Notes under the pieces: generated by a model
What the model was told of the DNA's origin: nothing
Seen by the model: the letters and a program-made list of their open reading frames with translations, nothing else
Databases searched by the model: none
Shown here: piece by piece, positions 1 through 46,431 of the stretch
Layout: every line of letters begins with the position of its first letter
Numbering within the stretch: position 1 is the first letter of the stretch
Made by a program: the position numbers and the translations under genes
Source: a phage
Assembly: GCA_021146965.1 (NCBI GenBank)
Contig: GCA_021146965.1_4847.1
DNA length: 46,431 nt
Direction: 5' to 3' (one strand)

Positions 1-8
1 AAAAAAAA

Positions 9-401
9 ATGGCAGCACCAACACCTGAAGAATTAGTAAGCCAGATGGCATCACGTGGAATGACTATCACCACAACGGATGCGTCTGGTATTCTGTGCCT
101 TGTGGCATCAATCAGTGAATGCCTTGAGCTGAACTACCCCAATGATGAATGCCGGCAAAATGCGATCATGCTGTGGGCTTCCATCCTGATTAGCGCAAAT
201 ACCGCAGGGCGCTACGTCACCAGTCAGAGCGCACCATCTGGCGCATCGCAATCATTCGCTTATGGCAGCAAGCCGTGGGTGGCGCTATACAATCAGATGA
301 AACTACTGGATACAGCAGGATGCACTGGCGATTTAGTGGAAGACCCGGACGGCGGCGGCAAGCCGTGGTTTGCGGTTGTGCGTGGGAGTAAATGCAAATG
401 A
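9..401 (+). CDS. hypothetical structural protein (head-tail joining region)
   Basis: 130-aa ORF at start of a co-directional, tightly overlapping gene string preceding tail genes; no recognisable motif; start may be truncated by window edge. Confidence 0.45.
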   Translation: MAAPTPEELVSQMASRGMTITTTDASGILCLVASISECLELNYPNDECRQNAIMLWASILISANTAGRYVTSQSAPSGASQSFAYGSKPWVALYNQMKLLDTAGCTGDLVEDPDGGGKPWFAVVRGSKCK

Positions 402-739
402 CTTCACTGGCTAACTGGAGCTACACGCAACCATGCACCATCTGGCACAAAAGAGGCACTGACAAGTACGGCAAGCCAACTTTTGACGCGCCAGTGAGCA
501 TCATGTGCGATTATGGCTTTAACGATGATGTATCGACCGATGCGAAAGGCAATGAGATTGTGCAGAAAAATACATTCTGGACAGAATACACTGACGCTAA
601 TGTTGGTGATTACATCATGATTGGCACGGTGACAGAAGCTGACCCGCTGGCGGCTGGCGCAAATCAGATTCTGAATGTGATTAACTATGGCTCAACTTTC
701 AACAGGTCAGAGCCACCTGACTTTGCACTGGTGACATAA
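392..739 (+). CDS. putative head-tail adaptor / head closure protein
   Basis: 115-aa ORF overlapping upstream stop (ATGA coupling); size and position typical of head-tail connector proteins. Confidence 0.45.
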   Translation: MQMTSLANWSYTQPCTIWHKRGTDKYGKPTFDAPVSIMCDYGFNDDVSTDAKGNEIVQKNTFWTEYTDANVGDYIMIGTVTEADPLAAGANQILNVINYGSTFNRSEPPDFALVT

Positions 740-1137
740 TGCCAGCGAAATTAAGAGGCGTCCGACAGGCCGTAGAGAGAACATCGCAGATTGTGGATGA
801 GATAATCGCCACGAAAGCTGTGCGTGCAATTAAGTCAGCGACATACATCATCCGCACCGAATCAGCCACGCTAACGCCAATTGATACATCAACGCTAATT
901 AACAGTCAGTTTGATACCGTGGAAGTTAGCGGAACGCGAATCACTGGCAAGGTTGGCTACTCTGCAAAATATGCACTGTACGTCCACAATGCCAGCGGTA
1001 AACTTGCAGGGAAACCGCGCAGCAACGGCAACGGCACGTATTGGTCGCCGGGTGGTGAACCACAATTCCTGACCAAAGCAGCGCAACGCACAAAAGACCT
1101 TGTTGATAGCGTGATTAAGAAGGAGATGACACTCTAA
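739..1137 (+). CDS. putative HK97 gp10-like tail component
   Basis: 132-aa ORF; position between adaptor and tail genes; sequence style (YALYVHNASG...GTYWSPGGEPQFL) resembles HK97 gp10 family from memory. Confidence 0.45.
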   Translation: MPAKLRGVRQAVERTSQIVDEIIATKAVRAIKSATYIIRTESATLTPIDTSTLINSQFDTVEVSGTRITGKVGYSAKYALYVHNASGKLAGKPRSNGNGTYWSPGGEPQFLTKAAQRTKDLVDSVIKKEMTL

Positions 1138-1511
1138 TGAATATGCTTGAACTGGTTGATGCATATCTTCAGGATGCAGGATTGTACGATGGCTGGACTT
1201 CGCAGCTGCAGTTCTGGAATGACACCGGAGATGGAAGTGAGCAATTTATTGTTCTGCAATCCAACGGTGGCACTCAGGTTATGGATGGCCTCGGCGGTGA
1301 CTTCTATTTTTCGCTGTATGTTGTTGGCAAACAAGGCCAATACAATGTTGCTGATGTTGATTCGAAGGCCAATGAGATTATCGAATACATCAAAACACAC
1401 CCGATTGATTCATGCGTTAACTACATCCAGTTGCAAGCGCCACTTGGCAGGGCAATGCTGACGGAAGAAAAAAGACCAGTGCATGAACTGCTATTGCGTG
1501 TTGTGAAATAA
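1137..1511 (+). CDS. putative tail completion / tail terminator protein
   Basis: 124-aa ORF, start overlaps upstream stop; last gene before terminator and major tail gene. Confidence 0.4.
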   Translation: MNMLELVDAYLQDAGLYDGWTSQLQFWNDTGDGSEQFIVLQSNGGTQVMDGLGGDFYFSLYVVGKQGQYNVADVDSKANEIIEYIKTHPIDSCVNYIQLQAPLGRAMLTEEKRPVHELLLRVVK

Positions 1512-1514
1512 ATA

Positions 1515-1540
1515 AAGCCGCATGAAGCGGCTTTTAATTT
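1515..1540 (+). terminator. rho-independent terminator
   Basis: hairpin AAGCCGC-atga-GCGGCTT followed by T-rich run directly after stop of 1137..1511. Confidence 0.6.
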
Positions 1541-1616
1541 GGTGGACACGGACGAATTTGAACCTTCAATCAGCCGATTATTAGTCGGTTGCTTTAACCA
1601 ATTAAGCTACGCGTCC
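1540..1616 (-). tRNA. tRNA-like gene (77 nt, encoded CCA; anticodon loop CUAAUAA, anticodon reads AAU, identity uncertain)
   Basis: minus-strand sequence GGACGCG-TA-GCTT-AATTGGTTA-AAGC-A-ACCGA-CTAATAA-TCGGC-TGATT-GAAGG-TTCAAAT-TCGTC-CGTGTCC-A-CCA folds as cloverleaf: 7-bp acceptor stem (one G-U), 4-bp D stem with GG in D loop, T8/A9, U33, T-loop TTCAAAT; one mismatch each in anticodon and T stems. Confidence 0.45.
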
Positions 1617-2137
1617 ATAAGTGCTGGTTTAAGCATTGCCAGCGTGCTTTCTTAACATCCAGCCCCGTAACCCATACATACCCCTACATATGATTGCGAT
1701 AATGCTGGATATTAAGTGTTGTGGTGGCCGGTGCTGATCTCCGGCATAAGGCGCTTATTCGGCGGCGTCGAGCTTGCTTATTCGCTTGAGCCATCCTCGT
1801 GAGTCAGCCACGTCCCACTGCGCATCAGCCTGCGCATTCACCACAACGGAAAGAGCACTGATGCGCTCACTTGGGACTCCTTAGCCATAACCCACGGGCT
1901 TCTGGTACACCAATGCTCTTACCTGTTGTGTTCCCTGACTTATTAATCACACCTCAGGGACGCAGTGCGCCGAATTTGTTTACAAGGAATCGGAAGACCT
2001 TGCTGACTTACAGGCTATTACGTCGCCATCAGAACAACATCATCGTTTGCATTTATCTTTGTGGTCAGTTTCTAAAAAGTCCGCAAAGTCGCTCACGAAA
2101 ACTATCTGAAATACAATCTACACCACAAAATAATCGC

Positions 2138-2158
2138 TGTCAACACCTGTGATATAAT
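2138..2158 (+). promoter_or_regulatory. putative sigma70 promoter with extended -10 (TGaTATAAT)
   Basis: TGTCAACAC at 2138-2146, TGA+TATAAT at 2150-2158, 37 nt upstream of major tail gene ATG; same TGTCAACAC...TGaTATAAT arrangement recurs at 3531-3556. Confidence 0.45.
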
Positions 2159-2194
2159 CACCACGTTAGCAGCTAACACAATTCGGAGATCGAA

Positions 2195-2914
2195 ATGGCT
2201 ATTTGTGCAAATGATAAAGGCATTCTGGTCGGTCGCATGACCCGACTGTTCCTTGCTGAAGGGTGCGGCGACGCAGTTCCGGATGCAGGCGACTGGAAGT
2301 ATTTAGGCTCAACCACCAGTAAAGGCGTTGACTACTCGCCGCAGACCACTACGTCGGAAGCGGATACCGCTGGCGGCTTTGTTTCTACTCTCGTTACCAG
2401 CTCTGATATGACCATCAGTGCAGAGGTAGAAATCCGCAAGAATGACCCGAGCGATGAGTTTGGCTTCCATCGTCTTGTTGAGATTTACACCACTGAACTG
2501 AAGGCTCGCCGCCAGCCTTCCTTGTGGGTGCGTCAGGTGACTGGTGCAACTATCGTTACCGCGTATTGCAACATCACCAGCATCAGCTACGAAGGTGGCA
2601 CGAACGATATCGTTACTGGTAGCCTTGAGTTTAAGGTTTACGATTCTGACAGCGTTACCGTAGAAAGCCTTGAACCTCTGGCATTCACTACCTACCTGCA
2701 ATCAACTGGCACGGCCGGAAGCCCGTTAACCGTTGCTGTTGAAGGTGGCGTTGCTCCTTACACTTATGTATGGCGCAAAGATGGCGCAGTTGTTGATGGT
2801 GAGTCTGGCGCATCTCTGGCAAGCCCTACCGCTGGCGTGTATACCGTCACGGTAACTGATTCATCTACCGCCCCGGAAATTATCATCAGCACGGCGTGCA
2901 CGGTATCCCGATAA
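2195..2914 (+). CDS. major tail protein with C-terminal Ig-like (Big_2-type) domain
   Basis: 239-aa ORF with GGAGA RBS; C-terminal ~70 aa (TVAVEGGVAPYTYVWRKDGAVVDGESGASL...YTVTVTD) is a typical Ig-like decoration domain of siphovirus major tail proteins; followed by terminator. Confidence 0.6.
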   Translation: MAICANDKGILVGRMTRLFLAEGCGDAVPDAGDWKYLGSTTSKGVDYSPQTTTSEADTAGGFVSTLVTSSDMTISAEVEIRKNDPSDEFGFHRLVEIYTTELKARRQPSLWVRQVTGATIVTAYCNITSISYEGGTNDIVTGSLEFKVYDSDSVTVESLEPLAFTTYLQSTGTAGSPLTVAVEGGVAPYTYVWRKDGAVVDGESGASLASPTAGVYTVTVTDSSTAPEIIISTACTVSR

Positions 2915-2916
2915 AG

Positions 2917-2945
2917 AAAAGCCCCGAAAGGGGCTTTGTTTTATT
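2917..2945. terminator. rho-independent terminator (likely bidirectional)
   Basis: AAAAGCCCC-gaaa-GGGGCTTT hairpin followed by GTTTTATT; lies between convergent genes 2195..2914(+) and 2941..3141(-). Confidence 0.65.
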
Positions 2946-3141
2946 CTTGTGGTGGTTCTGGCAGATTGGCCCAGTGGGTAGCTGGAATTCCGTGACAGCA
3001 GTCCAATTCACTAACAAATATCTTGCTGCCAATATTATCGACAGCTTTACATGCCGCAGTTCTAACAACACCGCGAAATGCTGTAAGAACCATCGTTCCT
3101 TCTTCTGGCATTCGCTCACTACACTTAATCCACTGGCTCAT
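2941..3141 (-). CDS. DUF551-like protein
   Basis: 66-aa ORF MSQWIKCSERMPEEG...IPATHWANLPEPPQE matches the DUF551 pattern recalled from phage proteins; translationally coupled (ATGA) to upstream ORF. Confidence 0.5.
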   Translation of the reverse strand: MSQWIKCSERMPEEGTMVLTAFRGVVRTAACKAVDNIGSKIFVSELDCCHGIPATHWANLPEPPQE

Positions 3142-3281
3142 ATCACCTTGTCCTCATCAAAAATCACGCCAATAACGCGAAGTAAGTCTTTCGCCATGCG
3201 TTCCGCTTCCTCGTAGTCGTAACCTGCATCAACATACAAATCAGTGTAGAAAATCAGGTCAGCTTTTGTTTGTTCGTTCAT
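3138..3281 (-). CDS. small hypothetical protein (47 aa incl. stop)
   Basis: ORF MNEQTKADLIFYTDLYVDAGYDYEEAERMAKDLLRVIGVIFDEDKVI linking two flanking genes by ATGA overlaps at both ends; below ORF-track size cut-off. Confidence 0.4.
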   Translation of the reverse strand: MNEQTKADLIFYTDLYVDAGYDYEEAERMAKDLLRVIGVIFDEDKVI

Positions 3282-3472
3282 TTCTTGTCGCCACTGTTAA
3301 CTAATGCCCAAACAAGTGCCGCAACCCATCCAATAAAGCTCCACCCGACAAGAATATTCAGTACACAGATTGCTGTCGTGTTTGTGTGCTTGCGTTGCAA
3401 AGCCACAAATGATGGAAGAAGATAAACAAATATAACCAATCCAGCAAAAAGCAACAAAATAACAACATCCAT
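3278..3472 (-). CDS. superinfection-immunity-like small membrane protein
   Basis: 64-aa ORF with two hydrophobic helices; motif YLLPSFVALQRKHTNTTAICVLNILVGWSFIGWVAALVWAL resembles the Imm_superinfect family signature (LP..IA..R.H.N..aI...N...GWt.iGWv.AL.WA) from memory. Confidence 0.5.
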   Translation of the reverse strand: MDVVILLLFAGLVIFVYLLPSFVALQRKHTNTTAICVLNILVGWSFIGWVAALVWALVNSGDKK

Positions 3473-3530
3473 AACTCACCTCATTCATATCTCGTTTCGA
3501 TGATTTGAATCTACATCACCACCTCGCAGG

Positions 3531-3556
3531 TGTCAACACTACTGAGATGATATAAT
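3531..3556 (+). promoter_or_regulatory. putative sigma70 promoter with extended -10 (TGaTATAAT)
   Basis: TGTCAACAC 3531-3539 and TGA+TATAAT 3548-3556, ~30 nt upstream of 3586 ATG. Confidence 0.45.
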
Positions 3557-3585
3557 CAACATCAGTCAAATTCAGGATGCAAAAC

Positions 3586-4323
3586 ATGAGCAATCGCACG
3601 CCACTAACAGAAATCGGGGAGATGCGCATCTCGCTTTCTGACAGGAGTTTTTTCTTTAAGCCATCATTCCGTGCCATGAATGAAATTGGCACGCCAAAAG
3701 AAATCGTCGAGGTATACGCTAAGCTCAATGGCATTGATTATATTGCGCCGTTGCAGCACGTCGAATACCTGCCATTTGGCGCGCAGATGCAGGTTATGAA
3801 GACCATCAGCAAACCTGTGTATGGTCGCCATGTACTGAGCGCAGCCTATATCGTCATGCAATCATGCTGTGAAGATGATATTTCTGTGCTGATTGGTGGA
3901 TGGAAGCCAACACCGCGCGGTGTGCGATACGTGCCGGGAGTAATGCCAATTGGCGGCACTGGACATTTGCCAGGTGGAACAGGTGGAATTATTGAGATTG
4001 CCCGCTCATTAATGGAGCACGGCATTATTGGCAAATCACCACTCAAAGTGCCTGAGCGTCTGGAAGAGCAGGGTAAGAAAACCACAAATGAGTTTCATGC
4101 GTCGCAATACATCATCTCAGCGCGCACGCATTTCGACATGACGCGTGATGAGGCCGAAAACCTGTCCATGACAGAGTTTCAGATGATGATTAAAAATAAA
4201 TATCCAGAGCCGAAAGGGTTAACGAAAGAAGAGCGCGCGGCAGAGTACGATCAGGCTAAAGCAGACCGTGAGCGCATGAAGGCACTGGCTGAACGCAAAG
4301 CGAAAAAAGCGAGGAATACATAA
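3586..4323 (+). CDS. putative tail assembly chaperone
   Basis: ORF immediately upstream of tape measure gene (1-nt overlap TAATG); start moved from 3577 to ATG 3586 for AGGA spacing; basic C-terminus; function assigned mainly by position. Confidence 0.45.
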   Translation: MSNRTPLTEIGEMRISLSDRSFFFKPSFRAMNEIGTPKEIVEVYAKLNGIDYIAPLQHVEYLPFGAQMQVMKTISKPVYGRHVLSAAYIVMQSCCEDDISVLIGGWKPTPRGVRYVPGVMPIGGTGHLPGGTGGIIEIARSLMEHGIIGKSPLKVPERLEEQGKKTTNEFHASQYIISARTHFDMTRDEAENLSMTEFQMMIKNKYPEPKGLTKEERAAEYDQAKADRERMKALAERKAKKARNT

Positions 4324-6697
4324 TGGCTGAAGAAGTCGGCGGAATTGTCTATGAAGTCGGGATGGATGTTAAAGGCCTGAAGGCTGGCGCGACAACAGCC
4401 AATAAGACTTTAGGTGACCTTGAATCATCAACCAACAAAACCACAAGCGCCCTTGGCAAGCTGGATAAAAACGCCAGAAATGCTGGCAGCGGAATGAAAA
4501 ATGCTGGCGGCGCAGCTTCAGGGCTAAAAACGCAGATGACGGCTCTTGCTGGCGCAATATCCGTGTCACTGATTATCGAATGGGGAAAGCGATTCCTTGA
4601 TGTTGCCGATAACATGACACAACTTCAGGCAAGGATTGCTCGCTTGTCAACTGATGCGAAAACCGCGAACGAAACATTCAGTACACTGGCAAATATCGCC
4701 TCGACCACTGGCGCAAGTCTCAGCGACACCACGAAGCTGTGGGAAACATTGACGTCATCACTGAAAGAGGCTGGCGCGACAAATGCGCAGGTTCTTAACC
4801 TTACTGACACTCTGCAAAAGATAGGACGAATCGGCGGGTCATCAACAGAAGAAATGGCGAACGCCCTGCGTCAGTTCGGTCAGTCAATTGCTTCTGGCAC
4901 AATCCGCGCCGAAGAATTTAACTCCATCCTTGAACAGATGCCTGAACTTGCGCGCCAGATTGCAGCTGGACTTGGCATTTCAATGGGCGAACTTCGCGCC
5001 AGAATGCTTGACGGAAAGCTGACGGCAGAAGATGCACTGAATGCCATTCAGGACAGGACAAGCATCGTCAATGCTGAGTTTGAAAAACTTCCTCGCACAA
5101 TGGATCAGGCCGTTGGTTCTCTTGAAGTTTCATTCTCCAAACTTGTGGTTGCCGTTAACGATGCCACTGGCGCATCAAAAACAGCAGTAGAGATTATCGA
5201 CCAGCTGGCAAAATACATTGATTTCCTCGGCGACAAATCAACCAGCACGAGCGACAAGATTCTATCTCTCGCCACGGTTATCTCGAAGCTAAACCCAGGC
5301 GCATGGGCACAAATGGGGGTTGATGCGCTTTTCGGTGATGATGATATTGAGAAGCAAAAACAATATAACGATCAAGTCGAGCGATTCGTTAAGGCTTCAA
5401 AAGAAGGTTACGAGCAGACAAAGAAACAGGCTGAAGCAACAAAACACCTGAAGATTGCACAAGCACCAACCAAAGACAAGAAAGGCAAAGGAAAGGGCAA
5501 AAGCGCCGAAGAACGGCAAGCTGAGTCAGTTGCTGAAAAGCTGGAGAAATTACGCCAGCAAACCATGCTTAATGCCACATCTACCAGCGAACTCTCCCGC
5601 GATCAAGCCATCCTCAACGCGCAGCAATCGCTTGGCAAGGCTGCCACTCAGGAACAAATAAAACTGGCTGGCGAGTACGCTGCGAAGATTTGGGACCAGA
5701 GAAACGCGCTGAAGGAGCAGGCAGCAGCTGAGAAAGAAAAGCAGCGCGTAGAAAAATCATATCAGGGGTTGCGCGCCATTGCGTCACCAACATCTGGCAT
5801 TGATAGTGAATACCAGCAACGCATGGCTGACCTTGACGCCTACGCCGCAGCATATCCACAAAAAATCACGGAGATTGAGCAGACTCGCGCAGCAATTGAG
5901 GCACAGTACCGCCAGCAGAGAATGGACGCCATGTGGGCTGAATGGCAGCAGCAAAGCCTCGGGGCGCAATTGTTCGGCACGGCGCTTGATTCAGCGATGA
6001 GTACAGCATCAAACAGCATCACTGGATTGCTCACAGGCACAATGAGCGTTCAGGATGCAATGCGCAGCCTCGGCTCTACGGTGCTGAATTCTCTGGTAAA
6101 CAGCTTTGTTGAAATGGGCGTTCAGTGGGTTAAATCCGCCGTTATGGGGCAGACTGCGCAGGTTGCGGCAACAGCTACCACCACAGCGGCGCAAACGGCA
6201 GGACTCGCAACCACAACAGCAGCATCAACTGCAGCGGCAGCAACCACTACCGCAGCATGGACTCCAGCGGCAATCGTAGCATCAATCGGTTCATTCGGCG
6301 GGGCGGCTGCAATTGGTGTAGGTGCTGTTCTCGGGGCACTGGCAATGGGTATCGCTGGCAAGCGAAAAAATGGCGGCTCAGTTAGCGCCGGAAGTATGTA
6401 CGAAGTGGGCGAAAATGGCTTGCCTGAAATATTCCAGGCGTCCAACGGTCGCCAGTATATGATTCCCGGCAACGATGGCTCAGTTATCAGCAACAAAGAC
6501 ATTACCGGAAGTGGCAGTGGCGTTGTGGTTTATAATAACGTGATAAATAACAGCTCTGCTCAGGTTAGCAGCAGTGCCAGAGATAATGGTGATGGCAGTG
6601 TGACGATTGAGACTATCGTTAGTGATATCGAAAACAACGGCCCTATCGGGCAAAGCATTGGAAGAAACTACTCAGCAAGCCGGAGGGCAACTGAATA

Positions 6698-6698
<1 letters not shown>
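4323..6698 (+). CDS. tail tape measure protein
   Basis: 791-aa protein, long coiled-coil-like central region, Ala/Thr-rich hydrophobic segment (AQTAGLATTTAASTAAAATTTAAWTPAAIVASIGSFGGAAAIGVGAVLGALAMGIAG) typical of TMPs; largest tail gene. Confidence 0.8.
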
Positions 6699-10502
<3,804 letters not shown>

Positions 10503-10541
10503 TACAATATACATCAAATTCACAAAGGAGCATTTATTATA

Positions 10542-12809
10542 ATGGCTACCACACCAACCAATAAACCAATTCCGTCAGAAGACCCGCGCGACCTGAAGTT
10601 TAATGCTGGTAAAATTGACGAAGTTGTCAACTCTGACAATCACTACTACACCGATCGCTTTGGTCATCGCCGCTTTACAATTGCAGGATTCCAACACACC
10701 GCAGAAGAAGCAATTCGTAACTATGGCTACATCACAATGGATAGCTTCGAGGATGGCGCGACGCTGACGTTACCGAATCAGGTTTTGCGCTATGAAGCTA
10801 CTGGAGAATATTACCGCTGGGATGGTGAATTCCCTAAAACAGTCGCTTCTGGTTCAGCTCCTGCATCCGCTGGCGGTGTTGGAATTGGGAAATGGTTGAG
10901 TGTTGGTGATGCAGCCCTGCGCAGCCAGATTTCAGACCCGGATGGTGCGTCCAGTTACCCTGAATTGCAGATGGCAAGATGGCGTGATGAGGGTGATGTT
11001 CGAGGCTGGGGTGCTAAAGGGGATGGTGTAACGGATAGTACGGAGAATATAGCTGCTTCACTAAATTCTCAAAAAGCTGTCGTAGCATCAGACGGTGTAT
11101 TCTCTAGTTCTGGTATTAATAGTAATTACTGTAACTTAGACGGTAGAGGCAGTGGTGTACTAAGTCACCGTTCAAGTACAGGTAACTACTTAGTATTTAA
11201 CAATCTACGCTCAGGTCGCTTAAGTAATATTACGGTAGAAAGTAATAAGGCGACCGATACCACTCAAGGGAAGCAGGTATCTCTTGCTGGTGGTAGTGAT
11301 GTTACTATAAGTGATGTTAATTTCTCAAACGTTAAGGGCATTGGTTTCAGTTTAATCACATACCCTAATAATGCACCCTCTGATGGGCTTATGATTAAAG
11401 GCATTCGAGGTAGCTACTCCGGCTATGCTACTAATAAGGCGGCTGGATGCATACTTGCTGATTCCTCGGTTAACTCCCTCATAAATAACGTCATTGCTAA
11501 GAACTACCCTCAGTTCGGGGCTGTAGAACTGAAAGGTACAGCCAGTTATAACATAGTCAGCAATGTTATAGGGGCAGACTGCCAGCATGTAACTTACAAC
11601 GGTACAGAAGGGTCAATAGCTCCCTCTAACAACCTTATCAATGGGGTAGTGGCTAATAATCCTAAATATGCAGCGGTTGTTGCAGGCAAAGGTAGTGCCA
11701 ACTTAATCTCAGATGTGCTTGTAGATTTCTCAATCTCTGATGCTAGGCAGGCTCACGGTGTTACAGTAGAAGGTTCTGATAACGTCATAAATAATGTGCT
11801 TATGTCAGGATGTGATGGTAATAACTCTTTAGGGCAAGCTCAGACTGCTACAATTGCGCGCTTTATAGGTACAGCTAATAACAACTATGCGTCTGTATTT
11901 CCTAGCTACAGTGCTACAGGTGTTATTACTTTCGAATCAGGTTCTACCCGTAACTTCGTAGAGGTAAAGCATCCGGGAAGGAGAAACGACCTTCTCAGTA
12001 CTGCTAGTGCTATTAGCGGTGCAGATACTATTGACGGCACTAATAATAGCAACGTAGTGCACGCCCCTGCATTAGGGCAGTACATAGGCAGTATGTCCGG
12101 TAGGTTCGAATGGCGGATTAAGTCCATGTCACTTCCGTCAGGCGTTCTTACCTCGGCTGATAAGTACAGAATGCTTGGGGATGGTGCTGTGTCATTAGCT
12201 GTAGGAGGGGGTACTTCTTCTCAAGTTCGCCTATTTACTTCTAATGGTACTTATCGGACAGTATCACTCACCAACGGTAACGTGCGTCTTCCTACCAGTA
12301 GCACAGGTTATTTGCAGTTAGGTTCTGATGCAATGACCCCAGATAGTACTAATACATACGCATTAGGTTCCGCAAGTAGAGCATGGTCTGGCGGTTTTAC
12401 TCAATCAGCATTCACTGTTGTCTCAGATGCTAGGGATAAAACAGAGCCTCTTAATATCTCAGATGCTTTACTGGATGCTTGGTCTGAAGTTGACTTTGTG
12501 CAGTTTCAGTACTTGGACCGAATTGAGGAGAAGGGTGCAGACTCAGCTAGATGGCACTTCGGCATCATCGCTCAGCGAGCTAAGGAGGCATTCGAACGTC
12601 ACGGTATAGATGCACATCGCTATGGCTTCCTGTGCTTCGACAGTTGGGATGATGTATACGAGGAAGATGCCAATGGCTCTCGTAAACTGATTACACCAGC
12701 AGGTTCCCGCTACGGTATTCGTTACGAGGAAGTACTGATATTAGAGGCTGCGTTGATGCGGCGTACTATTAAGCGTATGCAGGAAGCATTAGCTGTTATG
12801 TCTAAGTGA
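10542..12809 (+). CDS. tailspike protein with pectate-lyase-like beta-helix and C-terminal intramolecular chaperone (peptidase S74-type) domain
   Basis: 755 aa; GWGAKGDGVTD motif typical of right-handed beta-helix depolymerases; C-terminal ~130 aa (SDARDKTEPL...WHFGIIAQRAKEAF...YGIRYEEVLILEAALMRR) matches the auto-cleaving chaperone domain of endosialidase/T5 L-shaped fibre type. Confidence 0.8.
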   Translation: MATTPTNKPIPSEDPRDLKFNAGKIDEVVNSDNHYYTDRFGHRRFTIAGFQHTAEEAIRNYGYITMDSFEDGATLTLPNQVLRYEATGEYYRWDGEFPKTVASGSAPASAGGVGIGKWLSVGDAALRSQISDPDGASSYPELQMARWRDEGDVRGWGAKGDGVTDSTENIAASLNSQKAVVASDGVFSSSGINSNYCNLDGRGSGVLSHRSSTGNYLVFNNLRSGRLSNITVESNKATDTTQGKQVSLAGGSDVTISDVNFSNVKGIGFSLITYPNNAPSDGLMIKGIRGSYSGYATNKAAGCILADSSVNSLINNVIAKNYPQFGAVELKGTASYNIVSNVIGADCQHVTYNGTEGSIAPSNNLINGVVANNPKYAAVVAGKGSANLISDVLVDFSISDARQAHGVTVEGSDNVINNVLMSGCDGNNSLGQAQTATIARFIGTANNNYASVFPSYSATGVITFESGSTRNFVEVKHPGRRNDLLSTASAISGADTIDGTNNSNVVHAPALGQYIGSMSGRFEWRIKSMSLPSGVLTSADKYRMLGDGAVSLAVGGGTSSQVRLFTSNGTYRTVSLTNGNVRLPTSSTGYLQLGSDAMTPDSTNTYALGSASRAWSGGFTQSAFTVVSDARDKTEPLNISDALLDAWSEVDFVQFQYLDRIEEKGADSARWHFGIIAQRAKEAFERHGIDAHRYGFLCFDSWDDVYEEDANGSRKLITPAGSRYGIRYEEVLILEAALMRRTIKRMQEALAVMSK

Positions 12810-12887
12810 GTAATACTAGTACGGTTAGATCAGTAGAGTTGGTTAACAGTAGCCTACGTACTACCAGGCTATTATTTATCAAGGTAT

Positions 12888-12915
12888 AAAACCCCGCCCA
12901 GGCGGGGTTTGTTTT
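12888..12915. terminator. bidirectional rho-independent terminator
   Basis: AAAACCCCGCC-cag-GCGGGGTTTGTTTT hairpin between convergent tailspike (+) and ssb (-). Confidence 0.65.
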
Positions 12916-12919
12916 ATCA

Positions 12920-13426
12920 TCAGAACGGAATGTCGTCGTCGAAGTCAATCGGCGGCTCATTGCCTCCTTGTGGGCTTTGTTGTTTTTGTGGCTGTTGTTG
13001 TTGCGGATTTGTCCCCCATCCACCTTGAGGTTGCTGTCCTGATTGCTGGCGTGGTTGTTGCTGATCAGAATCATCACGTCTACCACCAAGCATCTGCATA
13101 ACACCACCCATCTGCGGAATGACAATCTCAGTGGTGTATTTGTCCACGCCGTTGCTGTCAGTCCACTTACGAGTGCGTAGCTGGCCTTCGATATAAACCT
13201 GAGAACCTTTGCGAAGGTATTCGCCTGCAATCTCAGCAAGTTTCCCGAAGATGACCACGCGATGCCACTCGGTCTGTTCTTTCTTTTCTCCTGTCTGCTT
13301 ATCTTTCCACTGCTCAGATGTTGCAACAGAAAGGTTGGCAATTGAAGAGCCTGATGCTGAATATTTAACTTCAGGATCGTTTCCGAGGGTACCGACAATA
13401 ATTACTTTATTTACGCCGCGTGCCAT
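12920..13426 (-). CDS. ssb: single-stranded DNA-binding protein
   Basis: 168 aa; OB-fold N-terminus ([20 protein letters not shown]...WHRVV.FGKLAE), Gln/Pro/Gly-rich linker and acidic C-terminal tail DFDDDIPF. Confidence 0.9.
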
Positions 13427-13429
13427 TTA

Positions 13430-14470
13430 TTAAAATCCTTCAATTGGAGTTGGTTTATGTTCGGTTTTTGTTTCTTCCTGCTGTTCTGGCTGATGATGTT
13501 GCGGTTTAGCCAGTTTTGCAGGGTTGAAATTATCCTGTGGAGTTATTACCACAGGAGGTAATTGCTCATCATTGATAAAAGACTCAATGCGATCATATTC
13601 AGCAGCAGAAGCAGCGAGAGAAGGCCATATTGCACGAATCTTATCTTTCAGGTTATCAGGTATTGATTTCGCCTCTTCCTTCAGTCCTTCCATTCCTTTT
13701 GCTGCTGAAAGCTGAAGTCGTGAGCGCCATGATTCAAACTCTTCGTCAACTTTAACACCAGAGTCCACCCATTTGATGAGTCCTCGACCATGAGCCTCTC
13801 CAATATAGCCATGACGAACGCTTTCACGACCAGACTCAAAGAAGATGGGGCGTAGCTCTTCTGGTAATTTGGTGAACTCCTGAATTTTTCCTCCATCGTG
13901 CATCATCATGCTCACGGTCATCTCGAACATGAAATCTTTCTCGCACACTGGCTGTAACCCAAGTGATACAGGTTCCTTCGGGTTTGCGAAGTCAGTTTTC
14001 TGGCGAGCGCGAAGACAGACAATGATATGCATATTGCTTTGTAGCATGGCATTCATGAACTTCTTGTGTTCAGCTTTGGCGCGCTTCCAGTCAGCCATCT
14101 TTTTACCGTTAAGCAGCGGCTTTTCAGCAATCTCCGTGCAACTGCCTTCACCTTCCCATTCATGCGAACCTGAATCAATAACAAGAACCTTAACGCCGGC
14201 AGCCTGAAACTCTTCAATGGCCTGACGGTAACGGGCCGGGCTGAATGGAGCATACATATCAGCGTGCAGGAATTTGCCATCAAGGATGTTTGAGTACAGG
14301 CGACCGCGACCATTTTCAGTATCAAGGAATCCGATTTCTTCTGGTGAGTCAACCATCCCGCGAGCCAGCTTAAGTGCGCTGTATGTTTTTCCGCTACCAG
14401 ACTGGCCTGAAATACCGATGACTACACGAGAACCTGAACGCTCTGCTGGTTTAATATTGAGAATACCCAT
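13430..14470 (-). CDS. Sak4-like RecA-fold ATPase (ssDNA annealing/recombination)
   Basis: Walker A GISGQSGSGKTYSA near N-terminus, ~340 aa, adjacent to ssb; start placed at ATG 14470 (GAGGTG 6 nt upstream) rather than GTG 14479. Confidence 0.7.
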   Translation of the reverse strand: MGILNIKPAERSGSRVVIGISGQSGSGKTYSALKLARGMVDSPEEIGFLDTENGRGRLYSNILDGKFLHADMYAPFSPARYRQAIEEFQAAGVKVLVIDSGSHEWEGEGSCTEIAEKPLLNGKKMADWKRAKAEHKKFMNAMLQSNMHIIVCLRARQKTDFANPKEPVSLGLQPVCEKDFMFEMTVSMMMHDGGKIQEFTKLPEELRPIFFESGRESVRHGYIGEAHGRGLIKWVDSGVKVDEEFESWRSRLQLSAAKGMEGLKEEAKSIPDNLKDKIRAIWPSLAASAAEYDRIESFINDEQLPPVVITPQDNFNPAKLAKPQHHQPEQQEETKTEHKPTPIEGF

Positions 14471-14487
14471 TTTCATCACCTCACTAA

Positions 14488-15426
14488 TTATAAATTAAAC
14501 TGTTTTTTGAACCATTCAGGCGTTTCCATTTCTATGACAGGATTACCCATTGAATAACCGGGCCACGAATTGGCTTTTTTGCACGCCTTGTAAATTTCCA
14601 TAGCGCCATGCAACTGAATTCGACCGATGCGTAATTGCTCTTCAGTCAAGCGAATTAACGCAGGAATAAATGGTGCTTTCTTTTCCTGAACGAGAAGATT
14701 AACAGAGCGTGGCGCATGACCATATGCCGCAACAAACATGTCGTGCTGCATCGCCATTTTCATAAAGTACCCAAGTCTCGCAGCATGACGGAAAAACTCT
14801 TCTGGCTTGGCGCTCACCGCTGTTTTGTAGTCGATTATGTCGCCACCTTTGGTAAGGCAGTCAAAGCGAACTTTTGCCTTCTCTCCGTTAAGTTCACCTA
14901 GAATTGACACTTCAGCATAAGCACCAGCGAGAAGACTGCTGTAATAGCTGTTTGCGTGGATTACAGCACGCATTTGCTGAATAGCGTCATAATCACCACC
15001 TTCCAGCATTTGCTTTCCTACAGCAGCTTTTTCAGCCTCTTCACGGATGACATCGTAAATTTTCACTGGCTCGCCAGTCGCCTGGATGATTTTGATCACC
15101 TCAGCTTTCGACTTTCCTGAAAGTCCTTTGATGCCTCGTTCTTTTGCCCATGAGTTCATATCACTTACAGTAACAAGCAGGTCATCACCAAAATCTTCTT
15201 TGGTTGGCATTCGTGCATATTCAGCATCAAAACGCTCTGGTTCAAGCAACGCAGTATGGCTACCTGTACCGAATATAAGAGCTTTTGATTGCTCATCCTC
15301 TTCGTCTTTGTATCGCCATGCTGCCGGGCATCTGTCAAGTATATTCCATAATCCAGAACCATTAATGTGCTCTGTGTCAGCATGATAATCCTGATTGCTT
15401 AATTCATTGTTGAAATAAACTCTCAT
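14488..15426 (-). CDS. PD-(D/E)XK family exonuclease (RecB/Cas4-like)
   Basis: ~310 aa with D...D-x-K-type nuclease signature (GGDIIDYKTAVSAKPEEF) and position in recombination module; start ATG 15426/15429. Confidence 0.6.
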   Translation of the reverse strand: MRVYFNNELSNQDYHADTEHINGSGLWNILDRCPAAWRYKDEEDEQSKALIFGTGSHTALLEPERFDAEYARMPTKEDFGDDLLVTVSDMNSWAKERGIKGLSGKSKAEVIKIIQATGEPVKIYDVIREEAEKAAVGKQMLEGGDYDAIQQMRAVIHANSYYSSLLAGAYAEVSILGELNGEKAKVRFDCLTKGGDIIDYKTAVSAKPEEFFRHAARLGYFMKMAMQHDMFVAAYGHAPRSVNLLVQEKKAPFIPALIRLTEEQLRIGRIQLHGAMEIYKACKKANSWPGYSMGNPVIEMETPEWFKKQFNL

Positions 15427-15428
15427 CA

Positions 15429-16055
15429 TCACTCTCCGTGGTTACAGAATTCTTTATGCATCTTTTCTCTGAATTTCATCACAGACAACCTCGCTCTCTC
15501 AATATCATTGAATAACCCAAGATGGTATCTTTTCCCGTTAACATCACAGTAAGCATGCCACTTTTTAACCTGTTTTTGCCAATACACACCTTTAACTCCT
15601 GATGTGTTATTTTTTGGTTTTTTAGCGTTATACTGGTTCTGCATATTTGTTGCGATTCTTAAGTTGCAAATCCTGTTATCGTCACGCACACCGTTAATGT
15701 GATCAATTTGACCTTCAGGCCAGAAACCATAATAAATCAACCATACCAAGCGATGCGCGTAGTATCTTTTATTATTTATGCTTATCTCTATGTATCCGTT
15801 ATGTTTTTTCCTGCCAGCGACACTACCCTTTCTTACACCTCCACCCGTCTTATTTCTAATGAAAACCCCTGTTTCATGGTTGTAATTTAAGCTATCCAAA
15901 ACAACATAACGTGGTATTCTTTTTCTTCTTCCTATGGTGTTTGACTCTGCACTTCCCTGAGCAAAATCTTGCTTTTGCAGTTCCGATAAACTCATTTCCA
16001 CAAACCTCGCACTTCTTAACGGTGATAGCCATTTCTTACCCTCTATTGTAATCAT
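15429..16055 (-). CDS. HNH homing endonuclease with AP2 DNA-binding domain (paralog 1 of 4)
   Basis: IDHINGVRDDNRICNLR HNH motif plus AP2-like SGVKGVYWQKQVKKWHAYCDVNGKRYHLGLF; paralogous to 25547..26059, 34748..35260, 36012..36542. Confidence 0.8.
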   Translation of the reverse strand: MITIEGKKWLSPLRSARFVEMSLSELQKQDFAQGSAESNTIGRRKRIPRYVVLDSLNYNHETGVFIRNKTGGGVRKGSVAGRKKHNGYIEISINNKRYYAHRLVWLIYYGFWPEGQIDHINGVRDDNRICNLRIATNMQNQYNAKKPKNNTSGVKGVYWQKQVKKWHAYCDVNGKRYHLGLFNDIERARLSVMKFREKMHKEFCNHGE

Positions 16056-16100
16056 TTTCCGTTACATTGCAAGTAACTTTTATTTGTTACTAACGATACA

Positions 16101-16526
16101 TTAATCTACGTCATCCAGCAAGCCAAAATAGAAAAGCGTGGCTTTTTTTAATTCATCAAGCCCATAAGCTATGGCAGCATAATGACCAAGCCTGCACATC
16201 TCTGTTAGCACTGCTGATTGATCCTTGCTCACCCTGCTTTTGCTTTTATCGCGGCGCTTTGCTTCAATCATCCCACAACTGTGATTTACCCCCGGAGTCA
16301 TTATCACATTGTCGCCTATACCAGCCTTAACCCCCATCTTCTGGCGCTTCAGCACAAACTGCACCCTGCTTGATGTGCCAGTTTCGTTGGGTACATGAAA
16401 CCACAGAACATCAGGGAAGCGGTGTTGCATCCATGTTCCATAACCCATCTGGTCAGTCTCCTCTTTTGGGCATTCTCCTCGATAACCGCTATCAAATACC
16501 CATATACCGCTATCAAGCTGCTTCAC
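16101..16526 (-). CDS. VRR-NUC domain nuclease
   Basis: 141 aa; GMIEAKRRDK...SKDQSAVLTEMCRLGHYAAIAYGLDEL fits VRR-NUC (D..EAK then Q..w...G) pattern; adjacent to SF2 helicase as commonly seen; GTG start with AAGGA RBS. Confidence 0.6.
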   Translation of the reverse strand: MKQLDSGIWVFDSGYRGECPKEETDQMGYGTWMQHRFPDVLWFHVPNETGTSSRVQFVLKRQKMGVKAGIGDNVIMTPGVNHSCGMIEAKRRDKSKSRVSKDQSAVLTEMCRLGHYAAIAYGLDELKKATLFYFGLLDDVD

Positions 16527-16536
16527 TTTGTTATCC

Positions 16537-18435
16537 TTAAAATTCTTTTCGGTGGATTATGTCGCGACCTTTATCATTAATGCGATGCGTGATGCGTTTT
16601 GGCGCTTTAATCAACCCCGCATACATCATGAACTGCTTGGCGTTCTGGCATTTCAATATTTTCCCAGCCATTGACTTATCATCAAGGTGTGGGAATACAG
16701 CCTTTGCCTTGAACATGTTTTTCATGTGAGTTGCGCCGTCATAAGGGTAGAAAACTTCATTAGCCCAGCCTTCTTTGCCATCACAACGGTTAATCCAGTA
16801 GCGATATAAAATCCCCTCTCCGTCCTTCGTTAGTTGAACCTTGAAATCCATAACATCAGCCCACTCGTTATCTGTATAAGCACGCTCATTCAGTGCCGAA
16901 TTAGGGTCGCGCAACACGTGATCGCAATGTCTGCAATAGCGCGCAGTGGGGTCGTTTTTAGTGCCGCAACCATCATCAAAAATCCGGATTCCGTGCTTAT
17001 CAAAACCGCAACGGATGTAACTGAAAAATTCTTCGCAGCGACCATCTGGAGATAGCGGGTCTTTCCCTATGCATCGACGCGCATATGGGCTGTTCATTGT
17101 TCCACATGTATGACACGGAACTTGTTCGCCACTGCGTTTTGAACGTTGCGCTTCAGCCTCTTCCAGAATCGGGTCTTCATACAGCTGACCAAGCTCAAAC
17201 ATCGTGCCAGAGAAATCAAGAACCAGATGGTCTTCTTTATGATACCCGGCATCAATTTGCTCTTTCTTCAGTAGGCGCATTCCGCGACCAAGAAGCTGGA
17301 CAAGGAGAGTTAGCGACATTATTTTTCGCAATATGCAGCTCGTATCCCATAACGGTATATTTACGCCAGTGGTAAGGGCGGCTATCTGGAATGTGAATTT
17401 TTTACGCCCGGTGTATGCATCTTTTAGAGCCTTCCTTCTGGCTTTTGACCCCATATCTTCTGTAACTATTGAATAACTTCCTTCGGGTAGGTATTTTGCC
17501 GCCTCCTGACAATGTTTTTTACCAGCACATGTAATCAGTACGCCGTTTCTGTTTTTAGTCAACTCCATAACCTTGAGCATGATTTTCTGCGTCAACGTAC
17601 CTTGCTCAAGAATTTCTTTCTGCATCTGCTTGAGCTGCTCGGCGGTAAAGTCCTGAGTACCATCAACATCTGAACCATGAAAATCCGAAAGGTCATAATG
17701 CAGACTATCAACATCATGAAGACCAAAAATTGTTGGAACAAGAAAACCGTTTTCAACCATGTACTTGGTGTCTATGTTGATAATCTCTTTCTTCCAGAAA
17801 GCGCCTTTTATTGATGTAGTTCCGCGAAACGGTGAGCCTGTATAACCTATTATTCTCAACTCATGGCCATGCTTATCTTTACACCTTTTCATTAGCTCAT
17901 TAATTATCACTGCATACTGCGTATCACCATTATTAACAACATCAATGTCATTAACCATATGATTTTCATCGATCAGCAGGAATCTTGGGCAAAAGTCAGA
18001 GAGCGCACCTTTTGCAATAACATTCCCATGCTCATCTTTTTTATCAAACAAAGCATTTACAACAGTACCCTCAGAACCACAGATTATTGGGTACGTAGAA
18101 CTTTTCCTACCCAACGAAGCACTGAATAGCGAGTTTCTAACACCAAGCAACCATAGCTCTTCCGCATCTTGCTCCACTATTTCGCCCTGTCTTGATAAAA
18201 TCATCCCTGAATAGCCCATCTCCTGAAAACGCTTTGCTATCATGGCAATCATCAGTGACTTTCCGCTACCGACACTTGCTGTTACATAGCTTGGGCCAAC
18301 ATAATGACGAATCACATCGCCAGTTAACTTATATATCAACCACTGATAGGGTCTTGGCTCGATATCACCAGTATCCAGATAAGATTTCAGCAGATTAATA
18401 TCAATCTCTGAAATCATTTTGTCGATTTTATGCAT
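16537..18435 (-). CDS. SF2 DNA helicase (DEAD/DEAH-type) with C-terminal zinc-ribbon region
   Basis: motif I ASVGSGKSLMIAMIA, motif II LLIDENH, Cys-rich C-terminal segment (CHTCG...CRHCDH); start at ATG 18435. Confidence 0.8.
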   Translation of the reverse strand: MHKIDKMISEIDINLLKSYLDTGDIEPRPYQWLIYKLTGDVIRHYVGPSYVTASVGSGKSLMIAMIAKRFQEMGYSGMILSRQGEIVEQDAEELWLLGVRNSLFSASLGRKSSTYPIICGSEGTVVNALFDKKDEHGNVIAKGALSDFCPRFLLIDENHMVNDIDVVNNGDTQYAVIINELMKRCKDKHGHELRIIGYTGSPFRGTTSIKGAFWKKEIINIDTKYMVENGFLVPTIFGLHDVDSLHYDLSDFHGSDVDGTQDFTAEQLKQMQKEILEQGTLTQKIMLKVMELTKNRNGVLITCAGKKHCQEAAKYLPEGSYSIVTEDMGSKARRKALKDAYTGRKKFTFQIAALTTGVNIPLWDTSCILRKIMSLTLLVQLLGRGMRLLKKEQIDAGYHKEDHLVLDFSGTMFELGQLYEDPILEEAEAQRSKRSGEQVPCHTCGTMNSPYARRCIGKDPLSPDGRCEEFFSYIRCGFDKHGIRIFDDGCGTKNDPTARYCRHCDHVLRDPNSALNERAYTDNEWADVMDFKVQLTKDGEGILYRYWINRCDGKEGWANEVFYPYDGATHMKNMFKAKAVFPHLDDKSMAGKILKCQNAKQFMMYAGLIKAPKRITHRINDKGRDIIHRKEF

Positions 18436-18698
18436 TACCAAATCCTCGCACCAAGACGTTCAATTGTTTGTTTCTTTGTTTCATCATCTATTCCGCTATA
18501 AAAATACATATAACTAAGATTCCATAGATAATCTTCTGGTCGCTCATCGGCAAACAAATCATCCCACTCAAAAATCCATTCTCCAGTTCTCTGTCTTCTG
18601 TATATGGTTAGCCATGTATTGCTTCGTGGCGGGTATCCGAAGGAAACAGGGATTGGCTTGCCATGAAAAATCCTCTTAAAAATGCTATCAAGGAACAC
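18435..18698 (-). CDS. hypothetical protein
   Basis: 87-aa ORF, GTG start with upstream AGGA; first gene of leftward transcript from 18699-18773 intergenic region. Confidence 0.4.
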   Translation of the reverse strand: MFLDSIFKRIFHGKPIPVSFGYPPRSNTWLTIYRRQRTGEWIFEWDDLFADERPEDYLWNLSYMYFYSGIDDETKKQTIERLGARIW

Positions 18699-18713
18699 TG
18701 CTATATCCTTTTA

Positions 18714-18742
18714 TTGATGTTTCTACGTCAGTTAGCTTATAC
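18714..18742 (+). promoter_or_regulatory. putative sigma70 promoter for primase gene
   Basis: TTGATG (18714-18719) - 17 nt - TTATAC (18737-18742); spacer contains TCTACGTCA motif copy. Confidence 0.4.
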
Positions 18743-18773
18743 TCAATCTACACCAACAATCAAGGGTAAATTT

Positions 18774-19727
18774 ATGAGATACGACTGGAAAGACATTGAG
18801 CCAAAAATGATCGGAAATTGGCAAGCTGCCATCATGTCTATCGTCAATGTGGATAGCAGAGTTTTCAATGGCAAGCACCAGCCATGCCCGTCATGCTCAG
18901 GAAAAGACAGGTATCGCTTTGATGACAACTTCGAAACAAAAGGCGATGGCGGCGCAATCTGCAATCAGTGCGGTTCCGGCAGCGGCATGAATTGGCTGAT
19001 GAAACTCTCCGGAATGAGCTTTCCTGAAGCGCTGGAGGCACTTGGTGGATTCCTGAATATGCACCCGCGTGAAAAGCTGGAGGCAATCAGGAAAGAGCTA
19101 CCGAAGATAAATCACAGCGATGACTTCATCACCGAGCAGGAAGTCGCAGCAATCATGGCTAAAACGACTCGTGTCGCGATGAATGAGTGGACTTTGATAA
19201 ATGGTATTGGTTGCGACGTTAACGTCACCAGAGGCAAATCTGGAGAACTTATTGCGGTTGAGATGATGCGAGCTGACACAATGAAACTGTGCAACGTGGC
19301 ATTCATTGGCATGGATGGTGATTCAATCAGAACGTTTTTCCGCGCAGGATACAACAAGGACTCAGCCATCAACGGCAAACTCACGCGCGGCGCGATAAGC
19401 CCAATCGGAGAAGACAACGGGAAGTTCATTTACCTGGTATCTGATTATGCCGATGCGTGGAAATGCCACTACTTCACTGGCGCTCATGCCTGGTGCTGCT
19501 GGTCGCCGGAAAACATGTGGGAGGTTGTGCGCTCGGTTAGCGATGAAACGAAGGCGAGATTGCGCTGCATAGTTAATTATAAATTCGACGAACTTTGCGC
19601 TGCGGAAAATGCAGGGCTTCCGGTGATGCTTCCTGATGATGCTGAAACAATAAGGATGGCAAAGAGAATCAGGAGAAAGATTTATGACGCTGGCGAGCTG
19701 ATAGAGAAAATGCCAGTAAGCAGATAA
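18774..19727 (+). CDS. putative DNA primase (P4-alpha-type zinc-binding domain plus toprim-like region)
   Basis: HQPCPSCSGKDRYRFDD...GGAICNQCGSGSGMNWLMKLSGMSFPEALEAL is the classic primase zinc-binding signature; start at ATG 18774 with AAGGG RBS; encoded opposite to surrounding replication genes. Confidence 0.65.
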   Translation: MRYDWKDIEPKMIGNWQAAIMSIVNVDSRVFNGKHQPCPSCSGKDRYRFDDNFETKGDGGAICNQCGSGSGMNWLMKLSGMSFPEALEALGGFLNMHPREKLEAIRKELPKINHSDDFITEQEVAAIMAKTTRVAMNEWTLINGIGCDVNVTRGKSGELIAVEMMRADTMKLCNVAFIGMDGDSIRTFFRAGYNKDSAINGKLTRGAISPIGEDNGKFIYLVSDYADAWKCHYFTGAHAWCCWSPENMWEVVRSVSDETKARLRCIVNYKFDELCAAENAGLPVMLPDDAETIRMAKRIRRKIYDAGELIEKMPVSR

Positions 19728-19755
19728 AATAAACCCTCCGACTGGAGGGTTTTTG

Positions 19756-20061
19756 TTATGCTTTGATGTTAACTTTTATTGCGAACACTTCCACCGGGTC
19801 AGGACCGAAGTGTGGGTGGGTGATGGTCTTAACCGTCCATCCATCGTATGGGATATCAATACGCCTGGATTTATCGTCCTTCTTTGGATATCCTTTTGTG
19901 ATAATTAACCTTTCGTACTTCCTTCCAATCTGTCCGCTGTCTTTAAAGTTAATAAGGCGCTTCTTCCAGTAGTCATTAAAAAGGCGATACTCTTCCGTTT
20001 TCTCTCCGCGAATCATGGCATCGAAGTATTCACCTTTGACAGCAAGTTGCAGGTTAGCCAT
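19756..20061 (-). CDS. ASCH-domain-like protein
   Basis: N-terminus MANLQLAVKGEYFDAMIRGEKTEEYR resembles ASCH/PUA-like fold signature; start at ATG 20061. Confidence 0.45.
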   Translation of the reverse strand: MANLQLAVKGEYFDAMIRGEKTEEYRLFNDYWKKRLINFKDSGQIGRKYERLIITKGYPKKDDKSRRIDIPYDGWTVKTITHPHFGPDPVEVFAIKVNIKA

Positions 20062-20318
20062 TACCGCGCCTCCAGTCTCCATACCGCCTGACCAATCCGG
20101 CTGGCATAGGTGTCTTTGGATACCGCTACGTCTTTAGCCAGCTTCATAAGAATTTTTCGCAAATCTGCCGAACGCCATTCTTCATCAGGAAATTCCTTCT
20201 CCATTGCCAACCGCAAATTCCATGTTGCTATCCTGAATGGATATTCCCCGCCGAGAGCTTTCTCTTGCAGGGCAGCCCGGGAACGCATCACCTGCAAAAC
20301 CTTCTCTTTTACATCCAT
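20061..20318 (-). CDS. hypothetical protein
   Basis: 85-aa ORF in leftward operon, ATG start. Confidence 0.45.
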   Translation of the reverse strand: MDVKEKVLQVMRSRAALQEKALGGEYPFRIATWNLRLAMEKEFPDEEWRSADLRKILMKLAKDVAVSKDTYASRIGQAVWRLEAR

Positions 20319-20328
20319 TTCCTTACCC

Positions 20329-20520
20329 TCACTTAATCATCAATTTTGAAATGTCAACATAACCAACAGAAAATCTGTGCCAGTAATCATCAAGTACGTG
20401 GTAATTAGATCGAATCCATACTTTGTTAATCCCAGACCAGAAAAACCACGTCGAATAACCATACGGTCTGAAATTCCATGAGCCTTCTGAGCGGCAAAGT
20501 TCGCCTGATATTGTTATCAT
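20329..20520 (-). CDS. hypothetical protein
   Basis: 63-aa ORF, ATGA-coupled to upstream gene. Confidence 0.4.
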   Translation of the reverse strand: MITISGELCRSEGSWNFRPYGYSTWFFWSGINKVWIRSNYHVLDDYWHRFSVGYVDISKLMIK

Positions 20521-22073
20521 TTCAACCTCGGATTTATGTGAACAGTGTTTCCGATAAATACGCAGTAACCATCCTCTTCAAGTGATGGCAATACACTTGA
20601 TCTGAGTCGGTCATAAATTTTAGGTATCCCTTTGAATGGTCGCACGTTTTTAAGTGAATCATAAAGCCACTTCACCGTTACGCTATTTTTCCCTTTCTGA
20701 GCGGCGGAGCGTAGTTTTTCGGCAACAACATCAAACTCAGATCGTTCACCAGCATACCCATTTGATTCAACAGCATCAGTGAACGTTTTTGTCAGTGCGT
20801 CATAAACACTGATGGCGCGACTAATTTCATTTTCACCGATAATCTTTGAACGCTTTCCTCCATCGCACCAGTTTTCAGCAGCGTGAAATATTGCTGCCAG
20901 ACGTATTATTTGCTTATCAGCTTTACCCATCGCGCCACGAAGAAGAACGTGGTCCCACTTACCGCCGGGAAGGAAGTTTTTCTCCCACTGATTTCGTAAC
21001 AGGCCGATCATTCTTGCTGAGTCATTGTGAAGCGTCAGTTTTGTTTTTTCTGCTGACACAACATTATGTATAAATCTTGCATATTCCGACCTCAAGCTGT
21101 CTGGCATTGGCTTGCTTACAGGGCAATCATTAACCATGTCCCAGTGTTCGCGATAGCCAAGCATTGATTGCTCTCGCAACATCAGGAAACGTTCAGAAAG
21201 ACCGTTCCCCCTGTCGCCAGCGGCAAGAATGGCATCAATACTTTCATCCTGCGCAATCACACTTATGTTTCCAAGCACGTAACCAGATGAAACGCCACGA
21301 CCAACACGAGCAGAGCCAATGAATCCGCCATCCCATCCCTTCAGGATGACTTCGGCGTTTGCCTTTCCACCTTCCTTTCCGTAAGAGAGGCCAAGACATG
21401 TGTTAAGAACGCTTGCCTCGTCACTTATCAGATTAAAAAAGCCACCTTCATGGATTGCCTGATGCTGAACAGCCTCCGGCGTTGCGTCAGTAAGTGGGTA
21501 TGTAATCGTATAAAGCTCTTCCAGCTTCTCCTTTTCCCGAGCAATATCGTCGCCGATTAGTGCCTTTGCATTCTGATTGCTGGCCTCTTTATATGCCTTC
21601 ATCAATTCTTCAATGCGAAGATTTATTTTTATGATCTGCTTTTCCATCTTTTTGGAAAGGTTGTCATATTCAATCTTCACCGGATTCATGTGCATTGAGT
21701 TGATAGCGGTTTTCCCTGCTGATGGAGGCTGAGAAGTAACCACGTAAAGAGAAACTGGAAGCTCTGAATGGTAATACTCAACGCTAAAGTTTCTCGTCAT
21801 TGCGCTGGCGACGCAACCAAGTAAATGCATGAACGATGTATTTATTGGGAACTGAACTGCGCGAGCTGCAGCGATTGCATAACGAGACAGCAAATCAGTC
21901 CTGTGCTCACTGGTCAGTTCTGTTTCTGAATACGTTACATCACGCTCCTTACCTTCCTTGATGTCCAGCCACATATTTGAGCTTGGTATCATGCCATAAT
22001 GGAAGGCAACGCGAGCCGGAGATACTTTCAATTCCCTTGCTTCGTTGAAGATGTCTTGAGCTGTGATCATCAT
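20517..22073 (-). CDS. putative replication protein with degenerate P-loop (DUF3987-like)
   Basis: 518 aa; YVVTSQPPSAGKTAIN P-loop-like motif; sits next to primase and origin-like region; family assignment from memory only. Confidence 0.4.
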   Translation of the reverse strand: MMITAQDIFNEARELKVSPARVAFHYGMIPSSNMWLDIKEGKERDVTYSETELTSEHRTDLLSRYAIAAARAVQFPINTSFMHLLGCVASAMTRNFSVEYYHSELPVSLYVVTSQPPSAGKTAINSMHMNPVKIEYDNLSKKMEKQIIKINLRIEELMKAYKEASNQNAKALIGDDIAREKEKLEELYTITYPLTDATPEAVQHQAIHEGGFFNLISDEASVLNTCLGLSYGKEGGKANAEVILKGWDGGFIGSARVGRGVSSGYVLGNISVIAQDESIDAILAAGDRGNGLSERFLMLREQSMLGYREHWDMVNDCPVSKPMPDSLRSEYARFIHNVVSAEKTKLTLHNDSARMIGLLRNQWEKNFLPGGKWDHVLLRGAMGKADKQIIRLAAIFHAAENWCDGGKRSKIIGENEISRAISVYDALTKTFTDAVESNGYAGERSEFDVVAEKLRSAAQKGKNSVTVKWLYDSLKNVRPFKGIPKIYDRLRSSVLPSLEEDGYCVFIGNTVHINPRLK

Positions 22074-22309
22074 GAAATCCTTTTTACGTAAACCATGTCT
22101 TTATCAGGGTATCCAACCTTTGTTGAGAATTTCATTCCTTCATTCCTGCGCATGAAGTAGTTTAATGCGTTCCTCAGGTTTGCAATTCCTCCAAACCTCT
22201 TCGAGTTAATCATCACAGTCTCACCTACTGAAACCGCCGACAACCCAGAAAGAGCTGCATTCTTTTTGCCGTACTTGTCAAGTTTCACAAAAGCCTCCAA
22301 CAGCAACAA
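22070..22309 (-). CDS. hypothetical protein (first gene of leftward early operon)
   Basis: 79-aa ORF with TTG start per track; ATGA-coupled to downstream gene. Confidence 0.35.
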   Translation of the reverse strand: MLLLEAFVKLDKYGKKNAALSGLSAVSVGETVMINSKRFGGIANLRNALNYFMRRNEGMKFSTKVGYPDKDMVYVKRIS

Positions 22310-22362
22310 ATTATAATTGAATCATATCATAACTATTGAATCATGCAACATCAAATACGACT

Positions 22363-22671
22363 CACGTGGGTAGCGTGGGGCAGCCGTGGGGAACATCACC
22401 TTCCCCACGAAGTTTCACTCTAAGTATATGTAATATAATATAATTATTATTATTTGGGTTAATGGGTAATATTATTATTCATATTATAGATAGTAATTAA
22501 CATAATATTAACAAATGGATTATTTGAATATATTTATAAGGGGATGGGTATGAAATCTTCCCCTTTTTACCCACGAAAAATAAAAACATTAAAATCAATT
22601 ATTTACGATGAAAAACGTGGGGCAACTGACCTTCCCCACGACCTGCCCCACGGGTAAAAATTTACCCCACG
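22363..22671. repeat. iteron-like CGTGGGG/CCCCACG heptamer clusters flanking a ~200-bp AT-rich core (putative origin of replication / divergent control region)
   Basis: left cluster: CGTGGG(G) at 22363-22370, 22374-22380, 22384-22391 plus inverted CCCCACG 22403-22409; right cluster: CGTGGGG 22616-22622 plus inverted CCCCACG 22634-22640, 22646-22652, 22665-22671; core 22411-22610 is very AT-rich. Confidence 0.6.
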
Positions 22672-22694
22672 AGCACGTTTTTAACGCATTCATG

Positions 22695-22723
22695 TTGACG
22701 TAGAATCACAACTGATGTAGATT
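22695..22723 (+). promoter_or_regulatory. putative rightward early promoter
   Basis: TTGACG (22695-22700) - 17 nt - TAGATT (22718-22723), 30 nt upstream of first rightward ORF. Confidence 0.55.
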
Positions 22724-22753
22724 GAACTCATAGGAACAAACGAGGGTGAAGAG

Positions 22754-22900
22754 ATGAGAATCAAAGACCGTGAAGAATTTGAAGATGCACAGACTATGGC
22801 GCGCATTGCAGTTAACCGCACAAACAACAGCATTCCTGCAGAAGCATTCTGGAACGCAGCGATGCAGGCTTTAATCTCAGCGTATGGACTCAGCAAATGA
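22754..22900 (+). CDS. small hypothetical protein (48 aa)
   Basis: ATG with GAGGGTG RBS; first of a string of ATGA-coupled small early ORFs. Confidence 0.4.
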   Translation: MRIKDREEFEDAQTMARIAVNRTNNSIPAEAFWNAAMQALISAYGLSK

Positions 22901-22992
22901 CAGGCGCAACACTCGAACTTATCGCCAGTCTGGTTATCGTTGCTGGCATCATTATCGCAGTGGCAGTTTCCAAATCAGGGTATAAGGAGTGA
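22897..22992 (+). CDS. small hydrophobic protein (31 aa)
   Basis: MTGATLELIASLVIVAGIIIAVAVSKSGYKE; single TM helix; ATGA-coupled. Confidence 0.3.
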   Translation: MTGATLELIASLVIVAGIIIAVAVSKSGYKE

Positions 22993-22996
22993 CAAG

Positions 22997-23077
22997 ATGA
23001 GCAACTGGCATAACGAACACATCATGCAATGGTATCGTCGCCGCATTAAGGCAATCATTAACTCTTATGAGGTTTAA
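22997..23077 (+). CDS. small hypothetical protein (26 aa)
   Basis: short ORF with AAGGAG RBS; very low confidence. Confidence 0.2.
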   Translation: MSNWHNEHIMQWYRRRIKAIINSYEV

Positions 23078-23081
23078 CAAG

Positions 23082-23240
23082 ATGAACAACAAGCCAATTC
23101 AGCCAACAGAAGAAATGATTGAAGCAGGTATCCGTGAGCTTATGGAAAACATTGATGTTGAGTGTATGACAGATGATGAGATGAGTGACACCGTGGTTTT
23201 CATCTGGCAAGCAATGTATCAGGCGCACACGGAGAAATAA
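23082..23240 (+). CDS. small acidic hypothetical protein (52 aa)
   Basis: ATG ORF in early region. Confidence 0.35.
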   Translation: MNNKPIQPTEEMIEAGIRELMENIDVECMTDDEMSDTVVFIWQAMYQAHTEK

Positions 23241-23243
23241 CAA

Positions 23244-23426
23244 ATGGCAAAGACTATCTATCGTCGCGAGAAGCTGGAGCCTGAACTCGGTCACGTTGGC
23301 GCACAGAACTTTATGAGTAAGCAGGCACGCAATGCAATGGAATCTATCCGCGTGAATCGCGTTGTGCGCGTGTTTAATGGTGAAGGTAAGCGAAGAGTAA
23401 TGGATGAGCTGATTATCGTATTTTGA
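23244..23426 (+). CDS. hypothetical protein
   Basis: 60-aa ORF from track, ATG start. Confidence 0.4.
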   Translation: MAKTIYRREKLEPELGHVGAQNFMSKQARNAMESIRVNRVVRVFNGEGKRRVMDELIIVF

Positions 23427-23462
23427 CATCGATTCAGCAGGCTTATTTCTAATGGTGATGAT

Positions 23463-23696
23463 ATGGAAAAAGTAAAAACATATGAGTTCTGGTTTATGCA
23501 GAACAAAATGTATGCAAGCAGGACAATCAAGCGAGTGCACTGGTGGAATAAGTGGCTAATCATTTTCGGCTGCATGGTGCTGGCAAAGTGCAAATTCAAA
23601 GCGATTGACATTACGGATGAGGATGCGCTCAAAATCGCAAAGATTGAGTTTGAAGAAGATGGTTATTACGAAGAAATTATGGGGGTTAGGGTATGA
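23463..23696 (+). CDS. hypothetical membrane-associated protein
   Basis: 77-aa ORF with hydrophobic segment WWNKWLIIFGCMVLA. Confidence 0.4.
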   Translation: MEKVKTYEFWFMQNKMYASRTIKRVHWWNKWLIIFGCMVLAKCKFKAIDITDEDALKIAKIEFEEDGYYEEIMGVRV

Positions 23697-23983
23697 GTGA
23701 AGTGAAGATATACACATTGGTTATGGGAGAAAAAGAGATTCTTAATTTTAAGCATGGAGAAGAGCTGAGGATCGGGCAGTTCGTTAAATACAAGGACTAT
23801 GCAGAACTCGAAACTAAATGCGATGAGCTACTTAAAGAAATTAAAAACATGCAGGACCAAGCCATTGATGATGGATGCCGAATTGCAGAGCTTGAAGAAG
23901 CCTTGCGAGATAAGCAGGCACTAATTCCTGATGAGCACGACACGACAGCACGGCAATTCGAAAGCCTGGCTAAAAGTGAATAG
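23693..23983 (+). CDS. hypothetical coiled-coil protein
   Basis: 96-aa ORF, ATGA-coupled. Confidence 0.45.
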   Translation: MSEVKIYTLVMGEKEILNFKHGEELRIGQFVKYKDYAELETKCDELLKEIKNMQDQAIDDGCRIAELEEALRDKQALIPDEHDTTARQFESLAKSE

Positions 23984-24046
23984 CTACCCGTTCATATTAA
24001 TTATCAGTGCGCTCTATGTGGCGCACGTTTTAGTGGAGGCACATCA

Positions 24047-24154
24047 ATGAACAACCACCAACGACGCCGATACACCACTGGTGCTAAAATTTTCCTTACT
24101 GTTTATGTGCTTGCACTGGTAGCAGCTATCGCAGGAGTTGTGCATTATGTTTAA
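24047..24154 (+). CDS. small membrane protein (35 aa)
   Basis: GTGGAGG RBS; basic N-terminus followed by one TM helix. Confidence 0.35.
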   Translation: MNNHQRRRYTTGAKIFLTVYVLALVAAIAGVVHYV

Positions 24155-24326
24155 CGATATCAGTGACGCAATGCAAAACATGCGGGAACGCTACTGGGAT
24201 GGCGGTATGATGTGTCATTACATGATGGTGCAGCTCAGCAATCGCATTGAGGTTGTGCCTGACAATGGCGTGCATGACATTAAGTGCATGTGCTCAACGA
24301 GGGCTTTCGCAAATGCAAACCACTAA
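24147..24326 (+). CDS. hypothetical Cys/Met-rich protein
   Basis: ORF in track (24138..24326); ATG at 24147. Confidence 0.35.
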   Translation: MFNDISDAMQNMRERYWDGGMMCHYMMVQLSNRIEVVPDNGVHDIKCMCSTRAFANANH

Positions 24327-24480
24327 ACAGAAAGTCTGGCAACTCGCAAAGCAGCACGAATTAGACGATTTCATCGAGAAGGTTGCAAAGACATTCCCTG
24401 ACGCGCTTGAAGTCGTTCATGTGCAGACGCGAAATGAAAATGCATGGTGCTACACAAAAAATCATACAAATGGTAGATGA
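24313..24480 (+). CDS. hypothetical protein
   Basis: internal ATG of track ORF 24247..24480; overlaps neighbours as in coupled operon. Confidence 0.3.
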   Translation: MQTTKQKVWQLAKQHELDDFIEKVAKTFPDALEVVHVQTRNENAWCYTKNHTNGR

Positions 24481-24907
24481 AATGAAGCTAACAAAAAAAC
24501 AACGCGAAGAGCTACGCATGAAGTTCGGTGGTCGCTGTGCTTATTGTGGGTGTGAGCTACCCGAGAAAGGTTGGCATGCAGACCATGTTGAACCAGTGCT
24601 ACGTAAATCTGAGCAGTGCATGAAGGCAGCGGCGAAAGGGATTTTCAAGCTGAAGGCAACCGGTGAGCTATATCGACCAGAAGCCGAGCGACTGGAAAAC
24701 CTTTACCCTGCGTGCGCCCCCTGCAATCTGATGAAAACTTCCTATTCCCTGGAAATGTTCAGGAAGCAGGTATCTCTTCAGGTTGCTCGTGGGCGCAAAA
24801 GCAGCATGAATTTCCGCACTGCAGAGCGTTTCGGTCTTATCGCCGTGGTGGAGAGACCAGTTGTTTTCTGGTTTGAGAAATACCAGGAAGAGAACGAAAA
24901 AAAATAA
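24470..24907 (+). CDS. HNH endonuclease (classical zinc-finger HNH, packaging-associated type)
   Basis: CAYCGCEL...WHADHVEPV...NLYPACAPCNLMK; located just upstream of terminase genes as for cos-phage HNH proteins; start uncertain (24434/24470). Confidence 0.7.
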   Translation: MVDEMKLTKKQREELRMKFGGRCAYCGCELPEKGWHADHVEPVLRKSEQCMKAAAKGIFKLKATGELYRPEAERLENLYPACAPCNLMKTSYSLEMFRKQVSLQVARGRKSSMNFRTAERFGLIAVVERPVVFWFEKYQEENEKK

Positions 24908-25003
24908 ATGTGTTTATGATGCTCTGTTGGCAAGCGCGATAATGATGGTGTACAATAAACGCACAACCACCATTTGTGAGTTACTCAAAGAACACGAAAA
25001 GAC

Positions 25004-25444
25004 ATGGCGAATCCAAATCCAAAACACAAGTTTTCCTCTACAAATCAACCGCCTCCGCGCGGTAAGAGTTATCGCACAGTGCTGCTTGAGGCGCTTCGTG
25101 CTGCAAATACACCGATGAATGAGATTGAATTCGTCACGTATTACATCAATAGGGCCATGACATGCGAAGACGCTCAGGCAACTGGTATGCTTCGAGAGAT
25201 ATTCCTGCGGCTCAACCCAATTCCTAAGCCTGTAGCTCCTCCTGTGGAGTTTGACTTCCCTGCTGACGGAACTCCGGTTCAGAAAATGGATGCAATCATC
25301 AAGGGTGTCTCCACTGGCGTCGTGCCTGCTGACATCGGCAAGATGATGGCTGACATTATCAAGTCTGGCCTTGATATTCAGGAAATCACCGAACTCGCAG
25401 CGCGACTTGAGCGACTGGAGAAATTGCTGGAACAGCAACAGTAA
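25004..25444 (+). CDS. terS: putative terminase small subunit
   Basis: 146-aa ORF immediately upstream of terminase large subunit region; assigned by position and size. Confidence 0.4.
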   Translation: MANPNPKHKFSSTNQPPPRGKSYRTVLLEALRAANTPMNEIEFVTYYINRAMTCEDAQATGMLREIFLRLNPIPKPVAPPVEFDFPADGTPVQKMDAIIKGVSTGVVPADIGKMMADIIKSGLDIQEITELAARLERLEKLLEQQQ

Positions 25445-25546
25445 CTGATTTATAATAATTAATGCGGCAAAGGGTAGCTCCCTGCCCGGATTGGTCTCCG
25501 GGCTGCCGCATCCATCCAGTGACCGCCTTTAACCGAGGATTCAATA

Positions 25547-26059
25547 ATGCGACCCTTAAAAGAAGAAAAACTCACGCAAGACAGGCTGAAAGAGTTGCTG
25601 CATTATAACCATGATACTGGTATTTTCACATGGGTTCAGCGCGCCTCAAAAAGCGTAAGAGTTGGTAATTCAGCTGGCAGTAAGAATAAGTCAGGCTATA
25701 TAGATATACGCATCGATAAGTCTTTACACAAAGCTCATCGGCTTGCGTGGCTTTACATTTATGGTGTGTGGCCCAATGGGAAAATAGATCACATCAATAA
25801 CGTGAAGACAGATAACAGAATCTGCAACCTGAGAGAAGCAAGCAATAATGAAAACGGATGGAATGCTGGTAAACCATCGACAAATACGTCAGGAGTAAAA
25901 GGTGTGAGTTGGGATGCAGAGAAAAATAAATGGAAGGCGCATTGCAGGGTTTTTGGGAAAAAATATACAGTAGGTAGGTTTTCATCAAAAGAATATGCTG
26001 AGAGAGCCGTGGCGGAGTTCAGAGAGAAACATCACGGGGAGTTTTTTAATCATGGCTAG
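25547..26059 (+). CDS. HNH homing endonuclease with AP2 domain (paralog 2 of 4), inserted between terS and terL
   Basis: IDHINNVKTDNRICNLREA motif plus AP2-like SGVKGVSWDAEKNKWKAHCRVFGKKYTVGRF; 3' end overlaps terL start. Confidence 0.8.
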   Translation: MRPLKEEKLTQDRLKELLHYNHDTGIFTWVQRASKSVRVGNSAGSKNKSGYIDIRIDKSLHKAHRLAWLYIYGVWPNGKIDHINNVKTDNRICNLREASNNENGWNAGKPSTNTSGVKGVSWDAEKNKWKAHCRVFGKKYTVGRFSSKEYAERAVAEFREKHHGEFFNHG

Positions 26060-27476
26060 AAAAAGACTCTCAAGTGTGGCAATCGAAAAACTTGAACAGG
26101 CGGTTGGAAACTCAACTTCAAAGCCTGAGTCTGCTGTATTTGGCATTGTTAACAAACTGCTTGCCGATGGTACGCCTAATGTTATAAAGCGCCTAAAAAT
26201 GACATCAACAGGCGTATCTGAAACAAACGAAGAACCAACAATCCTCATTCCCGAGAGAATGGAATTACTGCTTTATCCTCGTCGTTTCAAAGTGTTCTAT
26301 GGTGGTAGGGGGAGCGGAAAGACGGCTAACGTTGTTTCTTACCTCATCGAAAAGGCAAGATTCCGTAACAGTCGCGTCGGATGCTTTCGTGAGATACAGA
26401 ACTCAATCAAAGAATCAAGCTATGCCGAACTGGTTGATGAGATAAACAGGAAAGGACACACTCAGGAATATCGTTGCGTGGATGGTGAAATAACCCACCA
26501 TTCAACGAGGTCAAAGTTTGTTTTCCGTGGTTTGTGGCGAAATATAACCGCCATTAAGGGTATGGCTGGCCTTACAGATGTATTCTGTGAAGAATCAGAA
26601 AATATCAGCCAGGTTTCATGGGATACGCTAATCCCAACAGTCCGCGCCGCTGGCTCTGAAATTATTATTGTTTTTAACCCAAACAAAGAGACGGACCCGA
26701 CATGGACTAACTTTGTTGCGCCTTATATTGACAAGATGGTTGACGGCATATATCAGGATGATGACATCGTTGTTGTTAATGTTAATTACATCCACAACCC
26801 GTGGTTCACGGAAGAACTTAAGCAGCACATGAACCAGATGAAAGCTGTGGATTATGATCGCTACCTTTGGGTGTATGAAGGCTTATTCAACAAGCGGTCT
26901 GACGAAGCTGTTCTCGGGGGGAAATGGCAAACACTCGACTTTGAACCATCTCCTGAGTGGGGTGGGCCTTACTACGGCATTGACTTTGGTTTTTCTCAGG
27001 ATGCAACAGCAGCAACTGAATCATATGTAGAAGATTTGGGTGATGGACGAAGAAACCTGTATATCTATCGTGACTTTGCAAAGGTTGGCCTTGAGATAAC
27101 TGACACGCCGGAAGCGATGCGCTCAGCATTCCCAAATTCAGAGAAGTACAGATGGTATGGGGATTGCGCAAGACCTGAAACAATAAGCCATATACGACGC
27201 TCTGGATTCGATATTCATCCGTGCGCAAAATGGCCGGGGAGCATTGAGGACGGTATTACGTGGCTGCGTGGGTGTGACAGGATTTACGTGCACTCAAGAT
27301 GCAGGCACGTCATTGAAGAGATGACAATGTACAGCTATAAGGTGGACAAATTAACAGGTAACATACTCCCTGATATAGTTGATAAATACAATCACGCGAT
27401 TGATAGTTTACGCTATGGACTTGGAGATCACATCGTTCAACGCGGTAGCGGGATGCTAATCCGGCGCAGGCGATAA
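26052..27476 (+). CDS. terL: terminase large subunit
   Basis: Walker A FYGGRGSGKT; ~475 aa; start placed at ATG 26052 (track ORF begins 25995 inside HNH gene). Confidence 0.85.
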   Translation: MARKRLSSVAIEKLEQAVGNSTSKPESAVFGIVNKLLADGTPNVIKRLKMTSTGVSETNEEPTILIPERMELLLYPRRFKVFYGGRGSGKTANVVSYLIEKARFRNSRVGCFREIQNSIKESSYAELVDEINRKGHTQEYRCVDGEITHHSTRSKFVFRGLWRNITAIKGMAGLTDVFCEESENISQVSWDTLIPTVRAAGSEIIIVFNPNKETDPTWTNFVAPYIDKMVDGIYQDDDIVVVNVNYIHNPWFTEELKQHMNQMKAVDYDRYLWVYEGLFNKRSDEAVLGGKWQTLDFEPSPEWGGPYYGIDFGFSQDATAATESYVEDLGDGRRNLYIYRDFAKVGLEITDTPEAMRSAFPNSEKYRWYGDCARPETISHIRRSGFDIHPCAKWPGSIEDGITWLRGCDRIYVHSRCRHVIEEMTMYSYKVDKLTGNILPDIVDKYNHAIDSLRYGLGDHIVQRGSGMLIRRRR

Positions 27477-27492
27477 ATCCGCATCACCACAC

Positions 27493-27524
27493 TTGACCAA
27501 TCTACACCGAGCGCATAGTATAAT
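27493..27524 (+). promoter_or_regulatory. putative promoter for accessory cassette
   Basis: TTGACC (27493-27498) - 17 nt - TAGTAT (27516-27521), overlapping TATAAT 27519-27524; contains CAATCTACACC motif copy. Confidence 0.45.
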
Positions 27525-27552
27525 CTACATCAGGCTTATCGGAGATATCACT

Positions 27553-27759
27553 ATGCGCAGCTATGCAGGGTTCACACAGGAGGAGAAAGAGCAGGTTTAT
27601 TCACTGGCTCGGGCTGGTGTGCCAGATGAGGTGATTTGCCGTCGGTATGACATCGACGAGGATTTCCTGCTGCGCGTTATTGATGATGTCTTCGTTAACC
27701 TGCAAGAGAAGCGCGGATATAAAGGTATCTGCTGCAAGAATGATTTTTTGAGAGGGTGA
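27553..27759 (+). CDS. hypothetical protein
   Basis: ATG with GGAGA RBS; internal start of track ORF 27493..27759. Confidence 0.4.
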   Translation: MRSYAGFTQEEKEQVYSLARAGVPDEVICRRYDIDEDFLLRVIDDVFVNLQEKRGYKGICCKNDFLRG

Positions 27760-27763
27760 TGTG

Positions 27764-27958
27764 ATGATTAAGATGAGCAAGATGAGCAACAGAAGCAAGG
27801 TTTGCAGGATTGCTTTATTGCCAATCTTCCTGCCTGTGTGGTTGTTATGGGTTTTATTTTCTGGGGCGAGAAATCTATTTGAGTATCTTGAATTTTGTCA
27901 GGCAAAGGTTATACGAAAATTCCATAATGTCATTGATAAGTGGTTTCCGCTTGGTTGA
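27764..27958 (+). CDS. small membrane protein
   Basis: hydrophobic segment IALLPIFLPVWLLWVLF; ATG 27764 after GAGGGTG. Confidence 0.4.
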   Translation: MIKMSKMSNRSKVCRIALLPIFLPVWLLWVLFSGARNLFEYLEFCQAKVIRKFHNVIDKWFPLG

Positions 27959-27967
27959 GGTGATGTG

Positions 27968-28135
27968 ATGAAAATTGAAGAAACAGTTAACTGCATGGCG
28001 ATTAATGTGTTCACGGATTGCGATACCATTTGCGTGCAGGATTTCACTGGCGATTATGTCAGGATTGACAAACACCAAGCCGCGCAGCTAATCGAAGTCC
28101 TGCAACGCTGGGTTAATGGTGAGGAAATTGAGTGA
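27968..28135 (+). CDS. small hypothetical protein (55 aa)
   Basis: ATG with GAGGTG RBS; below track cut-off. Confidence 0.35.
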   Translation: MKIEETVNCMAINVFTDCDTICVQDFTGDYVRIDKHQAAQLIEVLQRWVNGEEIE

Positions 28136-28320
28136 TGAGTGTTTATTTCATTCATGGTGAAGTGCTTGATGGTGGTGATGTTGTTACCAAGGTTTGCGCG
28201 ACATCTACGGCATCAAACGCCAGTGAAGCGTTTGATTGGTTTTTGGGTTGCGAATTGGTTGTAAAGTACGAAATAAAAGGCTACGACGTCATCATTGATA
28301 AACTGGAAAAGGTGGAGTGA
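28135..28320 (+). CDS. hypothetical protein
   Basis: ATG 28135 overlapping upstream stop. Confidence 0.4.
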   Translation: MSVYFIHGEVLDGGDVVTKVCATSTASNASEAFDWFLGCELVVKYEIKGYDVIIDKLEKVE

Positions 28321-28523
28321 TGGACAGAAAACATCTTCACGATATGGCAGTTGAACTTAGAAAAAAGTTTGAAGGCATCTGGTTTGATAGTCATGATGAA
28401 TTCAATAATAAGCAGTATCAGGTTTACGCAAAATGCAGGGGATTGGTTCTTGGTGATAGGATGGAAAATGCCGTATTCCATCACAGCAACGACACGATGC
28501 ACAGGCGAGCTTTCGACTACTGA
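28320..28523 (+). CDS. hypothetical protein
   Basis: ATG 28320 overlapping upstream stop (ATGA). Confidence 0.4.
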   Translation: MDRKHLHDMAVELRKKFEGIWFDSHDEFNNKQYQVYAKCRGLVLGDRMENAVFHHSNDTMHRRAFDY

Positions 28524-28528
28524 TACCA

Positions 28529-28563
28529 TGCTATAATCCCTCCATCGTGAGGGATTTTTTATT
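28529..28563 (+). promoter_or_regulatory. hairpin with T-run (terminator-like) overlapping an extended -10 element TGcTATAAT
   Basis: TGC+TATAAT at 28529-28537; AATCCCTC-catcgt-GAGGGATT hairpin 28535-28556 followed by TTTTTATT; 9 nt upstream of portal ATG. Confidence 0.4.
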
Positions 28564-28568
28564 GGTGA

Positions 28569-30915
<2,347 letters not shown>

Positions 30916-30998
30916 GGGCTTGGTTTTGTCTTGTGAGCATACACAGAACAAATATTATTATCGCATAGCACAATATCTCTACGATGCTGAATATTGTT

Positions 30999-31643
30999 TT
31001 AATCATCCAGTTTCACGCCTGGAATTTTTCCTACTGCAATGGCTTCATAAATTAGCTTGGCCTCGTCCTCGCGCCTGTAATCTTGAGCTGCCATTTCTAA
31101 CACCGCGCAGATAGACTCAAGTACAGCCTCATGCTTCTTTTCTGCTTCTGTGCGTAGTGGTTTTAGGCTTTCCGGTACGAAGCAGCATGACCGACCAGCA
31201 CCACCTTCATCCCAATAGCAAACAGCCACATCGTTTCCGTCCGTTGTTGTCTTGTGCGCTACAACTTCCATTTCAGTGCCAGCATCAGGAATCCAGTCAT
31301 TGCAGTATCCTAACTTTGGATTAAAGAAGAATTCTACTTTTGCACCAACTGGCGGCAGGCCTTCTCCATTCCATGTCTGCTTTTGCAATGCTGCTAGCGC
31401 GGATTCATACAAGTCGCGAGTTATCATACAATAATCCGTGGCTACGCTGACATAGCGACCGGGTATGGGGATTGCCACGGTGTACTGAAATGGCACATCA
31501 AAACCATCGCTATATCCCTTTGGGAAACAAAAAGCAATTGTGATACTGTCACCATTGAAATCACCAACTCGACACCTCTCAGCACCATCAGGCCACCCAC
31601 CACGCTTAGGTAATTCTTGAACTAACAGGTCGATAAGTTTCAT
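30999..31643 (-). CDS. hypothetical protein
   Basis: 214-aa ORF on opposite strand to flanking morphogenesis and lysis genes; no recognised motif. Confidence 0.5.
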   Translation of the reverse strand: MKLIDLLVQELPKRGGWPDGAERCRVGDFNGDSITIAFCFPKGYSDGFDVPFQYTVAIPIPGRYVSVATDYCMITRDLYESALAALQKQTWNGEGLPPVGAKVEFFFNPKLGYCNDWIPDAGTEMEVVAHKTTTDGNDVAVCYWDEGGAGRSCCFVPESLKPLRTEAEKKHEAVLESICAVLEMAAQDYRREDEAKLIYEAIAVGKIPGVKLDD

Positions 31644-31942
31644 TTTGTTTCTCCCAATGCTTTATTAACCGCGGCACGTGCATTATCCAGAGCGCGACGC
31701 TTGCTTGATGTTGTCCAGCATTTTCCGGAGTGGTCGTCGTAGATTTCCAGAAGTTGCTGGAGTGCTGATAACAGGTCAGGAGATGCCGCTATTAGCCTTG
31801 CGTTATGCCATTGCTCGGTTTTATCACCGTTATATGTTGGAGTGAATGCAACCTCGACACCAATATCCGAGATAACATCTGGCGCGTTATCATCACCAAC
31901 AACAACTTCCCATTTTCCATGCGTACCTTTAAATTCTTTCAC
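31640..31942 (-). CDS. small protein, paralog of 45127..45468 (Ead/Ea22-like?)
   Basis: shares KEFKGT.G.W N-terminus and AA(S/A)P(D/E)LL.ALQ..L / NKALG C-terminal motifs with 45127..45468; probable GTG start 31942 preceded by GAGGT; 5' ends of the two paralogs share 19 identical nt. Confidence 0.5.
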   Translation of the reverse strand: MKEFKGTHGKWEVVVGDDNAPDVISDIGVEVAFTPTYNGDKTEQWHNARLIAASPDLLSALQQLLEIYDDHSGKCWTTSSKRRALDNARAAVNKALGETK

Positions 31943-31950
31943 ATCCAACC

Positions 31951-32094
31951 TCACTTAATATACTCAACAATCTCAACTTCACGCATCTGCACCAGGCCAA
32001 ATGGTGCAACCACCTTACCGCACGGACGGATTTTGATTTGCTCAAGGTTGAACACTCCGCAGCGTCCGTTTTCTTTGAATTTGACCATTACCAT
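31951..32094 (-). CDS. small hypothetical protein (47 aa)
   Basis: ATG ORF MVMVKFKENGRCGVFNLEQIKIRPCGK...; below track cut-off. Confidence 0.3.
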   Translation of the reverse strand: MVMVKFKENGRCGVFNLEQIKIRPCGKVVAPFGLVQMREVEIVEYIK

Positions 32095-32096
32095 AA

Positions 32097-32267
32097 TTAA
32101 TACCCGTTTTTCTTGGCTAATTGTTGCGCACGTTTCTTCGTGTACCCACAGGCCATCAGGCGCTTGACCTCGTTGCGGCGCCTTGCGAAATGGTACTCAC
32201 GAGAATTAAATGCACATTCGTTGCTAAAGTTAACATTACGTGGATTCATCTTCATCACCTCATTCAT
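32097..32267 (-). CDS. small basic hypothetical protein (56 aa)
   Basis: ORF MNEVMKMNPRNV...KRAQQLAKKNGY; internal ATG 32249 has better RBS spacing. Confidence 0.3.
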   Translation of the reverse strand: MNEVMKMNPRNVNFSNECAFNSREYHFARRRNEVKRLMACGYTKKRAQQLAKKNGY

Positions 32268-32353
32268 CACTTGATGTAGATACTATGCACCACCAACCAA
32301 TCTACGTCAACACCATTGTGATAGAATTAATCATTATTTGAACTGGAGGCAGA
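32268..32353. promoter_or_regulatory. divergent promoter/operator region with inverted motif pair
   Basis: TTGATGTAGAT (32271-32281) and inverted CAATCTACGTCAACA (32298-32312) between divergent operons; GGAGG RBS at 32345-32349. Confidence 0.45.
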
Positions 32354-32632
32354 ATGAAACTATCGCAACGAGGCGTGGAGACGTTTGGAATTACCGATGC
32401 CGTGAATATATCGCCTTACATCACTACCGAGACAACGCAGAATCAGTTCGACGCGCTGGCAAGTCTTGCCACCGACATTGGCATTTACGCGTTCCGTAAA
32501 TCAACGCTTCTGAAGAAGCACAACCTCCGCTGCTTCTCATGTGCTGTTGCGCATTTCATCGCGTGGGGCGAGAAGACTGGCGACAAAGCAAAACGCAAAG
32601 CTGAAAAAGAGGTTTACTGGTATGGCTATTAG
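32354..32632 (+). CDS. GH24 (P22 gp19-type) lysozyme-like protein lacking the catalytic N-terminal core (probable gene remnant)
   Basis: 92 aa; C-terminal part TTQNQFDALASLATDIGIYAFRKSTLLKKHNL matches the conserved Q.Q.DAL.SL..N.G..AF..ST.L..LN segment of P22-type lysozymes, but the E/D/T catalytic region and ~55 aa are absent; 3' end overlaps endolysin start. Confidence 0.5.
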   Translation: MKLSQRGVETFGITDAVNISPYITTETTQNQFDALASLATDIGIYAFRKSTLLKKHNLRCFSCAVAHFIAWGEKTGDKAKRKAEKEVYWYGY

Positions 32633-33086
32633 TAAAAACATGAAGGCGTTTCTGGATATGCTGGCGTACAGCGAGGGCACTGATAACGGGCGGCAGAAAA
32701 CCAATAATCATGGTTATGATGTGATTGTTGGCGGCTCACTGTTTACCGACTATTCCGACCACCCGCGCAAGCTGATTAGCCTGCCAAGGCTGGGCATTAA
32801 ATCCACCGCCGCCGGTCGCTATCAGGTACTGGCTAAGTTTTATGATGCGTACAAAAAGCAATTGCGTTTACCGGACTTCTCCCCCGCATCGCAGGACGCC
32901 ATTGCAATGCAGCTAATCCGTGAATGCAAGGCCACCGCTGATATTGAGGCTGGTCGCATTGCTGATGCCATCCATAAATGCCGCTCCCGCTGGGCCTCAT
33001 TGCCGGGCGCTGGGTATGGTCAGCATGAGCAGAAGCTGGATAAGCTGATTCAGGTATACAAAGAGGCTGGCGGAGCTGTGGCATGA
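32622..33086 (+). CDS. endolysin, lambda R-type lytic transglycosylase
   Basis: KAFLDMLAYSEGTDNGRQKTNNHGYDVIVGG.LFTDYSDHPRK...AGRYQ...WASLPGAGYGQ.E.K...L...YKEAGG aligns along its length with lambda R as recalled. Confidence 0.85.
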   Translation: MAISKNMKAFLDMLAYSEGTDNGRQKTNNHGYDVIVGGSLFTDYSDHPRKLISLPRLGIKSTAAGRYQVLAKFYDAYKKQLRLPDFSPASQDAIAMQLIRECKATADIEAGRIADAIHKCRSRWASLPGAGYGQHEQKLDKLIQVYKEAGGAVA

Positions 33087-33322
33087 AAAAGCTAAGCAAC
33101 TGGCTGCTCGCCGCGTGGATTTCATTCTGCTCGCTGTTACAACTATGGCCTGATGCAATGATACATGTGTGGGTAATGATGCCGGATGACCTGAAAGCAG
33201 CGCTACCGCTAATCGTGGTCAAAGGTGTGAGTTACTCAATTATGCTTGTCGGCATCCTCGGCAAAATGCACGGCATGAGGAAGGAAAACCGGAGGCTGCG
33301 CAATGATGTCGATTCTCGTTAA
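33083..33322 (+). CDS. putative holin (two-TMD small membrane protein)
   Basis: 79 aa, two hydrophobic helices and charged C-terminus (RKENRRLRNDVDSR); ATGA-coupled to endolysin; unusual position downstream of endolysin. Confidence 0.4.
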   Translation: MKKLSNWLLAAWISFCSLLQLWPDAMIHVWVMMPDDLKAALPLIVVKGVSYSIMLVGILGKMHGMRKENRRLRNDVDSR

Positions 33323-33794
33323 ATACTGGCGACCGCTGGCAATTATTATAATTGTTGCCGCTGGCGCGTTGTGGGTGGCAAATAAAGTGTCCGGTTATGG
33401 CGAGCAACAATATGCCGCCGGATACGCGAAGGCAGTCGCAGAACAGAAGGCCGCAGACGAACAAGAGGAGCAACGACGCAATGCAGAACTGCAAAAGATT
33501 CAGGCCGACGCACAGCAAAGGATTGATGCTGCGCGCAATGATGCTGTTAATGCTGCCGCTAAGTCTGGCAGGTTGCAGCAACAACTCACCAGTATCCGCA
33601 AGCAGCTCGTCGGATATTCCACCGCTGAGTCCATTGGCAACCCAGCCGCAGAAACCGGAGTTTTGCTTGCAGACGTGCTCCGCAAATCTGTCGAAAGAAA
33701 TCAACAGCTGGCAGATTACGCTGACAGGGGGAGAGAGGCAGGATTGACGTGTGAGGCACAGTATAATTCTCTGCGTAATAAAAAAGCCCCGTGA
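33303..33794 (+). CDS. Rz-like inner-membrane spanin (i-spanin)
   Basis: N-terminal TM helix (WRPLAIIIIVAAGALWVA) followed by coiled-coil periplasmic domain; contains embedded +1-frame lipoprotein ORF. Confidence 0.7.
   Translation: MMSILVKYWRPLAIIIIVAAGALWVANKVSGYGEQQYAAGYAKAVAEQKAADEQEEQRRNAELQKIQADAQQRIDAARNDAVNAAAKSGRLQQQLTSIRKQLVGYSTAESIGNPAAETGVLLADVLRKSVERNQQLADYADRGREAGLTCEAQYNSLRNKKAP
33526..33747 (+). CDS. Rz1-like outer-membrane lipoprotein spanin (o-spanin), embedded in Rz
   Basis: MLRAMMLLMLPLSLAGC lipobox signal peptide, Pro-rich mature region, entirely inside Rz in another frame (lambda-type embedded architecture). Confidence 0.65.
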   Translation: MLRAMMLLMLPLSLAGCSNNSPVSASSSSDIPPLSPLATQPQKPEFCLQTCSANLSKEINSWQITLTGGERQD

Positions 33795-33808
33795 TGGGGC
33801 TTTGTTTT
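33783..33808. terminator. bidirectional rho-independent terminator
   Basis: AAGCCCC-gtgat-GGGGCTTTGTTTT hairpin between convergent Rz (+) and 33829..34206 (-). Confidence 0.65.
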
Positions 33809-33828
33809 AACCTTCTCCGTAGCCAATG

Positions 33829-34206
33829 TCACGCATAAAGCGCCTCCATCTTGTACCCAAACATAATTGCATTCTGATGCTCAGTGCTACCAGAAAACAC
33901 CAGATAGCGTTTACCTCGATTATCCGTAACGATGTAGGCAGCTGGTGAGTTTTCCTTCCTAAATCTGGCTTCGTCATCACTCCCTTCATACATCCTCCCA
34001 CTCGCTGGCAGATACAAATCGAATGTTTGAATTTCCGTTCCGCTGCATTCATTGCTACGTTCATTGAACAGGATAGCCAATCTTGGGTTGCCATTGGAAT
34101 GCTTTGCAGGGAATGCGATTCTCCAGCCATCGTACATATACTGACTTGGGTAGGATAGCCATGACTTACCGCGCCTACCCTCCGTAAGAATCGGCTTACT
34201 CGCCAT
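33829..34206 (-). CDS. hypothetical protein
   Basis: start at ATG 34206 with GGAGGA RBS (track ORF extends to 34254). Confidence 0.45.
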   Translation of the reverse strand: MASKPILTEGRRGKSWLSYPSQYMYDGWRIAFPAKHSNGNPRLAILFNERSNECSGTEIQTFDLYLPASGRMYEGSDDEARFRKENSPAAYIVTDNRGKRYLVFSGSTEHQNAIMFGYKMEALYA

Positions 34207-34471
34207 TATGATCCTCCACAATCCGCACCAGTGAGCACTCAAGATTCGGTGCATTGTAATTACCAGCCAGAAACAGCACGCTACCAGTGCTAATAAGCAC
34301 CTGCTTCTCGTTCGCCTGCGACAGATTCTGCACGATGAATTGCGCTGTTTCTGTGCCGATTTTCAGCACTGCGCTGCCGTCGCTGTTCAGTGATACAAGT
34401 TGTGCGGAAGTGTCAGTAATGTTGGTGAAGTTCGCGTTTCGCTGCGCGATTGTGATGTCGCAAAAAGACAT
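34196..34471 (-). CDS. hypothetical protein
   Basis: 91-aa ORF in leftward cassette. Confidence 0.4.
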   Translation of the reverse strand: MSFCDITIAQRNANFTNITDTSAQLVSLNSDGSAVLKIGTETAQFIVQNLSQANEKQVLISTGSVLFLAGNYNAPNLECSLVRIVEDHNGE

Positions 34472-34773
34472 TATTTAATCTCTCCGTTCAGTTCATTAAC
34501 AATTAACGTTGCATAGCCAGCAATATCTTTCCAGCTGTCATCATAAGTCGGGTCGCCATTCAGAATGCGCCCAATCTTGTGCTGAATCATGTCGAGCGCC
34601 TCGCGTTGACTTGGTGTGAGATTGCGCCAGCCATCTACCTTGCGCATCACATCTTTCAACTCCTGCATAATTTCAGCGCCGTCTTTGAATTTACCGTATC
34701 GACTACCGCGTTCGGTGATGAGTCGCTCTGTTGCGTCAGTATGGCGCTTATCGCCCGTGATTTGTGAACTCAT
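34471..34773 (-). CDS. hypothetical protein
   Basis: 100-aa ORF, ATG start. Confidence 0.45.
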   Translation of the reverse strand: MSSQITGDKRHTDATERLITERGSRYGKFKDGAEIMQELKDVMRKVDGWRNLTPSQREALDMIQHKIGRILNGDPTYDDSWKDIAGYATLIVNELNGEIK

Positions 34774-35260
34774 TGTGATGCATTCTCCTGAATTCTTTTA
34801 TTTTTGCTTCTGCTTCTCTTATGTCGGAAAAGTAACCAACTGTGAATCTTTTGCCATTTACTCCAACTCTTGCATGCCACTTGTTGTGCGATGAACTCCA
34901 GTTAACCCCCTTGATACCGCTAGTGTTGTTTTTGTTCATTGCTTTGTTGTGGCTATTCTCAAATTTGCTGGCCTCCCTTAAATTGCACGCCCTGTTGTCA
35001 TTGCGAATGCCATTAATGTGGTCAATCATTTCACTTGCTGGCGCGCCATGAATGCATATCCATGCCAATCTGTGAGCAAGAAAAGCCCTACCGCAAAGAA
35101 TTATTTGCACATATCCATCTGGCTTTAAGTAGCCAGCCACACTCCCTTTTTCTGCAATCCTATTCCTTGTCTTTAGCCATTTAAATTCCCCAGTTAGTGG
35201 ATTGTAGTAAAGGTAACTCAATATAAACTCCCTACTCGGCTCATCTCTCCTATGCCTCAT
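34748..35260 (-). CDS. HNH homing endonuclease with AP2 domain (paralog 3 of 4)
   Basis: IDHINGIRNDNRACNLREA plus AP2-like SGIKGVNWSSSHNKWHARVGVNGKRFTVGYF. Confidence 0.8.
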   Translation of the reverse strand: MRHRRDEPSREFILSYLYYNPLTGEFKWLKTRNRIAEKGSVAGYLKPDGYVQIILCGRAFLAHRLAWICIHGAPASEMIDHINGIRNDNRACNLREASKFENSHNKAMNKNNTSGIKGVNWSSSHNKWHARVGVNGKRFTVGYFSDIREAEAKIKEFRRMHHNEFTNHGR

Positions 35261-35463
35261 TTCTCATCCTCTTTCATTGTCACCCTATTATTCTCGTCAA
35301 CACTGAAGTTGGCCCGAATCAAATCATACATATCTTCCTTAGGCATATCAGCCAGCGCCACATAGCAACGGGCGAAGTAGCGAACATCACGGAGTGTCAG
35401 CGGTTGTCGCTTCTCCACAATGCTGGTGATAATGTCCATCGGCTCGCGTCGTGGTCTTGGCAT
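35257..35463 (-). CDS. hypothetical protein
   Basis: 68-aa ORF, ATGA-coupled to HNH gene downstream. Confidence 0.4.
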   Translation of the reverse strand: MPRPRREPMDIITSIVEKRQPLTLRDVRYFARCYVALADMPKEDMYDLIRANFSVDENNRVTMKEDEK

Positions 35464-35490
35464 ATTTACTACTCCTTCTCGAAAAACATC

Positions 35491-35535
35491 TTGACGTTTC
35501 TACATCATTTAGTCAATACTTGTTGACGTAGATTG
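35491..35535. promoter_or_regulatory. divergent promoter/operator region with tandem TTGACG... motif copies
   Basis: TTGACGTTTCTACATCA (35491-35507) and TGTTGACGTAGATTG (35521-35535) between divergent genes 35257..35463(-) and 35563..35760(+). Confidence 0.45.
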
Positions 35536-35562
35536 TACCACAACGGAAAAGGTGATGTGGAA

Positions 35563-35760
35563 ATGCGATACAAAGAAATAGCAGCGAGATACCAGAAGGA
35601 AGTTCGCGAGGTTATGGAAATCCTTAACGTTCGCGAGGATACCATTAAGTTTGTGGAAACCGCCATGTGTTCACTGGCGCTTGAAGCGGAGGTTGCGGGT
35701 CGTGAAAAGGCTGACGAACTTATATCTGCGGTGGTTTATAGTTCAACCAGTAACGGTTGA
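35563..35760 (+). CDS. hypothetical protein
   Basis: internal ATG of track ORF 35533..35760 with AAAGGTG RBS. Confidence 0.4.
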   Translation: MRYKEIAARYQKEVREVMEILNVREDTIKFVETAMCSLALEAEVAGREKADELISAVVYSSTSNG

Positions 35761-35820
35761 AGATGAAGGTTATCTGTGCGTTGAGCACGTTGTTATCAAA
35801 TTCTACGGGAGAAATTATAA

Positions 35821-36015
35821 ATGGCGCATGACGAACTGTACGAAGAATCGTTAATCCAGAGGTTGAATGAAGTTGAGCGCACTCGCGAATGGCTGGAGTG
35901 CGAGTTACGAGAAGTGCGCAACCGCCTGCAACGCAAGCGCAGTCAGCAAAGAGATGTCATCGACTGGTCTGGGGGTACACCTAAATTTAACAATCTGGGA
36001 GAATGGTTGAAATGA
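35821..36015 (+). CDS. hypothetical coiled-coil protein
   Basis: 64-aa ORF. Confidence 0.4.
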   Translation: MAHDELYEESLIQRLNEVERTREWLECELREVRNRLQRKRSQQRDVIDWSGGTPKFNNLGEWLK

Positions 36016-36542
36016 GCAACATTAGTAAGGAAAGCATTTTAAAGTTCCTCCAGCATGATGAAAATACAGGAAACTTTCTATGGATTGATAATTTCTCAAG
36101 AAAATCAAAGAAAGGGAAGGTGGCTGGAGGTATTACATCGCATGGGTATTGGAGAATTCAACTCCCCATCGGGAGGTTTTACGCACACAGAATGGCGTGG
36201 ATTGTTTGCAATGGAGATATACCAAACGGATATGAGATTGATCACATAAATGGGAACAAGAAAGATAATCGCATCAGCAACCTAAGATTGGTCACAAGAG
36301 GTCAAAATGTTATGAATGTAGGCGTGAAAAACAATAATACAAGCGGAGTTAAGGATGTTGTTTGGGACTCTTCGCGAGAAAGGTGGAGGGTTCAAATTAC
36401 AGCCAATGGCAAGCATTATTATGGAGGTAGATTCTCGTCAATAACACAAGCAAAAGAGGAGAGGAACAGGCTCATAAAGATGGTTCACGGGAAATTTTTG
36501 AATACAAAAGGTGAGCAATATGACACTACTAATGAACGATGA
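36012..36542 (+). CDS. HNH homing endonuclease with AP2 domain (paralog 4 of 4)
   Basis: IDHINGNKKDNRISNLRLV plus AP2-like SGVKDVVWDSSRERWRVQITANGKHYYGGRF; ATG 36012 with GGGAGA RBS. Confidence 0.8.
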   Translation: MSNISKESILKFLQHDENTGNFLWIDNFSRKSKKGKVAGGITSHGYWRIQLPIGRFYAHRMAWIVCNGDIPNGYEIDHINGNKKDNRISNLRLVTRGQNVMNVGVKNNNTSGVKDVVWDSSRERWRVQITANGKHYYGGRFSSITQAKEERNRLIKMVHGKFLNTKGEQYDTTNER

Positions 36543-36756
36543 GAAATTACTTGAATGCCCGTTTTGTGGTTGTGATGACGTAAGTGTTATTGATGACGGC
36601 GAATGGTTGCACGTTGAGTGCGGAGATTGTTTTTGCCGCACTGACTCGTATTGCTGCGCATCCACGGCAATGAAGAAATGGAACACAAGAGGTGGACACC
36701 TCTACACTTCCGACGACTTCAATCAGGCAGCAGAGGAGCGTGATTATGGACTATAA
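36520..36756 (+). CDS. Lar-family restriction alleviation protein (zinc ribbon)
   Basis: LECPFCGCDD...HVECGDCFCRT...AMKKWNTR pattern matches the Lar restriction-alleviation family as recalled; start 36520 or 36532. Confidence 0.5.
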   Translation: MTLLMNDEKLLECPFCGCDDVSVIDDGEWLHVECGDCFCRTDSYCCASTAMKKWNTRGGHLYTSDDFNQAAEERDYGL

Positions 36757-37234
36757 ATCACAAATCATGCGCGTGATTATGAATCACCCCGGAGCAACGC
36801 GCGCATACATTGAGAAGCATTGCGGAGGTAAGCATTCAAGCACCACAACGCATCGCTTACATGAGATGCTTGCTCTTGGATTCATTCGTCGCGAGAAGTC
36901 AGTGATTCGCGGCGGCAAGTGGCAGTATAAATATTTCATCTCTGATGATGCAGCCGGTATTGATGATGCTATTAAGTGCCATTTGCTTGATAACGCTGGC
37001 GCGGAAGTGAAAGAAATCAGTACCACCACTGGCATTGATTATCGCATCGTGAAAAGCCGCATCCGCATTATGTTTCATAACGGTGATGTGACGCGAAGCT
37101 ATGACCACCACAAGAAGCTGTGGCGTTATTCATGGAAGGAGAAGGAAGTCAATGTAAGCAATCTATTTAATTCACTTCTTCGCAGCGTAAGGGGTCAGCA
37201 TGGGAAAAGCCAAACGCAAGAAGCAAGAGTATGA
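36746..37234 (+). CDS. hypothetical protein with two tandem winged-helix-like repeats
   Basis: internal ATG with GAGGAG RBS; two similar ~55-aa repeats; C-terminal end uncertain. Confidence 0.4.
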   Translation: MDYKSQIMRVIMNHPGATRAYIEKHCGGKHSSTTTHRLHEMLALGFIRREKSVIRGGKWQYKYFISDDAAGIDDAIKCHLLDNAGAEVKEISTTTGIDYRIVKSRIRIMFHNGDVTRSYDHHKKLWRYSWKEKEVNVSNLFNSLLRSVRGQHGKSQTQEARV

Positions 37235-37372
37235 ACCTCTACCGCCATGCGAAATGTCAGGAATGCCGCAGCAGGAGGATGTGATTCTCACCGAGGCTGA
37301 GTGGCGCAAGGTGGCAAGAGTGCAAATCATGTTCCGCAAACTTGCTGAGGATGTACTAAATGAAATGGGCTA
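37199..37372 (+). CDS. small basic hypothetical protein (57 aa)
   Basis: ORF MGKAKRKKQEYEPLPPCEMSGMPQQEDVILTEAEWRKVARVQIMFRKLAEDVLNEMGY in alternative frame bridging flanking genes; below track cut-off. Confidence 0.3.
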
Positions 37373-37713
37373 TTAAGCATAAATCCGGCAGAACTCTGTT
37401 TGTAACATCGGATGAGTTTATTGCCAATAACCGTAGAAAGATGGGCTGGATAGTAGAGGAAGTGAAGATGACGAGTAGAGAGCAGTTTGAGCTCCAATGC
37501 AGAAATGGGTTGATCAATGGCGGATTAGCAGTGTTTGAAAATGGTGTTTACGCTTCCGAATTAACAAGAGCTGTCTGGGCTGGATGGAAAGCATCGCGCG
37601 CAGCAATTGAAATTGAATTGCCAGAGGAAGAAAGTTTGGGATGCCACGCTATTTACTATGCAGAAGATGTTATTGAGGCAATTGAACAATCAGGCTTAAA
37701 GGTGAAAAAATGA
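37360..37713 (+). CDS. hypothetical protein
   Basis: 117-aa ORF. Confidence 0.45.
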   Translation: MKWAIKHKSGRTLFVTSDEFIANNRRKMGWIVEEVKMTSREQFELQCRNGLINGGLAVFENGVYASELTRAVWAGWKASRAAIEIELPEEESLGCHAIYYAEDVIEAIEQSGLKVKK

Positions 37714-38036
37714 TTATCCAACTAAACGACATTATGAAAGCAGACATCATTCAGCTTGAAGATTATGACGTGCAACTGGCGTTTGAAATCGAAACAGTTG
37801 AGCGTCAGCTGCAGTATGCTGATAAGAAGAATGATCGTGTCTGGCACGAGAAAGCACTTAAGGCGCGCGACCACATGAAACGCACGCGAGCGCTTATCAA
37901 AACGCGACTCGACAAGCTGTATTTTGGTGAAGAACGCATGTTGCATGGCGCGATACTGGCGCAAATCCGCAAGGAAATGCCAATTGGCAAGTTTATGTCA
38001 TACGTTCACCGCGCAAAGCAGGAGGCCGGGTTATGA
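37710..38036 (+). CDS. hypothetical protein
   Basis: 108-aa ORF, ATGA-coupled. Confidence 0.45.
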   Translation: MIIQLNDIMKADIIQLEDYDVQLAFEIETVERQLQYADKKNDRVWHEKALKARDHMKRTRALIKTRLDKLYFGEERMLHGAILAQIRKEMPIGKFMSYVHRAKQEAGL

Positions 38037-38221
38037 GCGAACCAAAATTTCCAGAGCTGCCTGTTGAGGTTCAGGTTGCATTGATCAATGCGGCAAGTGC
38101 AATGGCGACAAAGAAGATTGAGGCAATAGGCAGTGATTACAACAGGAGCATAGACTGGTTTCAGAGGGAGTATCAAAAAATCTGCGACGCACTCTACAAA
38201 GAAAACAGAGGTAGATCATGA
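38033..38221 (+). CDS. hypothetical protein
   Basis: 62-aa ORF, ATGA-coupled. Confidence 0.4.
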   Translation: MSEPKFPELPVEVQVALINAASAMATKKIEAIGSDYNRSIDWFQREYQKICDALYKENRGRS

Positions 38222-38364
38222 TTTCATTGCTTTGGATATTATCAGCATATGCATTTGCGAGAGTATTTGAGGCCGACACTCTGTACCAGATGATTTGCTA
38301 TGGCGCTCTGTTCTGTCTCTCTGGTGCTGCGCTCGCATTCATTGATGATGTGATTTCAGAATAA
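38218..38364 (+). CDS. small membrane protein (48 aa)
   Basis: two short hydrophobic helices; ATGA-coupled; below track cut-off. Confidence 0.35.
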   Translation: MISLLWILSAYAFARVFEADTLYQMICYGALFCLSGAALAFIDDVISE

Positions 38365-38558
38365 CTCCGTATATCTTTTGTTCATCATGGGCTGCTATCA
38401 TTTAATCAGGAAGTAGCCCATGAACATAATCCCTATCACTTACTTTCTCACGCTATACGCACTCACCAATTCGCCATTGTTTGCACTGGCTACCGCCTCG
38501 TGGTGCTATATCTCCCTGTGTTATAATTCGACCACAAACTAACCGTGGAGAGTTAACC

Positions 38559-40452
<1,894 letters not shown>

Positions 40453-40453
<1 letters not shown>

Positions 40454-41526
40454 TGGAAAAGATTATTTTTACCAAAGACTTGGTAGCCAACTCCGCAGTG
40501 GTGGCTGACCAGTGGAAACATCTCACCATCGACCGCAAGGTGTTCTGCAATGCAGAAGCTGAACTGGCGAAAACATACGGTGTTAACGCCACCGCGCTGG
40601 TAACGAAAGATTACTGGCGCGACGTGGATAACGTCACCACCCGTGTTTTCCGCAACGAAGCTGGCCAGGACATGATGGCTGACCTGATGGGTATCGCGGC
40701 AAACATTAACATTGGTAAGACTGTGGCAATCAGCCGCATTGCTTCCGATGCTGGCAAGGTAGTCCGCACTCTGTCTGGTCAGGAGCCGGAAGACTTGGAT
40801 AAAACTCGCTACGATTACACTGGCGACGTGATTCCAATCTTCAAAACTGGCTACAGCCGCGAATGGCGCGAACTGCTGGGTATGCAGTCTGAAGGTTTTG
40901 ACCCCCTGCTGGACGATCAGGCTAACGTCACCTTTAACCTACGTTCCGACATGGCGCAGTATCTGCTGACCGGCGACCAGACTCTGAACGTGAACGGCGT
41001 TTACACTGGCTACGGTATCACCAACCACCCGAACACCATTCAGGTCAACCTGAACGTTTCCGATGGCGGCCTGAATATCGACCTGCAAACCGCAACGCCA
41101 GATGAAATCGTGAAATTCTTCAATCAGGATTTCCAGGCTATTCTGGATGCGCAGAACGTATTTGAGCAGGTGACTCTGTGGGTTTCCCCGGCAGTGCGTC
41201 GCAGTTTCATGCGTCCGTATTCTAATGCGGCTGGCTTCAAAGGCGGCACGGTTGAGCAGTACATCACGCAGTTCGGTAATGGTCGCATTGGTAAGATTGG
41301 CACCAACTTCCTGCTGACTGGCAACCATTTCGTTGGTTACGTTCGCAACGACATGTACATCCGTCCGCGTGTTGCTCAGCCTGTCTCCACCTATGCGGCA
41401 GCTCGCACCAACCCGCACGATAACTTTAACTTCCTCGTATGGTCTGCTTTCGGTCTGCAGATTCGCAAGGATGCCGCTGGAAAAAGCCGCGTCTTTAATG
41501 GCTATGGTAGCCAGAAAGCTAAATAA
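40453..41526 (+). CDS. major capsid protein (HK97-fold)
   Basis: 357-aa ORF in canonical position after protease/scaffold and decoration genes, followed by strong terminator; size and composition typical. Confidence 0.65.
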
Positions 41527-41529
41527 TAA

Positions 41530-41556
41530 AAAAGGGGGTTTATCCCCCTTCTTTGT
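41530..41556. terminator. bidirectional rho-independent terminator
   Basis: AAGGGGG-tttat-CCCCCTT hairpin flanked by A-run and T-rich tract, between convergent MCP (+) and 41540..42346 (-). Confidence 0.6.
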
Positions 41557-42346
41557 ATCTAATTTCACCGTAAACCATGTACTGTAACATGTAACAAAAC
41601 TCCCATTCCGTCATATCTGTCCGTAGCCACTTCCTGTTCTTCTTGTAATTGTACTCCGCCAGCTCCGCTTTTAAATTGTGAAGAGCATTAACCAGTTCTG
41701 GATATACGAGGTTATTCTTAACAAACCAGTTGACAGATAAAATATGGTCAATATGCCAATTATTGCGGTCATCAAAACTCATCCATGGAAGCATGGTTGA
41801 TTTTATATGCTTAATGAAATCATCCTTTGAGTACCCGAGAACATCATCTACTGTTCTATCAAGCGCAATGTCAGATACTCTCATATCAAGCCGCTCAAGC
41901 ATTTTTCTTAGGAACACGTGGTGTGGGTGCTTCTTTTGCCATTGCCTGACATTATCCAGAGCCTTTTTATTGCCTTTCTCTGAGTAGTACCATCTGCGAT
42001 AAGCTTCCCTTTTCTTTTGTAAAAACTCCTCCTTTTTCTCTGGATTCTCGTTAAGCCTTTGCATCTTCCTTTTGTTGTACTCCTGTTGTGATTGTTTTCT
42101 TTTCTTTTTGTACTCGCTGTTATCCTTGTTTTTCTGCCACTCCTTTTTTCTGTACTCACTTTCCTTGCGTTTGCGCTCCTCTGTTGTTCTCTGCTTCCTT
42201 GTTCTTTCGTATACGCAATGCTTGCATCCGCCTGATGCTGTAAAAAACACAGTTCCACCACATACAGAGCATGGAATCCATTCACACACAAATTGCTTCA
42301 GTCCAGCAACCCTTGCTTCTTGCGCGGCTTCTTTTCTTGTTTTCAT
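41540..42346 (-). CDS. zinc-ribbon protein with Lys/Glu-rich low-complexity region and C-terminal HNH-like motif
   Basis: N-terminal CEWIPCSVCGG...CKHC zinc ribbon; ~100-aa K/R/E-rich segment; C-terminal NWHIDHILSVN...NALHNL reminiscent of HNH core; AGGAG RBS. Confidence 0.5.
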   Translation of the reverse strand: MKTRKEAAQEARVAGLKQFVCEWIPCSVCGGTVFFTASGGCKHCVYERTRKQRTTEERKRKESEYRKKEWQKNKDNSEYKKKRKQSQQEYNKRKMQRLNENPEKKEEFLQKKREAYRRWYYSEKGNKKALDNVRQWQKKHPHHVFLRKMLERLDMRVSDIALDRTVDDVLGYSKDDFIKHIKSTMLPWMSFDDRNNWHIDHILSVNWFVKNNLVYPELVNALHNLKAELAEYNYKKNRKWLRTDMTEWEFCYMLQYMVYGEIRYKEGG

Positions 42347-42432
42347 AAAGTCACTCCTAATTTGGTTTTATATTACCACGAGTGTAACTAGTGTGCTACA
42401 ATTAACCAGCATTAACTCATGAGGATATTTAA

Positions 42433-42630
42433 ATGGCTAAATACGAAGTGATTGCGCGAGGCATCTTTGTCAAAGAAAAAGGCAAGATTCGTGAGTTGCA
42501 GCTTGGCGAGGTGATTACCGAACCTGCTGATCATCTGATGTCAAAGCTGCGCGTTATGCCAGAACTGGAAAAATCTTTCGAAGTCGCAACCCCGCAAGAA
42601 AAGACGACAAAGAAAAAGAAAGCAGAGTAA
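42433..42630 (+). CDS. hypothetical protein
   Basis: 65-aa ORF with GAGGA RBS followed by terminator. Confidence 0.45.
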   Translation: MAKYEVIARGIFVKEKGKIRELQLGEVITEPADHLMSKLRVMPELEKSFEVATPQEKTTKKKKAE

Positions 42631-42635
42631 ACTGA

Positions 42636-42660
42636 ACCCGCATAATGCGGGTTTTTTATT
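42636..42660 (+). terminator. rho-independent terminator
   Basis: ACCCGCAT-a-ATGCGGGT hairpin followed by TTTTTTATT. Confidence 0.65.
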
Positions 42661-42670
42661 GGGGGTTTCT

Positions 42671-43489
42671 ATGGCTGTCAGGTACGAAATAAACACAACT
42701 CCGGCTGACGGAGAGGTTTTGCTTAGCGAAACCATGTCTGCGGACTGGTCAGCATTACAGGTGCAGATTGTGCCGCTAAATTCTTCCGGTGGCTATGTGC
42801 CATTAACAAGCGGGTCTGTTTACGTAATGGTATCGCCGTTTGCGTCTGGTGATTTCTGGATTGACGTCAACAATAATAATTATTATGGCGTAGCGCTGCG
42901 GCTGAAGGTGATCAAGTCCCAAATACCTGCTGGCATTGCATCTCTGAAAGTCCTTGTATGGCGAGCAGCTACATCAGTGCCATCAAGTCAGGTTGTGGCA
43001 CAGTCCTATGCAGAGTTTGCTAACAAGCAAGGGAAGTTATTCACTGCGTCGCGCAGAGTAACTGATGTCGCTGGCAGCTCAAACCTTGACAGCATATTTA
43101 TCACCGGAACAAAGCAGGTGATATTCAACCAGCGCATTATTGGTTACACGGGGAAAGGTGTTGTTGCATCAATCTATCGCGGCGCAGTTGCCACTGGCGG
43201 TACGACGGCAGAGATTAACAACCCAAACGACATAACGCCACAAGCAGCTACGGCGCAGTTAATTACTGGCGCTACCGTGACAAACATCGGGCAGCTGACG
43301 GTGGCGGCAACATACAGTGAGGGTAACGCATCGAATCAGGGGCAGGGTAACTCGCAGGCGAAGCTCGGCGAGCAGATTATCATGGCACCGAATACGACGT
43401 ACTTACTTCGCATAACATCACTAGATACTGCGGCGCAGAATATCAATGCGTACGTTTCATGGTTTGAGGATGATACTTATCTGGCGTGA
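42671..43489 (+). CDS. hypothetical protein (possible structural/decoration protein)
   Basis: ATG 42671 (track starts at TTG 42659); Ser/Thr/Gly/Ala-rich beta-like composition. Confidence 0.45.
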   Translation: MAVRYEINTTPADGEVLLSETMSADWSALQVQIVPLNSSGGYVPLTSGSVYVMVSPFASGDFWIDVNNNNYYGVALRLKVIKSQIPAGIASLKVLVWRAATSVPSSQVVAQSYAEFANKQGKLFTASRRVTDVAGSSNLDSIFITGTKQVIFNQRIIGYTGKGVVASIYRGAVATGGTTAEINNPNDITPQAATAQLITGATVTNIGQLTVAATYSEGNASNQGQGNSQAKLGEQIIMAPNTTYLLRITSLDTAAQNINAYVSWFEDDTYLA

Positions 43490-43495
43490 TAAAAG

Positions 43496-43522
43496 AAAAG
43501 CCCCGCAAGGGGCTTTTTATTG
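43496..43522. terminator. bidirectional rho-independent terminator
   Basis: AAAAGCCCCG-caa-GGGGCTTTTT hairpin between convergent genes. Confidence 0.65.
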
Positions 43523-44059
43523 CTACAGACGCATAGGCATAACAACAATCTTCGCAGTCTCTCCAGATGGCGCACTAAGACAGCAAACAGCGGCATCTGT
43601 GTTTCCATTTAGTTCAAATTTAACGCAACAGAATCTTGGGTTAAACAGCTTTGCCACCTTCTCGATATCAACAAGGTAGCCAGCATTGAAGCCAATTTTC
43701 TCTGCCGGCAAGGTCTGATTCGGAATGACGCGATCAATATCAGGGAATCGACCATCAATCTCTTCGCAGATACCTGCTCCAACCATCGCGCCGGCTTCAT
43801 CATGATACGTTGCAATTTTCGACTTTGTATCAATGATGGCGTGCTCATAACGCTTTGTTGGTGACTTGCCAATCTTGATGATTACATTTTCTGTCAGCTT
43901 ATTGTCATGGTTGCCACCAATAAATGCGCGATGACCGTCAGTTGAGGCAATGCGACCATCTTGCATAAAGCAAATACCATTCAGGTAGTAGCGCACATCA
44001 TTGCGAGCCTGAAAGATTAATGCTGATTCAAGTAATAATTTGCTGATTTTTAGTTTCAT
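43523..44059 (-). CDS. truncated DnaN (DNA polymerase III beta sliding clamp)-like protein
   Basis: ~178 aa; N-terminal ~115 aa align with E. coli beta clamp domain II (NDVRYYLNG, STDGHRAF, EEIDGRFPDIDRVIP vs QDVRYYLNG, ATDGHRLA, KLVDGRFPDYRRVLP); C-terminal ~60 aa align with the end of domain III and finish with VVMPMRL, identical to the DnaN C-terminus; start at ATG 44059 (AGGTG RBS). Confidence 0.7.
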   Translation of the reverse strand: MKLKISKLLLESALIFQARNDVRYYLNGICFMQDGRIASTDGHRAFIGGNHDNKLTENVIIKIGKSPTKRYEHAIIDTKSKIATYHDEAGAMVGAGICEEIDGRFPDIDRVIPNQTLPAEKIGFNAGYLVDIEKVAKLFNPRFCCVKFELNGNTDAAVCCLSAPSGETAKIVVMPMRL

Positions 44060-44232
44060 CACTTCACCTTAATCATGTGTTGTTTTGCAACCTTCAGGCA
44101 TTCTTCAAAAATGCCACCATTCTTTGCGCTCTGATTGCGCTTGTAATACTGAATTGCCGCATCAATTGCCATCTGGTCGATTTCAGGCAGTTTTGCGCGC
44201 AGCTGTTTTTCGATGAATTGTTCGGCGTTCAT
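44059..44232 (-). CDS. small hypothetical protein (57 aa)
   Basis: ORF MNAEQFIEKQLRAKLPEIDQ...; stop overlaps start of DnaN-like gene; below track cut-off. Confidence 0.4.
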   Translation of the reverse strand: MNAEQFIEKQLRAKLPEIDQMAIDAAIQYYKRNQSAKNGGIFEECLKVAKQHMIKVK

Positions 44233-44317
44233 TTTTCAACCTATTTGCAGTATGGGCACGTTGATTTCGTTCCGCTACCACCATGTCGTGGGCAACATAT
44301 TTTCTCTATTGGTGTCA

Positions 44318-45127
44318 TCACATCTTCTCCAGAATTGCCATAACCTCGTGAATGTCAGCAACAGGAATCTGAATAAATTCCTCATCCTCTGCCACCACAT
44401 GACCAGCAGGGAGAATTACATGGTCAGCTGGCTTCAGTAACTCAATCAGGCGGTCTACTGGCTTAATCTTTTTCGACTTCAGCACTTTGGCTGTGACCTT
44501 ATCCTTGCCTTGCGCCTTCGCTTCTTCGACCGCTTCGTCGATAACTTTTACCGCATCATCTCCATGTTCGCGCGTTACCGCTACGGCATTTGCATAGCTG
44601 ATCTGTCCGGCACTGATTCGCGCTTTTACTTCCGCAGGCACATCACCCAACGACAGGTGCATTTGCACGTCAGATACTGAGCGGCCTACCTTCTTGGCGA
44701 TTTCCTCGTTTGTCCAGCCAAAACCTTTCAGACGCGTGTAAGCCTTTGCGCGTTCAAACGGGTCAAGTTGCTTGCCCTGACTTGATGACACCATGAATGC
44801 GATTTTGTCAGCCTCGTCGCCAGTAAAATCCTTACACTCAATGCGAACGATTGGTGCGCCGCGCTCAATGGCTCGCAATGCGCCGAGGTAGCGATGCTGC
44901 CCATCAAGAATGCGGATACCTTTATCGTCAGGAATAACTGTTAATGCTGGCAATGGCTGACCTGACTCCCAGCACTGCGCGAAATATTCCACATGCTGCT
45001 CATCTGCTTCACGGATGTTGTATCCCGGCTCCAGATAGATTTGCTCTACTGGCACGAGGTAGGTTTTGTTAACAGCGATACCGTTACGCGTTTCTTTGTC
45101 TGAATAGATTTTGCTTAGTGTTTTCAT
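44318..45127 (-). CDS. ParB-like protein (ParB/Srx N-terminal domain plus HTH)
   Basis: ILDGQHRYLGALRAIERGAPIVRI matches ParB/sulfiredoxin-fold core; central TNEEIAKKVGRSVSDVQMHLSL resembles ParB HTH. Confidence 0.6.
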   Translation of the reverse strand: MKTLSKIYSDKETRNGIAVNKTYLVPVEQIYLEPGYNIREADEQHVEYFAQCWESGQPLPALTVIPDDKGIRILDGQHRYLGALRAIERGAPIVRIECKDFTGDEADKIAFMVSSSQGKQLDPFERAKAYTRLKGFGWTNEEIAKKVGRSVSDVQMHLSLGDVPAEVKARISAGQISYANAVAVTREHGDDAVKVIDEAVEEAKAQGKDKVTAKVLKSKKIKPVDRLIELLKPADHVILPAGHVVAEDEEFIQIPVADIHEVMAILEKM

Positions 45128-45468
45128 TATTTCTTTCCTAATGCTTTATTGATAGATTCTTCAGCTAACAGCAATTCATCTGGGTATTGTTCATTCCAGT
45201 TTTGTTTGTATGCCTTGCTAAGCATTTTTTGCAGAGCTTCAAGCAACTCAGGTGCTGCTGCCATTAAATTAAAGTCATGCTCAACACTGCTATCAATCTC
45301 CCAATGCATCCCGTTGTATTTAGCACCCTTGCTAGAGAAGGCAATATTTCTGTCATCGTCGTGGTGACAGCCAGGTGTGTCATCAGTTCGACAAGACGGG
45401 TAAATAGCTGCGCAACCCCCGCGAATGTCTGCGACCCACGGCCCGGGCGTACCTTTAAATTCTTTCAT
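45127..45468 (-). CDS. small protein, paralog of 31640..31942 (Ead/Ea22-like?)
   Basis: MKEFKGTPGPW N-terminus and AAAPELLEALQKML / NKALG C-terminal motifs shared with 31640..31942; start ATG 45468 with GAGGTG RBS. Confidence 0.5.
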   Translation of the reverse strand: MKEFKGTPGPWVADIRGGCAAIYPSCRTDDTPGCHHDDDRNIAFSSKGAKYNGMHWEIDSSVEHDFNLMAAAPELLEALQKMLSKAYKQNWNEQYPDELLLAEESINKALGKK

Positions 45469-45492
45469 TTTCATCACCTCTAATATTTATTG

Positions 45493-45554
45493 TTGTTTCT
45501 ACGTCACTAACTATAAACGCACCACCAATCTACGTCAACAGGAATATGCTAAAA
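45493..45554. promoter_or_regulatory. divergent promoter/operator region with two motif copies
   Basis: TTTCTACGTCA (45497-45507) and CAATCTACGTCAACA (45526-45540); on minus strand these give TTGACG - 17 nt - TATAGT; TAAAAT at 45549-45554 for rightward genes. Confidence 0.45.
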
Positions 45555-45585
45555 TCATGCTAATCAAACAACAGGAGATTTAAAC

Positions 45586-45705
45586 ATGGGTTCAACCAAC
45601 TCACCATCTCGTTCGCGCGCTACTGGCAACACAAAAACTGGCGGCAAAACTGGCGTGGTGAAGCCAAACGGCTCTACCCGTTCACCATCGCGCGGTAAAA
45701 AATAA
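45586..45705 (+). CDS. small basic Ser/Thr/Gly-rich protein (39 aa)
   Basis: ORF MGSTNSPSRSRATGNTKTGGKTGVVKPNGSTRSPSRGKK with AGGAGA RBS; TAATG-coupled to next gene. Confidence 0.35.
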   Translation: MGSTNSPSRSRATGNTKTGGKTGVVKPNGSTRSPSRGKK

Positions 45706-46142
45706 TGTTCGGCGCAGATGTTGCCATCATGATCATGTATGTGCTTGGATTTGCCTGCACGGGCATGGTTGCGTTTCTGGTGTTCATTCCGGCAATGGTG
45801 ATGTCTGTGTATCTTGGATGGGTGCTTGTTGATTCATTTCCCGCCGAATATCTGTATTACCTTGCGCAGTGTATGGTCTGGTTGTTTCCGGCTATTGCGC
45901 TGCGTAAAAGTACAAAGATGGCGCTCTGCGTGCTGACGATGAGCCTTTACGAATGGCTGGTTGCGATAGAGTCATTCGTATGGGAATTTATCACGCCTGT
46001 AGCAACGCCGCTTCATGCGCAGTACGCATTTATTATCGGCATCCATCTGTTCATCCTTTTCATCACTTTTAAATGGGGCGGCGAAATTGGACATTATTCT
46101 TGGCGTGGTTGCCATCGTTTTTTCGCTGATTCAAATCTATAA
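45705..46142 (+). CDS. polytopic membrane protein
   Basis: 145-aa ORF with at least four hydrophobic helices; C-terminal end uncertain because an overlapping frame encodes a TM-plus-basic-tail peptide. Confidence 0.45.
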   Translation: MFGADVAIMIMYVLGFACTGMVAFLVFIPAMVMSVYLGWVLVDSFPAEYLYYLAQCMVWLFPAIALRKSTKMALCVLTMSLYEWLVAIESFVWEFITPVATPLHAQYAFIIGIHLFILFITFKWGGEIGHYSWRGCHRFFADSNL

Positions 46143-46174
46143 GTGCTGGAAACATATTATCAGCGAGACTCGCA

Positions 46175-46431
46175 ATGAACGAAACACTAAGACAGGCCGC
46201 AGAGCAAGTTATAAGCGGGACGACGGGGCAGGTGATTGACAAGGCTGGATATGCCTCCATTGGTACTGGTATTGGACTGAAAGTTGCAGAGCAAACGCCT
46301 GTCACGCAGTCTTATTTTGAGGCTATGATTCCACACAGTCTGACAGAGTTGGCGGCAGTAGCGTCAATCCTCGGCGCCCTGTCTCTGGTAATAAAGAACC
46401 TCTTTGAAATGTGGTGGAAGGTACGGGAGTC
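46175..46431 (+). CDS. holin-like small membrane protein (3' end beyond window)
   Basis: hydrophilic N-terminus, Gly-rich ASIGTGIG segment, TM helix LAAVASILGALSLVI followed by KNLFEMWWKVRE; architecture recalls small phage holins; open to window end. Confidence 0.3.
   Translation, partial: MNETLRQAAEQVISGTTGQVIDKAGYASIGTGIGLKVAEQTPVTQSYFEAMIPHSLTELAAVASILGALSLVIKNLFEMWWKVRE

Follow-up and report, generated by a model that had tools for sequence, protein, structure and literature searches.

The phage genome analysed here, a stretch of 46,431 nt referred to as the window (contig GCA_021146965.1_4847.1 of GenBank assembly GCA_021146965.1), is Skatevirus-like and contains four diverged genes, A to D, each of which joins an HNH nuclease to an AP2 DNA-binding domain. 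We consider it highly probable that these belong to the HNH_3 plus AP2 class ("HNN-AP2," I-HmuI-like) of free-standing homing endonuclease genes and that each was acquired separately. We infer from sequence that the products would be active enzymes, that each would nick, or cut both strands of, an exact target sequence, and that homing may still be active.

Four genes at separate loci

A preliminary description of the window, made from the letters alone, had listed four open reading frames of one architecture, and all four are present: A (15429–16055, minus strand, 208 aa), B (25547–26059, plus strand, 170 aa), C (34748–35260, minus strand, 170 aa), and D (36012–36542, plus strand, 176 aa). 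Gene A is flanked by the VRR-NUC and exonuclease VIII genes and B by terS and terL; C and D belong to accessory operons that are divergent. For A, an internal Met at 15995 would give a protein of 188 aa, and it is this start that other annotators have chosen. For D, the start at 36012 is preferable to the longest-frame start at 36003 because it overlaps the stop codon of the gene upstream (ATGA). Each gene is a separate frame, lying between or overlapping adjacent frames, and an Rfam scan of the window found only a tRNA and no intron; the four genes are free-standing.

The GC content of A, B, C, and D is 0.381, 0.417, 0.421, and 0.394, respectively, against a window mean of 0.465, which ranks them between the 2nd and the 11th percentile of 520-bp windows. 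The AT-richness ascribed to them is clear in A and D and modest in B and C. The four insertion sites showed no conserved sequence in common, and a consensus scan for promoters of C and D returned 6 sites, with 6.0 expected in shuffled sequence. Matches by tblastn to the family elsewhere in the window were short (E > 0.01), and none is credible as a degenerate relic.

Domains and catalytic residues

All four products pass the threshold of the HNH_3 profile (PF13392), with 42.1–71.9 bits (60 bits for A) compared with a gathering score of 24.8, and all four match PHROG 99 with E-values of 1e-58 to 1e-70 (1e-69 for A); D also matches I-HmuI at E 2e-4. For C, the profile matches are accompanied by structural agreement: the beta-beta-alpha-metal fold superposes on a solved HNH_3, I-HmuI-like member. 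The AP2 domain (PF00847) scores 26.1, 22.1, 23.0, and 17.5 bits in A to D, below the curated gathering score of 33.3, with E-values of 1e-5 to 5e-3. A precomputed PF00847 match is present in many homologues, and the characteristic fold, a three-stranded antiparallel sheet on one helix, superposes on solved AP2 domains. The assignment of both domains is borne out, the HNH by profile and the AP2, whose Pfam score is too low, by fold.

An alignment of 56 homologues that includes A to D, numbered here by gene C, has invariant residues at H63, R64, D80, H81, N83, D88, N89, N93, R95, N102, and N105. The catalytic Asp-His pair and the metal-binding Asn residues (D80, H81, N93, and N102) are thus conserved in all four, and the catalytic residues of the family align to D74/H75/N96 of I-HmuI. 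I-HmuI is an HNH nicking endonuclease, which nicks one strand. The signature IDHIN...DNR.CNLR, described for all four genes, is found in A, B, and C but not in D, which reads DNRISNLR. The boxes that define the HNN-AP2 class (HRLAWL, WP, D/H, DNR, NLRE, and EN) are present and CxxC zinc dyads are absent; D departs slightly, with HRMAWI, IP, NLRL, and QN.

The nuclease genes are under purifying selection, with dN/dS of 0.10 for A versus SCNJ1-C, 0.18 for A versus KFS gp51, 0.24 for B versus KFS-SE2, and 0.27 for B versus Skate. The ratio of A versus NX263 was discarded, since a 1-nt indel in the NX263 copy deprives it of meaning. These values and the invariant catalytic residues indicate that the nuclease is kept by selection.

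Sporadic presence and empty sites

Of about 175 related phage records, 9 have a near-identical full-length copy of A, 25 of B, 3 of C, and 1 of D, the last being ZCEC08. Comparison with relatives that lack individual copies revealed empty sites with exact boundaries, so that the four are not universally conserved core genes and show the combination of sporadic presence and identifiable empty sites that marks free-standing homing endonuclease genes. Across 7 related genomes, family members were found at 10 or more different sites, and one site can hold family lineages that are only 39–46% identical.

The preliminary description spoke of insertion. Presence and absence agree with this, but pure insertion does not describe most of the events. 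The empty alleles at A, C, and D hold unrelated sequence of 155–400 bp (short frames or the 5′ part of a gene), so that these three sites appear to have exchanged one cassette for another, as could also happen through general recombination at gene boundaries.

The co-conversion tract of gene A

The A cassette (15427–16100) fills the entire space from the VRR-NUC stop to the exonuclease VIII start, where related genomes with an empty site have unrelated frames of 58 or 91 aa that gave no Pfam match. ST1UNAM, from which A is absent, matches the window at 100% as far as 14601 and again from 16420 but at only 85–93% in between, whereas HC6, which has A, differs by only 4 mismatches across 13557–16439. 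Gene A arrived on this co-conversion tract (14602–16419), which also took in parts of the exonuclease VIII gene (~825 bp) and the VRR-NUC gene (~323 bp) and lies within a background that is otherwise 100% ST1UNAM-like. Against NX263, the gene is 96–99% and the flanks are 76–91% identical. HNH genes that other phages carry at a different site have the same 5′ module as A, which shows that ectopic movement occurs.

The genome as a whole is a mosaic of 100% and ~90% blocks, and many of the breakpoints are not at nuclease genes. One could therefore suppose that gene boundaries are recombination hot spots in which the HNH-AP2 genes are, or have become, inactive cargo and that their patchiness is a product of ordinary mosaic recombination, and the unrelated small frames, or different N-terminal gene segment, of the empty alleles do resemble ordinary cassette exchange. 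We regard this explanation as unlikely, given that the catalytic residues are invariant with dN/dS of 0.1–0.27, that the same family recurs at so many sites, that B is far more conserved than its immediate flanks (see below), and that local divergence from the near-identical ST1UNAM is confined to patches in which, or exactly at which, the two genes that it lacks (A and D) are found. Transfer with co-conversion of flanking markers is seen in the tract of A and in the flanks of B, with weak evidence for C and a single comparison for D. Repeated invasion, as proposed in the preliminary description, is supported by the tract of A, by the discordance between gene and flanks at both B and A, and by closest relatives that reside in different phages.

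Gene B at the terminase junction

The B cassette (25442–26051, 610 bp) sits exactly at the terS/terL junction, and the stop codon of B overlaps codons 2–3 of terL. In seszw, terS overlaps terL and no HNH gene lies at the junction; the frame that occupies the empty site of swi2 has no Pfam match. Between genomes (25 records), B is 95–100% identical where the adjacent terS/terL DNA is 71–78% identical, and ~100 bp flanking B, beside that 71–78% DNA, are at 94–95%.

Genomes with an occupied site, and only these, have a recoded 5′ end of terL (26058–26079, plus strand), with 9–10 differences in 22 nt, mostly synonymous. The variant AGAAAAAGACTCTCAAGTGTG is common to the window, KFS-SE2, Skate, and Sf11, and the variant CGTAAACGCCTNTCCGCGCTG is common to the empty genomes seszw and swi2. 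The recoded stretch is a candidate target or immunity determinant of B, and we predict that B would cleave the seszw/swi2 terS/terL junction at GAGCAGCAGAATGGCTCGTAAACGCCTNTCCGCGCTGGC.

The location of B raises the question of whether it is selfish at all. It adjoins both terminase genes, it is translationally coupled to terL, and its site is filled in many relatives, even by a 46% identical lineage with the same terL variant (Sf11), so that B could be a domesticated accessory factor needed for DNA packaging in the manner of HK97 gp74, a precedent discussed in PMC10448857. This explanation is even less likely than passive carriage: seszw, with a nearly identical TerS protein, and swi2, with homologous terminase genes, are viable with terS abutting terL and no HNH gene between them; B belongs to the HNH_3-AP2 family and not to the PF01844 type of gp74; and the identity pattern is one of horizontal movement independent of the terminase genes. 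Gene B, and especially E (a PF01844-type gene described below), do resemble gp74-type packaging HNH genes in adjoining the terminase genes. Conservation in all relatives that share the terminase type, which would be expected of a gp74-type gene, was not found, B being absent from seszw and swi2 and E from five relatives. Because these relatives have homologous terminases, neither B nor E can be obligatory for packaging in this group.

A milder form of co-option is a speculative idea to which we give little weight. The Sf11 lineage shares with B the same junction and the same recoded terL start, and this, together with the coupling to terL, leads us to consider that a homing gene B might have been partly co-opted, for instance in modulating terL expression or packaging-related cleavage, or might act as a weapon that excludes HNH-less relatives during co-infection. 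More broadly, the nuclease family might set the boundaries of the Skatevirus mosaic blocks.

Genes C and D and their neighbours

Gene C overlaps the upstream frame (35257–35463) by ATGA, and the block that contains it (~34735–35271) takes the place of the 5′ part of the downstream gene. That gene (34471–34773, minus strand) matches positions 74–163 of the 163 of PHROG 17775 and PF19905 (30.4 bits); it has an intact DUF6378 domain but is without the ~70-aa N-terminal domain of its swi2, Sf11, and Skate homologues. The lost N terminus (MKKWKYLKGYE... in these three phages) was considered as a NUMOD4-like relic and rejected, there being no Pfam match at E ≤ 1. After the near-identical copies, the next homologue of C is 51% identical. 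The gene is 96–100% and its flanks are 88–97% identical between genomes, a difference that only weakly suggests co-conversion.

The D cassette (~36016–36666) lies at an ATGA stop/start junction and occupies the start position that empty genomes use for a Lar-like restriction-alleviation gene. In the window this downstream gene (36520–36756, plus strand; PHROG 599) has a new start codon within the 3′ end of D. It was co-inherited with D, as 100% identity to ZCEC08 stops at ~36750, and 100% identity with ST1UNAM, which lacks D, ends at D. Co-conversion at D is suggested by comparison with one other genome. The divergent Lar-like gene was also considered as a D-specific immunity signature; this was rejected because its zinc-ribbon region is hypervariable in all relatives, including those without the HNH gene.

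Relationships among the four genes

That A to D differ at the amino acid level holds: pairwise identity is 37–50%, with almost no similarity in DNA. The term paralogous, applied to them earlier, is correct for membership in one family but not for recent duplicates. Each of the four has a 92–100% identical counterpart at the same site in other phages, and the nearest relatives are in HC6/Bas77 for A and in ZCEC08 for C and D, with none within the genome itself. Recent duplication and transposition inside this genome, which the common architecture and family and the ectopic movement of the 5′ module of A might suggest, is effectively refuted by the low identity, the same-site counterparts elsewhere, and the foreign flanks with which A came in. 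The degree of divergence points instead to old family members that were acquired separately.

Two further candidate nuclease genes

The preliminary description counted two more HNH-type genes, E and F, of which the first is supported and the second only weakly so. Gene E (24470–24907, plus strand), just upstream of terS, encodes an HNH protein of another family (PF01844, 25.4 bits with a cut-off of 21.4; PHROG 2118, E 2e-58). It is an indel (24453–24915) in a small frame, with an imperfect 9-bp repeat on both sides, and is absent from KFS-SE2, Sf11, swi2, Skate, and seszw.

Gene F (41540–42346, minus strand) lies downstream of the major capsid gene as an accessory indel and encodes a putative nuclease of 268 aa that matches PHROG 1035, "endonuclease VII," at E 4e-19. 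The protein has a CxxC...CxxC pair in its N-terminal part and a DH...N...N block in its C-terminal part, and the W-H-I-D-H...N...N block is invariant among 14 homologues. Searches gave no Pfam match and no PDB match by sequence or profile, and the AlphaFold model is unreliable across the motif region (pLDDT < 50). These motifs weakly suggest a nuclease, possibly of the His-Me finger type. The six genes A to F together make up 3,429 nt, or 7.4% of the genome.

Proposed mechanism

We propose that each of the A to D products is a small, probably monomeric, site-specific DNase. A beta-rich N-terminal region would be followed by the active site, a beta-beta-alpha-metal (His-Me finger) fold with D80-H81...N93...N102 in C numbering, and then by a C-terminal AP2 domain, a three-stranded sheet plus helix, that would read nearby DNA. 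Upon co-infection with a related phage without the given gene, the enzyme would nick or cut the empty allele near the insertion point, and recombination templated by the genome that has the gene would repair the break. Among the products of the phage are exonuclease VIII, a recombinase, an SSB, VRR-NUC, and a RusA-like protein. The recipient would thereby gain a copy of the nuclease gene along with part of its flanks. The genes appear to have no promoter of their own and are carried in host operons by overlapping stop and start codons.

Relation to known systems

The HNH-AP2 element is an already described and very common kind, ordinary in phage genomes. Dispersed, multicopy HNN-AP2 genes were reported in the Xanthomonas phages Xp10, OP1, and Xop411 (Lee et al. 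2007, PMC2248197), and such genes were noted too for T1, Rtp, T5, RB16, and RB43 (PMC2248197). The genes of the window share with the Xanthomonas set the two-domain architecture, the boxes HRLAWL, WP, DH, DNR, NLRE, and EN, the lack of CxxC zinc dyads, and the dispersal of diverged copies at varying sites (those phages have 6–8 HNH genes per genome), and Xp10 gave 4 tblastn matches to C with up to 43% identity. The phage group and hosts are different here, however, and the window is without degenerate or truncated relics, in contrast to the decay series of the Xoo phages. The sampling of ~175 relatives also reveals precise empty sites and a co-conversion tract, unlike in the Xanthomonas case.

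I-HmuI itself (SPO1, PDB 1U3E) is intron-encoded and has helical C-terminal DNA-binding modules rather than AP2, whereas A to D are free-standing. HNH-AP2 endonucleases have been proposed as the origin of the AP2/ERF domain (Magnani et al. 2004, as cited in PMC10448857 and PMC2248197). The AP2 domains of plant ERF1, TEM1, and WRI1 and of apicomplexan ApiAP2 proteins belong to transcription factors, whereas those of A to D are attached to a nuclease and fall below the Pfam gathering threshold.

The "IPA-HNH" homing endonuclease genes of vibriophage ICP1 were described at the boundaries of genetic exchange (Barth, Dunham and Seed 2023, PMC10448857). As in ICP1, nuclease genes here adjoin essential genes (terminase, replication) at the edges of high-identity tracts, distinct homing genes are tolerated at one locus, and domains or modules are swapped between them. 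The HNH_3 Pfam profile recognizes A to D as canonical members but not the ICP1 IPA-HNH domains, which have diverged too far from it, and no multi-gene "HEG island" was demonstrated in the window. With the window, the published view of homing endonuclease genes as markers of genetic exchange boundaries between phages gains a further case.

Beyond correct annotation, the importance of these genes is small. Gene A, with its co-converted flanks of 825 and 323 bp, provides a clean natural homing footprint in the densely sampled Skatevirus group, and the concrete target sequence predicted for B means that the enzymes could be characterized cheaply. Knowing that the nuclease genes are probably dispensable selfish DNA is useful for phage engineering, genome reduction, and the design of therapeutic phages. 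In seszw, a family member at another site has been deleted in a viable engineered mutant (PMC9825161). We considered the genome-reduced mutants of seszw as a deletion of a terS–terL HNH gene and set this aside: the wild type has none there, and the deleted HNH gene lies upstream of the portal gene.

Domain composition and relatedness of the HNH-AP2 genes

The window spans 46,431 bp at 46.5% GC and represents all or nearly all of a siphovirus genome from the Skatevirus/Cedarrivervirus/Swiduovirus group of phages of Salmonella, Escherichia, Shigella, and Klebsiella, with 172-179 related records found by Megablast. It is a mosaic in which long blocks of ~100% identity to Salmonella phage ST1UNAM and Escherichia phage ZCEC08 alternate with blocks of ~90%. 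The four homing endonuclease genes of the preliminary description are present at the coordinates and on the strands that it gave: A (15429-16055, minus strand, 208 aa), B (25547-26059, plus strand, 170 aa), C (34748-35260, minus strand, 170 aa), and D (36012-36542, plus strand, 176 aa). They had also been called AT-rich, and their GC content of 38-42%, compared with 46.5% in the window, lies in the 2nd to 11th percentile of 520-bp windows, a bias that is strong for A and D and modest for B and C. The genes are free-standing, as Rfam finds no intron in the window.

All four proteins exceed Pfam's curated threshold for HNH_3 (PF13392) and belong to PHROG 99, 'HNH endonuclease'; the AP2 domain (PF00847) scores 17.5-26 bits, below the cut-off of 33.3. 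Because the AP2 scores are subthreshold, the structure of C was predicted from a 56-sequence alignment. The model is confident (pLDDT 93.9) and its C-terminal 55-60 residues form three strands and a helix, in agreement with a Foldseek search. By sequence, the only solved relative is I-HmuI, and the counterparts of its D74, H75, and N96 are invariant in 56/56 aligned sequences. The A-D proteins carry the published 'HNN-AP2' boxes HRLAWL, WP, DNR, NLRE, and EN, and contain no zinc-binding cysteine dyads.

The four proteins are 37-50% identical to one another with almost no similarity in their DNA, and each has counterparts that are 92-100% identical at the same site in other phages, which makes A-D old members of one family rather than recent duplicates. 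Decayed relics of the family are not detectable elsewhere in the window. Values of dN/dS of 0.10-0.27 point to purifying selection on the HNH-AP2 genes. Among ~175 related records, near-identical full-length copies of A, B, C, and D occur in 9, 25, 3, and 1, respectively. A census of seven related genomes places the family at 10 different sites at least, and site B in Sf11 and site C in KFS-SE2 hold lineages with only 39-46% identity to the copy in the window. The family is very common, with tblastn using C returning 4,069 copies spread across 2,739 of 50,697 phage records, four of them in Xp10.

Insertion sites

The A cassette takes up the entire gap from the VRR-NUC stop to the exonuclease VIII start; in empty genomes (those lacking the HNH gene), unrelated ORFs of 58 or 91 aa lie there. 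The window is 100% identical to ST1UNAM up to 14601 and again from 16420 on, with 85-93% identity across the intervening stretch that contains A; HC6, also a carrier of A, differs from the window by only 4 mismatches over 13557-16439. A thus entered an ST1UNAM-like background together with flanks of ~825 bp and ~323 bp, a classical co-conversion tract. Compared with NX263, the gene is 96-99% identical and its flanks 76-91%, a discordance also seen for B. A itself is mosaic. Over its 5' module (the upstream region and first ~45 codons; 15995-16096), A has a DNA identity of 84-90% to the HNH genes that separate primase from helicase in KFS-SE2, swi2, Skate, and Vi II-E1, an arrangement found in at least 35 related records, whereas the protein beyond the first ~45 codons is only ~52% identical to the HNH proteins of that site. 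Other annotations start A at an internal Met at 15995, and in the NX263 copy a 1-nt indel falls within the 15995-16096 stretch; the true start of A and the role of its extension are therefore uncertain. A small inverted repeat, GTTACATTGCAAGTAAC, lies within the 41 nt upstream of A.

In seszw and swi2, terS directly abuts or overlaps terL. In the window, a 610-bp insert (25442-26051) sits exactly at this junction, and the B stop codon overlaps terL codons 2-3. The terL start is recoded in all occupied genomes, including Sf11 with its divergent HNH gene (AGAAAAAGACTCTCAAGTGTG), compared with both empty genomes, seszw and swi2 (CGTAAACGCCTNTCCGCGCTG), by 9-10 differences in 22 nt that are mostly synonymous. 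This pattern would fit an empty junction that is the target and an occupied allele that is immune; co-inheritance from one ancestral insertion would look identical. When the window is compared with KFS-SE2 or Skate, identity is 95-100% for B and only 71-78% for the adjoining 3' end of terS and initial 300 nt of terL, with the remaining terL at 87-96%. The stretch separating the terS stop from B holds a branched GC-rich stem-loop at 25462-25511 (25440-25550 has an MFE of -34.5 kcal/mol, z = -1.8), which moves with the B cassette, with 94% identity to KFS-SE2. No T-run follows it, and the ribosome-binding site of B is outside it.

C and D form ATGA overlaps with their upstream genes, and no promoter signal above chance was found for either. 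The C block displaces the 5' part, ~70 codons, of a DUF6378 gene, leaving the DUF6378 domain intact. In the window this gene (34471-34773, minus strand) is reduced to the bare domain; the swi2, Sf11, and Skate homologues carry a further 70-110 aa at the N terminus, the part displaced by C. The insertion point of D is an ATGA stop/start overlap, and D occupies the start position that a Lar-like restriction-alleviation gene has in empty genomes; in the window, that gene has a new start within the 3' end of D. Identity of 100% to ST1UNAM stops exactly at D, and 100% identity to ZCEC08 runs ~200 bp past it. The zinc-ribbon part (36575-36680) of the Lar-like gene (36520-36756) is hypervariable in all relatives with both ends conserved, possibly a result of diversifying selection against the restriction systems of hosts.

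Homing and alternative explanations

A-D are intact, selected nuclease genes that moved with their flanks, and homing is the best explanation for them. In a co-infection with a relative, the nuclease would nick or cut the relative's empty allele, and recombination functions of the phage itself would mend the break with the occupied genome as template. By the relatives' annotations, exonuclease VIII, recombinase, SSB, and VRR-NUC genes adjoin A. Cleavage, strand specificity, and target sequences are what we infer.

It is less likely that the genes are passive cargo of ordinary mosaic recombination, since the catalytic site has been maintained. That B serves as a packaging cofactor, as its place between the terminase genes might invite, is also less likely, given that HNH-less terS/terL junctions are viable in seszw and swi2. 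Recent intragenomic duplication is less likely in view of the low similarity shared by the four copies. A viable CRISPR-reduced mutant of seszw cleanly lacks a member of the family that sits at another site; this shows dispensability for that relative's copy, not for A-D themselves.

The preliminary description was correct overall and well read, and its finding is already known in kind. A 2007 paper described dispersed multicopy HNN-AP2 genes, at positions that differ from one related phage to the next, in Xp10, OP1, and Xop411, and mentioned them for T1, Rtp, T5, RB16, and RB43 (PMC2248197); proteins combining HNH and AP2 form an established family of homing endonucleases (PMC10448857, PMC2248197); such genes have been tied to boundaries of genetic exchange (PMC10448857); and the genes found here already carry the annotation HNH (homing) endonuclease in ZCEC08, ST1UNAM, HC6, and Bas77. 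The residual value lies in a clean, natural footprint of co-conversion and a prediction of the target site that can be tested.

Additional nuclease genes and variable sites

Two further HNH-type genes, E and F, had brought the count to six nucleases, together 7.4% of the window. Five (A-D and E) are well supported, and F is plausible. Both E and F are indels, and four or five of the examined relatives lack them. Gene E (24470-24907, plus strand) is an HNH gene of another family than A-D (PF01844, 25.4 bits against a cut-off of 21.4; PHROG 2118). Its insert (24453-24915), just upstream of terS, lies within a small ORF; empty genomes read ATGCGTGGTGCTATGCTGGCAAGCG there, and in the window the insert is bounded by the imperfect repeat ATGGTGCTA/ATGATGCTC. 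The gene E ORF appears to borrow the first codons of the host ORF. KFS-SE2, Sf11, swi2, Skate, and seszw lack it. For gene F (41540-42346, minus strand), the sole match is PHROG 1035 ('endonuclease VII'), with no Pfam or PDB match and an unreliable structure model. The 268-aa protein has a CxxC...CxxC N terminus, a long Lys/Glu-rich helical middle, and an invariant C-terminal W-H-I-D-H...N...N block; it has only 14 homologues in a large protein database. F follows the major capsid gene as an accessory indel, and its ZCEC08 allele is only 72-79% identical within a region otherwise at 85-95%.

One more variable gene site of the group lies between SSB and recombinase, where ZCEC08 (34910-35410) and HC6 (924-1424) each have a 501-nt gene, annotated 'HNH endonuclease' in the former and 'hypothetical protein' in the latter, and the window has none; the ZCEC08 gene gives no blastp match to A-D. 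In the portal gene (28750-30000), the mosaic pattern flips: identity is 64-68% to ZCEC08, ST1UNAM, and swi2 compared with 88-94% to KFS-SE2, Sf11, and Skate, and the neighboring DNA is nearest ST1UNAM and ZCEC08. Over its distal, C-terminal two-thirds (10750-12750), a tailspike or tail-fibre gene (ORF 10542-12809) matches none of the six full relatives compared at the DNA level, indicating a swapped receptor-binding module. The lone tRNA gene (1543-1616, minus strand; Rfam, 56 bits) lies where relatives have one or two tRNAs of differing identity, and in KFS-SE2 and swi2 an HNH-AP2 gene adjoins these tRNAs.

Follow-up and report, generated by a model that had tools for sequence, protein, structure and literature searches.

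The immunity repressor C1 of the temperate phage P1 is a protein of 283 amino acids that acts through dispersed, asymmetric operators of 17 bp. Proteins of the P2 Cox, 186 Apl and lambda Xis type are small, consist of a helix-turn-helix plus a wing, and repress by binding arrays of asymmetric boxes of about 9 bp that lie over promoters. Lambda Cro and phi29 p4 bind as dimers to palindromic or pseudopalindromic operators at one or two loci. The MotA box of T4 is an asymmetric 9-bp element at a fixed position (about -30), where it replaces the -35 element and activates. ParB and KorB proteins bind palindromes, and the operators of RK2 KorA and KorB are palindromic.

We have analysed a stretch of 46,431 bp, called the window below, which is the complete, circularly permuted genome of a Skatevirus/Saltrevirus-like siphophage. 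The phage appears to be virulent. A motif of 9-12 bases, (T)TGAYGTAGA(TT), recurs inside about ten promoter regions of this genome, and the recurrence is real and far beyond chance. The reading that we prefer, with a probability of roughly 0.55, is that the motif is the operator of a phage-encoded protein, set in sigma-70 promoters, through which the non-structural operons would be turned down.

By analogy of behaviour, such a system would most resemble P1 C1 and the Cox/Apl/Xis class, and would resemble Cro and p4 in its logic. As for C1, there are more than ten short, asymmetric sites spread over the genome, which overlap promoters, are in some cases paired in either arrangement and extend over many operons. 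Unlike P1, the phage looks virulent, the site has 9-12 bp, the candidate binder has 68 amino acids and there is no sequence relationship. This candidate is a predicted winged helix, as in the Cox/Apl/Xis class, but it has no match to the Pfam Xis or HTH_17 families at E <= 1, there is no integrase or recombination context, and the sites are dispersed genome-wide. The logic shared with Cro and p4 would be that of an early, small DNA-binding protein lowering strong early promoters that adjoin -35-less ones; here, however, there are about 15 asymmetric sites, whose geometry to the late promoters is not constant. T4 MotA also uses an asymmetric box in many promoters of a virulent phage, and five of our sites span about -34..-25 of a predicted promoter, near the usual place of that box, yet register and orientation vary and a consensus -35 is kept. 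Among the proteins scanned there was no match to the MotA or AsiA families. The RK2 systems differ in that our site is asymmetric and that the ParB-like gene of the window is absent from SB28, a related phage that carries the motif.

The motif and the phages that carry it

The gene map of the window was built from codon usage and agrees with deposited annotations. Rightward blocks hold the head, tail, lysis and packaging genes, leftward blocks the recombination and replication genes together with many small proteins, and there are two rightward blocks of small genes, starting at 22754 and 35563. Intergenic sequence makes up 7.1% of the window. The annotations of six related genomes list no RNA polymerase, and the open reading frames of more than 700 amino acids in the window all encode tail proteins.

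Escherichia phage vB_Eco_ZCEC08 shares 97% identity with the window over the test region. Other relatives are the Salmonella phages seszw (Skatevirus), 64795_sal3 (Saltrevirus) and SB28 (Macdonaldcampvirus), Shigella phage Sf11 and, more distantly, the Klebsiella phages ZX4 and MK54. The large terminase of MK54 is 61% identical to that of the window, and most of its proteins are 50-65% identical.

The original prediction, made from the sequence of the window, listed 15 copies of the motif, and each range does contain the sequence given for it. It also proposed a comparison with shuffled sequence. TGAYGTAGA has 12 exact matches in the window against 0.44 expected, and the best of 100 dinucleotide-preserving shuffles reached 3; with up to one mismatch, TGACGTAGA has 19 matches against 6.3 expected. 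In an unbiased ranking of all 7- to 10-mers, scored against a third-order Markov expectation, the top places at lengths 8, 9 and 10 went to TGACGTAGA and to words contained in it or containing it. The 15 sites are those matched by the pattern [TC]G[AG][CT]GTAGA, in which position 1 may also be C and position 3 may be either purine.

The reported location of the copies between genes holds for 14 of the 15 sites, the remaining one (16105) overlapping the last codons of the upstream gene. The reported pairing was recovered as well: direct pairs lie at 22696/22713, 18747/18722, 45529/45498 and 27524/27501, and inverted pairs at 32272/32301 and 35499/35524. Spacing inside the pairs (17, 23, 25, 25, 29 and 31 nt) is too variable for a cooperative geometry to be proposed. 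Of the asymmetric core, TGRYGTAGA, ACGT alone is self-complementary, and this part is lost in the TGATG and TGGTG variants. No copy that we collected lacks G5 or G8, and sites that are not predicted to be a -10 can do without the 3' TT (TAGAAAC, TAGATAC). Relatives keep the motif, with 12-15 copies per genome in six independently fetched genomes including MK54, and it does not differ between Escherichia, Salmonella, Shigella and Klebsiella phages.

To our knowledge, no alternative sigma-factor consensus and no described site of an enterobacterial regulator matches the motif. A full-text literature search found no report of it in a phage, and a search on the promoters of Jerseyvirinae, Guernseyvirinae and Skatevirus found nothing on it. 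The 'phage promoters' given by PHIRE for the Kagunavirus phage Golestan (e.g. TTATAGTATGCTATTAACTT) are unlike the motif, and the consensus reported for fBC-Eco01, tgAATAGTa-ccTATTat-T, differs from it. An exact 14-mer scan of IMG/VR returned members of the group and chance matches. Three unrelated contigs (L045, L047 and L104) carry a low-GC element with the palindrome ATCTACRTCAA-N6-TTGAYGTAGAT, which contains the same half-site; they have no protein similarity to the window, and the palindrome is probably coincidental.

Other over-represented words in the window, namely CAGTGGTGTA, GGTCGCATTG and CACTGGCG, lie inside genes and were set aside as unrelated to the motif. The five copies of GGTCGCATTG (7435, 32952, 39060, 41281 and 43948) are all intragenic and on the coding strand, and CACTGGCG occurs 13 times against 3.2 expected. 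The abundance of these two words may be a codon or peptide coincidence.

Predicted promoters at the sites

Promoters were predicted by consensus and intersected with the copies, which had been aligned together with their flanks. The features are as follows.

2117..2125, minus strand: site TGGTGTAGA(TTG), with TAGATT as the -10 of a predicted leftward TTGACA-17-TAGATT promoter (2143..2115)
2150..2158, plus strand: extended -10 TGaTATAAT of the major tail gene, back-to-back with the leftward motif promoter
3510..3518, minus strand: site TGATGTAGA(TTC), with TAGATT as the -10 of a predicted leftward TTGACA-17-TAGATT promoter (3536..3508), upstream of the small-gene operon 3472..2941
16105..16113, minus strand: site TGACGTAGA(TTA), located where two genes meet within the leftward replication/recombination operon
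18722..18755, minus strand: direct pair of TGGTGTAGATTG (18747) and TGACGTAGAAAC (18722), upstream of the leftward operon starting at 18698
22696..22721, plus strand: direct pair, 17 nt apart, with copy 1 as the predicted -35 (TTGACG) and copy 2 as the predicted -10 (TAGATT)
27501..27532, minus strand: direct pair of CGGTGTAGATTGG and TGATGTAGATTA, inverted with respect to a predicted rightward TTGACC-17-TAGTAT promoter (27493-27521)
32272..32309, both strands: inverted pair in a divergent region, with TTGACGTAGATTGG at 32301(-) as the -35 of a predicted leftward TTGACG-17-CATAGT promoter
35499..35532, both strands: inverted pair between divergent genes starting at 35463 (leftward) and 35563 (rightward), the locus at which the original prediction was made
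45498..45537, minus strand: direct pair, with TTGACGTAGATTGG at 45529 as the -35 of a predicted leftward TTGACG-17-TATAGT promoter (45538..45510)

Several of these sites touch more than one predicted promoter element. The pair at 18722..18755 overlaps the spacer and +1 of a predicted rightward primase promoter (TTGATG-18-TATACT), and the pair at 27501..27532, upstream of gene 27553, covers the spacer and +1 of TTGACC-17-TAGTAT. In the divergent region, 32272(+) is inverted across the +1 of the leftward TTGACG-17-CATAGT promoter, and the pair 32272/32301 also covers -33..-25 of a rightward extended -10 lysis promoter, TGaTAGAAT (32319-32327). Sites 35499/35524 overlap the spacer and +1 of a rightward TTGACG-18-AATACT promoter, the +1 of a leftward TGgTACAAT (35541..35532) and the spacer of a leftward TTGACT...CAAGAT. 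The copy TGACGTAGAAAC at 45498 spans -3..+6 of promoter 45538..45510, whose operon includes the ParB-like gene, and together 45498 and 45529 cover -33..-25 of a rightward extended -10, TGcTAAAAT (45547-45555). The pair at 22696..22721 makes up a single predicted rightward promoter for the small-gene operon starting at 22754; the TTGACG-17-TAGATT reported there is present at 22695-22723. Site 16105 has no good -35 in the window, and relatives have a tandem GATGTAGATT GATGTAGATT at this junction.

The copies can be sorted by the part of the promoter that they occupy. At 2117, 3510 and 22713 the motif supplies a -10, TAGATT, 17 nt downstream of TTGACA or TTGACG, and at 45529, 32301 and 22696 it supplies a -35, TTGACG, 17 nt upstream of TATAGT, CATAGT or TAGATT. 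Forward copies lie across the +1 of the leftward promoter at 45498 (TGACGTAGAAAC) and of the rightward TTGACG-18-AATACT at 35524 (TGACGTAGATTG). Inverted copies lie across +1 and abut the -10 at 27524 (TAGTATAATCTACATCA), 32272 (CATAGTATCTACATCA), 18747 (TATACTCAATCTACACCA) and 35524 (TACAATCTACGTCAA), and copies at 35499, 27501 and 18722 lie in spacers. The registers are thus -17..-9, -34..-26, about -3..+6 and -28..-20, in both orientations. Nine predicted -35/-10 promoters overlap sites, as consensus matches with a TTGACA-like hexamer, a spacer of 16-18 nt and TAnnnT. Overall, 14 of the 15 sites fall within -35..+6 of a predicted promoter, as do 39% of intergenic bases, a comparison that is partly circular in that the motif supplies some of the hexamers. 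The site-bearing promoters are near consensus (TTGACA or TTGACG, 17 nt, TAGATT or TATAGT) and should, for that reason, need no activator.

The structural and lysis operons have extended -10 elements (TGnTAnAAT) without a -35. Such elements lie at 2150-2158, 3548-3556, 32319-32327 and 45547-45555, and others precede the capsid gene (38559) and gene 42433. Four of the extended -10 elements either stand back-to-back with a leftward motif promoter or overlap one, a layout also found in the Klebsiella clade. This suggests two classes of promoter, predicted from sequence, and competition between them. The laboratory mutant seszw_100S (L002), near 40688, has a 17-bp deletion relative to the window between the 32272 and 32301 copies, which takes out the spacer of a leftward TTGACG...TATAGT promoter.

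Can host sigma-70 alone account for the motif? The copies could be a family of duplicated early promoters with no dedicated factor, alike through common descent and selection for promoter strength. Promoters of the TTGACA/TTGACG-17-TAGATT and TTGACG-17-TATAGT type are indeed predicted at 2143, 3536, 22695, 32310 and 45538, and a leader sequence common to two promoters suggests duplication. Such an account does not explain G5, G8 and the neighbouring half-site, which are invariant yet not read by sigma-70: TGRYG at -17..-13 and TAGATTG at -29..-23 are kept across clades whose terminases are 61% identical. Nor does it explain copies at +1, in spacers or in inverted orientation, or the TAGAAAC sites, which are without the T at -7 required by a -10. 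The flips of orientation and the concerted change of T to C at position 6 that we describe below in relatives also speak against it, and we regard it as unlikely.

The original prediction had left a choice between a family of early promoters and the binding sites of a phage regulator overlapping promoters. The second is better supported. The bare promoter family fails, although halves of the motif do serve as predicted hexamers: as had been proposed for TTGACG, the predicted promoters use the TTGACG half as a -35, and the TAGATT half as a -10.

A different possibility is a directional promoter element, recognised jointly by host RNA polymerase and a phage factor in the manner of the T4 MotA box or a gp55-type extended -10, which would define a phage-specific temporal class. 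Twelve of the 15 copies are 24-80 nt upstream of a start codon in their own orientation, and all direct pairs but 27501/27524, as well as the single sites 3510 and 16105, face non-structural genes. Genes acquired by SB28 have upstream copies without a convincing -35, and the protein encoded at 27553 has a predicted fold like sigma region 4. Against this, the register relative to the -10 is not fixed, the pair 27501/27524 is directed into the terminase gene at its 3' end and has no gene downstream of it in the window, and the conserved consensus -35, at exactly 17 nt, would be superfluous for a -35-independent class. Neither an activator box at a fixed position nor a factor-specific promoter is compatible with the variable register and orientation. 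We therefore give this possibility little credence. The finding that 11 of the 15 sites share the direction of the non-structural operon that they precede is predicted by such an element too.

In the operator reading, which we favour, the site would be short and asymmetric (T-G-R-Y-G-T-A-G-A, usually followed by TT(G)) and embedded in the promoter core, from -35 to about +6, of non-structural and mostly leftward operons. A phage-encoded, sequence-specific protein would bind each copy independently and block host RNA polymerase. Occupancy would then turn down the non-structural operons, the regulator's own included, and where divergent promoters overlap or stand back-to-back the balance would shift in favour of the tail, lysis and head-tail genes, whose extended -10 promoters have no -35. 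The site resembles a -35 hexamer fused to a -10 and so can double as either element, hence the 'TTGACG-17-TAGATT' look. With near-consensus promoters, and with sites placed on the -35, on the -10 or across +1, the simplest effect of occupancy would be repression. That the motif is bound, that the effect is repression rather than activation, when in infection it would act and which protein would bind are points that we infer from sequence comparison.

Lineage variants and candidate binding proteins

With gene 35257..35463 as the query we fetched 33 relatives, which gave 30 distinct aligned upstream regions. L012 and L035 have flips in the divergent region, of the proximal copy at its own position and of the distal copy, respectively, and both keep the operons on either side. 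Both copies point away from the 35257 homologue in L012 and towards it in L035, which a directional element would not be expected to allow with both operons retained. The flips are consistent with operator function that would be independent of orientation.

Sequence changes in the motif are concerted within lineages. In the sister lineage L162/L163, orthologous sites have jointly changed to TGAYGCAGATAT, with T replaced by C at position 6 of several sites together, and there are 3 copies of GACGCAGATAT per 20 kb where 0.01-0.02 would be expected. Remoter variants are also enriched: CRGTAGATT in L167, TTAGTAGAT in L168 and GGTAGATT in L169. These variant sites, all in metagenomic contigs, are intergenic except for one per lineage, and copies are always present upstream of the homologue of the 68-amino-acid winged-helix gene. 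A concerted change of sites per lineage is what is expected of a cis-element that co-evolves with a trans-factor encoded in the same genome.

The same variation bears on whether the phages exploit a conserved protein of their Enterobacteriaceae hosts that binds the motif. The identity of the motif across Escherichia, Salmonella, Shigella and Klebsiella phages, most of whose proteins are 50-65% identical, would fit a host protein. The concerted lineage variants of related phages (GCAGATAT, CRGTAGATT, TTAGTAGAT and GGTAGATT) would not, and we know of no enterobacterial regulator with such a site. We consider a host binder very improbable.

All proteins of the window were screened by presence or absence in six genomes, which left a few small universal proteins, of which two have predicted DNA-binding folds. 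These two head the following list of candidates.

35257..35463, minus strand: predicted winged-helix protein of 68 amino acids, with an N-terminal arm MPRPRR and an invariant stretch RQPLxLRDVRYFA
27553..27759, plus strand: protein of 68 amino acids with a predicted sigma-region-4/LuxR-type helix-turn-helix fold, the second candidate
36746..37234, plus strand: tandem winged-helix, MarR-like protein of 162 amino acids, the candidate named in the original prediction
44318..45127, minus strand: ParB/KorB-like protein with matches to the ParB HTH and KorB domains and a Spo0J alignment over residues 40-202

The winged-helix gene 35257..35463 is the first gene downstream of the 35499/35524 pair, and sites are directly upstream of it in every lineage examined. 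Its LRDVRY(F/Y)A(R/H)C stretch is exact in the four lineages that keep TGAYGTAGA and different in the four others. Conservation extends to most of the third helix (MY..IR.NF), and a GTAGAT core is kept in three of the four lineages without TGAYGTAGA; the third helix is rather acidic for a recognition helix. In the second candidate the putative recognition helix is acidic as well, and its gene is the first one after the 27501/27524 pair. The family of this protein has an upstream site in each lineage where it is found, and also varies. Pfam gave no match at E <= 1 for either protein, and the sole PHROG assignment of the winged-helix candidate is to a family without known function. For the small conserved proteins in general, neither database yielded a functional family.

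Given the operator reading, we tentatively name the 35257..35463 protein as the most likely binder, at somewhat less than even odds. Between the two we provisionally rank the winged-helix protein first and the sigma-4-like protein second, a choice based on about six lineages. The covariation has the same basis of about six lineages, among which every protein diverges.

It is also conceivable, though very unlikely, that both proteins take part, the 27553 protein reading the TTGAYG half and the 35257 protein the GTAGAT half, so that jointly they would compete with sigma-70. If so, host polymerase would be handed to the -35-less extended -10 structural promoters, and a virulent siphophage would switch promoter class without a new sigma factor or an AsiA-like protein.

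The original prediction had named the 36746..37234 protein as a candidate regulator. Its two winged-helix-like halves would suit an asymmetric site, it matches a PHROG 'MarR family' at 4.6e-58, and its gene lies in the operon downstream of site 35524. The gene has, however, been dispensed with too often for this role. It is truncated in 64795_sal3, where about 23 homologous residues are left, and in L026, where 14% is matched, and it is missing from several motif-bearing lineages; no homologue was found in the fetched stretches of L162/L163 or L167-L169. The viable laboratory mutant seszw_280S has the homologue deleted and keeps 13 sites. Gene block 3-10 of seszw can be deleted as a whole (PMC9825161). 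In the Klebsiella clade the protein is 36-37% identical and its first recognition helix is not conserved, yet the motif there is identical. The match to Pfam MarR_2 (19.2 against a cut-off of 27) is below threshold. We regard this protein as an extremely unlikely binder. An operator of the MarR family was likewise rejected: the MarR_2 match is below threshold, the site is non-palindromic and the protein is dispensable and often absent.

The 44318..45127 protein, judged by its sequence matches, is a genuine ParB homologue and might be thought to act as a global repressor in the style of KorB. Besides its matches to the ParB HTH and KorB domains, it is strongly conserved (98-99% identity within the clade and 81% in the Klebsiella clade), its own operon has two sites, and it lies next to the 35257 homologue, in divergent orientation, in L168 and L169. 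However, SB28 has only a 44-amino-acid remnant of it and keeps 15 sites, including new ones before acquired genes, and in two unrelated phages with homologues that are 43-48% identical the motif is not enriched. The site of a ParB-parS or KorB-OB system would be a palindrome of 13-16 bp, and the core of our motif is asymmetric. A role for this protein as the binder is thus very improbable.

Possible uses of the motif and other features of the window

Members of Skatevirus, Saltrevirus and Macdonaldcampvirus, and their Klebsiella and Escherichia relatives, have been widely isolated for phage therapy and used for genome reduction. Our literature search found no transcriptional programme or transcriptome for this group of phages. 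The motif maps about ten promoter regions that would be regulated, and shortlists two candidate regulators among dozens of 'hypothetical' proteins. Natural variants of specificity, such as GTAGA versus GCAGA and others, make a protein-DNA code testable. The motif is apparently undescribed; a repressor-operator regulon is a familiar principle, and the new details are the motif family, the promoter-mimicking site and the lineage-specific variants.

SB28 (L008, NC_054638) has copies at 18155, 30002 and 30023, upstream of genes that are absent from the window. These acquired genes are an antirepressor-like gene and a gene for a homing endonuclease of 556 amino acids, neither with a convincing -35. 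It seems that a module of motif and promoter travels with inserted genes or is acquired by them. Because genes acquired by SB28 have the motif, it may offer an apparently portable and compact regulated promoter module for engineering.

Two further features of the window deserve mention. The first is at 22365-22680, in a gap of 466 bp adjoining the leftward helicase operon, where about ten copies of CGTGGGG/CCCCACG flank a very AT-rich stretch of about 200 bp. The region includes two 25-nt units of CGTGGGGnnnnnnACCTTCCCCACG, at 22385-22409 and 22616-22640, and from its sequence looks like a replication origin with iterons.

The second is a stretch of about 500 nt without open reading frames, which the predicted promoter 2143..2115 faces and which ends at tRNA-Ile(AAT) (1540-1616, minus strand). 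A tRNA was the sole match in an Rfam scan. The first 240-330 nt of the stretch below 2143 are 74-79% conserved in phages of the Klebsiella clade, and the whole, 1540-2143, may be a non-coding RNA or a tRNA precursor.

Follow-up and report, generated by a model that had tools for sequence, protein, structure and literature searches.

The window, 46,431 nucleotides in length, represents an essentially complete genome, that of a virulent, Skatevirus-like siphovirus of E. coli. Its plus strand carries, at positions 36520–36756, a real gene for a small four-cysteine zinc-ribbon protein of the Lar family. The gene starts with an ATG at 36520, ends with a TAA at 36754–36756 and encodes 78 amino acids (MTLLMNDEKLLECPFCGCDDVSVIDDGEWLHVECGDCFCRTDSYCCASTAMKKWNTRGGHLYTSDDFNQAAEERDYGL). 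The Shine-Dalgarno sequence GGTGAG, as read from the DNA (36510–36515, plus strand), is located 4 nt 5' of the ATG, within the 3' end of an HNH endonuclease gene. The first-pass annotation had pointed to a small Cys-rich zinc-ribbon ORF with the motifs ECPFCGCDD and CGDCFC, and both are present, the second as ECGDCFC. The ORF is not due to chance, since homologues occupy the same locus in 202 phage records and 53 IMG/VR loci, all of them keep the four Cys, W54, N55 and R57, and pN/pS is low (0.08–0.22) outside a variable core. The product is 100% identical to WVQ01307.1, a "hypothetical protein" of Escherichia phage vB_Eco_ZCEC08. The 2-kb region around the gene is 96% identical to this phage and approximately 90% identical, piecewise, to about 150 Escherichia, Salmonella and Shigella phages.

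All the features of the gene lie on the plus strand. The first zinc knuckle, C13-P-F-C16 (36556–36567), stays unchanged in every allele, in RalR and across diverse family members. The second, C34-G-D-C37 (36619–36630), has C34 and C37 invariant. The hypervariable core of the Lar domain, defined by column entropy and by the existence of distinct core types, covers residues 18–53 (36571–36678). It is followed by W54-N55-T56-R57 (36679–36690), the family signature motif located after the helix, in which W, N and R are invariant family-wide and pN/pS is 0.08. The last segment (36691–36753) is a conserved, lineage-specific C-terminal tail, GGHLYTSDDFNQAAEERDYGL, with a helix predicted by AlphaFold (AF2) at low confidence over residues 64–75. 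The Shine-Dalgarno sequence of the next gene, GAGGAG (36733–36738, also read from the sequence), lies inside the Lar codons for E-E-R.

Three other genes, all on the plus strand, make up the locus. Upstream is a conserved gene of 64 amino acids (35821–36015, phrog_15697), whose stop/ATGA junction is a modular insertion point. It is followed by a lineage-specific insertion, an AP2-HNH homing endonuclease gene (36003–36542), which matches HNH_3 (PF13392) with 71.9 bits against a threshold of 24.8 (E 3.4e-20), phrog_99 HNH endonuclease (2.7e-58) and the PADLOC category "HEase"; its AP2 match (PF00847, 17.5 bits, E 0.005) is under the cutoff of 33.3. This is the fourth of four AP2-HNH paralogs in the window, 37–46% identical to each other (15429–15929 on the minus strand, 25547–26056 on the plus strand, 34748–35260 on the minus strand, and the present one). 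The first-pass annotation had the Lar ORF overlapping the 3' end of this paralog, and indeed the two share 23 nt. Downstream is a gene of 162 amino acids (36746–37234) for a probable tandem winged-helix, MarR-like protein (phrog_1687 "MarR family", E 4.6e-58). Its ATG at 36746 overlaps the Lar stop by 11 nt, and the Lar gene, a conserved gene of Skatevirus-like siphoviruses, is thus arranged for co-translation with it. The Lar gene sits in a rightward operon running into the head genes. Counts from a promoter and terminator scan of 35200–38600 were not above those of shuffled sequence and were uninformative.

The locus was compared in 53 related IMG/VR loci and ZCEC08. The gene order was constant: the 64-aa gene, a variable slot, the Lar gene and the winged-helix gene. 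A lineage of Klebsiella phages keeps this order as well, although its winged-helix protein shares only about 36% identity. The overlap of the Lar stop with the partner start was found in 50 of the 53 loci carrying both genes, 48 of them in the modal register and two one base off. The first-pass annotation had placed the pair in an accessory region, but both genes are conserved throughout this phage group, and the term accessory applies to the HNH gene alone. All modules of the slot start at one stop/start junction, "...GAATGGTTGAAATGAG", and the DNA homology between the window and its relatives ends at 36015–36019. Elsewhere there is nothing in the slot (20 nt), or it is occupied by an unrelated 73-aa ORF or by an insert of about 330 nt. 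Of about 55 genomes, the window and ZCEC08 alone had an HNH gene upstream of Lar. In them, the usual Lar N-terminus MSAPHMP (the first seven codons or so) has been replaced by the HNH 3' end and reads MTLL. In two loci of the Klebsiella lineage (L045 and L049), a different HNH gene separates Lar from its partner and takes the place of the Lar tail. HNH insertions are thus found beside the Lar domain in two lineages independently, which marks the junctions as hotspots. The HNH gene upstream of Lar is a selfish element unrelated to it, inserted at a junction where different phages have taken up different small gene modules. Its co-location with Lar, which the first-pass annotation had singled out, is real as an overlap and incidental as to function, because it is restricted to the window and ZCEC08 at a hotspot of modular insertion; what accompanies Lar constantly is the winged-helix protein. 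A general rule whereby the HNH gene and a divergent Lar allele would form one homing cassette was also rejected: the phage C1/S192 carries a Lar of the same type, 88% identical, with another small ORF where the HNH gene would be, and no genome beyond the window and ZCEC08 has an HNH gene upstream of Lar.

The assignment of the downstream partner was based on several weak signals. Its match to Pfam MarR_2 was 19.2 bits, under the gathering threshold of 27, and HTH_24 matched 6 of 10 lineage members below threshold (best E 1.3e-5). When a profile of the protein was compared with the PDB, residues 7–76 matched HosA and residues 73–131 the AF2008 winged helix (E 0.0056). Over all searches, residues 7–76 resembled MarR/HosA and residues 73–131 resembled AF2008, AspA, TrmB and TFE, all these matches being weak and sub-threshold and yet consistent. 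The second half also showed a weak likeness to PHROG 142 "Ren-like exclusion protein" (E 8.3e-7). The AlphaFold model (pLDDT 45, from a shallow alignment) was too poor to confirm a second winged-helix unit. The earlier description of a tandem winged-helix gene holds for the presence of the ORF and for the direction in which both halves point; a tandem winged-helix protein is a reasonable, not a firm, assignment. A putative fusion of Lar with the winged-helix protein in Shigella phage Sf11 (gp46, 232 aa) was discarded, as the long ORF is in another frame, has no Lar match and is an over-long gene call.

The resemblance to Lar suggested by the first-pass annotation, which had called for a Pfam search, was borne out by that search and by other comparisons. 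The protein matched Pfam PF14354 (Lar_restr_allev) with 39.7 bits (gathering threshold 28.6; E 6e-10), over profile positions 1–57 of 58, and PHROG 599 (phrog_599, "Lar-like restriction alleviation protein") with an E-value of 1.6e-15. Pfam families other than Lar were absent at E <= 0.1. By BLASTP, it showed 32% identity over 53 aa (E 1e-10) to the founding member, Lar/RalR of the Rac prophage (b1348). When RalR, a diverse set of 16 representatives and the window protein were aligned, all the family-invariant positions, C-P-(F)-C, C-x2-C and W-N-x-R, were found in the window protein, with C13, P14, F15, C16, C34, C37, A50, W54, N55 and R57 matching invariant columns; the PF14354 pattern, CPFCG...CxxC and then A-x3-W-N-x-R, is also present. 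The narrower models were not reached: the subfamily model TIGR03655 (anti_R_Lar, NCBIfam) gave 34.2 bits, below its cutoff of 39.6 (Rac Lar itself scores 55.3), and the equivalog model of the RalR toxin, NF007260, gave 27.5 bits, far under its cutoff of 113. Judged by its sequence, the protein is a member of the broad Lar family and not an orthologue of Rac Lar.

This family is large and architecturally diverse, with 6,593 cluster representatives (E <= 1e-3). The Lar domain commonly occurs in 2–5 tandem copies in the wider family, and a Lar-like domain has been described at the C-terminus of a DnaE1 paralog (PMC3919608). Ten long Lar-family proteins were scanned for catalytic partner domains and contained only Lar repeats. 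The C-terminal tail of the window protein was present in approximately 6 of the best 150 family representatives and is missing from RalR. A literature search for functional work on PF14354 returned annotation mentions only.

The AlphaFold (AF2) model of the Lar protein was of moderate confidence (mean pLDDT 68, and 77–85 over residues 11–50). It shows a beta-hairpin zinc ribbon followed by a helix, the fold common to the family, and its top BFVD neighbours are annotated as Lar. The top structural neighbour in the PDB was the zinc ribbon of Elf1, a eukaryotic and archaeal transcription elongation factor (6ir9 chain M), a likeness at the level of the fold (21% identity) that does not imply a shared function. 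A sequence search of solved structures returned nothing significant (best E 0.5). The protein is non-enzymatic-looking, with a domain of approximately 50 residues and an adaptor-like fold.

A striking contrast in conservation was observed along the locus. The flanking genes of Escherichia and Salmonella phages are 90–95% identical at the protein level, whereas Lar is 48–65% identical. Column entropy was 2–3 bits at residues 18–53, except for the Cys ligands and T41/D42, and the N-terminus, the WNTR motif and the tail all stayed below about 1 bit. With an identity cutoff of 60%, single-linkage clustering separated 16 core types in 54 genomes, three of which were common to the Escherichia/Salmonella and Klebsiella lineages. 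In one pair of loci (L029 and L044) the core DNA is 95% identical and the ends only 84%, which shows a recent cassette transfer. Synonymous divergence (pS) was saturated, at approximately 0.73–0.77, across the whole domain (residues 5–57), and fell to 0.34 in the tail, which indicates that the tail belongs to the conserved backbone together with the partner gene. DNA homology to most relatives resumes at 36664–36678, just 5' of WNTR. Within types, dN/dS was 0.18 in the core and 0.15 in the conserved ends, so each type is functional and constrained, not decaying; relaxed constraint was rejected as the cause of the variable core on the same ground. The core type of the window was found only there, in ZCEC08 and in C1/S192. 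It is the most RalR-like of all, having in CPFCGC a third Cys that is missing from most Skatevirus alleles. From these sequence comparisons, the zinc-ribbon domain is an exchangeable, anciently diverged cassette among Escherichia/Salmonella and Klebsiella phages, each type being under purifying selection. As far as literature searches could show, neither this diversity nor the conserved coupling to a winged-helix gene has been described so far.

What such a protein does has been debated for the founding member itself. According to King & Murray 1995, as cited in PMC4041452, Lar genetically alleviates EcoKI restriction and enhances modification, like Ral of phage lambda. Ral turns M.EcoKI into a de novo methylase via HsdM's N-terminal domain, and acts on type IA systems only, types IB and IC being unaffected (PMC12707154, PMC3874165). 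Guo et al. 2014 described RalR as a Mg/Ca-dependent non-specific DNase toxin, checked by the antisense RNA RalA, and wrote that restriction-modification is not inhibited by it (PMC4041452). The founding function, restriction alleviation or DNase toxin, is therefore contested.

Our leading guess, which is a tentative one, is that the window protein would be a non-catalytic zinc-ribbon binder acting on the HsdM of type IA enzymes in the manner of Lar and Ral. A binder is suggested by the lack of a nuclease fold and by the long family members, which contain only Lar repeats and no enzymatic partners. The protein would bind a host protein rather than catalyse a reaction, and the likeliest target, by analogy with Rac Lar and lambda Ral, would be HsdM, the methyltransferase core of EcoKI and EcoBI. 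Binding would shift the enzyme towards de novo methylation, and replicating or co-infecting phage genomes would thus be modified instead of cut. Restriction relief of the Ral type is partial, and the protection here would be expected to be partial as well and confined to type IA systems. The diversity of the domain types would reflect an adaptation to variable host targets; the 16 types, each with a dN/dS of about 0.18, and the cassette transfer between lineages make up an arms-race-like signature. EcoKI sites number 5 in the window, against about 7 expected, and EcoBI sites 18; there is no depletion, and the phage is thus exposed to type IA restriction. A cytosine methyltransferase gene located beside ParB in Bas77 and ZCEC08 is missing from the window.

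Several observations weaken this proposal. The anti-restriction role that the first-pass annotation had found plausible is an annotation borrowed from a single protein, 32% identical and itself of contested function, and the TIGR03655 cutoff is missed (34.2 versus 39.6). A single function shared by a family of this size and architectural diversity is unlikely, and it would be unusual for an anti-restriction moron to be a core gene tightly coupled to a DNA-binding protein. The five Skatevirus isolates of the BASEL collection were described as highly sensitive to RM systems, and a Lar-like gene was found by tblastn in three of them, Bas77, Bas79 and Bas81. Bas77, Bas78, Bas79 and Bas80, with one EcoKI site each, had efficiencies of plating (EOP) on EcoKI of 0.08, 0.03, 0.1 and 0.2, and Bas81, with two sites, was restricted about 1000-fold (EOP 6e-4 to 2e-3); these values come from wild-type phages without a knockout comparison and are compatible with a modest effect, while lending it no positive support. 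On the type I system EcoCFT_I, the EOPs were about 1e-3 for Bas77–80 (approximately 6e-4 for Bas77–79) and approximately 1e-2 for Bas81. The relatives carrying the gene thus show no obvious protection from either system. For the Skatevirus isolates, the AntiDefenseFinder results given in the supplement of BASEL include no Lar match.

The constant association with the partner gene opens another interpretation, in which the zinc ribbon and the tandem winged-helix protein would form a two-component DNA-binding or transcription regulator, the tail mediating a putative contact, and restriction would not be involved. The regulator would control, for example, the adjacent operon of small genes and head genes, or host takeover. 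This would agree with the start/stop overlap and gene order kept in 50 of 53 loci even with a partner only about 36% identical, with the tail and partner gene forming one conserved backbone unit (pS 0.34) in which the Lar domain is swapped, with a core gene located in a rightward operon into the head genes, and with Elf1, a transcription factor, as the nearest solved fold. We nevertheless consider it somewhat doubtful: the dedicated partner of a 90–94% conserved protein is not expected to tolerate 16 radically different domain types, an HNH gene separates both genes in L045 and L049, where the tail is replaced, and Rac Lar has no such partner. A further interpretation is an anti-defence protein directed against a host system other than type IA restriction-modification, where the hypervariable domain would be the surface binding a variable immunity or exclusion factor. 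Many old, constrained types have been exchanged between phage lineages of different hosts, the relatives lack clear protection from EcoKI, the Lar family is very broad, and the second half of the partner weakly resembles the Ren-like exclusion protein. This possibility is still an unlikely one, as homology to validated anti-defence proteins is confined to Lar, PADLOC found no match in the window for the Lar protein or its winged-helix partner, and all six RM systems tested restrict the BASEL relatives, whose sensitivity to Old is variable.

A RalR-like DNase toxin, cleaving DNA non-specifically and degrading, for example, host DNA, appears very improbable here. The Pfam family and the 32% identity are shared with RalR, and three of its toxicity residues, C14, T37 and N51, are matched (by C18, T41 and N55), with a conservative change of R49 to K53. 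The whole set of residues for toxicity and DNase activity (14, 37, 39, 49, 51 and 52) is, however, not fully present. K52, whose change to Q abolishes the DNase activity of RalR, corresponds to T56 in the window protein, and WNTR is the family norm, so that K52 is peculiar to RalR. Y39 is also unmatched, being S43 in the ungapped BLASTP register, and the score with the RalR equivalog model (27.5 versus 113) is low. A scan of the whole window at Rfam gathering thresholds found only a tRNA at 1543–1616 and no RalA-like RNA, which is informative only if RalA is modelled in Rfam; the genes flanking Lar are protein-coding and on the same strand. A 50-residue zinc ribbon with no nuclease-like structural neighbours argues against an enzyme, and a hypervariable core is hard to square with a conserved active site.

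A diverse, exchangeable zinc ribbon joined to a conserved tail and a winged-helix partner is what would be expected of a module interacting with the host. It is conceivable, although we rate the idea as quite unlikely, that the position of the Lar domain is a counter-defence diversity locus, in which a fixed scaffold would receive at least 16 ancient constrained cassettes through recombination among Escherichia, Salmonella and Klebsiella phages, each matched to a variant of the host target. The scaffold would consist of the N-terminus, the four Cys, WNTR and the tail coupled to the winged-helix partner, and the targets would be, for example, the N-terminal domains of HsdM from different type I families, or another immunity protein. 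If true, this locus would provide a natural allelic series that could settle what Lar-family proteins do; in any case it offers ready natural variants for probing their function. The annotation has become routine, standard pipelines already labelling the orthologues "Lar-like restriction alleviation protein", as in many GenBank records of relatives. The label is weaker than it appears, because it goes back to one contested founder and because well-phenotyped relatives carrying the gene are still strongly restricted. The name should not count as anti-restriction capacity when therapeutic phages such as ZCEC08 are chosen.

Among known systems, lambda Ral is a small phage protein performing the same genetic job as Lar, type IA alleviation with modification enhancement, but it has no detectable sequence relationship to the window protein; Guo et al. 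gave it as 24% identical to RalR and called the two unrelated (PMC4041452). Rac Lar/RalR (E. coli K-12 b1348, 64 aa), the founder of PF14354 and TIGR03655, has CPFCGC, CxxC, the helix and WN(K/T)R in common with the window protein. Of the two, only the window protein has the 21-residue conserved C-terminal tail; it also has T, the majority residue of the family, in place of K52 of RalR. The context differs as well: the Rac gene, from a lambdoid prophage, follows recT and faces the RalA antisense RNA, whereas the window gene belongs to a virulent siphovirus and is coupled to a winged-helix gene. Among the Skatevirus-like orthologues, the closest allele is that of C1/S192, which is 88% identical and has no HNH gene. 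These orthologues (for example Bas77_0030, swi2, VSt472, STGO-35-1 and Vi II-E1) share with the window the locus, the flanks, the N-terminus, WNTR, the tail and the overlap with the winged-helix gene. They differ in the domain type, with 48–65% protein identity in spite of flanks that are approximately 90% identical.

The junction 3' of the 64-aa gene upstream of Lar (window positions 36,010–36,020) is a modular insertion hotspot, corresponding to positions ~2975–3000 in the related locus L019 and ~2755–3000 in L006. All of the modules have a common start at this junction, the stop/start overlap ...GAATGGTTGAAATGAG, where Lar itself, a 73-aa ORF, an insert of approximately 330 nt or the HNH gene was found. 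On the other side of Lar, in the Klebsiella-lineage contigs L045 and L049, a different HNH endonuclease gene was observed between the Lar and winged-helix genes (positions ~3221–3646), and another sequence stands in place of the conserved Lar tail (GGFVYSNSDYEDINDEVRS). An HNH gene has thus been inserted next to the Lar domain a second time, independently of the first.

Four dispersed AP2-HNH homing-endonuclease paralogs, with pairwise identities of 37–46%, are present in this single 46-kb genome, at 15,429–15,929 (minus strand), 25,547–26,056 (plus strand), 34,748–35,260 (paralog 3, minus strand) and 36,003–36,542 (paralog 4, plus strand). The subsets of paralogs and their positions vary between relatives. 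The end of paralog 3 is overlapped by a 100-aa ORF (34,471–34,773, minus strand), which matched the Pfam family DUF6378 with 30.4 bits, above GA, as well as PHROGs labelled "phosphofructokinase", an annotation that looks doubtful.

In one type of the exchangeable Lar core, the second zinc knuckle is one residue shorter, C-E-C-G-C as compared to C-x-x-C (alleles of L023, L025, L027, L034, L047 and L050, aligned to residues 34–37 of the window protein). Judging from the alignment, the predicted zinc-ligand spacing must be different in this core type because of the one-residue deletion. Across the family, proteins with two to five tandem Lar-type zinc ribbons are very common (P0043, P0048 and P0054 among other representatives), and about two-thirds of the 150 best family representatives possess at least two copies. 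The tandem architecture is not implied by the name of the Lar family.

The sole tRNA gene (1543–1616, minus strand; Rfam RF00005, 56 bits) has its counterpart in the annotated tRNA-Ile of the relative ZCEC08. In ZCEC08 (WVQ01320) and Bas77 (Bas77_0044), a cytosine-specific DNA methyltransferase gene adjoins ParB; tblastn gave no match to it in the window, where the matching place is a gap of just 86 nt (44,232–44,318) between a 57-aa ORF (44,059–44,232) and ParB (44,318–45,127), minus strand. No homologue of the 87-aa "anti-restriction protein" of Bas77 was found in the window either. EcoBI sites (TGAN8TGCT) are over-represented in the whole window, with 18 occurrences versus 10.9 ± 3.2 expected, a count matched in two of 100 shuffles. 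The five EcoKI sites of the whole window are close to expectation; the BASEL relatives Bas77–80 possess only one per phage.

Follow-up and report, generated by a model that had tools for sequence, protein, structure and literature searches.

A zinc-finger HNH gene inserted antisense behind the major capsid gene of a T1-like phage, a probable free-standing homing endonuclease

The locus and its expression signals

The window (the whole stretch of 46,431 nucleotides analysed here) is the genome of a T1-like phage (Drexlerviridae). A complete open reading frame of 268 codons and a stop lies on its minus strand between the major capsid gene and a small conserved late gene (Table 1). The original prediction placed it antisense directly after the capsid gene, which is correct: the two genes converge with their stop codons 13 nt apart. 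This is a real, intact gene under constraint. It is a stand-alone ORF with its own ribosome-binding site, outside any intron or intein, and is intergenic between two conserved genes that adjoin each other in related genomes. The capsid and phrog_2138 genes are 906 bp apart in the window; in HC6 this spacer measures 41 bp, in Skate 43 bp. The window has a second HNH gene (36003..36542, phrog_99), which belongs to the HNH_3 / zf-His_Me_endon group.

Table 1. Positions of the genes, protein modules and signals in the window
Feature	Position	Strand	Remarks
Large terminase TerL	25995..27476		about 14 kb from the HNH gene
Major capsid gene	40453..41526	+	DUF6260/phrog_771
Hypervariable 3' end of the capsid gene	41461..41526	+	left edge of the mosaic block; changes mostly synonymous
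Bidirectional terminator hairpin	41528..41554	both	common to the capsid gene and the HNH gene
Zinc-finger HNH gene	41540..42346	-	ORF, orthologues, dN/dS, AF2 model
Clade-specific C-terminal extension, residues 238-268	41543..41635	-	helix 247-259
Predicted HNH / His-Me-finger nuclease domain, residues 141-237	41636..41926	-	
Predicted beta-beta-alpha core, residues 197-236	41639-41758	-	AF2 model
Basic K/R/E/Q-rich helical segment, residues 47-140	41927..42208	-	purine-rich coding strand with A-runs
N-terminal zinc-binding module, residues ~17-46	42209..42298	-	ligands C26, C29, C41, C44
Shine-Dalgarno AGGAG	42354..42358	-	7 nt before the ATG; region kept in filled-site relatives
Invariant AAAACCAAAT	42360-42369	-	alignment of seven filled loci
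-10-like TAATAT	42370-42375	-	immediately 5' of AAAACCAAAT on the strand of the ORF
Outward promoter-like site TTACCA-18-TACAAT with TG extension	42373..42402	+	faces the phrog_2138 gene
Small conserved late gene, phrog_2138	42433..42630	+	right flank of the insertion slot

The ribosome-binding site claimed for the gene is present. It had also been described as flanked by terminators, which holds at the 3' end and fails at the 5' end. The 3' hairpin has T-runs on both sides and folding energies of -14.9 and -16.9 kcal/mol on the two strands (z about -3.5). Its stem and loop hold the last codons of the HNH ORF (K-E-G-G) and the stop codon, which lies in the loop. An equivalent capsid-gene terminator is also present in phages with an empty site. 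At the 5' end no terminator precedes the next gene, and the first one past the ORF start is at 42634-42654, 3' of the phrog_2138 gene.

The predicted promoter-like region of the gene was not borne out because the 86-bp spacer upstream has a single sigma-70-like match, which faces away from the ORF. Promoter-like sites in this spacer are no more frequent than in shuffled sequences (2 versus 2.5 +/- 1.7). On the strand of the ORF the scan accepted no sigma-70 promoter and left only a conserved -10-like TAnnAT with no -35 element. From its sequence, the block at 42360..42375 is a candidate weak promoter or 5'-UTR element. Transcription might alternatively enter the gene by read-through from a minus-strand cluster that ends at 43523. 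Every filled site keeps the TGnTAyAAT element of the outward site, down to a protein identity of 57%. Empty sites lack it, and there the small gene starts about 20 nt past the capsid terminator.

Protein modules and the wider family

The AF2 model of the 268-amino acid protein has a mean pLDDT of 92.3. The domain calls of the original prediction, a four-ligand zinc site at the N-terminus and an HNH / His-Me-finger domain with an intact invariant motif at the C-terminus, are essentially right. Both halves of the N-terminal CxxC...CxxC are present and conserved (C26-x2-C29 and C41-x2-C44). Ligands C26, C41 and C44 are found in at least 97% of 116 homologues, while the second ligand is H31 in 96 of the 116 and C29, never H31, in all 14 members of the T1 clade. 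In the AF2 model C41-x2-C44 is at the beginning of a helix (residues 42-54), and the module is probably treble-clef-like. Homologue P0247 carries the same zinc motif joined to a canonical Pfam HNH domain.

The charged low-complexity segment had been recognised from its composition, and this part stands: residues ~47-140 hold 35 K+R versus 16 D+E, and the CT-rich plus strand at ~42060-42200 corresponds to a coding strand that is 68-82% purine over the segment. Disorder is not supported since AF2 predicts long helices spanning residues 42-152 (pLDDT 96-97). The segment is thus a confidently predicted helical module and not disordered filler. A periodicity of about 25 residues is apparent by eye. 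Together the zinc finger and the basic helical segment presumably form the DNA-recognition part.

The C-terminal WHIDHI...N...HNL motif is present as W197-H-I-D200-H201-I, N220 and H223-N224-L, with N233 and K236 further on. D200, H201, N224, N233 and K236 are invariant in the 116 homologues and H198 is found in 108 of them. A catalytic His terminating the first strand, combined with an Asn/His/Asp metal-ligand motif (H-N-H/N), by which the HNH superfamily is recognised, is thus present. Motif and model point to an HNH (His-Me finger) nuclease with a D-H...N...N type of active site. The C-terminal extension is the most conserved part of the protein within the T1-like clade, with W240, W248, C251-Q255, M257-Y259 and E261-R263 invariant, and distant homologues mostly end near residue 237. 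Synonymous differences accumulate in the extension between clades, which indicates constraint on the protein and not on the DNA.

The gene was originally called an independent moron. The layout agrees with this in that it is a separate inserted unit between late genes with a ribosome-binding site and a 3' terminator, and the basic helical segment and the zinc finger resemble DNA-binding modules. It might then be an autonomous accessory gene acting on host or phage transcription, either a strict moron or a non-catalytic DNA-binding regulator with the HNH fold as a scaffold. However, the invariance of all catalytic-motif residues in 116 sequences is unexpected for a purely structural role, and no promoter of its own is evident on the strand of the ORF. 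The gene map of the window is only partly annotated and shows no integrase or repressor, so this T1-like phage has no evident prophage state in which a moron would act. The regulator reading is therefore extremely unlikely, and a homing gene fits better than a moron.

Database searches gave little to name the protein by. The window protein matches no HNH model in Pfam even at E <= 1 (PF01844, PF13391, PF13392, PF13395, PF14279). Among 72 relatives, 19 match PF01844 weakly (best E 1.7e-4), and every match inspected was below the gathering score. In NCBIfam the matches were weak, scored far under the cut-offs and belonged to unrelated families. A sequence search of PDB with the window protein gave chance-level matches only, and a profile search of PDB with the 72 relatives found only a designed helical protein (E = 0.14).

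The protein does match PHROG 1035 (E = 4e-19), which together with the weak Pfam matches of the relatives counts towards a nuclease identity. This PHROG carries the label 'endonuclease VII', a name that is an annotation and not a tested function. The label would suit a junction resolvase processing branched DNA or a packaging-associated HNH protein assisting the terminase, and homologues are indeed found directly upstream of terminase genes in Acinetobacter Obolenskvirus and in a metagenomic contig (L104). Endonuclease_7 (PF02945) is matched neither by the window protein (E <= 1) nor by the 72 relatives (E <= 0.01). The nuclease domain has no embedded Cys4: the only cysteines of the protein are at positions 21, 26, 29, 41, 44 and 251, so that residues 141-268 hold C251 alone and the Cys4 site is separate (residues 26-44). 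A packaging role like that of HK97 gp74 fits poorly with TerL being about 14 kb away and with a gene that is not universal in the phage group. Absence from most relatives also means that it is not an essential factor for packaging or resolution. The 'endonuclease VII' label is not supported for the window protein, and a role in resolution or packaging is very improbable.

The protein belongs to a family of 6,845 cluster representatives, for which there is no Pfam model, NCBIfam model or PDB sequence relative. Full-text literature searches found no description of the HNH gene or its family. The kind of element is known, but the family is large and unnamed in the curated libraries searched. Most members have as their middle module a tandem array of 15-residue repeats with the pattern [YW]-x3-N-[KP]-[ED]-K-x6-[KR], which no Pfam model matches; P0164, for example, has six perfect 15-mers. 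The possibility that the charged segment of the window protein is a degenerate form of this array was rejected: 170 of 300 shuffles did at least as well against a repeat HMM, and only positional equivalence of the two can be claimed. A speculative and rather doubtful extension is that the accessory region of the family may be an undescribed modular DNA-recognition domain made up of one CHCC/CCCC zinc finger and a 15-residue helical repeat array of variable length. How long the target is and what sequence it has would depend on the number and sequence of the repeats, loosely as in STPR or TALE arrays. The clade of the window would be derived, with the array fused into longer helices and its fast divergence (dN 0.33-0.50) tracking target changes at the capsid 3' end.

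Distant homologues are scattered over unrelated phages: one is beside a DNA polymerase gene and another HNH gene, one is between YqaJ and a helicase, and one lies antisense between the prohead protease gene and an HK97-type capsid gene. Four loci (L015-L017 and L019) keep the antisense post-capsid position at ~25% identity. A deep functional tie to the capsid gene was considered and discarded; it had been suggested by a Jedunavirus copy and three homologues of ~25% identity, all lying antisense after a capsid gene. This layout is found once in 80 viral loci and other near relatives are elsewhere, so it is a habit of a sub-lineage and not a property of the family. Conservation of the capsid C-termini does not extend across lineages.

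Distribution, mosaic flanks and the case for homing

The window protein has 14 orthologues with 53-97% identity. The insert is held by 10-11 of 194-206 related phage records (~5%). Most relatives have a spacer of about 41 bp at the site and some have an unrelated gene on the sense strand (PF13876). The genus Skatevirus displays all three states, with VSt472 as a filled phage, Skate as an empty one and LPST10 as a carrier of the PF13876 gene. ST1UNAM is another filled phage. That the gene is an independent insertion, as first proposed, agrees with about 95% of the relatives being without it.

The history of the gene is discordant with that of its neighbour. When the window is compared with 64795_sal3, dS is 2.6 in the HNH gene and 0.31 in the capsid gene. 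The capsid protein of the empty-site phage HC6 is 96.9% identical to that of the window, as close as in filled-site phages with a 77%-identical copy. There are sharp mosaic breakpoints at ~41453 and ~42218, and from ~41453 on the identity falls from at least 0.9 to 0.55-0.67. Between site classes the capsid 3' end diverges 3-9 times as much as the body of the gene, while within a class it is 93-100% identical. The tract was also considered as a target-site or immunity signature specific to the HNH gene. This was rejected because the excess is also 3.8-fold between two empty sites and 6.8-fold between two phages bearing PF13876. Since excess divergence also occurs between HNH-free genomes, the tract may be a general mosaic junction.

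The dN/dS of the HNH gene is 0.058-0.104, which indicates strong purifying selection. The charged segment is the fastest-evolving part of the protein (dN 0.33-0.50), with 47-60% nucleotide identity between alleles. In L106/L107 the gene is split by a deletion of 1 nt in an A6 run, and the P0017 and P0018 copies are also frameshifted. These frameshifts fall within homopolymer runs and might therefore be sequencing errors.

The best explanation, with a probability of about 0.6, is that the HNH gene is a free-standing HNH homing endonuclease cassette. The constraint on the gene, its domain architecture and intact catalytic motif, its polymorphic presence, its discordant history and the apparently decayed copies are observed; nuclease activity, a target site and actual homing are inferred. 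Free-standing homing endonuclease genes (HEGs) are known to lie intergenically between conserved genes, to cut a neighbouring gene, to co-convert its flanks and sometimes to bring promoters for downstream genes (PMC2988022). In phages, HEGs are concentrated next to genes for the capsid, the terminase and replication, and they mark exchange boundaries (PMC10448857). The cassette occupies what is otherwise a spacer of about 41 bp between the capsid terminator and the next late gene and reads antisense into the terminator of the capsid gene; the outward promoter-like element could restore expression of the displaced small gene downstream. In a mixed infection the enzyme would nick or cut a gene-free relative in or near the capsid 3' end or the spacer, and recombinational repair from the donor genome would copy the cassette together with flanking sequence. 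Homing with copying of the flanks would leave a patchy distribution and a mosaic tract. The nuclease fold, the sporadic presence, the discordant history, the mosaic flanks and the scattered homologues fit a homing gene better than a host-directed accessory gene.

Some of the observations also fit a retained useful gene. The same site is filled in several genera of Drexlerviridae with orthologues of 57-62% identity whose divergence broadly tracks that of the flanks, the gene is retained in all nine of the closest Jedunavirus-like genomes, and it is under purifying selection. The antisense post-capsid position held at low identity in the four loci above points in the same direction. The nuclease could have been domesticated and no longer be mainly selfish: it might exclude co-infecting relatives, degrade the DNA of the host or of competitors, or promote local recombination or amplification. 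A published precedent is SegB, a homing endonuclease reported to help in immune evasion (PMC13096335). However, ~95% of the T1-like relatives manage without the gene, apparently frameshifted copies exist, and the window protein matches no known defence or anti-defence model in PADLOC. A domesticated nuclease is an unlikely but reasonable alternative and partly a refinement of the homing reading, since benefit and selfish homing are not mutually exclusive.

If the gene is a homing endonuclease cassette, the 'hypothetical protein' of at least 10 Drexlerviridae genomes in the databases could be named, and its very large, uncurated family would receive a working label of function. A local hotspot of mosaicism where the major capsid gene ends would be accounted for as well; this gene is a routine phylogenetic marker, and the ~75 bp at its 3' end and the downstream spacer should then be left out of trees. 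In phage-therapy cocktails that combine related T1-like phages, recombination between the members and the inheritance of markers would be skewed by an active homing nuclease. The 15-residue repeat array of the family is a candidate new DNA-binding module and worth structural work. The general picture of phage homing endonucleases would remain unchanged, with a new architecture added.

Comparison with known systems

Free-standing HNH genes of T-even phages are intergenic between conserved genes, patchy in distribution and tied to gene conversion of the flanks (PMC2988022, PMC2790892). Among these, mobA-mobE of T4 (of which mobE is the best studied) resemble the window gene in combining an HNH nuclease with a separate, presumed DNA-binding region. 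The likeness is architectural: the mob proteins have the HNH domain N-terminally and a distinct C-terminal region, whereas the order is reversed in the window protein, which has a zinc finger and basic helices.

In its position the gene is most like T4 segD, a free-standing endonuclease gene immediately 3' of the major capsid gene. It sits between genes 23 (major capsid) and 24 (Table 1 in PMC2988022), and its activity and target are given there as not determined. SegD differs in belonging to the GIY-YIG superfamily and not to HNH, and it comes from another phage family.

The I-HmuI group shares the His-Me-finger catalytic core with the window protein. In the I-HmuI structure, which Shen and colleagues reportedly described in 2004, there is said to be a D-H pair, with Asn replacing the last His. 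Enzymes of this type have NUMOD, HTH or AP2 modules and are often intron-encoded, whereas the window protein has no Pfam match to HNH_3 or to zf-His_Me_endon. In HNH homing endonucleases the DNA specificity comes from extended accessory modules (PMC5714182).

T4 endonuclease VII (gp49, PF02945) is also a member of the His-Me-finger superfamily and binds zinc through cysteines, as is predicted for the window protein. This dimeric enzyme resolves junctions and has its Cys4 zinc site within the nuclease domain. The zinc site of the window protein is instead a separate N-terminal module, and the gene is dispensable in most relatives.

IPA-HNH, described by Barth et al., was considered and set aside as a different architecture, with HNH N-terminally and AP2 C-terminally. 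The T5orf172 HEGs have repeated zinc-finger DNA-binding domains of the CapR/DUF723 type (Barth et al. 2023, PMC10448857). Like the family described here, they are found beside capsid, terminase and replication genes, have a modular repetitive DNA-binding region that evolves by shuffling, and are located at exchange boundaries (PMC10448857). They differ in that a T5orf172/GIY-YIG-like nuclease is combined with independently folded zinc fingers, whereas the family of the window protein has a predicted HNH nuclease with one zinc finger and 15-residue helical repeats.

The cassette gene and its product

The open reading frame behind the major capsid gene was found on the minus strand exactly as given in the original prediction, and the features claimed for its 268-residue product were recovered: C26-x2-C29 and C41-x2-C44, a K/R/E/Q-rich segment at residues 47-140 (35 K+R against 16 D+E; 68-82% purine in the coding strand), W197-H-I-D-H-I ... 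N220 ... H-N224-L followed by N233 and K236, and a ribosome-binding site, AGGAG, 7 nt upstream of the ATG. This HNH cassette gene lies tail-to-tail with the capsid gene, and a conserved small late gene lies divergently on its upstream side. The window is approximately a whole T1-like (Drexlerviridae) genome with no paralogue of the gene elsewhere, and Salmonella phage vB_SenS_ST1UNAM is 99.1% identical to it at the locus. Fourteen orthologues with 53-97% identity were recovered. Among pairs whose synonymous sites are unsaturated, dN/dS is 0.084 (window and VSt472), 0.058 (window and 64795_sal3, below sal3), 0.098 (sal3 and ZCEC08) and 0.104 (RCIP0071 and BUCT610). The gene is real and constrained.

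Features of the window and of compared loci
Feature	Coordinates	Strand	Details
Second HNH gene	36003..36542	+	179 aa; phrog_99, 2.7e-58
Major capsid gene	40453..41526		DUF6260, 8e-113; phrog_771, 2.5e-133
Capsid 3' tract	~41461-41514
Hairpin	41528-41554	both	terminator
HNH cassette gene	41540..42346	-	268 aa
Invariant 10-mer	42360..42369	-	7/7 filled loci
Outward promoter-like site	42373-42402	+	TTACCA, 18 nt, TACAAT, TG extension; aimed at small gene
Small gene	42433..42630	+	phrog_2138
Terminator after small gene	42634-42654
phrog_5335 gene	42659..43489	+	276 aa; function unknown
phrog_3007 gene	43523..44062	-	179 aa
PF13876 genes (slot equivalent to window 41527-42432)	L006:570-917, L007:570-917, L008:570-950, L009:571-945	sense
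Homologue P0179	L103:3501-4190	antisense	229 aa
Apparent frameshifted copies	L106:1500-2296, L107:2157-2953		metagenome assemblies, same post-capsid site

Residue conservation was counted over 116 aligned homologues. The zinc ligands follow the pattern C26/H31/C41/C44 in 96 of them; in the T1 clade each of the 14 members has C26/C29/C41/C44 and none has H31, a swap that preservation of a four-ligand metal site would predict. In the AlphaFold2 model C41-x2-C44 lies where helix 42-54 begins, and the module may be treble-clef-like more than a classical two-hairpin ribbon. The homologous protein P0247 joins the same N-terminal zinc motif to a canonical Pfam HNH/HNH_5 domain, indicating that the module is portable.

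All 116 homologues have D200, H201, N224, N233 and K236 without exception. AlphaFold2 gave a pLDDT of 92.3 for the full length and 87.8 (pTM 0.79) for residues 141-268 alone, with strands 197-201 and 225-229 and helix 230-236 in the nuclease module, and sub-threshold Pfam HNH matches were found in 19 of 72 diverse relatives. Together, the invariant residues, the models and these matches make the assignment to the HNH/His-Me superfamily well supported; membership in any curated HNH subfamily is not supported. Full-length fold searches were uninformative because the long helices swamped the results. For the window protein there was no relevant match in Pfam (E <= 1) or NCBIfam and none in PADLOC, and PDB sequence searches gave chance-level matches only. 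PHROG 1035 ("endonuclease VII") matches residues 2-257 (4e-19); this label fails, as there is no PF02945 match and no Cys4 site within the nuclease domain. A junction-resolvase or packaging role is improbable and a strict moron or regulator role even more so, both being disfavoured by the membership tests.

The charged segment is confidently predicted as long helices (pLDDT 96-97) and is thus not disordered filler. No other part of the protein evolves as fast (dN 0.33-0.50 here, 0.12-0.27 in the HNH domain). At this position the wider family has tandem 15-residue repeats, [YW]-x3-N-[KP]-[ED]-K-x6-[KR], with none to eight motifs per protein; successive spacings are exactly 15 in 189 of 306 cases, 30 in 24 and 45 in 7, and the homologue P0164 has six near-perfect units. 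Isolated arrays gave no Pfam match at E <= 10, full-length P0164 gave chance-level matches only among PDB sequences, and no description of such an array was found in a limited literature search. A repeat HMM detected no remnants in the window protein, its score being no better than 170 of 300 shuffles, so for the T1-like clade only positional equivalence with the array can be claimed. It is doubtful that the array is a modular DNA-recognition device. The C-terminal tail (residues 238-268) is confined to the T1-like clade and is its best-conserved stretch; synonymous changes accumulate in its codons, hence the constraint acts on the protein.

The slot after the capsid gene

The insert is present in 10-11 of 194 (megablast) or 206 (blastn) related phage records. 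Among 60 rows spread along the ranking, the slot is filled with the HNH cassette gene in 4, empty (span 403-543 bp) in 48 and of 838-908 bp in 6, with one flank only matched in 2. All four intermediate-span records inspected carry a different, sense-strand gene of 115-126 aa from the Pfam family PF13876 (N4 gp49 / Sf6 gene 66). These phages are Salmonella STGO-35-1 and LPST10, Klebsiella MK54 and Vibrio pYD38-A; three of the records show the gene running into the beginning of the small gene, and the fourth, that of MK54, annotates no small gene there. At empty sites a spacer of 41-43 bp separates the capsid terminator from the ATG of the small gene. The genus Skatevirus displays all three states (VSt472 filled, Skate empty, LPST10 with the PF13876 gene), and the same slot is filled by 57-62%-identical orthologues in Klebsiella phages RCIP0071 and BUCT610 and Salmonella phage CF-SP1 (Swiduovirus).

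Two genes downstream of the HNH cassette gene, the phrog_5335 gene is missing from VSt472, sal3, ZCEC08, LPST10 and Skate. The small gene directly abuts a minus-strand cluster in VSt472, sal3, LPST10 and Skate, and ZCEC08 has a 183-bp gap. This position is a second variable slot adjoining the capsid-gene slot. GenBank records for the phrog_3007 gene conflict ('DNA polymerase III beta subunit' or 'RusA-like Holliday junction resolvase'); its phrog_3007 match is strong and its Pfam sliding-clamp matches are weak (E ~0.01-0.05), and neither annotation is established.

The gene had been described as flanked by terminators. This holds at its 3' end, where the hairpin is strong on both strands (-14.9 and -16.9 kcal/mol; z -3.4 and -3.7) with T-runs on each side and can therefore terminate both the capsid gene and the cassette ORF; stem and loop contain the last codons (K-E-G-G) and the stop codon. 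On the other side the next terminator comes only after the small gene. The promoter-like region ascribed to the gene was not confirmed, since the sole sigma-70-like site in the 86-bp upstream spacer points away from it, and promoter-like sites in the region are no commoner than in shuffled sequence. A promoter for the HNH cassette gene itself is not evident. In an alignment of seven filled loci, a plus-strand TGnTAyAAT (extended -10-like) and, on the ORF's strand, a -10-like TAnnAT without a -35 are conserved. The extended element TG-n-TACAAT is kept in every filled site and missing from empty sites. Because it is conserved and points at the small gene, the cassette seems to supply a putative promoter for a neighbour displaced from the capsid transcript; promoters for downstream genes have been described in T4 free-standing endonuclease cassettes (PMC2988022). 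The 10-mer AAAACCAAAT, which adjoins the Shine-Dalgarno sequence on its 5' side, is unchanged in all seven filled loci although the cassette proteins diverged down to 57% identity, and may act in the control of translation or transcription.

Exchange and possible decay

Protein identity (%) to the window
Phage	Site	HNH cassette gene	Capsid	Small gene
ST1UNAM	filled	100	98.9	100
VSt472	filled	96.3	98.0	90.8
64795_sal3	filled	76.9	95.8	87.7
ZCEC08	filled	76.5	96.4	90.8
RCIP0071	filled	62.3	78.5	60.0
CF-SP1	filled	57.5	79.3	70.8
HC6	empty	none	96.9	90.8

The capsid of the empty-site phage HC6 is as close to the window as those of phages with a 77%-identical cassette copy. Between the window and sal3, dS is 2.6 in the HNH cassette gene and 0.31 in the capsid gene. 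In a 60-nt sliding comparison of these two, nucleotide identity is at least 0.85 (mostly at least 0.9) up to 41452, 0.47-0.82 with a single island of 0.92 from 41453 to 42218, and 0.91-1.00 from 42219 onward (zinc-finger codons and spacer). It follows that divergent nuclease/helical alleles, along with the terminal ~75 bp of the capsid gene, were exchanged into otherwise near-identical backbones.

When phages of different site classes are compared, the capsid 3' tract shows 3-9 times the divergence of the gene body, mostly through synonymous changes including six-fold-codon swaps at Ser and Arg; within one class it is 93-100% identical. An excess was also found between the empty-site phages Skate and HC6 (3.8-fold) and between two PF13876-bearing phages (6.8-fold), which rules the tract out as a clean signature of the HNH cassette gene. 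It marks a general hotspot tied to the slot.

In two metagenome assemblies (L106, L107), loss of one nucleotide from an A6 run near codon 119 splits the gene into ORFs of 129 and 150 aa, the HNH half being otherwise intact. P0017 and P0018, two further copies from the same post-capsid site, are cut short by apparent frameshifts in A-runs within the charged region. These copies fit the decay phase of a selfish element, with homopolymer sequencing errors also possible. Mutation may be especially frequent in the A-rich tract, or the tract may give rise to such errors.

A large family and its likely role

In an exhaustive profile search, 6,845 cluster representatives passed E <= 1e-3, of which 587 also passed E <= 1e-10. 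Many are ~240 aa long and match positions 9-237, and nearly all lack both a name and a Pfam domain. Many unrelated phages carry distant homologues (23-35% identity). A Felix-O1-like phage has one next to its DNA polymerase and an HNH_3/AP2 endonuclease gene, and in Vibrio phages the copies lie amid early or replication genes; others are placed between a helicase and a YqaJ exonuclease, or immediately upstream of terminase genes. On the unrelated contig L103, P0179 forms an antisense island between prohead protease (Peptidase_S78) and an HK97-type major capsid gene, a second, independent backward insertion of the family into a head-gene module. The window's second HNH gene, unrelated to the first, belongs to the same PHROG as the HNH_3 and AP2 gene beside DNA polymerase in Salmonella phage SeKF_13 and is a candidate for another free-standing homing endonuclease.

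Three metagenomic homologues (L015-L017, ~25% identity) and one in a Jedunavirus (L019) lie antisense right after a PF09950 capsid gene and use a terminator in common with it; the homologue is kept in all nine closest Jedunavirus-like genomes. Antisense post-capsid position as a family-wide rule was rejected, as among 80 surveyed viral-contig loci a single one, on a contig counted before, had this arrangement, and capsid C-termini compared between lineages displayed no conservation. It is rather the habit of one sub-lineage having a DUF2213-cement-capsid module. The spacer after a strong capsid terminator is plausibly a safe harbour, where an antisense gene would break no operon and would escape very high late transcription.

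The functional assignment of the HNH cassette gene is new, the kind of element itself being well known. Also new are its membership in a very large family without a Pfam, NCBIfam or PADLOC model or a PDB sequence relative, and the family's accessory architecture of zinc finger and 15-residue tandem helical repeat array. The gene was already deposited, unannotated, in at least 10 phage genomes.

The gene is predicted, with a probability of about 0.6, to be a free-standing homing endonuclease gene. This is based on the intact HNH motif, an intergenic position flanked by conserved genes, a patchy distribution that is seen even inside one genus, a discordant history with sharp mosaic edges, the outward promoter for the displaced neighbour, apparent pseudogenes, and the scattered occurrence of homologues next to essential genes in unrelated phages. 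It is distinctly less likely that the nuclease is kept for a benefit it brings, such as the exclusion of co-infecting relatives; long residence at one site under strong purifying selection suits this explanation equally, but it overlaps with homing and does not exclude it. The evidence set for homing is the one that defines free-standing homing endonuclease genes of T-even and ICP1-like phages (PMC2988022, PMC10448857). A positional precedent is segD of T4, which likewise lies after the capsid gene, between gene 23 (capsid) and gene 24.

Follow-up and report, generated by a model that had tools for sequence, protein, structure and literature searches.

A leftward accessory operon of a Skatevirus-type phage encodes a ParB-like protein and a truncated β-clamp homologue that retains the peptide pocket

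Polymerases, the clamp loader, Hda and the proteins of mismatch repair are organised through a common hub, the peptide pocket of the bacterial β clamp, which also serves as a target of antibiotics. Phage proteins act on this machinery: clamp inhibitors are found in the Staphylococcus phages Twort and G1, and gp8 of phage N4 acts on δ. In eukaryotes, the pocket of the PCNA clamp brings the DNA methyltransferase DNMT1 to new DNA. Escherichia coli reportedly makes a short, UV-inducible dnaN product, β*, that starts near residue 135 (Livneh laboratory, 1996); it reportedly retains the whole of domains II and III, and ring formation was proposed for it. Over-expression of MuC of phage Mu titrates the clamp and disturbs the Hda-dependent inactivation of DnaA (RIDA), with over-initiation as the result, and this provides a precedent for strong effects of disturbed clamp-client binding (PMC12867686).

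The protein at the centre of this work, which we call the mini-clamp, would share with MuC, the Twort and G1 proteins and N4 gp8 a phage intervention at the clamp-client interface. The roles are reversed, however: those proteins either have a clamp-binding motif or attach to the clamp or the clamp loader, and the mini-clamp represents the pocket side. We found no description in the searchable literature of a phage-encoded pocket side of this interaction, nor of short phage clamps.

The window, that is the whole stretch of 46,431 nucleotides that was analysed, comes from a virulent Skatevirus-type E. coli/Salmonella siphophage. Its minus strand carries an operon (43496-45538) that is conserved and under strong purifying selection, with capsid genes upstream and head-tail and tail genes downstream. 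The preliminary description of this DNA had recognised here a leftward, self-contained accessory operon among structural genes, and this is borne out by its own promoter, its own terminator and its coupled genes. That description counted four genes, all of which are present, but it overlooked a fifth ORF of 25 aa. Its statement that three of four junctions are overlapping start and stop codons agrees with the overlaps read from the sequence (TAATG at 45127, TGATG at 44318 and TGATG at 44059), but only if this fifth ORF (44241-44318) is counted, because 85 nt separate the ParB-like gene from the 57-aa gene that follows. Among minus-strand sites in 42300-46431, the only σ70-like promoter is TTGACG-17 nt-TATAGT (45510..45538, minus strand, 10 of 12 consensus matches), the same element to which control had been attributed; it is invariant in the relatives Bas78, ST1UNAM and seszw despite their differing first gene. 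At the other end, the proposed bidirectional intrinsic terminator (AAAAGCCCC-GCAA-GGGGCTTTT, 43496..43517, both strands) folds as a hairpin whichever strand is read (-14.1 and -17.8 kcal/mol, z -3.2 and -4.0), with U-tracts on either side. No internal minus-strand promoter or terminator was found inside the operon. The promoter and terminator are conserved and fit a single transcription unit, and these sequence signals are consistent with one mRNA for the whole operon. The base composition of the operon is unremarkable and gives no sign of recent insertion, and local repeats are at chance level only.

Phage 'morons' and the accessory genes in the ea region of P22 and the nin region of λ offer a parallel to the operon, in that it lies on the opposite strand among structural genes and brings its own promoter and terminator; gp7 of phage SO-1 is annotated as a 'possible moron' and gp15 of Bcep781 as a 'DNA Pol III b subunit fragment'. 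Further likenesses are the homologue of P22 EaC in the first slot of a relative and a lambdoid homologue located between RusA and NinX. The operon differs from these systems in comprising five ORFs around a ParB-like core gene whose behaviour is that of an essential or near-essential gene. Two positions, gene 1 and the one that follows the ParB-like gene, are exchangeable cassette slots that differ between relatives.

The mini-clamp (178 aa) is encoded by the last gene (43523..44059, minus strand; the ORF spans 43523-44062 and its real start is ATG 44059). It had been described as DnaN-like, and its sequence, profile and fold matches are indeed all to β clamps. In a phmmer search against the PDB, residues 8-121 aligned with residues 136-254 of E. 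coli β and residues 122-179 with residues 316-366 (5e-10), and a profile of the family matched β clamps with an E-value of 1e-31. Scores against the library models fell below their cutoffs, both for the NCBIfam model TIGR00663 (8.6e-9; 34.8 bits, cutoff 137.65) and for the Pfam models DNA_pol3_beta_2 and DNA_pol3_beta_3 (16.7 and 14 bits, cutoff 27). An AF2 model of the protein (pLDDT 97, pTM 0.91) retrieved full-length clamps only in a Foldseek search, with probability 1.0 and about 20% identity. On the sequence alignment, the mini-clamp corresponds to β-clamp domain II followed by the domain-II-proximal half of domain III. RefSeq and PHROG 3007 label it a RusA-like Holliday junction resolvase; this label is the sole support for such an identity, a Pfam RusA (PF05866) match is lacking while every other match is to clamps, and we reject a resolvase. 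A true RusA gene (PF05866) adjoins the mini-clamp in one other locus, L002, and the label may have spread because of such neighbourhood.

Compared with bacterial DnaN (E. coli 1MMI/2POL), the mini-clamp shares domain II, the C-terminal half of domain III, the C-terminal sequence VVMPMRL and the pocket. It differs in its length of 178 against 366 aa, and in the loss of domain I, of residues ~255-315, of both halves of the dimer interface and, in the model, of helix α2 of domain II. It departs from the three-domain, ~366-aa clamp architecture in having about 1.5 domains, with no counterpart in the alignment for domain I and β residues ~255-315; in the profile alignment its C-terminal half also pairs with the first half of domain III, a pseudo-repeat, and for this reason the exact deletion boundaries are uncertain. 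With β* it shares the N-terminal boundary, but the phage protein is without half of domain III. The clamp dimer interface consists of I78 and F106 with I272, L273, E298 and E304 (PMC11139829), and both halves of this head-to-tail interface are absent because domain I and the ~255-315 segment are missing; judging from its sequence, the mini-clamp cannot form the canonical ring. The channel of clamps is normally lined by two helices per domain. In the AF2 model, helix α2 of domain II is replaced by coil at residues 65-73, and the family consensus at this place reads G-x-x-P, so that, going by the model, one DNA-facing inner helix has been lost. Could the protein still be a genuine processivity clamp, in which 1.5-domain protomers form a DNA-encircling oligomer, for example a D2 tetramer with six domains? 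Many database records name it a Pol III β subunit, the internal two-fold pseudo-symmetry of clamp domains might allow half-domains to pair, and a shorter β* form reportedly exists in E. coli (Livneh laboratory, 1990s). On the other side stand the interface missing on both halves, the coil that takes the place of a DNA-facing helix throughout the family (by model and consensus) and the dispensability of the gene, and we hold an encircling oligomer to be highly improbable.

The pocket itself is a different matter, and the earlier suggestion of a clamp-cleft mimic is upheld both at the residue level and across the family. When the residues of the clamp-binding-motif pocket (subsites I and II) were taken from a review (PMC11139829), 16 of the 17 mappable positions proved identical to E. 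coli β (R152, L155, T172, G174, H175, R176, P242, R246, V247, N320, Y323, V360, M362, P363, M364 and R365), the single difference being L177, which is Ala in the mini-clamp. Across 134 diverse family members, pocket residues account for 9 of the 12 most conserved positions and are more conserved than the rest (Mann-Whitney p = 5e-8), an enrichment that is partly expected, given that true clamps, too, are best conserved in their pocket and that the members of the family were gathered by homology. The family comprises 1614 cluster representatives at E ≤ 1e-3 and is found in 274 phage records; among the best 150, most full-length members are 170-215 aa long. We infer from the sequence that the mini-clamp may bind clamp-binding peptides. 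The replication genes of the phage are those for SSB, an AAA_24/Sak4-like protein, an exonuclease, two helicases and a T7-type primase, and a search of its replication proteins for clamp-binding motifs came out negative; no DNA polymerase-like gene was seen in the genome. The sole motif match within the operon, QMHLSL in the ParB-like protein, was considered as an internal ligand of the pocket and rejected, as it lies within a helix that is structural in ParB and lacks conservation in the family.

The second gene (44318..45127, minus strand) encodes a DNA-binding protein of the ParB/KorB family with 269 aa, and its ParB-like assignment passed the domain searches. The Pfam models HTH_ParB (44 bits, cutoff 22.6) and KorB (26.3 bits, cutoff 22.3) both scored above threshold, phrog_1033 was matched at 3e-91, and the PDB matches included Spo0J (1vz0, 4e-13), Myxococcus xanthus ParB, Noc and KorB (8qa8). 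An N-terminal ParB/Srx domain, aligned to 1vz0 from residue 40, is followed by HTH_ParB, and in this the protein is like the CTP-dependent DNA clamps ParB, Spo0J, Noc and KorB. It differs from them in the absence of the canonical CTPase motifs GERR (box II) and ENLQRE (box III), in place of which it reads DGQHR and SSSQGK, the corresponding forms of the subfamily being DG[QH]HR and (S/T)SSQGK. The subfamily is typified by the motifs NIR, DG[QH]HR and SSQG, and its invariant residues are N37, R39, G76, H78 and R79; it is a distinct ParB subfamily in which DG[QH]HR replaces GERR. Despite these altered motifs, the protein may still bind some nucleotide. It also differs from the ParB-type clamps in its setting in a virulent phage and in its apparent lack of partners. 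A search of the genome for a repeated parS-like palindrome turned up only terminators, and no ParA or KorA partner was matched among the operon products in Pfam, PHROGs and NCBIfam, the rest of the genome having been partly scanned. Homologues of the ParB-like protein are located in early or replication regions of lambdoid prophages. Most likely, as far as these sequence features indicate, it acts as a DNA-bound regulator or organiser rather than as a plasmid-type partition protein. The gene has a dN/dS of 0.01-0.02 and is kept in all 70 of the 70 seszw-derived records; judged by this retention in reduced seszw genomes it behaves as essential or nearly so, and the protein is likely to matter to these phages.

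Two direct copies of the 8-mer GACGTAGA (45529-45536 and 45498-45505, minus strand) flank the -10 box of the operon promoter and constitute a candidate operator. The motif GAYGTAGA occurs 12 times in the genome against 1.6 expected, a number reached in 0 of 100 shuffles, and the boxes are paired at each of four sibling promoters, which have TGTTGACGTAGATTG in common and consist of the operon's own and those at 22695+, 32310- and 35523+. Both boxes of the operon are invariant in the relatives. A possible explanation is that the ParB-like protein is a KorB-like regulator of these boxes at its own and the three sibling promoters, which would time phage expression, the mini-clamp being an unrelated passenger. 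The KorB and HTH_ParB domains, the likeness to KorB 8qa8, the label of transcriptional regulator that several database records give to the protein and the retention of the gene in all reduced genomes point in this direction, as do the excess of GAYGTAGA and its pairing at four promoters. However, the boxes are non-palindromic, unlike known ParB/KorB sites; one of them overlaps the -35 hexamer, so that promoter duplication could explain the repeat; and a MarR-like regulator (36692-37234), encoded behind one of the sibling promoters, has an equal claim to the role. We regard the explanation as a whole as rather doubtful. A regulatory role of the ParB-like protein is in itself compatible with the mini-clamp being a docking pocket.

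Two small ORFs lie between the ParB-like gene and the mini-clamp. The first (44241..44318, minus strand), whose start overlaps the stop codon of the ParB-like gene, encodes the putative, Zn-ribbon-like 25-aa peptide MTPIEKICCPRHGGSGTKSTCPYCK, with the pattern CCxxH...CxxC; seszw encodes the same peptide, its DNA differing by one synonymous change. This is the second cassette slot, and in relatives it holds a gene for a C5 DNA methyltransferase or an HNH protein, the methyltransferase being the occupant in Bas78 and ST1UNAM. The second ORF (44059..44232, minus strand) encodes a 57-aa protein of phrog_4439 that is translationally coupled to the mini-clamp and has a dN/dS of 0.06-0.18. As a candidate for a common small partner upstream of mini-clamps elsewhere it was rejected, since the 57-aa neighbours in the loci L007 and L019 are unrelated.

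The close relative seszw tolerates deletion of both the mini-clamp and the 57-aa gene. The genome-reduced seszw clones 150S and 300L are without genes 16-17 (PMC9825161), the 57-aa gene is deleted in most of the genome-reduced mutants, and among seszw-type records mini-clamp DNA is present in 47 and ParB-like DNA in 70. Because the mini-clamp is dispensable in seszw, any role that it has in replication would be auxiliary. It is nevertheless under constraint, with a dN/dS of 0.07-0.12. The functional link that had been proposed between the mini-clamp and the ParB-like protein receives some support. The two are no obligatory pair, since seszw mutants lose the mini-clamp and always keep the ParB-like gene, and in many lineages the mini-clamp is found without any ParB-like gene. 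Yet a distant phage, D14E of Pseudomonas, has a single cluster that unites the same ParB-like subfamily, a mini-clamp and a C5 methyltransferase, a trio also seen in Skatevirus, and this weakens the view that the linkage is purely lineage-specific.

The recurrent pairing with methyltransferases recalls PCNA-DNMT1, by pure analogy. In 5 of 15 independent lineages, the mini-clamp has a DNA methyltransferase gene, of one of three enzyme types, no more than two genes away, a count from a small sample that was selected post hoc and has no computed background; in a sixth lineage, the Dhillonvirus 'rolling', Nmad5 lies directly upstream. The mini-clamp might couple DNA modification to replication by tethering a methyltransferase, an Nmad-type enzyme or the ParB-like protein to proteins of the host replisome, so that new phage DNA would be modified during its synthesis, the methyltransferase having been lost in the present phage; the trio in Skatevirus and D14E is in accord with such a role. 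The analogy departs from PCNA-DNMT1 in that the methyltransferase of Bas78, read by eye, shows no clamp-binding motif and in that the mini-clamp is not a DNA-borne ring. Further, the constraint on the mini-clamp is equal whether or not a phage has a methyltransferase, the operon of this phage has none, many lineages have the mini-clamp alone, and both types of gene may merely share an accessory or early region. We consider modification coupling unlikely.

Gene 1 (45127..45468, minus strand; the ORF spans 45127-45477 and the likeliest start is ATG 45468) encodes a 113-aa protein of phrog_1273 / PF27050, the latter being the family to which precomputed Pfam assigns its homologues. Its AF2 model is confident (pLDDT 94), and no informative fold match was obtained in BFVD or the PDB, where the matches were uncharacterised phage proteins only. 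The description of this gene as Ead-like has to be abandoned, as there is no Pfam Ead_Ea22 match at E ≤ 1 and hhalign of its 60-sequence family against P22 EaD gave a probability of 0.3%. A paralogue of gene 1 is present at 31640-31954 in the same genome.

In relatives, the first slot is occupied by the P22 EaC homologue or by a 92-aa acidic protein that bears the RefSeq label 'anti-restriction'. These genes of the type seen in temperate-phage 'ea' regions, the methyltransferases in the second slot, a Lar-like gene close to the mini-clamp in Vibrio phage K248 and the dispensability of the mini-clamp on a laboratory host would all be in line with an operon devoted mainly to anti-defence or host takeover, in which the mini-clamp or the ParB-like protein neutralises a host immunity system. 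This had been the function suggested at the outset. PADLOC, however, gives no match, and the BASEL isolates of Skatevirus are markedly sensitive to restriction-modification (RM) and Old. The ParB-like gene, lost in 0 of 70 reduced genomes and with a dN/dS of 0.01, is unlike a fast-evolving counter-defence gene, and no defence system relying on clamp-binding motifs is known to us. An anti-defence function is, in our assessment, distinctly unlikely.

The reading that we favour, and to which we accord a little less than an even chance, is that of a self-contained accessory DNA-metabolism operon that combines a DNA-bound ParB-like regulator with a ring-less, soluble clamp pocket. The invariant σ70 promoter with its two GACGTAGA boxes would drive the five coupled ORFs up to the bidirectional terminator. 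The ParB/KorB-family protein would bind DNA through its HTH, as a regulator or organiser, while the mini-clamp would serve as a soluble pocket that docks or sequesters motif-bearing host proteins. We infer the identity of these clients and the benefit to the phage: the candidates are Pol III α, ε and δ, Hda, MutS and MutL, and translesion polymerases, and the effect would be either that clients are diverted from the host clamp, or that they are recruited to phage DNA or to the phage DNA-modification or ParB machinery. With a strong general decoy, a phage that relies on host Pol III would hurt itself.

More broadly, and with considerable reserve, we propose that many phage lineages encode a hitherto uncharacterised class of protein, a ring-less, pocket-only clamp fragment that binds, off DNA, the clamp-binding motifs of proteins of the host or of the phage. 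As a mirror image of MuC, it would titrate or redirect clients such as the clamp-loader δ, Hda, MutL and Pol III, and it would possibly couple methyltransferases and ParB-like proteins to replication. The analysis also sets right the name 'RusA-like Holliday junction resolvase', a misannotation that has been propagated through RefSeq phage records, and it connects mini-clamps with ParB-like proteins and DNA methyltransferases in a way that can be tested. If the proposal is true, it would constitute a new route by which phages manipulate the host, and the mini-clamp would offer a natural, widespread, stably folded, minimal scaffold of 178 aa for the study or screening of pocket ligands, as well as a probe of which clamp clients matter in infection.

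Phmmer searches of the PDB aligned residues 8-121 of the 178-aa mini-clamp with residues 136-254 of the E. coli β clamp, which constitute domain II, and residues 122-179 with β 316-366, the second half of domain III; its C-terminus (...VVMPMRL) has the same ending as DnaN. A family profile of 134 members scored 1e-31 against β clamps, and its C-terminal part also aligned with the first half of domain III, a result that a pseudo-repeat predicts; hence, the deletion boundaries are approximate. The AF2 model (pLDDT 97, pTM 0.91) retrieved only full-length clamps in Foldseek, with a query-normalised TM-score of ~0.6 and ~20% identity, and no solved short-form clamp structure was among these matches. 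The protein represents a truncated variant of a known family, the β clamps.

Using the list of residues of the clamp-binding-motif pocket from a review (PMC11139829), we found that 16 of the 17 mappable pocket residues of E. coli β are identical in the mini-clamp, the exception being L177, which is replaced by Ala. Twelve positions are near-invariant across the family (D22, R24, Y26, L27, G29, T41, G43, H44, P107, Y129, M175 and P176), and nine of these belong to the pocket (pocket versus rest, p = 5e-8). Unlike the full-length β clamp, the mini-clamp lacks the regions bearing either half of the dimer interface, and helix α2 of domain II is modeled as coil. The earlier proposal that this protein mimics the clamp cleft is well supported at the sequence level.

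The family comprises 1614 cluster representatives at E <= 1e-3, and among the best 150 of these most full-length members span 170-215 aa. It was detected in 274 phage records, including phages of Enterobacteria, Vibrio, Burkholderia and Pseudomonas. Existing names conflict: the Bcep781 record has 'DNA Pol III b subunit fragment' and that of SO-1 'possible moron', and elsewhere we encountered 'RusA-like Holliday junction resolvase' (PHROG 3007), 'DNA polymerase', 'DNA polymerase III beta subunit' and, in one instance, 'major head protein'. The RusA-like label of RefSeq and PHROG is unsupported, and its presence in RefSeq phage records is an error that is spreading. No published functional or structural study of short phage clamps was found in the searchable literature.

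The 46.4-kb window covers essentially the entire genome of a small, virulent siphophage belonging to the Skatevirus cluster. The nearest records come from Escherichia phages 6947 and HC6 (~96% identity across 90% of the first 25 kb), followed by ST1UNAM and the BASEL phages Bas77-80. The operon separates the head genes (major capsid, 40453-41526) from the head-tail and tail genes, which start at the beginning of the window. Four homing-endonuclease-like ORFs of the HNH/endonuclease-VII type are scattered over the genome (15429-16055, minus; 24383-24907, plus; 36003-36542, plus; 41540-42346, minus), one of them directly upstream of the studied region and on the strand opposite to the capsid genes. 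Another variable insert adjoins the operon, namely a 276-aa ORF of phrog_5335 (function unknown; 42659-43489, plus) between a small post-capsid gene and the terminator, which is present in ST1UNAM, HC6 and C1 and missing in Bas78.

The listed minus-strand ORFs are 45127-45477 (gene 1), 44318-45127 (ParB-like), 44059-44232 (57 aa) and 43523-44062 (mini-clamp); judging from homologue alignments and ribosome-binding-site spacing, the first and last actually start at ATG 45468 (113 aa) and ATG 44059 (178 aa; 43523-44059). This layout stands as set out in the preliminary description apart from two details: a fifth ORF of 25 aa had gone unnamed, and gene 1 is not Ead-like. Once the 25-aa ORF is counted, three of the four junctions are TAATG or TGATG overlaps, as had been claimed. 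The promoter, TTGACG-17-TATAGT (45538-45510, minus), is the sole minus-strand σ70-like site in the region, and a hairpin at 43496-43517 that folds well on each strand, with U-tracts on both flanks, forms a bidirectional terminator. We found no internal minus-strand promoter or terminator within the operon, which makes a single transcript plausible. The control region is near-invariant in Bas78, ST1UNAM and Salmonella phage seszw, with flanking coding DNA only ~91% identical and a different first gene. The promoter is directly faced by the first of the rightward genes, a very basic, Ser/Thr/Gly-rich 39-aa ORF (MGSTNSPSRSRATGNTKTGGKTGVVKPNGSTRSPSRGKK; 45586-45705, plus), and the 108-bp intergenic region showed no rightward σ70-like promoter from which tail-gene transcription could resume beyond the bidirectional terminator.

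Four promoter-like sites, at 22695 (plus), 32310 (minus), 35523 (plus) and 45538 (minus), share TGTTGACGTAGATTG. The 8-mer GAYGTAGA occurs 12 times in the window against 1.6 expected, and is paired at each of these sites in direct or inverted arrangement. They look like a co-regulated promoter set with a candidate operator, for which the ParB-like protein and a MarR-like protein (36692-37234) are candidate regulators.

The Ead-like assignment of gene 1 failed, there being no Pfam Ead_Ea22 match and an hhalign probability of 0.3% against P22 EaD. Its product belongs to phrog_1273/PF27050, a family of unknown function, and its confident AF2 model (pLDDT 94) had no match in the PDB and, in BFVD, matched only phage proteins that are uncharacterised. 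Its position is a cassette slot, occupied in ST1UNAM by a true P22 EaC homologue (70% identity) and in seszw by a 92-aa acidic protein that RefSeq names 'anti-restriction'. A 104-aa paralogue (30% identity, phrog_1273; 31640-31954, minus) is part of a further short leftward operon that follows the sibling promoter at 32310, and the promoter sequence common to both operons could permit cassette exchange via recombination.

A second slot, between the ParB-like and 57-aa genes, holds a C5 DNA methyltransferase in Bas78 and ST1UNAM, an HNH endonuclease in AB4P2 (according to the annotation beneath the match), and the same 25-aa peptide in the window and seszw. This unannotated ORF (MTPIEKICCPRHGGSGTKSTCPYCK; 44241-44318, minus) overlaps the ParB-like stop codon with its start and displays a CCxxH...CxxC pattern. 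Its 78 nt differ between the two phages by one synonymous change, against dS ~0.4 in neighbouring genes, and the 85-nt segment containing it is much more conserved than the synonymous sites of its neighbours. It may encode a genuine Zn-binding micro-protein, act as a regulatory RNA element or stem from a recent segment exchange. The 57-aa protein (phrog_4439) is constrained (dN/dS ~0.1).

Domain searches bore out the ParB-type call: HTH_ParB and KorB both exceeded Pfam cutoffs, phrog_1033 matched at 3e-91 and Spo0J (1vz0) at 4e-13 from residue 40 on, along with Noc and KorB. The protein is a variant in which DG[QH]HR replaces GERR and (S/T)SSQGK replaces ENLQRE, and N37, R39, G76, H78 and R79 are invariant among 39 diverse members. 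Neither a ParA partner among the other operon products (Pfam, PHROGs, NCBIfam) nor a parS-like palindrome was found for it. Its homologues occur in early/replication regions of lambdoid prophages and in one P2-like phage; the Chimaeribacter prophage with such a homologue also encodes a Pol III θ homologue (DNA_pol3_theta; L015 11603-11845), a further phage-borne copy of a host replisome subunit.

The ParB-like gene has a dN/dS of 0.01-0.02, and among the deposited CiPGr genome-reduced derivatives of seszw (PMC9825161) it persists at >=99% identity in 70 seszw-type records, with losses limited to the last ~15 codons; it behaves as essential or nearly so. Mini-clamp DNA persists at this identity in only 47, and the 57-aa gene is missing from most mutants. 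Clones seszw_150S and seszw_300L, the latter the smallest genome reported (PMC9825161), have lost genes 16 (mini-clamp) and 17 and retain 18 (ParB-like) and 19; plaque formation on the laboratory host therefore does not require the mini-clamp. As these mutants bear many additional deletions, their phenotype is not attributable to the mini-clamp alone.

We compared mini-clamp neighbourhoods in 15 independent lineages, counting Kagunavirus Schulenburg and the related SaI_NFG_5579 as one. The gene stands alone on the opposite strand within head genes in Schulenburg/SaI_NFG_5579, SO-1 and Bcep781, adjoins RusA and NinX in the nin region of a lambdoid contig, and in Kosakonia phage Kc237 follows the genes for helicase and primase. 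A DNA methyltransferase occurs within two genes in 5 of the 15 lineages, a raw count from a small sample picked after the pattern was noticed: Skatevirus, locus L019 and Pseudomonas phage D14E (C5), and locus L004/5 and Vibrio PVP-XSN (Dam). In Dhillonvirus 'rolling' an Nmad5 protein is immediately upstream. The co-directional D14E cluster (L029 1-4856) combines the C5 methyltransferase and a 224-aa mini-clamp with a LuxR-type regulator, an N-deoxyribosyltransferase-like gene and a ParB-like protein from the same subfamily as that of the window (hhalign 99.7%), and may be a DNA-modification module assembled from the same parts. A ParB-clamp partnership is plausible, not obligatory.

The replication genes of the window specify SSB, an AAA_24/Sak4-like protein, an exonuclease, two helicases and a T7-type primase; no product is recognisable as a DNA polymerase, so the phage must rely on host Pol III. 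None of its replication proteins showed a clamp-binding motif. A monomeric, pocket-only clamp fragment cannot act as a processivity ring, and the simplest function fitting what selection preserves would be binding of clamp-binding motifs off DNA. The mini-clamp would then either sequester clients such as δ, Hda or MutL, or bring them to phage DNA, to ParB or to modification complexes. Perturbed clamp-client binding can have large effects, as reported for MuC (PMC12867686); dispensability of the mini-clamp, together with the dependence on Pol III, argues against a strong general replication block. An anti-defence role of the operon has no direct support. Its association with methyltransferase and ParB-like genes hints at a coupling function for the mini-clamp, whose mode of action is probably new.
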